In this document: positions 1-64,000 of the stretch, piece by piece
How positions within the stretch are numbered: position 1 is the stretch's first letter
How the letters are laid out: each line of letters starts with the position of its first letter
Assembly (NCBI GenBank): GCA_020137815.1
Contig: CM035362.1
Location: forward strand, 2,046,001 to 2,110,000
Direction of reading: 5' to 3'
DNA: 64,000 nt
Source of the DNA: Hormiphora californensis
Taxonomy: Eukaryota; Animalia; Ctenophora
Position numbers and translations under genes: made by a program
Notes under the pieces: model-generated
Database searches by the model: none
Told to the model about the DNA's origin: nothing
What the model saw: only the letters and a program-made list of their open reading frames with translations

Positions 1-1040
1 TTTTTTGTTTCCAGAAAAAAGTTTAAATTTTGCCATTTTTTGGGCAAAGAAAACTAGTTTTTGAGTAAATTTTGGGGGTTGTAGGGGTCTATTTAGGTTT
101 TAACCACGAAAGGAAATTAAATAAGTGGTCCATTTTGGGGGTCCTTTTGGGTCTTGACCAATTTTTAGGCATATATGTAGTTACGTCAGAACCATTTATC
201 TTGAACCCCCCCCCCCCCTGAGCGTGCAGCATTATTAAATTATAACGTTTTTGTGTTACAAAAACACAATTTTATAATTATGGCACAGAACACAATGAAT
301 ATATTCCAATAAATCACTCCAAAATACTGGTCCTTGTCTCTTTTTGGAACAAGAATGTCATTACAAACGCCACACTCGAAACCCCACCAATACCTCCAAT
401 AAGGTACGGATAGTTGTCCAGACTCAGTAATAGTGCCGCTACCGCTGTTCCGATACTAAACAACCGACCTGTACTCAGCAGGTAGCCTTGTAACATTGCT
501 CGTTGATCGGTGGGGTAGACCTCGTTGGAATAAAGTTTGAAAATTGTAAAGCTGCACGACTTCACAAACTTAAGCAGGACAATATTGATCACCAATTTGA
601 TACTCCCTCCAATGCAGATGAGTAGCGCAAAAAGGAGCGCTGATAGTGCTCCAACAATCGTCCTGATCGACAGAATCCTTGATATATACAAATTCACAGC
701 CAGCATTATCCCTGCACCGGCAATATCTCCTGTCATACCTAGGGCCAACATCGAGAGAGACTTGTCACTGTAGGTATGGCAGTTAGCGGTGTGGTTGGTA
801 GACCCTAGCTCACTGTCACAATAGCCTTCATTATACATTCTAGGGCCACCAAACATCAGTAATGACCAAGTTAGGGACTGTGAGATGCTGACGAACATGA
901 AAGCTAAGGTATGCCGTTGGAAGGTCGTATCCCTGTAGGGGAGTTGTAGAAGTGAGATCTGGGTGGGGTCACCGACGTTGTGGTTCACCAACTCTCCCTC
1001 CAGAGGAGCTGTCTTATTCAAACGCCATATGTTGGCTATA

Positions 1041-1666
1041 TAGTACATAACTCCCTCCCGCGCGGGCATCTATTCAATAGACGCACTGCAGAGCAGTGCG
1101 TCTATTGAGCTGTAATGCACGGGTCCCGAAGGGACCCGTGCGTTACAGCCCTGTAAATCCCGAGCGTCAGCGAGGGGTTTACAGGTATATCTGCATGTAA
1201 GGGAGGGAGTTGTGTTCTATAGACCCCGCTGGCGGGCACCTAGAAGCAAAACAAGCACAAATTAGGTGGTTGACACCGAGAGAGCTCACACAAAACGGGT
1301 CAAACAGTTAGAAATGAAGCTACAGAGTGCCTCTCTACATTCCTACACACTCGTAACAATCGTTGTAACAGTTTCAAAGCGTGGAATGCAGAGAGAGATT
1401 ACAGTTAATTGTGGGTCATGAGCAACAGTTGCAACAGACTGGCGGGCGCCAAATCTAGACAGAGAGCGTTGTAGGTTGTACACACACTCCCTCTTGAGTT
1501 ACCAAGTCATTTTATCGTGTTTCCAGTGATTCTTTGTGATCTTTACACAAATCTGTCAGAGGGCGTGCGTCTATCGAGACACAAACTCACGGCAGTGCAC
1601 GGCCCAATAGACCAGTGCAAATTGTTTGAGCGCGCCGTGCGTCTATTTGAGCCGGCGGGGTCTATA
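1041..1666. mobile_element. Composite palindromic non-autonomous insertion: two inverted-repeat modules sharing a CTATAG junction
   Basis: CTATA repeated at 1036-1040 and 1662-1666. Module 1 (~1036-1222) runs ctata..aactccctccc to gggagggagtt..ctatag; module 2 (~1217-1667) runs ctatagaccccgc to gcggggtctatag. Internal hairpins are present. Confidence 0.8.
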
Positions 1667-2250
1667 GTAGTTTTAGCGGAGTCCAATCTGTCACATGCGA
1701 TATCATAAAAGGCTGATTCCCGTTGGGTCAGGGTAGCCAGGGCTCCGAGAAATCCGGGCACGGAGAGAATGACTAAGACGACCCTCCAGCCGGAAGATTC
1801 AAGGAGAGCTCTGGCGGTAAGGGCGGCAGTTAGCGCACCAATTCCGTAAGAAATGGACTGGGCAGTAAACACATAGGGTCGGGTCCAAACGGGCGAATAC
1901 TCAACTGAGTAAATAGTTGCTGCCGATGTTGCTATTTCTAAGAACAGTACTGTGATTCCACGGAATACCAGAAACTGAACAAAACTTGCTGCCATTATGT
2001 TGTAGAGCCGTCCAAATCGAGTGATGAGATGACCCCCAGCGACCCCGCCAGATATTGCTGAGAGAATAATTGTGAAGGGTATGATGGCCACTTGAAGTTG
2101 GGAAAGGGACCACTCACACTTCAGTTTGGGTATTATGGTACCTAACACTGTATTCTCTGCTTCTTTAGTAAACTGTGAGATTAGGGCACAGAATATGGGT
2201 ATCACGGTTCCGGGTCCTACTCCAGCGTGGTTTAGTGCTTCCTGGACGGT

Positions 2251-2340
2251 ATATGTTGGTTTGTCTGTGCTATCTGTTGGTTTGTCTGTGCTATCTGTTG
2301 GTTTGTCTGTGGTGTCTGTTGGTTTGTCTGTGTTGTTGTC
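2251..2340 (-). repeat. 21-bp coding tandem repeat (TDKPTDS/T x~4) in the MFS N-terminus
   Basis: tgttggtttgtctgtgctatc repeated; translation visible in ORF 1543..2442. Confidence 0.85.
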
Positions 2341-2853
2341 AGTGCTGCCATAGTCCTCCACCGAGCTGGTTCCCTTTACCGGGTCCTGGTTTGACATCTT
2401 CTTGAGTCGCCTGGCACACCGTGTTCTGTGATATATGAACAATTCAACTATCTTCGAGTTTATAATTACACATTTCTATTAATGGATAAGTTTGAAAGGA
2501 AATAAACTCAAATTTATTTGATAGCAAGTATCTAGACAAACAAAGCAGAATTATATGAAGCAAACAGCTAGCACAATAACATGATAATATGCAATAAATG
2601 CAAATGTATTGTACGATAAGATGGTTGGGGCCTCTGGAGACTGTGATCGAATGTGTAATCAAGTGAGATGAGGTAGTTTAGTTGAAGTTTTTATGTCCTG
2701 GATAGCCTTAATAATTAATGCTGTTTTGAAATATCTCGAGTTATAGGAGCTAGTTGCCTATGCTAGACTCTGTTTCGTGCGCCCTAAATATAAAGGAGGG
2801 TTAGAAGTTATGTTCTAACTTAGCTTTAGAGCATAACAAACATATTTGTGAAC

Positions 2854-3012
2854 TAAAATTGATACCCTTCCCCTCTCTAGAAACTACAAGCCCCCCTTTC
2901 CCTCTTACATGTCTGTGAACTAAAATGGATACCCTTCCTCTCTAGAACCATTAAAATTGATACCCTTCCTCTCTAGAAACACTAAAATGGATACCCTTCC
3001 TCTCTAGAAACA
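2854..3012 (+). repeat. Tandem copies (~4) of a 3' splice-acceptor unit
   Basis: aaaat(t/g)gatacccttcctctctagaa repeated; the last AG (3006-3007) precedes the first visible fusogen exon. Confidence 0.75.
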
Positions 3013-6000
3013 CCTGAAGGAGAACGTGGTGTATAATATCGATCTGGACACGGGAACTACTGCTGATGAAATGGGTACATATATAACTCAATTAGTTACT
3101 GCACTTCCAATTGTATAACTAACTCATAACTAATTAAAATGATAGTATTCAACTAATTGCTACTGATATAATCCAGTGTCTAATTAGTGCTAATTACTGA
3201 TATCCAGTATATCTAATTAGTGCTAATTACTGATATCCAGTATCTAATTAGTGCTAATTACTGATATCCAGTGTCTAATTAGTGCTAATTACTGATATCC
3301 AGTATCTAATTATTGCTAATTACTGATATCCAGTATCTAATTAGTGCTAACTACTGATATCCAGTATCTAATTAGTGCTAATTACTGATATCCAGTATCT
3401 AATTAGTGCTAATTACTGATATCCAGTATATCTAATTAGTGCTAATTACTGATATCCAGTATCTAATTATTGCTAATTACTGATATCCAGTATTAAATAC
3501 CTCCTCAGTGACACTAAACATCGCTACGTCAAGTACGGCTAGTCTCCTCCCTGCTGGGTGGTACTTTGGGTCTATCTCGGGGAGTGAGTTACGGACCAAC
3601 GTGAAAATTAATGGGTGAGTTTAACATTGCGCTGTTTTTGTGTCAACAAAACTGACAGATTATATGCCACAACTTTTGTAATAGTAGCTTAGTGGTATAG
3701 CTGTCAGTTTCAATTTTAAACTAAGTTGATTGTTGAGTCATGTCAAACTACCGTGTGCGGCAAAAAAAATCCCCCCCCCCTAGACCACCATAGTTGCCGA
3801 TGTGGTGGAGAGCTGTAACTTGGCAGGGTTGCTCCACTATGTCTATCTTGATCCTGACAGAAAAATCAGAGCTCTAGCTCAAAATTCATTTTCATGAACG
3901 GAATGAACATTGTCATTCATTCCAGGAAAAAATATTTTCCGGTCCAAAATTTAACTAATTATGTTTGGCTATCGATTAGCTTTCCAATGTGACCAAGATC
4001 AGCTAAATTGGACAACCACAAGAGACACAGTGTCATGTTTCTTAAAGTTAGTCAGGTCATGTGATCTTCACTGAATCGTTGATCGTGTTCAGTATTACGA
4101 ATTGGTCTAAGTGGTAGAGAATCACGTATCACATCTGCTAATGAGGGATGACGATGCTGATTGGTCATCAGATCTGTAGCTCTTTGATAAATGTCCTCTT
4201 TCCTCGAATCACATCACCCTGTATTGGTACACATACCCAATTAGCGGCCATGATACGAGATTCCTTTGCCCATTGGCCCGATTAGCAATCCCGGAAACTC
4301 AACGATTCGGTGAAGATCACATGACCTGACTAACTTAAAGCAACATGACACTGTGTCTCTTGTGGTTGTCCAATTTAGCTGATCTTGGTCACATTGGAAA
4401 GCAAATCGATAGCCAAACATAATTAGTTAAATTTTGGACCGGAAAATATTTTTTCCTGGAATGAATGACAATGTTCATTCCGTTCATGAAAATGAATTTT
4501 GAGCTAGAGCTCTGATTTTTCTGTCAGGATCAAGATAGACATAGTGGAGCAACCCTGCCAAGTTACAGCTCTCCACCACATCGGCAACTATGGTGGTCTA
4601 GGGGGGGATTTTTTTTGCCGCACACGGTATGTCAAAAGTTAAACTCCCTCCCAGTCTCAATGAGTGGAATATGAACAAGTTGGGATGGTACAAGGTGCAG
4701 GATGGGTATGATACCATTAGGGAGAGTACAGTGAGGAGAGGCCTTTGTAGCATCCACTGAGAACTGTGGAGAAAACAAACTGAAAACAAGTGAGTTATAT
4801 AGCAGCTGTATATTCTGGGTACCTACTCCAAAGATTTCTTGACTATATCGGGATCCTGAGCTCCGAATTTCGTTAAGCTATGAATATAATTCCAACCCAG
4901 ATTTCGCGGCAGCCTACTACAATAGATTCCCTGAGGAAGCAGAACACGTCAGTACCTTCCTGTACAGCAAGGTGAGTACATGATGGTCCTCTGTCAGAGC
5001 ATTGGCCTGACAGATATTCCTAGGGCAAGAAAGAGTAAGAAAGGACCGGCTTGGGAACAATCTGCACGCATGAGAATTGAGAGGGTATCAAACGAAACTT
5101 TGTGTTTGGATTATGCTAATTTTAATTCTAATTCTTCCTTCACAGGTTGGTCATGTTGTTCGAAATGACAGTGCCAGACAGGTGATAGCCTTCCACAGGA
5201 GTTCACCCCGACTTGAAATCAAACTAACGTTTAGAAAGGATAACAAGGTAACTACCAGCATGATAAGGTAGAATTAATGATTGGGTACCTGTAAAAAGAC
5301 AACAAGGTACGAGATCGATCGGTGCAACCTAAAACTGCAACTGGCCCCACCACATTTCTCAGGAGTACAAACTGTAGCCACAATACATGTCATATGTTAT
5401 GAGTGACAGAAGCTACCACAAATACCACAAGAACTAATCGTCCCCCTAGCCCCTAATCTTCCCTTCCCCAGGTTTCGATGATCTATGACAAGTCTGAGAT
5501 GGCTGATTTCACTGGGCTTATCTTCCTTGACAAGTTTTCTAACAGGTAGTAGAGGCCTAATATAATCCACATCAATTTAGTCATTATTTTATTCTCGTAA
5601 TGAGCTGACAATTAATTAATTAACATTAGTTAATTAATATCATCCCCCGCTAGGTATCTGAACATCACGGTCATGCAAGCGGCTGGAAGTATTGTTGGGA
5701 ATATCAAGGTAAGCTGAAGCTGATGTCGCTGTGTGGCATTATTTCTTATCCCTACAGCTCATCTTTTATCAGATCTTCTTCTTTCAATCCTTCTTTCAAT
5801 CCTTCTGACCAAATACCAATCTATCCCTTTCCCCTTTCCCCCACATATATGATATTGCTGACCTAAATGTTATTAATAGTTGTTGGGGGTTTGGAAAACT
5901 TTTGGGCCCAAACAAACACATCAACAGCAAAGCACAATAAACCCACGCTGACCGTTCACCGTGTAGCCCACTTTTGCAAACTACAATCGCTGCAAAGAGA

Positions 6001-7514
6001 GTCGATATATTCCGCAAATTAAAAACCGGACCAAGTATATTAAGTGAGAGAGTTCAAGTTCAACGGCCGCTGTAAGTAAAGCTGCTGAAACAACACAATT
6101 GATTTGATAAGAGTGGTTGCCATGGGGGTGAACCCCTCGTCCAGGAACCGACCGAATCAGGAAATACTGGTCCCTGATTGGCTGATAACCAGTCACGTGA
6201 CCTAAATAATGAGTTCTGATTGGTTGTTTACGTGTTTCGGTCGGTTCCTGCCCTCGTCCATCGCTGAGAGAGAGCTGCTGTGCGTACTAAAAATTGGGGG
6301 TACCAGGGTAGGGTGTCACTAATCCCCGTTCCCCCTTCTCACGCACCAGTTCCAGGGATACGAGAGAGATTCGTTCTACATCTATGTAAAGTCCAAGAAA
6401 CCAACCAACCACAACGCCATCGTCCGAATTAGCTCTGCCTGCGAGTAAGTTGATGAATTGAATTGAATTGAATTGTTGTCTTTCAAGTGGTGCATATAAG
6501 GGCTCCTATAAAATTGAGAGTCCTCCTATTAGGATCTTTCCGTGTAATAGTAACAATTGCAGTTGAAACATGTTCTCTTATCAGGCAGGTGGGAGATTTG
6601 AAGAAAGCTGAGACGTGCCTCAAACCCCTGGGAACTGGTGAAGTGGTCGTGAAACCAAAATGCTACTGGGTGAGTCATGTTCTGTTCAAACGCTGTCGCA
6701 GCATTGGCCTGACCCTATTCTCATTTTGCGAGAACCATGTGGTCAGAGCATTGGCCTGACAGTTCAAACGTGGTGAGAGATTTGAATTGTTCAGTGTCAG
6801 CTGCGACCCAAGTAAGACAGATGATCGAGTAGTACTATGTAGTACCCACTACCCTGCCTAAAACTCCCTCTTTCCCTATTTCTCTTGTCGAGTTGTTTAC
6901 TTTGTTTTCAGTTAGGTAATCTACACATTCCCCATCTTTCTTGTCGAGTAATTGCAGTTGTTTACAACACTTAATGTTTTCAGTTAATCTGTACGGAGAA
7001 GAAGAACGAAAAGTTTATAGCTCCTGAAGATGTCGTTGAATACACCCCCGAGGAACAAGATGATATCCTTTCTCTAGCAACGTGGACAAAATACATGAAC
7101 CCCGCAAAATGGTTTGACGGGAAAACTGGAATTGTGGAGTGGGTTGTCATCATAATCTTCGTGATAGTCCTCTCCGCAGTCATAGCAGTTCTCCTGAAAA
7201 TCCTCAAGATGTTCGGTTGTCTCTTTAAGTGCATGAAATGCCTGGGTGTCTGCCGGAAGAGAAGCAAAGATAGATATGAAAAGGTGAGATATCGTGCGGG
7301 GAGTTTTGGGCGAAGTCAGGTGAAAAGTGTGGTTCCTGTGACCCGGAGTCGGTCTACAGCGGGCCCCGGGGATGATAGTTTACCGGATGATTTGCATTAT
7401 ATTGTTGTAAATGACAATACTAATCACTATGAGACACTACCAAATAGTAAGAAAAATGTGCGCTTTGATAGCGGGCAGTTCTTGAAAGGAGGTCGCGATG
7501 GGGTGTTGATTTAG
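3008..7514 (+). CDS. EFF-1/AFF-1 family (FF/fusexin) cell-cell fusogen, 3' part. Exons 3008-3074, 3509-3614, 4655-4789, 4901-4971, 5146-5247, 5472-5545, 5654-5708, 6350-6444, 6585-6669, 6984-7514
   Basis: All introns are GT-AG and phase-compatible except one extra base near 4735. The spliced protein has colinear FF motifs: GWYF…ELR, LNEWNMNKLGWYK, NC, SARQVIAFH, YDKSEMADFTGLIFLDKFSNRYLNITVMQAAGSIVG, WTKYMNPAKWFDG, then a TM helix and cytoplasmic tail. These match C. elegans EFF-1/AFF-1 motifs recalled from memory (LGWYR; DFSGSIIVDSKSNR.FNLTV..ASG; LNP..W..G). N-terminal half not in the window. Confidence 0.85.
3150..3492. repeat. 31-bp intronic minisatellite, ~10-11 copies
   Basis: Unit taattactgatatccagtatctaattagtgc, no spacers. 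Confidence 0.9.
3751..4627. mobile_element. Foldback MITE with ~320-bp TIRs and TA TSD (Tc1/mariner-type)
   Basis: TA|CCGTGTGCGGC…GCCGCACACGG|TA; arms ~3751-4075 and ~4306-4627 are near-identical inverted copies. Confidence 0.9.
6142..6250. mobile_element. 109-bp hAT-like MITE
   Basis: Ends CAGGAACCGACCGAA…TTCGGTCGGTTCCTG; 8-bp TSD ccctcgtc. Confidence 0.9.
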
Positions 7515-8681
7515 TTGTTTTACAGTGAATTATCATGGGGAATCTTGCCCATATTTGGTATGGGCTGTAAAATACCCTAAAAAGGCATGATTGTTTAGTG
7601 TTTAGGATATTTCAAAGACAATAAATAGTTAGTAGGTCACCAGATAATGTGAGATTATCCAAACACCCCTTTCTTCCCGATACCGCCGCACTATTACTCA
7701 TAGCTTGATTATCCCTGCCTCTTTTCTTGCCCAGCACCTAGTTTACATTATCCCGTCTTTTCTTGTTACTACAGTAGTCCCTCCGCTCTCCGTGATCTCT
7801 CCATCTGCAATGTCTACGGCGGCCGTGTAAATTTATCATCAGCTGGTTTGACAGGGCTGTGTTTTCTGGCCCCGCCCTTCTAATGCACCGTGTCTACCAT
7901 TGTCTACTGTTAGAACCGTGCAAATGTATCACCTGATTTGATGGACATGGCCACTGTACAGCTTAAATAAATTACGTCACTATATATTGAAAGACACAAA
8001 TCCGTCTGTCTGTCATACATACACCCAGAGCTATCGTCCAATTAATGAAAATGAGAGGAAAGAGAAAATGAGAGCAGCGAGAGAGAGGGAGAGAGAGAGA
8101 AAGATAGAGAGAGGAACGTGCCTGATAATTGAGTCAAATCAAAGAGAGAGGAGGGCATACACACACTGGTGAATCTATCTTTAGAAAATTTTGAGAGTTT
8201 GTCTACTAGCTGGACGGAAACGAGAAATAAAATGAGGTAGATAGAAGTGGGTGGAGAGAGGTGTGACAATATATAATTCCAGATGCAAATCAACTGGAAC
8301 TGGACCCAGTTAGTAATGATCTGGAACTGAATCTCCCCTATAATTGTGGGCCCAGAATTGGATTTCTCCTATTGTTTGGATCCCAGCTGTGTGAGCATGC
8401 TCCCCTTCCCACCCCCACCCCCAACCACACACCCCCCCCCCTTTCAGAGCAACTTCTTCAATTGGGGTGCAGGTGATAACATGACCATGGTCGATGTGAG
8501 CAGTAACTTCAAACACAAGGACATGAAAGATAATAGTTCATCAAGTTCATCATCTAGTTCTTCAAAATCTTCCATTTGTAAAGAGATGAAGACATCAATT
8601 GATCGGGTCTAATGTGGATGGTGGTTATTAGATATAGAGACGGTTTCAGTTCTATATTAACATGGTAAACATGCTGCAGTT

Positions 8682-8790
8682 CAGGAACCGACCGAATCAG
8701 GAAATACTGGTCGCTGATTGGCTGATAACCAGTCACGTGACCTAAATAACTAGTTCTGATTGGTTGTTTACTTGTTTCGGTCGGTTCCTG
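8682..8790. mobile_element. 109-bp hAT-like MITE, second copy
   Basis: Near-identical to 6142-6250; 8-bp TSD ctgcagtt. Confidence 0.9.
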
Positions 8791-10140
8791 CTGCAGTTCT
8801 AGGTGATTTTAAAATGGCTTGAAGTTTGTGCATCCCCCATTATCATGATGATGTCTCTCCATTTGGTTTTACTGCTGCCCCACAACGCCTGTTCGTTTGA
8901 TGCTGCTTCTTCTGTTCCATTGTGTTCACAACTGAACACATGTTTGGTGTTGCATGGATTCACCCAAAACGTCTACCCCAGTTATCTCGTGAGAGTACAA
9001 CATCAATAATTTACATTCCTTGTGTGCATGGTGTGTGAGATAACATCTGTATCTGACCCAGCGTGTCCTATTTGAGAGCTGTGCTCGTCTCTTCAATGGT
9101 TTCCATGGCGACTGTTGGAATTGAAGCATGGTTTAGTTTGTCGCACAAGGTACACGTTATATCGGCGTATCCGGTTTGTGAATATGAAATTTAACTAGTC
9201 TCCAATTTGCATGATTTCCTTTTACAGCTAACAGCCTATTGACTTTCTTCAGAGCTGTGCATGAATTCATCCAATTTTGTTGAATTGCAGTTTCAGCTGT
9301 TTTTACGCGTTTTTGTTCAGTGAAATGAAGTGTGCTGAGAAAAGTGGAAAGTTTTTACTTTTTTATTTAGCAAAAGATGTATGATTTACATTTTATTTTT
9401 CGAGAAAAACTGTAAAATTTAGGAATTATGAAGGAGAAACTTATATACACTCTGTCAAAAAAGTTAATATAAGATAACAGGTAGCTATAAAAACTTGTTA
9501 TTTATGCTATTTTGCATATGTATAAATGTATGTAATATTGTGTTTAAATATGAAGTATGTATTGTACAGTTTTTCTATCGATTTACTGTAAATTTACAAA
9601 AAGAAAGGTGCCAGTTTAAATCTGTTAATAGACTGAATATGATGGACAGAGTACAGACAATCTTTACTATTTGTATTATTTATTCACTTTTTACCTCATA
9701 GTTAATGATAATAGAAATTAACTATAACGCTGTAACATAACTAAGCAATTTATTCTTGATTTTATTTCCACCAAAAACGGATGAGACTTGTTTTATTTCC
9801 GAGCAATTATCAGCTCTACTGTCACAGTACTCACATTGAAAACAAGATGTAAATTACCATTGATTGAATCTCTATAGCCTGCGTTTAACTATCAACTTCA
9901 AGTTTTCTGTTTTGGGTTATTTTGGCAAACGCAAAGTGTCGCACAAACATTTCTCACATGTTTGTAGCGCGCGGTGACAATTTAGCAAACAACCGCAGAA
10001 TGCGCACGCGCAAATCATGTTGCGCGCCGCGTTGCTCAACCGGAATGGCGCCGCGCCATTTAATTCCGTGATTTCCAACAAATAAATGAAAATCCGAGTT
10101 TTCGGTTTTCGTAAACTTTTTAAAACTTTTTCCTAGTTTG

Positions 10141-11778
10141 TGGTGTGTGGGTAATAAGTTTACAAGTTTACAACAAGTTTACAATAAAAGTTTTAGTGTA
10201 CACAACAGGCCTTCCCTTAGTGGGTCCACTTAAATAAATTAAACACGTATCACCTCTCAGCCACTCTCAGACATTAACAGCACATTGAGGGGAAATATCA
10301 TTGGGAAGTGATGGATAGCCTCTGACAGGGGGACGGTCATAAAAGCCTGTCAAGTAATTGCCCAGGGATGATTTGAATTGACCTAAGCTTCCGCAAGAGT
10401 TAACGGCCGCTGGCAACCTGTTCCACAGGTGAGCAGCTCTCGGTCCGAAAGAAGAATGGTACTGATTCGCTCTCCAGGTCTCAGCCCGATGTGGAAACAT
10501 TGGCGGGACTAACCTCATACCCAGCCTTGCACTGTGTTGGAACACAAGATTTGCAGAATTCGGAACAAACCCATGGATCGTCTTCCACACATGTATCAAC
10601 ATGTAACGTTGTCTCCTACGTTGAAGAGACATCAGGTTGAGAACTTTTAATCTCTCCCAATAGTCGAGATTCTGCATTCCATCAAGTCTTCTGGTAAAAC
10701 ATCTTTGGACGTTCTCAATTGACTTGATGTCCCCAGACTTTGACGGGTCCCAGACCAGACAACAATACTCCAAAATTGGTCTGACCAGTGATTTGAAGAG
10801 TTGCAACATTACCTCTGGTGAACGATCTCGAAAAACACTGAAAATCCACCCAGATAGCAGAGAGGCTCTCCTAACAATGATGGCAATGTGCTTCGACCAA
10901 GAACCATCCGAGGACATCTGGACACCCAAGTCACGGACATCAGCTTCAGGAAACAGTTGTACTCCAGATTTTGTGGTATACGAACATATGTCAACTGAAA
11001 AAGGGAATTCCTTGTAGATTGCCGACTTGTTCAGTCTGTAACTCAGGAGTTGAAATTTCTGATCATGTAGCACCATATTGTTTATCTTGGCCCATTCTGT
11101 AACCCTCAAAAGATCAGTTTGTAAACCCTCCTGATCAACGATATCTGTTATGGCTTTCATTAACTTGGTATCATCCACAAAAGTGAGACACATACTGCCA
11201 TCCAGTACAGACTCCAGGTCCAGTATATAAATAAGGAAGAGGAGAGGGCCCAGGACACTACCCTGCGCCACCCCGCTGAGCACCTCCACCCATGGTGACC
11301 TAACCCCATCCACCATCACACACTGCTGCCTGCCCAGGATCCACGCACTGATCCACTGATGAAGTTTTCCTCCAATCCCGTACCTTTTCAACTTAGCTAG
11401 CAACACATTGATATCCACCGAATCAAAGGCTTTAGAAAAATCTAAATAGAGTACATCAACTTCTCTATCCCCACAGAGTTCGGTTAGGATGTAGTCGACA
11501 TGAGATAACAGTTGGGACATAGTGCTACGTCCCTTTCGAAAACCGTGTTGCGTTTCACTCTGCAACTGCATCTCGTCCAAATAATCAGCTATTCTCTTTC
11601 TGACTAGCCGCTCAAACACCTTCGATAAGTGACTGGTGATCGACACAGGGCGATAATTTCCCGTCGTAGACTTCGACCCTTTCTTAAAGATTGGTGTTAT
11701 GAACTGCTGCTTTAAACAATTTGGAACAGCCCCATCTGCAAATGACTTGTTCCATCCATCTGCAAATGACTTGTTCCA
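10141..11778 (-). mobile_element. 5'-truncated CR1-group LINE (RT domain plus 3' UTR)
   Basis: ORF 10267..11928 has PIFKKG, NYRPVS, QHGF, YLDFSKAFD, QGSVLGP, FVDD, RPILEY. (gtaaactt)n-like tail near 10150-10185. Putative TSD ttttcctagtttg at ~10128-10140 and ~12252-12264. Confidence 0.9.
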
Positions 11779-12240
11779 TAATAATAAGAAACCATAATAA
11801 TGTTCAAGAGCCTCCAAGAGCGTACCCCAACCAAGAGAGCCCAAAATCAAGAGCACACCACAATCAAGAGAGACCAAAATCAAGAGCACACCACAATCAA
11901 GAGAGACCAAATCAAGAGCGCACCACAATCAAGAGAGACCAAATCAAGAGCGCACCACAATCAAGAGAGACCAAATCAAGAGCGTACCACATCCAAGAGA
12001 GCTCCCCATCCAGAAGATACCAGATGTGGTGCGCTCTTGAATTTGGTCTCTCTTGATTGTGGTGCGCTCTTGATTTGGTCTCTCTTGATTGTGGTGCGCT
12101 CTTGATTTGGTCTCTCTTGATTGTGGTGTGCTCTTGATTTTGGTCTCTCTTGATTGTGGTACGCTCTTGATTTTGGTCTCTCTTGGATGGGGTGCGCTCT
12201 TGGAGGCTCTTGAACTTTATTATGGTTCCTTATTTATTAT
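11779..12240. mobile_element. Foldback element with arms built of 29-30-bp tandem repeats
   Basis: The left arm of (caccacaatcaagagagaccaaatcaagagcg)n is mirrored by a reverse-complement right arm around a centre near 12010. Confidence 0.85.
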
Positions 12241-12395
12241 AATTTATTCTGTTTTCCTAGTTTGCACTAATTTTCCAACAATTTCGCCCATGGAAAACCA
12301 AACTCCATTGAAATCGTGCAACATGTGCTCGTGGAGGCTATGTACATCTCAGGCATAGCCAAATCTGAAATCTAACCGTACCAAACCACAATAGG

Positions 12396-12850
12396 CGTGA
12401 ATCTAGGGTTGAAGTTTTGTCTCAACTCTCACATTAACCTTGAAGATGAGAAGAGTGGTTCAGCTTGATGAGGAAGCTACGTTCTTCACGCATACCAAGA
12501 CGAGGATTGTCTACCCCGCCGATCATCTCGAGACGATCGTCAACGAAAACATTGGCGAACTTCTAGAGAATATAGACAACAACGGGAAGGTTCCTGGTGG
12601 ATCGTGAATGATATTGAAAAAATTTAGATTTCAAAAGCACGGTACGTAATACAAAAACATCAAACTTATTAGTTCATGTTAACCACAAGTTCTAATTTAT
12701 AGAGGCACACATCTAAATAACTAAATATGCTCACAGGTATACACTATACGCTGAGATGCTCTCATCGAGAATTGCCCGGCTTTTTGGCCAAGAGAACAAA
12801 ATGCTTACTCAATATAAAGAGCGATGACAAAATTTGTTGCTTACCCTCAA
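12396..12850 (+). pseudogene. Degenerate partial duplicate of the pPolB-like exon/intron/exon at 13325-13760
   Basis: High similarity, including the same intron (gcacg|gtacgt…ctcacag|gtatac), with frameshifts and stops. Confidence 0.8.
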
Positions 12851-13253
12851 CCCAAACTTTAAACGAAACCATGATCTCTTCTGCTATCCGATCCGGATCT
12901 TTAACCGCTGATGTCACCGGCAGACTCCATGCCCATAAAATCCCCACACGGTTTGCGGTAAAATGCCAGATCAAAGTGGAAGACAAGACAAAGGACTTCC
13001 GATCAAGGCCCCGAGTGGTCTACTCCAAGGAGAGGATCCCTAACTTGGTTTCGGCATTGGGTGCTGAAATGTTTAACGCACAAGTTCGACATGTTAGCTG
13101 CTCATGCAGTCGTTAGTGGGCAGGGAGCGAGGATTATAAACCCAACCCTGCTACTGGAGGATGCTTCTCCCATATCATTCAGACATCCAAAACAAGAGGA
13201 TAGAGAGTCCCTAAATGGATGGATGACAAAGACGTATATACGTCCAGAGAGCA

Positions 13254-14480
13254 GTGCCTGATTATGAGGGTGTATTGCGCCAAAATACGCAATTAATTGT
13301 TGAAAATCTGAGGAACTTCCTCTCTGTGAATCTAGGGTTAAAGTTTTCCCTAACATTAACCTTGAGGATGAGAAGAGCGGTTCAGATTGAAGAGGAAGCT
13401 ACATTCTTCACCCATACCAAGACGAGGATCGTCTATCCCGCCGATCATCTCGAAACGATCGTCAACGAACACATAGGCGAGCTACTAGAAAACATTGACA
13501 ACTTGGAACGGGAGGGGTCCGGGTGGATCGTGAATGATATTGAAAAGATTGAAATTTCAAAAGCACGGTACGTAAAAAACTCATTAGTTCATTTTTCAAC
13601 TGTCCACCACAAGTTTCAATTCATAGAGACACACATCTATATGCTCACAGGTATACGCCGACGCTGAGAGGTTGCCATCAAGAATTGCCCGACTATTTGG
13701 CCAACAGAACCAAGTGTCTGCTCAACATAAAGAGCGATGACAAAAATGTCTATTATATTGTTTAATAGCTGGCACAATGAAAGATGATGAGCTGCCAAAT
13801 AGGAACATGCGGAGAAAGGCGAGTTCTGACAAAGCACATGAGGCTGATTGGCAGATGGATGGAATTATAAACTTCCCCATAACTGATTTGAAGCAGGTAT
13901 ACTACTGGTAGAGACAGAATTTAAAATGTTTTTGAGCGATATCAAAACCAGTACCTTTCAGCTGGATAGAATTGAGAGTCAGAATGATATTGCCATCAGT
14001 GTATTTGGTACTGCCGAGTGTGGAATCTATCCGGTGAGACCATCAAAGATACAAGGGTGGTAGATGTGTTAGCCCAAACACAAAGGCGCCAACCATTTAT
14101 GTCGCAACTGCTTTTACATGTAAGTATTTCCTCACCATCTCTCTCTCTTTTGGGATTACACCCTCAATTCCTGTACTTATGATCCTCATTATTGCAGCAC
14201 GTCCACCAAAAAGGTGTATGATGAGCATATAGAGCAGTGTTTCAAAAATGCTCCTCAAATTACTACAATGCCTTACGAGAAATATTTGGAATTCAAAGTA
14301 TATCAAAAGATGATTGACCATCCGTTTTATATAGGTACGTACAAATCTCATTTCCCGCGGATGGGGTGGATTTTTAGCACAGAGTGAGAGAGAGGGGGGA
14401 GGAGGTAGAGTTTACGATTTGACCTATTGTAAACTATTTTCAGCTGCTGATTTCGAATGTCTTTTGGAGCCAGAGTGTGT
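13254..14480 (+). pseudogene. Spliced, decayed N-terminal part of a Polinton/adintovirus-type protein-primed DNA polymerase B
   Basis: LEREGSGWIV; ELPDYLANRTKCLLNIKSDD; IESQNDIAISVFG…IYPVRPSK; LCRNCF; HIEQC…MP…LEFK…IDHPFYI|AADFECLL (ExoI-like). Segments are separated by GT-AG introns. No polymerase palm motifs seen. Confidence 0.7.
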
Positions 14481-16229
14481 ATTTTGCGAAGGATATCCTA
14501 AATGCACAGGGAACACAACAGGCATAGCGCTACTCAGTGAGTACACACTCCGTTTGCCTACAGTCTTAAGGTTCACAGCACGTACGTCTCGGGTTGTTGA
14601 AGACCTCACCTCCTGGAGAATGATTTTCTCCAAACGTGGGAGCTAGACGCCTCGTTATCCGAAGCGGAAGTTGGCTCCATGGGGCCACAGGCCAACAACT
14701 ATCCAACATGTTGGGCGTTGGCGGCCTGTAACCCACCAATGGAGGACCTCCCTCCCTTCTCCACCTCCCCCCACGCGATTACAGTAGTGGAATGCCACTA
14801 CCAAACGGCAGTTTGAATCTGCACCTGCAAACAATTCTACAAAATTTCTTCTTATGATGAATGGCATATATCGGGAGAAAGAAACACCAGAAGAAAAAAG
14901 GTAGCAAGTTTTTTCAATCATCTGGATGATTGTTTAAATCTTTTAAATTTTCAGAATTCCTACACTCTAAATATTTTTCAGATAAAAGTGGTGCTTTGAC
15001 CCCCGATGCTGTTGGAGAGGTCTCGATCTCCCTGCCGGACCCCTCAGACCCTCCCACCCAACTGGAGGGAGTTGTATCCTGTCATTTGGCAGGGAGACCG
15101 CCGGTTCTGGCGAAGACTCATCTTTGCTACCTACTGTAAGTTCTGCTCTTGATTTCCATTGAAAGTGACGAAAAGGCCTTACTTGATGTGCAGTGCACCC
15201 AATGGGTGCGCTAGTTATAAACAATATTCGGGCCTGGCAAGGTCACAAGACCCAAAAATAAACCAATCTCAACCCATCCTTCTACAAACAACGGAGCCGA
15301 CAGCCGACAGACGAATAACAAACAGATGAAAAAGTCCATTATAACCATAAAACCATAGACATTTTTCGAGTGAAAGTTTGCTTTCAGGAACAGGCCTCCG
15401 ATGACGAGTACGAGGAGGAAATGTTCAGTTTTGGGGACATTAATCAAGATAATCTTGAATTTTTGGCGAGGGTGAGCGGGTCTGGAGAGACAATGTCATA
15501 CATTCTACAAAGATGCAATGAGTTGGAAATGTAAGTGGTATTGCGATTGTCATGCTAGAAAAACTGCATTATAGAGCATTGTGTAGGGCTGGTGCTCTAT
15601 TATAATTGGGAGATGAACGACGTCGAAGTGATGGCCGTTCGTTCGCTAGTTATATCATATTTTAAACTAAACCTAACTTTCACTCAATCCTTTTTTTCCC
15701 TCAGCAAGTTCCAAAAAACACCAACTCCAACAGTTATGAAGAAGCTGTATGAAAAGTTGGATACAGATATGATAGGGATTTATGGTGCAAAACCGATTGA
15801 AAACCTAACTGCGCTCATAGAGCATTGTGTAGGGCTGGTGCACAAGATAAAGGTATGTAATGAATGATATTTGATTCGACAAGAGAAGTTGCCAAGAGCG
15901 TGAACCCCTGTTGGGGACCCTACGCCCTGGGGTCAAACTTAATGATACCAAAACCGCGGTGCACCGCTAATGGCGGCCGAGATTGAAAATGAATGATATT
16001 GTATAGCCTGCATATACCACGTGAACTAGAGGTGTAAATTACAAACCTCTTCAGCACCCGAGAAGTGGCACTAATGGTGATAAAGGTCTCACGGACAGGG
16101 AGCTCCAGCTGGTCCAACATCTGGACTTGAAGCCCTTGGACGTCATCAAGGTAAGTTTGTATCGTCGTTATTAGTCCAGCGCTGTTCAGCCGATTGAGAC
16201 CCACTTTTGCATTATTGCATATTATTATA

Positions 16230-16790
16230 TAGTAACGACAGTTATCTGGAGTTGGTGACTGAGGGGACAATGTGTTTTTACGTCCCTACATACATATTGC
16301 AGCTACTAACACGTGCCTCCTCTTATCCGTCCGTGCTGGCGTGGAGCAAGGTATGTAAGGGTAGTTTTAATTATCATAGTATTATATTTTCATATTCAAA
16401 TACTTCATTCATCGTGATTGTTTTGTCTACTTCATAAACTAATATTCCTCATTATTTTTAGAAAATGCAGTCTACCAGCTGCAACACCATTGTGGCGGTT
16501 GTACACCCTAATGGGAGTCACTGGGCAGTGGTGGTTGTCGACCTGAGCAGGCCCGCTTTCTGGATTCCCTCCACCAAGACCCAAAAGAGGAGGTGGACCA
16601 ATTTATGAATTGGGTGTCCTCAGTGTTCAACCGAACATGGTCTGTGTTTGCAGACAAGGTAATATATGATTAAGTACGCTCACTTTACATCTCTCTTTTG
16701 TATGTCTCTTCATCTCTAGTTGAGATTCTCAACTAAGCTGTTTCTATTGCATCTTCAGACGGTCCCACACCAGGGAGGAACGCTGCAAAA
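16230..16790 (+). pseudogene. Ulp1/SENP-like (C48) cysteine protease fragment, spliced and degenerate
   Basis: Exon ~16462-16658 reads IVAVVHPNGSHWAVVVVDL…(fs)LDSL; the next exon from ~16759 reads TVPHQ. The catalytic Cys motif is not seen. Confidence 0.6.
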
Positions 16791-16820
16791 GCCAAAAGGT
16801 GCAACAAAGTGCAAGAGATT

Positions 16821-17478
16821 GTGATTAGGCCAGGGATTTTTTGTCATTTTGGGGCCATTTGGTGAACTGAGACATAACAAAGGTTTTCCACATGCATTGT
16901 ACTCCTATGTAGTCAGGACCACTATTGGTGTGCGGTCGTGCCCACGGAAGGAGTGCTTGGATCATCTTGAAACCGGTTTTAAGTTAACTAATGCATATCC
17001 AAAAGTGTCTGTAGCTATTTTGGTGATGTTCTGACAATCCAATCGCGAGTTATGACCAAAAAACAGTCAAAAAGACGTTTTAAAGTGACAAAAAGGGGGA
17101 CCTGAACACAGCCCTTAATATGAAGGGTTGGGGCTATGAAACTTCTTGAGTGGACAGAGAATCGTCTAAATTTGCAGTCTCAACTTTGAAATATACCAAA
17201 GTTGATTCTTTTGGTCCCAATCGATTCTGCTGCTCATTCTACACATTTTAGTGCCCTCATTTTTGTCTCTACTACAATCCAAAGCAAAGTTGCTATTTTT
17301 GGTTGAGGCTTAAAATACAGGCAATTAAGGGCGTGGCCATTTTGGGCACTCTCTTCACCTCGGTTGGAGTGGAAAATTTTTTTGGTGTTTCTGAGACCCC
17401 ATAGGAGTACAATGCAAGTGGAAAACCTCTGTTATGTCTCAGTTCACCAAATTTGCAAAAACGCCCTGGATCACTAAG
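16821..17478. mobile_element. TIR element containing a partial copy of the GTCAGG foldback family (16910-~17200)
   Basis: Inverted arms tttggtgaactgagacataac…ctcctatg / cataggag…gttatgtctcagttcaccaaa. The inner part matches 24842 onward. Confidence 0.75.
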
Positions 17479-18769
17479 TACAATCTGAGTTTCTGTTTTG
17501 TGCTTTTAGGGAGGTTTTCTTATCTAAAACTTTTTCAGGTAAATAAAGAGGAGCTCTTACTGAAACGTGAGTTGAAAGTGCTAAGATAGAGATAAAGTTC
17601 CAAAAGGTGCAAAAAATAAGGAAACTACGTCAAAAACGTAAGTGTTATAAAAGTGATTGACTCTCACCGCCAGTTCTTATAGTTTCCAGTTTTACATCGT
17701 AGTATTATAGGTAGAACTATAGTAAACTAATTTCTCTCCATAACATTTCTTTGCTCAATAGATCGAGCAAGGTAGTCCACACAATGGCTGAAACTGTTGG
17801 CACCGACCACCTCACCATCAGTAATCTTGCAGGGGAACAGGTAACTCATACATTCAGTAGTATTATCTAGCTACAATGCCAGGAGTTCCCGTGGTCAACA
17901 ACAGAACAGAAAAAGTTCTCGCTGATGCTGCAATATCAAATGACAAATTCAAACCACTTTTTGTAAAAATGGGTAAGTTTTTATGAGGTATCATCACAAC
18001 ACAGTGCAAAGGTGCCTAAAATCGATTTCTCGTAACATTTCTTATGAAATGTTATCCGATATTTCTCTCACTACTTCTCCCTCTGATCTTGCAAGACCGT
18101 GCCAAAAAGAATACTTTTTTCACTGTTCTTGGCAAATTTTCTAATGTTTAATAGACGAGGGGTCTACTTGAAGGGTTCCCAGTTTGATTGAACTACCTTT
18201 ACGTTTGCAGAGCAGAAATATAAGAACCCACAAGTCGCCCTGTTGACGAAATTGGATTTTGTCAACAAGGTAAGGGATCTGGAACGAGAAGCTGCCTTCA
18301 ATGATCCGGGCTACCCTCAAAACATGCCCCTTACCACTGCAACTCACAGAGGGAAAAAACACAGTGCCTGTAAGTTTCTGCCTTATTAGTCACGGTGATC
18401 CTGAAGGATATGAAACTTGATCCCCCTGATATTATCTTCTATCTGTTTTGTTTTAAATTTACTAGGAAATGTCTTTTCGGGCGACGTTGGACTTGCCGGG
18501 TAAACACCCAAAATAGGCACAATTTGCATTCACTCTCCATTAATCCCCATCAATCCCATTGCTCACCAACCATAACAACCACATTTTCATCTCAGAGATT
18601 TCAACATGAAGATACCAAAAAACTTGGTAACAGATTTGAAGAATAAAATGACAAGAGAGATGAGGAGAGTCTCAACTGGAAATCCGGAAGAAGAGATTAG
18701 TACCCTCTTCAAGATATGCAATAATATTGTCGAAACGATCAAGGTAAATTTTCTGGGAATTTTCTTCAT

Positions 18770-18812
18770 CTCCCTCACTCTCTCTATCACACACACTCTC
18801 TTTCTCTCTCTT

Positions 18813-18889
<77 letters not shown>

Positions 18890-18910
18890 CTATCTCTATC
18901 ACACACACTG
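18770..18910. repeat. (CT)n microsatellite
   Basis: Direct. Confidence 0.9.
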
Positions 18911-19001
18911 GGATTCACGGTATTCGAAAAAGCTCTGAAAGATGATTTCAATATCATAGCGATCTCAAAGGATGTAAGTTAAGAAAAATTGCACTGCCAT
19001 A

Positions 19002-19286
19002 TAGGGATCCCTAAAAAAGTTCAGTATTTACACAGAGTTTACACAGTCGTTACACCCAGAGCGCCCGCGCCGCTCTGGGTGTAAAGACTGCGTCTTTCGC
19101 ACTCGATTTGCAGCGTTTTCGGAAACTTTTTTCGCCGCAGCGCTCAATTTACTCAATTGTGCAGCACACAATCCAATATTTTCTTAGAAAAAGCCGCAAA
19201 ACGCAGCACGCGCCGCTCTGGGTGTAATGACTGTGTAAAGACTGTGTAAACTCTGTGTAAATACTGAACTTTTTTAGGGATCCCTA
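19002..19286. mobile_element. MITE with ~50-bp TIRs
   Basis: TAGGGATCCCTAAAAAAGTTCAGTATTTACACAGAG…CTCTGTGTAAATACTGAACTTTTTTAGGGATCCCTA; TSD unclear. Confidence 0.8.
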
Positions 19287-20349
19287 TTACCAACGCGTAA
19301 ACAATGGCATGCCCCAAATCTTTCTCTCTGTCTCTATGTATCACTTTTCACTGTCGTACTTTTCTTCTGTACTGTGACAGCTTTGGTCATATAAAGTGTT
19401 TTATGAAGAAGCAGTCTGTCGCGTAGATCTACCGCCTAACGAACGGCCACTTCGACGCGACATCTCCAAATTATAATAGAGATCCTTTAGGCAAAGTTTC
19501 AAGGGAGGCAGCCACCGATATGGCTCAGTACCTAAATGTTGATGAGCTGAAGCAACATTTACGAGACCTAGGCATACAGCTATATATAGATCAGGATGAG
19601 GATGAGGACGTAAGTATGGTTAAATCTATTCTGTTTGTGTGTGACACAGTTTGACAAGGTTTTGACATTTGTATGTCTTATAATGACATCCCCCTACCTT
19701 TGCAGATGTGGGATGATGACCTAGTGTTTCGACCAGGTCAACTGGAGAGCCTGTTGCCGCCGCAGGACTCTTTCAATGTCAATGATGCGGTAATATTCAT
19801 CACAAATTATGAATAACATGTTGATAAATTAACAAATTTAACACCTCATATCAATACAGGTAGCTTCTACACCGCTGCCTACTGCAGGAGGACCAGGACC
19901 AGGACTGGTTACTCTGGCTCTAAACATGAGTCCTGGTCACAACGCCACAATGGACCTCCTCAATGCGGTAAGCTAGCTACATCTAATAATCTAGCTACAT
20001 CTAATAATCTAGCTACATCTAATAAGTCACATTACTTTAGTAACACATGGTATCACAGGTACATCCGTCTGTGGAGCCCTCCTCATCTCAGGTTGTGAGG
20101 AAAACTGTGGGGGAGAGGTTAGGAAACAATATAATTAAGAGAAACCTAGAAGCGGAGGGAATTCCTCTAGCATCCCAGAGGACTAATAAGAACAATTTCC
20201 TCGCTCATGTCAAGAGTAAGTGGATATTTAGAGCTTGCTCATTCAGAGATGTAGATTCGAAATAAAATGTAGGAAAATATGCTTTATGATCATATAATAT
20301 GTGTAATATATTGATCCTTTAGGCAAAGTTTCAAGGGAGGCAGCCACCG

Positions 20350-20935
20350 ATATGGCTCAAGTACCTAAATGTGTATGAGCTAAAGCAACATTTACGGGAC
20401 CTAGGCATACAGTTCCGGTCAAAATACAAGAAAGCAGATCTGAAGGGGCTGCTGATCAAGGTTTGTGTGCTGCATGTATTGGTATATTACCAGTGTACAG
20501 TCGAACCCCGATTTACCGGGAGGATAAACTTCCCCCGACATAGAAAATTAACAGTTATTGACCCTGATCCCACCCTGATATACCGGGCACCCCGATTTAC
20601 CGGGCAAAACCCGTTCCCCCAAGGATCCCGGTAAATCGGGGTCCGACTGTACCAAGTTAGGATCTTCCTATTCCACTCATAGTCTAAACATTCTTATTTC
20701 ACGCAGGATGGATATCAATGTCCTGAGCATTTTGAACGGTTTCCGGGTGGCCACCATGGCTGATATGGGCATGTACGCCCGCTTTCCCGCCCCACCACCA
20801 CCTCCACAGCACCTCCCTCCTCTACCTCCAACCCGGGCATCTTCCTCGGGGAGGAGGGGGAATCGGCCCAGAAAGCCCTATGACAAACCCCGGTGTTACA
20901 GATGCAACAAACGGGGACACCCTGCAGCTACAGTC
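20350..20935 (+). pseudogene. Small spliced gene remnant: SAP/HeH-like helix pair, Pro-rich linker and CCHC-like knuckle
   Basis: LNVYELKQHLRDLGIQFRSKYKKADLKGLLIK|…RCYRCNKRGH. A partial duplicate of the first exon lies at 19481-19580. Confidence 0.5.
20498..20649. mobile_element. Pogo/Tigger-like MITE
   Basis: TA|CAGTCGAACCCCGATTTACCGGG…CCCGGTAAATCGGGGTCCGACTG|TA. Confidence 0.85.
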
Positions 20936-21324
20936 CCGGATACAGTCGAGTCCCGGAACGTATTCATGTATATTATATCTGCGGTGTTACAAGAGCTAAA
21001 TGACTACAATATATTTTACTGACACTCCGTGGCATTTTATTGTAATTAAAGTAAATGTGTGAAGACGTGAAATATTAGTTCTCGAAAGCTTCTTTGTTGA
21101 TTAAATCAACTTGATTTAGTACCTTTATACCGATGTCTATCTTGTTAATCATTACATCTATTTTCCAACCACTTTTTATTTACAACCCCTACCAATGCTG
21201 TAATTAAAACCCCTAACAAATATCGTTTATCCACTATAAATGAACCCCTAACAAATCACGTGTATCCACTATCCACTAATGAACCCCTAACAAATATATC
21301 GTGTATCCACCACTAGCTCGTGCC

Positions 21325-22459
21325 ATGGGAATTAAACAGCTCTCCAAAGTGATAGCGGACATTTCGCCGGGTGCCATCAAGCAAGGGGAGATGAAAAACT
21401 ACTTCGGTCGGACCATCGCAGTTGATGCCAGTATGTGTCTCTACCAGTTTCTAATTGCAGTCCGGAACGAAGGGTCCTTCCAGATGACCGATGCGAATGG
21501 TGAGATCACCAGTCATATCATTGGTGTTTTCTACCGGACCATCAGAATGATGGATAACGGTTTGAAGCCCGTGTACGTATTTCGATGGAAAGCCCCCTAC
21601 TATGAAGGGTGGTGAGTTGGCCAAGAGGACGGAGCGGAGGGAGGAGGCAGCGAAGGAACTAGCAAAAGCAGAGGCTGCTCAGGATCAGGAAAATATTGAT
21701 AAGTTTAGTAAACGGTTGGTAAGAGTTGAGAAACACCACGCAGAGGAAGTGAAACAGCTGCTAAAATTAATGGGTGTGCCGTATGTAAATGCTCCCTGTG
21801 AGGCAGAGGCTCAGTGTGCCGAGCTCGTAAAAAAGGGAAAGTGCTTTGGTGTTGGAACTGAGGATATGGATGCACTGACCTTCGGAGCAAACAAACTAGT
21901 TCGACATTTGACGTTCAGTGAGTCTCGCAAGATCCCGGTCCAGGAGTTCGATTTAGCGAAGGTACTTTCTGAATCCGGCCTTTCGATGGACCAGTTTATC
22001 GACTTGTGTATTCTACTGGGCTGTGATTACTGTGACACGATCAAGGGAATCGGTCCTAAGAAAGCCCTGACTCTGATAACAGAACACGGGAGTATCGAGG
22101 AGATCTTGAAGAAGATCGATCAAACCAAATACCCTCCACCGGCGGAGTGGCCCTTTGACATGGCGAGGAAGCTGTTTCAGAACCCTGATGTTGAGGATGG
22201 GGCAGGCTTTGATTTGAAGTTCACTGACCCCGACGAGGAAGGACTCGTTAAATTCCTGTGCGAGGAAAAGAATTTCTCGGAAGAGCGAGTGAGGGGTGGA
22301 ATTAAGAAAATTTTGGCCAGCAAGAGCAAAGCAAAGCAGGGAAGATTGGACAGTTTTTTCAAGGTTAAGCCTGCAGAGCCTGTGAAAGCATCGCCAAGCT
22401 CGAAACGAAAATCGGACGGTAAATCCAAAGGAACGGCGTCCAAACGGGGCAAAAAATGA
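21325..22459 (+). CDS. FEN1: Flap endonuclease 1, intronless; one apparent +1 frameshift near 21580
   Basis: [10 protein letters not shown]…[18 protein letters not shown]…KPVYVF(DG)…[10 protein letters not shown]…[10 protein letters not shown]…LLGCDY…GIGPKKA…PIP box QGRLDSFF. Confidence 0.96.
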
Positions 22460-22782
22460 ACTCTTCAGCAAATATGGACAATGCTTCGCTTCTTAGTATA
22501 ACTTACGTTCAGATAATCATATTAATTAATAATAATAATGGTTTATTTATTTTGCCTGTTTACCCCACTCGAAATATCGTTTCTCTCCCCCACCATGTGT
22601 TGTACGTCTACGGTCTACCCACCCTCTGACCACTCTAATTGAGCCGTTTTGTAATTTACTACATTACCATCTGTTATAATAGGTGTCATAGTAAAGATTT
22701 CCCAAAGAGGAGAAGCTCAGCAGGAGAAGTGGGCTAGACCCATCACCACGCTCAATAGTGATCAAGAGTGGGTCGATAAACC

Positions 22783-34446
<11,664 letters not shown>

Positions 34447-34690
34447 TGAGTGGTGATGATAACGATATAAGACTTTCTTTCTGAATATGTATAGAGTCTA
34501 TATTATAGATCCGATATAGAGTCAATATTTAATTGAAAAAGCGTCTCAACTTGGCATGATTGGTAATCTTTATCTAGTTCATCTTGCAGCAGCTGAGTTT
34601 TCTTGTATGATGATTCCCGATAAATCGTTATACCCCCTCTCCCCTGTATTATAACTTATAATATCCTCCTCCACTAATTATATAGCCATC

Positions 34691-49294
<14,604 letters not shown>

Positions 49295-50639
49295 AGAGAC
49301 AATTGAATGGAGATACTGGGCCGTGCTAGTAAGGGTTGAATAGTGAGACTGCTGTTGTGACCTTTTGTGTGTTTAATCGAGACTGGGATAGAAAGGGTTG
49401 TATAGCTCACATCGCATTTTCGGTAGGGTTCGGTAAGGTTGAATAGAGACTGCGGTTGTGACCTTGTGTGGTTAACTTGTCGTTCGCTTGCTTTTTCATC
49501 TGCAAGTTCTCAATTAAAGCCCTGTGCGATAATTGGATAAACTTAGCGTTGAACTGTGCAGAAAGAAAGTTTTTTAATAAGGATTCATATCCATATTTAT
49601 GTTATATTTTAACGATATTTATTTACTATTCTTATTTAAACTTCACATTTCCGAACCAAACCAAACATCGTGTGTTACTGTAAAATTAATTAACCAAATG
49701 GTTGGAAATGGGTATTCGGTAGGTCCTGCAATGTACCAAGCGCCTGTCTGGTGGTGCTAGACTTCGTTTTGATTCTCACAAATCACAGTGCGACTGTGCT
49801 CAGACCGGACCGCTAGACAGCATCCAGTTCGGGTCCAGTTCCTCTACATGGGATGTAATGCGCGTTATTATATTACCTACGCTGCAAAACAATGACGCGC
49901 GGTCAGTTTTTATTTTACAGTGCGCGCCGAAAAGTTTAAATCACAAACTCAGTTTTTTCAAAAAAAAAGCCCAAAAATTTTTGTTGACTCGCTGCTTGGC
50001 ATGCGCTGCAGACCCCAAGTGCGCGCGTTTTCCACGGCTTCTAGGGGCCTGGGGGTTGGTACGCGCGGTAGACCCCCTTTGAGACACGACATAACTTTGC
50101 GGACGTGATTTTGGCGGGCGCTATATCTCCGGCACCTGAAGTCCGTTTGACAAAATTCCAACGCCAGTCGATAGTCCTCGATGTCTTCTACCTCCCTGTT
50201 TTTAATTGAAGTTAATTGGCCTTAATTGGCCAGAGTTATGGCCAGTCAAAGTTTTCGCGCGTTACGTCCAAATTTACCTCGCGCGGCTCGTTTTTTATTA
50301 TTCACTGCGAATATTCCCGAGTTACGTTGACGTTTGACGTCGTATCTCTCTTATTTCTTTATCAATTTCGACGTTCTAAAGCTCGCTGGATAGGAAATTG
50401 TCAGCTCTTTCCAACGGTCCCAAGAACATGAAGATTGGATACAAACTCGTGGAGATATGGCTTAAATTGTCCCAAAGTTGAATAATTGACGCCGCGGCGC
50501 GTGTTTAAGCGATATTTTTTCATTTCGTCCCAGCTTGGCCCAGCTTTTGACTTCGTTACAGCTTTAAAGTCGACCCGTGGATACTTTTAAAATGTCTTTA
50601 GGACACCTGAAGATGACATATGAGAGAGCAGTGGACCGG

Positions 50640-50820
50640 GTGACCTCTCACAGTTAGTTGAGAGTACGTAATACCTTGCTGCCACCACTAGGGTTCACTC
50701 ACTTTACACTTTAGGTTGTTCGAAGCTGTAGAAGATCAGATCTCTCAGCCAGTCCAGCACTGAGTTGTTGTTCCTGTAACCTTGAACAGGAGGTTTATCC
50801 GGGATTTCCTTGAAGTGCTT
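50640..50820 (-). mobile_element. CR1 ORF2 C-terminal fragment
   Basis: Translates to KEIPDKPPVQGYRNNNSVLDW, like the CR1 end motif DRPPVRGY. Confidence 0.55.
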
Positions 50821-50939
50821 ATCCTATCCAATATGGGTTATATGGCAGTCTTCGTTTCAGTCTAGTACAATACCTGCCGTTATGAAGGAACAGTTCATTT
50901 GCCCCATCTTCAAGAAAGGTGACCGATCAATACCTGGAA

Positions 50940-50992
50940 GCGTTATGTATTATGTATACAAGATTTAATAATAATAATAATAATAATAATAA
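50940..50992 (+). mobile_element. 53-bp retroposed fragment with (AAT)n tail
   Basis: 12-bp TSD caatacctggaa. Confidence 0.75.
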
Positions 50993-51460
50993 CAATACCT
51001 GGAAACTATAGACCAGTTTCCCTAACGTCTCACCTTTCCAAAACCTTTGAGAGAATTGTCAGGGATCACCTAACGGAGTTCCTGGAGAGGGCAGAGCTGC
51101 ACTGTAATGGTCAACATGGGTTCAGGAAAGGGAGAAGTACTATGACCCATCTTCTCGCCCATATCGACAGAGTTCTCAAACATCTGACGGACAACAACGA
51201 AGTCGATGTGCTTTACCTAGATTTCCAAAAAGCATTCGACCGAGTTGATATTGGGGTCTTACTGAGAAAATTGCAAAGATATGGCGTGAGAGGAAAGCTA
51301 CTTGCTTGGATAAAGGAATTCCTCACCAATAGGAAGCAAGCAGTACTAGTGGATGGAGAGCAGTCTCGGTGGGAATGGGTCATCAGCAGTGTGATCCAGG
51401 GAAGCGTGCTGGGACCTATCCTGTTCCTGTTCTACGTAATCGACTTGAAAGAGTCGTTGT

Positions 51461-52048
51461 CAAGGGTGTGCGGACTCTAGTGCTACACTCTAAGTCTACA
51501 GTGGACTCTATATCTAAATTTAGATTTAGATAAAGAGTCCAAATAAGTCTAAACTCTAGGAGGACTCTTTATCTAAAAAGTCTACACAGGGCGGACTCTT
51601 TATCTAAAAAGTCTAAACAAAGTGGACTCTATATCTACATAAATCTAAATTAGATATAGAGTCCGCCTTTCGCCGCGAACTCGAGATTTCGGCCGTTAGG
51701 CCGGAAACGAGAGTTTGCTCTACCCCTATACTAATTTAGAAGTGTTAGGGCCGTTATTTGGGTTCGAGGTTAGGGTTAGGGTTAGTGTTAGGGTTAGGTT
51801 TTGGGTTGGGTTAGGATTTTAGACATAGAGTCCGGGTTGGAGGATTTGGCGCCAAAATGTACTAGAGGACTCTATATCTAAAAATTCTACACAGGGCGGA
51901 CTCTTTATCTAAAAAGTCTACACAGGGAGGACTCTTTATCTAAACTTTTTTCAAAATCTAACTGTAGATAAAGAGTCCGTTTTTAGATATAGAGTCCGCC
52001 TTGGATTTAGATAAAGAGTCCGTTAGCACTAGAGTCCGCCCACCGTTG
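51461..52048. mobile_element. TIR element with subterminal GGACTCT(T/A)TATCTAAA repeats and an internal (TTAGGG)-like tract
   Basis: CAAGGGTGTGCGGACTCTAGTGCTA…TAGCACTAGAGTCCGCCCACCGTTG; apparent TSD tgt. Removing it restores the CR1 frame KESLSSADAL. Confidence 0.85.
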
Positions 52049-53273
52049 TGTCAAGCGCTGACGCCCTGTCCTTTGCTGACGATACGAAACTTATACAAGT
52101 AATACGGACCCTACTAGACCAGGCTGAACTTCAGAAGGACCTAGGAAGTGTCACTCAGTGGTCAGTCAACAACAACATGAAGCTCCACGAGGATAAGTTT
52201 CAATTGGTTAATTATTCGCTTGGTAGATCAAAGTTGTTGAGAGAACTACCCTTCACTGCAGAAACGTTATCCTATGTTACAATGGGAGGAACAGTGGTGG
52301 ATCCAGAGCAGCATGTAAAAGACCTGGGGGTCTGGCTATCTTCGGATGGTACCTGGACTCATCATATTGGCGATATCGTAAGGAGAGCTAACATGATTTC
52401 AGGATGGATCTTCTGTGCATTCAGGAGTAGGTCACCAGAAGTACTACTAACCTTGTACAAGGCGTTAGTCCGGCCCATACTAGAATACTGTTGCCTGGTG
52501 TGGTATCCAACGAAAATCGGGGATATTCAAATGGTGGAAAACGTTCAACGGGCGTTCACTCGGAAGATCCAAGGGATGAAGAATCTGGACTACTGGCAGA
52601 GGCTAGAGGCGCTTGACCTTATTTCCCTCCAGAGAAGACGCCAGAGATATGAGTTAATCCACGTTTGGAAGATCTATAAGGGACTTGTTCCCAATTGTGT
52701 TGAGATGGAGTTCCAGACGGGTCGGTTGGGAGTACAGGCGAAAACCCAGAAATATCCTTACTGGGCAGAATCCAAACGGGCAAACCAACTGTATAACTCT
52801 TTCGGCTTCAGGGCACCTCGGTTATGGAATAAACTCCCTCGAGAGGTTACTCTTTCAGAAACACTTCCTGGGTTCAAGGCAAACCTTGGTGCGTTCATGA
52901 AGGAATTCTATGACAGACCACCGGTGCGTGGCTATATGACGGTCCCTAATGAGTTTCGAGAGGCAGAAAGGAAGAGCGTTGTGTGAAGCTGTAGTTGACA
53001 AAGGAGGACCCACGAGATGGGAATTTCTGCACTGTATGTTGTATGTTTCAAACTTTTCAACACTACTTTAAACAAATTAATTTGAGGATCCGTTTTGCTG
53101 CCCCTCGCTAATCCTTCTGAGACTTCTGTTTATCCCTCTCCTTAAAGAAAAGACAAGAGAAGACGTGTCTGGTTTTTCTAAGTAAACAGATCTCAGAGGA
53201 CCTCGTTGGGTTATAACCAAGGACGCCAAGACTTGCAAGGAACGGTTCCTCGCGCCTCTATTTACAGGACAGG

Positions 53274-54560
53274 ATGTCGGGTGTGGCTACCCATGATGTT
53301 ATTATGTGCAAGACAGATATGGAGGGTAAGTTGCTCGCCACGAGCTACTCTGATAGTTGTAAAGGTGCCAGCATAGCACAGAGCATCAAGGATGATACGG
53401 CGGAACCTCCGAGGGGGACTACCAAACCGATTTTATGGACAGTTATCAAACAACTGTATGCTTTGTTACCGGACACCAGACGCATATCTACCCACTCATC
53501 TGAATCTGTATCTTCATTCACGGCAGGAGATTTACAGGAGACGTTGGAAAAGCTGAAAGAGGATCTTCTAGGTTCACTTCCGGATCTAGTAGCTCCCAAG
53601 GTTAGCAAGATTCTTGCAGCTGATCGAGGAACCATCCCTGACAGTGTGACTCCTCCTGACTCAAATACTGGAGCAGTGGCTCCTGTGACTCCGATAAAGA
53701 GGTACCTGACAATCAAGGACAAAGGGGAAGATGGACCAATGTGTGAGAAGAAATGGACCGAAGTTGTACGAACAAAAGTGGAAACAGCGTTGAAGAATAT
53801 TCCGGTGTTAGATCTTTCTGTCAACAAGAGACGGACTAATCTGATGTTTGAGACGGATGATCAGATGGAACAAGCGAAGGAGGTTCTCTCTCCATTCCTT
53901 GATGTGTCTTCTGCAGTGGAGAAAGAGAAGAAGAAGGATCCCCGGATAATGGTCAATGACCTTGATCAGGACCTGTTAGAGAAGGATAGTCTTCTCTCCG
54001 AGATTGTCAGTGATAAGAATGAGTCAGTGAAGAGGCTTGTTGAGGAGGGTCATGTTGTGAAGGTGGTTCATATTAACAAGACAGGGAGATATGCTGTGAT
54101 TCAGGTAACCCCAGAGGTGAGGAAGGTGATTGCTGACCGGAAGGACAAGCTCTTTTTGAAGCTCCGACAGCACTTTGTTAGGAACAGGTTTTATGTCACT
54201 CAGTGTTTCCACTGTCAGCGCTTTGGTCATGTAGCAGGGTCCATCTACTGTCCAAACAAGGATAAATCTGCGGTTTGTGCCTTCTGTACAGGGGATCATG
54301 ATACTAGGAGTTGCCAAGCCAAGAAGGATAACGTAGTGAGCAGAATGAAATGTGTCAACTGTGATCATGGAGGAAGCAAAGAGGACAAGCGTCATGCTAA
54401 GAGTCACCCAGCCTCAAGCAGTATGTGTCCATTCTACATCAATGCTAAAGCTAGACTCATGGAGAGCACAAGTGGCGTGACTAAGGAGGAAAAAAACCTG
54501 TATCAGACGAGGGCATGGGAGGACCTGAGAGGAAAACGACTTGGAAGATTGGCTCACTAA
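53274..54560 (+). CDS. LINE ORF1 (gag-like, three Zn knuckles)
   Basis: CFHCQRFGH…C, CAFCTGDH…C, CVNC…H…C. Confidence 0.88.
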   Translation: MSGVATHDVIMCKTDMEGKLLATSYSDSCKGASIAQSIKDDTAEPPRGTTKPILWTVIKQLYALLPDTRRISTHSSESVSSFTAGDLQETLEKLKEDLLGSLPDLVAPKVSKILAADRGTIPDSVTPPDSNTGAVAPVTPIKRYLTIKDKGEDGPMCEKKWTEVVRTKVETALKNIPVLDLSVNKRRTNLMFETDDQMEQAKEVLSPFLDVSSAVEKEKKKDPRIMVNDLDQDLLEKDSLLSEIVSDKNESVKRLVEEGHVVKVVHINKTGRYAVIQVTPEVRKVIADRKDKLFLKLRQHFVRNRFYVTQCFHCQRFGHVAGSIYCPNKDKSAVCAFCTGDHDTRSCQAKKDNVVSRMKCVNCDHGGSKEDKRHAKSHPASSSMCPFYINAKARLMESTSGVTKEEKNLYQTRAWEDLRGKRLGRLAH

Positions 54561-57478
54561 ATGTTCACTCAATTATGAATAAAACGTCAGGTGTAATTAC
54601 ACACTTGGAGGAAAAAGGATGCGACATCTGCTTGGTACAGGAGACTTATCTGAAGCAAAGTGACACTGCAAAACTTCAGGAGATCAGAGATTATGGTTGG
54701 AACATCTTCTCCTCTCCTAGGGCCGAACGCTCTGGAGGAGGAATTGGGATCTTGTACAGGGATGGCGTAAAGATCAAGTACACACCAGTAAAGACTAAGT
54801 TTAAATCATTCCAGGTCCAGGAAGCCCTTATCGGTATTGGGCAGGATCTTACAAGGTTGTGCAATATCTATAGGCCTCCTTACACGGGCAAGGCAAGATA
54901 TACGGAAGCACAGTTCCTGGATGAGTTTAATGACTATCTGTCCGAGCTAGTCTGCAAAACTGGATATCCCGTTCTGATGGGTGATTTTAACTTCCAAGTC
55001 CACGACACCCAGAACTTCTATGCCAAGAAATTACTTGCACTGCTTGACTCTCTGGGGTTTGATCAATTAGTTCCAATGCAACCCACCCATGTTCGAGGAG
55101 GTACTCTTGATCTCTTGCTGTGCCAAAAAGACAGAGTTTCCAAAGTTCAATCAGTGACAATATTTCCAGAAGGGACAACTTCGGATCACTTTATGGTTTT
55201 AGCTGATCTGTTAATCGAGACTACTAGAAGTGAATACAAAACCCGTGAACAGATTGACACATACAGGGATTTTAGGGCAGTTGACCTGGAACTGTTCAGG
55301 CGAGCTTTTGGAGATGTGGATTGGAGTGCGGTGATGGAGTCTAAATCTGCTGAGGATGCTTTGGCTGCTTATTCGAGGATAATCGAGGATCTTGTGGAGA
55401 GGACTGTCCCACTGAAGAGGAAAAAGAAGAAAGGGGCGAAGATAAAGCCATGGAGAGATAATCCAGAGGTGCGTGAGGTTCTTCGACTACGAAGGAAAGC
55501 CGAGAGGGCTTGGGAAAGCAACAGAACTAGTATAACGAAGAAGCAATTCAATGACCTCAAGAGACAGTTTGGACGTGTGGATAAAGAGGCGAGAATGAAG
55601 TATGTGAAAGATGATCTAGAGGAATCAAGGGATGACCCAAAAGCACTTCAGAGGAAGCTCAGCCGCCTTCTTGGAAACAATGAAACCTTTCTACCAGAAA
55701 CAAGTGATAAGAGGAAGCTAGCGGATGATTTTGGTGACTTCTTTGTTGGAAAAGTTGAGAGGATCCGAACTACTGTGTTAGAGGAGCAGAACCAGAGGAC
55801 AACGAGGAATGTTTTACATCAGACCCCTGTCTGTTGTTTTGAAAAGTTTGAGGAAGTTTCCCCAGAGAAACTAATCAGGATTATCAAAGATATGCCTGAC
55901 AAGACCTGTGATCTTGATCTCATACCTACGTGGTTGGTGAAAGGTTGCATTGATGAGCTAGCCACCGCTTTGTGCAAGTTTGTAAACCTATCACTCCAGT
56001 GTTCCAGCGTTCCTGATATTCTTCAACAAGCATTGGTTTTTCCTACGATTAAGAACCCCCATGGGGACAAAGACTCCTTATCCAACTACCGTCCAGTCTC
56101 CAACCTACCGTTTATCTCCAAATTACTGGAAAAGGTTGTCCTAGAGCAGCTGAACTCATACCTCAATGAGAATGAGTTACTGAACAAACATCAATCGGGT
56201 TATCGGGTGGGACATAGTTGTGAAACACTCCTGATGGGTATGTTTGATGATTTACTACGAGACCTTGATGAAGGAAAGGTCACTGGCCTCTTTCTTTTAG
56301 ACATGAGTGCTGCCTTTGATACAGTGGACCATGGGAAGCTGCTAGAGACTCTGGAAGGACGTTTTGGAGTGAAAGGCTCTGTGCTGGATTGGTTTGCCAG
56401 CTATCTACAGTGTAGGAATTACCGAGTTAATGTGGAGGGGGAGCTTTCGAGGATCATCACGCTGATATGTGGAGTTCCACAGGGGTCACTGCTTGGGCCG
56501 GTATTGTTCTTGTTGTATGTCGAGGAGCTCCAGGACTTGGTTAGACCCTTTGGTCTGAGGATTAAGCTATACGCCGATGACTCTCAACTGTACATCAGTC
56601 TTGTGCCTACTGACAAGGATGGTTGGAATGCAGCGAAGGAGAGGATTGAGGAGTGTCTATCAAGTGTGAAACTGTGGATGAGTGATCACTGGCTTAAGTG
56701 TAATGAGGCAAAGACAGAGTTTTTACTGTTAGGTAAGAGCAGTGCTCTGGATAAGATGGTCTTCCAGCCCACGGTAAGCTTTGGAGGAGTGGAAATCAGC
56801 CCTATGGAATTTACTGGATCTGCAGGGAAGACCCTGGGTGTATTCCTTGACAGTAACATTTCGATGGAAAGGCAGATCAACAGTGTTAAGAAGCAATGTG
56901 GAATGCTTCTCAAGAATTTGTGGCAGGTTAACCGATGTTTGGATAAACCGACCAAGATGCTTCTGGTGAAGCAACTCATCGTTTCGAGACTTGACTACTG
57001 TAATGTCCTTTATTCTGGCTTACCAAAGAAGCTCCTGGATAGCTTGCAGCGAGTTCTGAACTCATGTGTCAGATTTGTGTATGGCCTGTATGGTCACCAG
57101 GACAGTTACATGCCCTACTTGAGTGAAATGCACGTCCTCCCGATTGAACAGCGAGTTAAGTTCAAGGTTTGCTTAATGGCGTACAAGATTGTACATGGCT
57201 TGGCTCCAGTGTACCTGCAGGAACAGGTCCCTGTGGATGATGGACTACATGTGATCCGGACTACCAGAGGAAACGCTCAGCCTGATGGCCTCAAGCTGAG
57301 GTATCCTAAGCTATCCAGTGTGAATGCAACTTCTAAGTTGAGGAGGAGACGTCCGTCGGTTTATCTGCCTGAAATCTGGAATAAGCTTTCCATTGATCTG
57401 AGAGCAATTGACTCTGTGGACTCTTTCAAGTCTAAGCTAAAGACTAGTCTCTTCATTGAGGCTTTCGGTGAATCCTGA
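54515..57478 (+). CDS. LINE ORF2 (APE endonuclease plus RT), L2-group-like
   Basis: QET, IYRPP, GDFN, SDH; LLDMSAAFD, GVPQGSLLGP, YADD, SRLDYCN, H.LP..QR..FK. Confidence 0.93.
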   Translation: MGGPERKTTWKIGSLNVHSIMNKTSGVITHLEEKGCDICLVQETYLKQSDTAKLQEIRDYGWNIFSSPRAERSGGGIGILYRDGVKIKYTPVKTKFKSFQVQEALIGIGQDLTRLCNIYRPPYTGKARYTEAQFLDEFNDYLSELVCKTGYPVLMGDFNFQVHDTQNFYAKKLLALLDSLGFDQLVPMQPTHVRGGTLDLLLCQKDRVSKVQSVTIFPEGTTSDHFMVLADLLIETTRSEYKTREQIDTYRDFRAVDLELFRRAFGDVDWSAVMESKSAEDALAAYSRIIEDLVERTVPLKRKKKKGAKIKPWRDNPEVREVLRLRRKAERAWESNRTSITKKQFNDLKRQFGRVDKEARMKYVKDDLEESRDDPKALQRKLSRLLGNNETFLPETSDKRKLADDFGDFFVGKVERIRTTVLEEQNQRTTRNVLHQTPVCCFEKFEEVSPEKLIRIIKDMPDKTCDLDLIPTWLVKGCIDELATALCKFVNLSLQCSSVPDILQQALVFPTIKNPHGDKDSLSNYRPVSNLPFISKLLEKVVLEQLNSYLNENELLNKHQSGYRVGHSCETLLMGMFDDLLRDLDEGKVTGLFLLDMSAAFDTVDHGKLLETLEGRFGVKGSVLDWFASYLQCRNYRVNVEGELSRIITLICGVPQGSLLGPVLFLLYVEELQDLVRPFGLRIKLYADDSQLYISLVPTDKDGWNAAKERIEECLSSVKLWMSDHWLKCNEAKTEFLLLGKSSALDKMVFQPTVSFGGVEISPMEFTGSAGKTLGVFLDSNISMERQINSVKKQCGMLLKNLWQVNRCLDKPTKMLLVKQLIVSRLDYCNVLYSGLPKKLLDSLQRVLNSCVRFVYGLYGHQDSYMPYLSEMHVLPIEQRVKFKVCLMAYKIVHGLAPVYLQEQVPVDDGLHVIRTTRGNAQPDGLKLRYPKLSSVNATSKLRRRRPSVYLPEIWNKLSIDLRAIDSVDSFKSKLKTSLFIEAFGES

Positions 57479-57894
57479 TTGTCCTAGGAGTGTTCTCTCC
57501 ATCTTACTGAGGTTTGTTCTCTAGCTGGTACCTGTTTTATTTTTTCTGTATTTTGGCTCGTGGCGAGCAGAAGTGTGAAGCACGTTTTGGGTTTTTTCAT
57601 AGCACGAGTGTTTTCTATCTATTGGACTTTTAAACCATCTTTTTAGAGTTCCAGGACTCTATCTCAGTCTGTTATGTTTTCAGTTACCGATAGTTATGTG
57701 GGCCGTTGTTTTTTTTTCTTTACCATTTTTTGTGCAATATTAAGGATAAGTCGGCAGGTATATTCAAGTATGTTAACCGTTCAGATCATCCCTCAGTGAC
57801 AGCAACAGTTCTACTGCTCTGTCCCTGTCGGATATGGGCGGAATACAAACATAGTTATTATTATTATTATTATTATTATTATTGTGTGTAATTT

Positions 57895-58080
57895 ATTTGA
57901 ACTTGAACTTGAACTAAAGGCCCGTTTAAAACTCTCGAACTTGTCAATGCGGTTGAGCTCTGCTGGGAAACTGTTCCACAGCTTTGGTCCTATGACCGCA
58001 AAGGACTCGTCATAGAGTGTTTGGTTTGCACTCGATCCTGTCTTCGTCATTGGTGGTACGACTGCCTTGATCCCTGTGGC
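57895..58080 (-). mobile_element. CR1 ORF2 3' fragment
   Basis: SFAVIGPKLWNSFPAEL…FESFKR. Confidence 0.65.
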
Positions 58081-58409
58081 CTGTCCGACCTTTGTTGTGT
58101 AGCTTTATCGGGTATCCTTACCTTTCAATTTTCATCCTTGAATAACTGTAACATAATACTATAATACTATGATATAATACTAAATTCCAATTTCAAAGTA
58201 GCTACTGGATGACAAAAGCTTCGATAATCGATATGAATGTGATGAGCACTAGGTGTGGTCAGTGGTGTGGAAGATACCATCCAAGAAGATACCAAGATCG
58301 TTGATCGTTGCTTTGATGCTCCTGATCTTCAATGCGATCAATTGGAGTTGTACTACTCTTTTTAAAACTGTAAGTTGAATTCCTTGATTTATTCACCTCA
58401 TCTCTTTCT

Positions 58410-58910
58410 CCATCTCTCTAGATCTCCATCTCTAGATCTCCATCTCTAGATCTACATCTCTAGATCTCCATCTCTAGATCTCCATCTCTAGATCTCCATC
58501 TCTAGATCTCCATCTCTAGATCTCCATCTCTAGATCTCCATCTCTAGATCTCCATCTCTAGATCTCCATCTCTAGATCTCCATCTCTAGATCTCCATCTC
58601 TAGATCTCCATCTCTAGATCTCCATCTCTAGATCTCCATCTCTAGATCTCCATCTCTAGATCTCCATCTCTAGATCTCCATCTCTAGATCTCCATCTCTA
58701 GATCTCCATCTCTAGATCTCCATCTCTAGATCTCCATCTCTAGATCTCCATCTCTAGATCTCCATCTCTAGATCTCCATCTCTAGATCTCCATCTCTAGA
58801 TCTCCATCTCTAGATCTCCATCTCTAGATCTCCATCTCTAGATCTCCATCTCTAGATCTCCATCTCTAGATCTCCATCTCTCTCTAGACCTCTCTCTCTA
58901 GATCTCTCCA
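58410..58910. repeat. 14-bp tandem repeat, >30 copies
   Basis: Unit tctagatctccatc. Confidence 0.95.
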
Positions 58911-59074
58911 TCTCCATTCTCCAACCTATAATGTGAACCTGCCTGTGTAGTTCCTGATGGTGGGAGGGGAGGGGGGGGGCTATTCTCCTAGTGCCGGCGA
59001 TATCGCTTCGCGATAGTCCCCTGTAGGCTTGCCATTGGAAAGCCCAGGCACTCCGTAGATAGATAGATAGATCT

Positions 59075-59188
<114 letters not shown>

Positions 59189-59529
59189 ACCCCAACTAAT
59201 CAACATATGGACCCCTTATAACCCACCTCTGAGCCCTTTTACCTGAGCTCCCTGCTAACCCACCTCTGAATCCCTTCTAGCTCAACTCTGGACCCGCCTT
59301 TGAACCCCCTCTGATAGTTTAATCAAATGTTAGTAACAAAATACTCTCTCAGATTCCGTTCCGGAAACCAAATTACTGGGTCAAGATACTAATATTACTG
59401 GGCCAACGTACTATGAGCTAAACACCTGAGTAGGGGAACCGTTCACAGCTGCTTCTCATCGCCAGCAGATCTTTATTGATGGATTCACAGACCCTAGTAA
59501 GTGGTTCTAGTCTAGAACTGGGTTAGTAT

Positions 59530-60515
59530 GGATCCACCTCTGGACCCCTACTAAGCAACATGTGGACCCCTTCTAACCCACCTCTGAGTCCTTTTACCTC
59601 AGCAGTCAGCTCCTTACTAACTCCCGCTGAAACCTCTCTATTATATCTCACCTCTCGACTCTTCTAACCCACCTTTGAAGCCCCTTCTAACCCAACTCTG
59701 AACCCTTCCTAAATCAACTCTTAATCCCTTTTAAACCACCTCTCGACCCCTACTAATTACTACCCCACTCCTCGAACCCTTCTAACCCACCCTTCAACCC
59801 CTTCTAACACATCTCTCAGCTCCCTAATAACCCACCTCCGGACCCCCTCTAACTTACCTCTCGACCCCTTTTAAACCACCCTTTGAACACTTTTAACCCA
59901 ACTCTAGTACCATTCTGACCCACCTCTCGACCCCTAGTAACTCACCTCTGGGGCCCTTTTACCCCCCTTTTGGCCCCTTCTATGTTCTAGCCCACCTCTC
60001 GTACCCCTTTTAACCCCTTCTATCCCACCTCCCGACCTCTACTAACCCATCCCTCGACCCTTTCTAACCCACCTTCCGATAGGGGTCGGACCTTCTAATC
60101 CATCTCCCGTACCCCTTCTAACCCACCTCTCGACCCCTACTAACCCACGGCCACCCTTGGCCCCTTCTAACCCACCTCTCGACCCCTTCTAACTCATCTT
60201 TCAACCCACCTCTCGACCCCTTTTAATCCACCTCTCGACCTTTTTTAATCCACCTCTCGACCCCTTTTTACCCACCTCTCGAGCCCTATTAAGTACTTAC
60301 CCTTCCCTCGACCCCTTCTAACCCACCTCTCGAGTCTCGACCCCCTTTAACCTACCTCTCATATCCCTTCCCTCGACCCCTTCTAAGTTATTACTCGCCC
60401 CTCGACCTCTTCTAACCCAACTCTCAACCCCTTCTAACCCATCTCTCATACCCCTTCCAACCCATCTCTCTTATCCCAATTCTATCCCATCTCTGGACCT
60501 CTTTTAACCCACATC
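59530..60515. repeat. Degenerate ~22-bp pyrimidine-rich minisatellite (also 59200-59310 and 62049-62130)
   Basis: Consensus acccacctctcgaccccttcta. Confidence 0.85.
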
Positions 60516-62048
<1,533 letters not shown>

Positions 62049-64000
62049 ACATCTCGACCCCTACCAAACCACCAAATCTCTTGACCCTTTCTAACCTACT
62101 GCACCTCTCATCACCTTTTATCCCACCTAGATTCTAACCTAGATGTTATCTCTCTATCTAGAGATCTAATCTTTGCATCCCTAGATGCTATCTCTCCATC
62201 GCTAAATGCTACATCGCTATCAAGACCAACATCGCCATCTCCAACATTCATGTTAGTACCCCACCCTAATTTTCAAAGCTACCGGCTACCCCATCATCAT
62301 TTTATTACCCCATCTCTCAGTTAGCCCACGCTACCTCTCACTCTCAACTACTCAGGAGTCAGGTACCCTATTTCTCTCCCTCCCCCTTCCCAAAAAGAGA
62401 GGGTACACCGTGCCCAACAATTAGCCCACATCACCTCTCACTCTCACCTACTCAAACACCATGTCTCTGAGACATTGTCTCAAGTACCCGGCATCTCTAC
62501 CACCCTACCCGTTGGGTCCCCCACGCTGCTAGATACCTATGAAATTTTGCTAGATGCCCCTAAATACACCAATGCATCCACTAGAAACCCCTCGGACTCT
62601 ACAAAATACCCCTCAGAGCATTATTCACGAACGGACACTATCACACCATGTCATACTTACAAGCGGACACACACTAACATCGTTACTAAAATCTCTGTCT
62701 TTTCTCAGGTATTATTGACCACGTTATACCTTCCACGACCTTCCCCACGAAAACTTTAAATTGCCAAGGTTTGTGATGAACTACAACAACATGGACACCT
62801 GAAACTCGCCATTTTCCAGGTACAGTGTTGTCTTGTTCGACCCTCCTTCCCCGAACAAAACCAGTACTGCAGTGTGGGAGCGGCCAAAATTCACGTGGGA
62901 GTCACGTGACACAACGTTATTTTATGTGCACTATCTCTCTCTATCTCTCAAATATGTAACGGTTTTCAATTCAGGTGTGATCATTACGGCAGACGAGTTC
63001 ACTCTTCCTATGGTTCCCACAATCAAGGGAGGGAGGGAACATGTTTTTTCATCATCACGGGACTGTTGAAGTCGGTTAAGGCACCCACGGAGCTAAGCCG
63101 TAATCTCCCTGCTGTGCATCAAGCTAACATTGGTCCTTAGATGGCCCTACCTCTGCTGATGGCTGTAAACTGCAAGGATTTCAGTGCAGTGGAGACATTG
63201 ATTGTCAAATCTACTATCCTGGAGCCCCATGAACAAGTTTAATGTGTAAGAGTGACTCTTGTATATTCGTAATTTCCCAATAATAGTTCCCCTCAATGTG
63301 CTGTATGTGTCTAGAGAGAGGGCTTGAGGAGACGAGTATTTTAATTTTAATTTAGGTGGACCCATAAAGGGAAGATCTATATATATATATATAATAGTGT
63401 CACCATTACTTTATTTGTAAACCTGTAAACCTGTATTTTTTTGTAACATGATTTTTCCAAGTTTAGTTTCTTCACCTTGAAAATTGTTGTTTTGTTCGAA
63501 CAAGGCAAGAAAGTTGCTCATGATGTCTTTAAAAACAACCCCAACACCGATTGGCATCACTTTTCCAGCAGCCCTCATGTCCAATTTGCCACAGTTTGAT
63601 ATATCTTTACGTCGCGCGCGTTTGTTAAATCTCTTATCGAAAGTCCATGTTAGTCAGCATTTGATAACCGCGCGTACGACCCCCTAGGCCCTTTGAGGGC
63701 CTGTAGCATAGGCCAAACTCGCTGCTGGTAGGGGTGACTTGATATACTCGGATCAAAATTCTTTCATGTATACTAGTGTGTCATAACCCCATAATGACAT
63801 CCCTCGAAATCCCGACTCTCAGATTCGAAAAATAGGGCGCATTTTGAGGTTTTTTCATTCACACGTGACAGTGACGTTGTAGATCACATGATTAGCATGG
63901 AGTCCCCCATAACTCCTTTGGGATATCAAAATAAGGTTTCATATTTCCCAACTGTGAGCGCAGTGAGCAAATGCTAACAATTACAAATTACTCGGTTTAT

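Follow-up and report, generated by a model that had tools for sequence, protein, structure and literature searches.

Does the window, the whole stretch of 64,000 nucleotides analysed here, hold a gene for the fusion of animal cells? An earlier note, made from its letters, had proposed a hidden gene of the FF (EFF-1/AFF-1) family with a role in the syncytial nerve net or in muscle, a role that we treat as a hypothesis. Passages of PMC3502136 describe how ctenophore multinucleate muscle arises by progenitor fusion, and passages of PMC7617566 a syncytial nerve net in ctenophores. The available portions of the literature on ctenophore and cnidarian neural syncytia name no ctenophore fusogen and bring in EFF-1 solely by way of comparison with nematodes. 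The ctenophore FF homologue that the note mentioned is in print: parts of PMC6504885 and PMC4723337 mention it, by sequence only, in 'a ctenophore' or in 'ctenophores'. On balance, we lean towards the view that the window carries an FF gene of the host, likely a ctenophore, spliced and represented by its 3' two-thirds, that the break in its frame is likely an assembly error, and that cell fusion in the manner of EFF-1 is the likely role of its product.

Results

The gene comprises ten plus-strand exons between 3008 and 7514 (Table 1), and its 439-residue model includes the C-terminal ectodomain, a stem, a transmembrane (TM) helix and a tail. The ten GT-AG exons of the earlier note are borne out: all nine introns are GT..AG, and the acceptors of all ten exons are YAG, with 7-12 pyrimidines per 12 positions. 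The stem it had read as W..YMNP..WF.G (WTKYMNPAKWFDG), the one hydrophobic helix and the tail were all found in exon 10. The features of a type I topology are present, i.e. the stem motif at residue 297, then the sole hydrophobic segment (19-residue windows starting at 306-329), then the tail. The ectodomain had been put too long, at ~400 residues: ~305 residues precede the TM helix in the model.

Table 1. Features of the FF locus, in window coordinates (X2, contigs of a related organism; bits, score against the profile of the relatives)
Feature	Positions	Strand	Remarks
Tandem repeat reiterating the exon 1 acceptor	2840..3005	.	
Exon 1	3008..3074	+	internal exon; without start codon context or signal peptide
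31-bp tandem repeat, intron 1	3171..3498	.	
Exon 2, ectodomain	3509..3614	+	15.4 bits; covered by X2 contigs at ~90%
Inverted-repeat (MITE-like) element, most of intron 2	3749..4629	.	318-nt arms, 97% complementary
Exon 3, ectodomain, LGWY motif and invariant cysteine	4655..4789	+	Pfam EFF-AFF positions 213-238, E 0.0036; holds the frame break
Frame break	4737..4741	+	one surplus base (or two missing); the profile aligns across it without a gap
Exon 4	4901..4971	+	in X2 record 12, spliced to exon 3 on one side and to an exon-5-like end on the other
Exon 5	5146..5247	+	10.0 bits; exon-5-like loose end in X2
Exon 6	5472..5545	+	Pfam EFF-AFF positions 323-346, E 0.013; 14.1 bits
Exon 7	5654..5708	+	9.0 bits
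Exon 8, predicted domain III (alignment to EFF-1 relatives)	6350..6444	+	cysteine kept in 4/4 relatives
Exon 9, predicted end of domain III	6585..6669	+	two cysteines kept in 4/4 relatives
Exon 10: linker, membrane-proximal stem, single TM helix, cysteine-rich juxtamembrane stretch, cytoplasmic tail, stop	6984..7514	+	

Several lines of evidence place this gene in the FF family. Two of the nine pieces tested against Pfam EFF-AFF (PF14884), exons 3 and 6, match it separately and in order, although neither reaches the cut-off alone; the relatives used for the ectodomain profile do pass. Exon 10, used as query, fetched 23 proteins, nine of which reach the EFF-AFF gathering score (50-205 bits). 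Among the fetched proteins P0143, a repeat protein, was discarded as spurious. Exons 1-9 played no part in the query; on the profile of the relatives' ectodomains they reach 164.6 bits, the best of 200 shuffles and one reversal scoring 4.2. A six-frame scan of the whole window returned exons 10, 3, 2, 6, 5 and 7 as its best six fragments (108.2, 15.8, 15.4, 14.1, 10.0 and 9.0 bits), with best scores of 3.2-6.6 in each of 10 shuffled windows; the 108.2 bits of exon 10 are circular, since this exon was the query that fetched the relatives. Exon 8 alone, at 3.2 bits, is inside the chance range, and exon 9 alone has no significant score against the relatives' profile. All five ectodomain cysteines of the window model align with cysteines in four of four relatives, and exon 10 shares 45% identity with P0121 across 162 residues, the tail motif among them. 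When the relatives' profile was run against PDB sequences, four of 177,635 matched, all of them EFF-1A (best E 3.8e-55); exons 3 and 6 taken singly did not find EFF-1 among them.

Fold prediction agrees with this. In the models of P0128 (pLDDT 69.3) and P0126 (pLDDT 48.8), both class II, EFF-1 provides the top three Foldseek matches, with viral Gc ten orders of magnitude behind, and P0128 reaches a TM score of 0.67-0.72 by target length to EFF-1. The structural comparison that the earlier note had in mind holds for two relatives, at 32-34% identity to the window model. Other searches returned little. Word-based homologue searches found none among 549 candidates with exon 10, and with P0128 only itself among 5058. 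In metagenome contigs, none of 187 matches to the exon 10 pattern was confirmed, and one of 92 to the alignment pattern was (L001).

Could the gene be a captured phlebovirus-like or retroelement envelope of the Atlas Gc type, and not FF at all? The class II fold is common to Gc, exon 10 alone resembles a hantavirus Gc C-terminal cluster in the Atlas at 0.83 (a lead, like all Atlas matches of this exon, which stay <0.9), P0130 matches Hanta_Gc_C below cut-off, and a phlebovirus G2 cluster comes second for P0128 (0.92 vs 0.93). Yet the gene has nine spliceosomal introns where an intronless ORF in a gag-pol or viral polyprotein setting would be looked for; the nearest reverse-transcriptase ORFs are at least 2.7 kb away and no gag-pol frame was seen beside it. 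EFF-1 is the sole sequence match in PDB and far ahead of Gc by fold, and none of eight matches in viral contigs, searched with one pattern only, was confirmed. We thus regard a captured envelope as extremely unlikely. That the entire FF family goes back to a virus deep in the past is another scenario, published in PMC9259645. The exon matches to EFF-AFF, the 164.6 bits and the match of the relatives to EFF-1 by sequence and fold make it almost certain that the window gene belongs to the FF family, as the earlier note had it.

The claim of a host-integrated, intron-rich gene is likewise sustained by the nine introns, three of which are spliced in X2 contigs (intron 1, with GT..AG ends, and the two introns between exons 3 and 5). 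These contigs are only ~80-90% identical to the window, they may represent a paralogue or another species, and that they are RNA is a guess. The contig of one relative reaches 296 nt further 5' than 3028 and has a GT..AG junction at 3073/3508. The exon 3 donor at 4789 is in use in X2, and X2 cover of exon 10 spans 7092-7139. X1, where repeats of the window are matched at 95-100%, lacks contigs on the exons altogether; this proves nothing, and the break is not covered by any read of this organism.

The exons had been called phase-compatible, and here the sequence disagrees. The frame shifts inside exon 3, and a TGA at 4758-4760 in the upstream frame ends the literal ten-exon CDS of 1321 nt after 92 codons. 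We sought introns that might rescue exon 3. All 12 open-frame GT-AG alternatives score lower, at best 254.3 bits, than the read-through model with X at the break (278.1 bits); the alternative acceptors tried have G or A at -3, and solutions keeping the true acceptor at 4900 lose 38 bits. Two 238-nt X2 contigs begin at 3510, a weak hint; on an assumed linkage to record 12 by a 30-nt end overlap, they correspond to 224 spliced window bases, and the 14-nt difference is not a multiple of three.

The 5' part is also absent. In three full-length relatives, 180-195 residues with 11-12 cysteines precede the position that aligns with the start of exon 1. By this alignment the gene is 5'-incomplete: ~190 N-terminal residues, with these cysteines, the signal peptide and the domain II tip, are missing from the window. 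Within 1-3007 the best N-terminal profile match is at chance level (4.5 bits) and none of 14 candidate exons is FF-like by eye; no signal-peptide exon was found within the window. The assembled copy hence has neither an N-terminal signal peptide nor a complete reading frame, which concerns the assembly and not ancestry. The earlier reading missed both the frameshift and the absent N-terminal third, and because of these the assembled sequence does not encode the whole protein.

Is the break real? The locus might be an FF paralogue lost only lately, as a pseudogene or as a young null allele, possibly also 5'-truncated and tolerated thanks to other paralogues. The early stop, the unconvincing intron rescue, the silence of X1 on the exons and the failure to find N-terminal exons upstream would all fit; so would the neighbouring MFS gene, broken up by inverted-repeat insertions, and the redundancy suggested by at least three lineages of relatives. 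Yet there is a single lesion in the 1321 nt, and every splice site and cysteine is kept. Downstream of the break, X2 and the window differ by 15 synonymous and 6 non-synonymous changes over 33 codons (hand count). FEN1, a conserved replication gene in the same window, carries a one-base frame break near 21580 and no other stop, which makes an assembly error likelier than a pseudogene for the FF gene too. Indel errors are not dense, since kinesin exons (by eye) and long retroelement ORFs (903 and 997 codons) are free of breaks of this kind. A very recent loss is compatible with the single lesion, the synonymous excess and the FEN1 break. We consider a real break possible but on the unlikely side, and the locus probably intact in the animal.

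Both named FF relatives are ctenophores. In the neighbouring FEN1 the best named match is Mnemiopsis leidyi (74%), all matches below the top four being at <=65%, which makes a ctenophore the likely host. The Bolinopsis microptera protein (LOC134824313, XP_063692208.1), annotated 'uncharacterized', is an FF protein that shares 33% identity with the window model across 348 residues, and the representative of its cluster reaches 198 bits on EFF-AFF. It is full length (820 aa), has a long tail and falls in a separate starred clade of the tree, hence it is likely a paralogue of the window gene. The tree has 22 rows, 11 of them filling under half of the columns, P0137 and P0140 (54 and 83 aa) being left out, and contains no nematode outgroup, so that paralogy is inferred. 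With this in mind, ctenophores apparently have several FF paralogues, which is new here.

Discussion

The intact product of the window gene would very probably be a cell-cell fusogen, by analogy with EFF-1. By that analogy it would be a type I surface glycoprotein of class II fold standing as a monomer, needed on both membranes and trimerising in trans. Domain III and the stem would fold back towards the domain II tip and draw two TM anchors together, leading from hemifusion to a pore. Ctenophore biology points to the fusion of muscle progenitors as the likeliest process and to the syncytial nerve net as the second candidate.

The tip raises a different possibility. The loop aligned with the acidic EDD tip of EFF-1 reads TAFLSGSAEV in P0122, in P0126 and its cluster mate P0147, and in P0127; the loop of P0128 is similarly apolar. 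Passages of PMC4050280 and PMC5350521 oppose the acidic EFF-1 tip to the hydrophobic tips of viral class II proteins. An apparently apolar tip in some of the paralogues is new here too. An intact FF-like protein might then serve something other than bilateral somatic fusion: one-sided fusion via a membrane-inserting tip, or gamete fusion, wound sealing, self-fusion, scission or adhesion. However, the loop is charged in P0141, P0153, P0136 and P0129, it falls in a region of pLDDT <50 in both relatives' models, and the window gene's own tip loop is outside the window. Moreover, Arabidopsis HAP2 has a hydrophobic loop, yet its fusion in BHK cells is bilateral according to the relevant part of PMC5350521. 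We find a non-bilateral role quite improbable, and keep the EFF-1-like fusogen as the preferred reading.

One might speculate further that a ctenophore multigene FF family, some members with a virus-like apolar loop in place of EFF-1's acidic patch, supplies the missing fusogens of muscle and syncytial nerve net, possibly one-sided and standing between viral class II proteins and nematode EFF-1/AFF-1. This is doubtful at present. Nevertheless, with Bolinopsis XP_063692208.1 and Pleurobrachia bachei sb/3475108 as named candidates the question of the ctenophore fusogen becomes testable, and the apolar tip of some relatives bears on the evolution of one-sided versus two-sided fusion. The window locus itself is a poor reagent while its break and 5' end stand as assembled.

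How does the gene compare with known systems? HAP2/GCS1, phlebovirus Gc and Atlas virus Gc have the class II fold in common with the relatives' models (Foldseek E 1e-12 to 3e-15), but their fold scores are much weaker than those of EFF-1, and the PDB search by sequence, taken to E 1, returned none of them. With C. elegans EFF-1/AFF-1 (PDB 4OJC/4OJD/4OJE/4CYL) the gene shares collinear sequence similarity from the C-terminal ectodomain through the stem and the single TM helix to the tail, and their class II fold is matched in the relatives. The window gene differs in its likely ctenophore host, with a broken frame and a missing N-terminus in the assembly, in that some relatives have an apolar tip, and in that fusion is only predicted. 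The ctenophore FF homologue already published, whose 2011 source reportedly concerns Pleurobrachia pileus, belongs to the same family and likely the same phylum; to it the window adds an exon structure, spliced contigs and what appear to be several paralogous lineages.

Gene structure

The gene studied is a real member of the EFF-1/AFF-1 (FF) family that lacks its 5' part in the window and carries a frameshift in this assembly. Its nine introns (108-1040 nt) are all GT..AG, and the acceptors of all ten exons are YAG, with 7-12 pyrimidines per 12 positions. This bears out the ten GT-AG exons of the earlier note, but not their phase compatibility, since the frame changes inside exon 3. The stem motif, single TM helix and tail were placed correctly, whereas the ectodomain, put at about 400 residues, has about 305 before the helix in our model. 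The ORF list for the locus contains exon 10 alone because of the repeats in introns 1 and 2, respectively a 31-bp tandem repeat and a large inverted-repeat element. Over the latter (window 4332-4377), an RNA contig of X1, one of two sequencing runs compared with the window, has five listed differences, all A>G, which could reflect A-to-I editing of the hairpin or another copy of the repeat. In the exon 10 tail (window 7275-7440, + strand) two blocks are shared with P0121, the closest relative, among them a DLHYIVVNDN found unchanged in both proteins and a YxxV-type tyrosine motif; that they serve trafficking would be a guess. Among the neighbouring genes, we take the kinesin gene to be KIF4-like and the MCM gene MCM5-like.

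Features of the window (window coordinates)
Feature	Position	Strand	Remarks
FF exon 1	3008-3074	+	
FF exon 2	3509-3614	+	
FF exon 3	4655-4789	+	carries frame change
FF exon 4	4901-4971	+	
FF exon 5	5146-5247	+	
FF exon 6	5472-5545	+	
FF exon 7	5654-5708	+	
FF exon 8	6350-6444	+	
FF exon 9	6585-6669	+	
FF exon 10	6984-7514	+	stem motif, one hydrophobic helix, cysteine-rich stretch, tail
Reverse-transcriptase ORF	10267-11928	-	553 codons, LINE-like
FEN1	21325-22459	+	intronless; one-base frame break near 21580-21584, no other stop
Kinesin gene	23100-34500	+	spliced; Pfam Kinesin
MCM gene	36648-49100	+	Pfam MCM_OB, under cut-off
Reverse-transcriptase ORF	41830-44541	-	903 codons, LINE-like
Reverse-transcriptase ORF	54485-57478	+	997 codons, LINE-like

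Family membership

When nine exon pieces were scanned singly against Pfam, two matched EFF-AFF in the right order, each as its sole match, although below the 25-bit cut-off: exon 3 (positions 213-238, E 0.0036) and exon 6 (positions 323-346, E 0.013). A search of 1.84 billion representatives with the initial 106 residues of exon 10 brought up 23 proteins, nine of them above the EFF-AFF cut-off (50-205 bits) and the remainder mostly short stem-TM fragments; one, a spurious repeat protein, was rejected. Circularity was avoided by scoring exons 1-9 against a profile of the relatives' ectodomain columns only. They reached 164.6 bits, against 4.2 for the best control (200 shuffles and one reversal), and this score, together with the matches of exons 3 and 6, upholds the family assignment made earlier. 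Each of the five ectodomain cysteines of the model has an aligned cysteine in all four relatives compared. When the 64-kb window was scanned in six frames, the six best fragments were exons of this gene, and no second FF locus was found. On a short metagenome contig (L001:567-900), a splice acceptor is followed by a stem-TM exon of FF type.

The relatives' profile matches four of 177,635 PDB sequences, all EFF-1A. Predicted models of two relatives, P0128 (pLDDT 69.3) and P0126 (48.8), have EFF-1 as their top three Foldseek matches (E ~1e-25 to 1e-23), ahead of Gc proteins (1e-15 or weaker) and, lower still, Atlas Gc and HAP2. In the comparison proposed with EFF-1 and HAP2, EFF-1 ranks ahead; these folds, like the above-cut-off Pfam scores, are those of relatives of the window protein. 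In the Atlas, P0128 falls first with an EFF-AFF cluster (0.93) and next with a phlebovirus G2 cluster (0.92), at a low recognition value.

Missing 5' end and splicing

The gene is judged 5'-incomplete because full-length relatives carry 180-195 residues, with 11-12 cysteines, before the point where exon 1 starts. No N-terminal FF exon was found in window 1-3007. An intronless MFS transporter gene lies on the opposite strand (314-2475, -), split by two adjacent inverted-repeat insertions (~1034-1667); if the FF gene continues upstream, the transporter gene would be nested in one of its 5' introns.

The other run, X2, comes from organism A, is ~80-90% identical to the window and is guessed to be RNA. 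One contig connects 3073 with 3508 through a GT..AG junction and reaches 296 nt further 5'; another starts at the exon 3 end, crosses exon-4-like letters and leads into an exon-5-like end. Three of the nine introns thereby find support, as do further exons upstream, the evidence being from a relative or paralogue. Of the two runs, only X2 gave spliced sequence of the kind called for in the earlier note, the X1 contigs being near-identical to window repeats and matching no FF exon. A short dispersed repeat (6139-6251 and 8679-8791, copies 96% identical) occurs in numerous X1 contigs, whose depth when summed is very high, and in X2 at ~90%.

The frame break in exon 3

Joined literally, the exons give 1321 nt, in which 92 codons are read before a TGA at 4758-4760; the frame shifts near 4737-4741. 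A read-through model (X at the break) is 439 residues long, and its alignment to a profile of 11 relatives is gapless across the break and scores 278.1 bits. The 12 alternative GT-AG solutions restoring the frame (introns of at least 30 nt) all scored lower, at 216-254 bits. In the five alternative acceptors examined, the base at -3 is G or A, which is the case in none of the ten true ones. The break might be real and the locus a pseudogene. Two long retroelement ORFs in the window are unbroken, as are the kinesin exons when inspected by eye, which counts against an assembly error, and no read of this organism spans the site. Yet this is the single lesion in the 1321 nt, splice sites and cysteines being retained, and FEN1, our control for assembly indels, has the same kind of break, a sign that indel errors persist in the assembly. 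We consider an assembly error in exon 3 the rather probable explanation. The best named match of FEN1 is from Mnemiopsis leidyi (74%), the four best matches are at 71-74% and every other match listed at 65% or less; identity to Mnemiopsis FEN1 is 74-82%. Hand counts of X2 against the window, in a sample biased to the ends shown beside good matches, gave 15 synonymous and 6 non-synonymous differences in 33 codons downstream of the break; upstream, there were 4 and 4 in 10 codons of exon 2, and 0 and 5 in 7 codons of exon 1. Across the break itself no X2 piece was placed.

Ctenophore relatives and proposed fusion mechanism

Two of the 20 clusters of relatives looked up carry names, both ctenophore: Bolinopsis microptera (XP_063692208.1) and Pleurobrachia bachei. 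With the FEN1 matches, these names make a ctenophore other than Mnemiopsis the likely host. In a tree of 22 rows, most of them unnamed, half of them fragments and with no outgroup, the window protein pairs with P0121 (100/99); the Bolinopsis protein belongs to a different starred clade, and the Pleurobrachia fragment to a third group whose placement is weak. Because of the separate clades and an identity of 33% to the Bolinopsis protein, paralogy with the latter would be the simplest reading.

Reviews, in their accessible parts, mention sequence relatives of EFF-1 in ctenophores (PMC6504885, PMC4723337). A ctenophore FF homologue is already known in print, and the window gene adds a member. 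The primary sources, Avinoam 2011 and Perez-Vargas 2014, may already list ctenophore sequences and tip loops. Our search, with most subscription papers outside it, found no literature joining fusexin and Mnemiopsis, and the accessible parts of five papers propose no ctenophore FF gene as a fusogen (PMC12407032, PMC7617566, PMC10730927, PMC9816575, PMC8987731). Envelope-carrying elements and fusexin origins are the subject of others (PMC13524379, PMC9094657, PMC9259645), the envelopes in the accessible text of the first being F-type and gB-type, not class II. Partial texts describe fusion of muscle progenitors in Pleurobrachia pileus (PMC3502136) and a syncytial nerve net in Mnemiopsis (PMC7617566); from ctenophore biology, muscle and nerve net would be candidate tissues for the gene. 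The gene is of interest because it leads to a family whose named members are candidate ctenophore fusogens; the homologue in print and the incomplete window copy lessen that interest.

In the parts of the sources available, EFF-1 sits on the membrane as a monomer, works from both membranes and finally forms a trimer; its domain II tip is acidic (EDD), in contrast to the hydrophobic tips of viral class II proteins (PMC4050280, PMC5350521, PMC8784728, PMC12236693). By alignment, the window encodes domain III, stem and TM along with portions of domains I and II; because these parts would drive fold-back, the product probably fuses membranes as EFF-1 does. Its own tip loop is outside the window, and the comparison is of relatives only: the EDD loop aligns with an apolar loop in P0122, P0126, P0127, P0147 and P0128, and with a charged one in P0141, P0153, P0136 and P0129, the region being low-confidence in both the P0128 and P0126 models. 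Among P0122, P0126, P0127 and P0128 the apolar loop is identical in three, which are otherwise 46-59% identical to P0126. An apolar tip might mark a departure from the EFF-1 mechanism in some relatives, a lead and not a result; Arabidopsis HAP2, in the accessible text, has a hydrophobic loop yet fuses bilaterally (PMC5350521).
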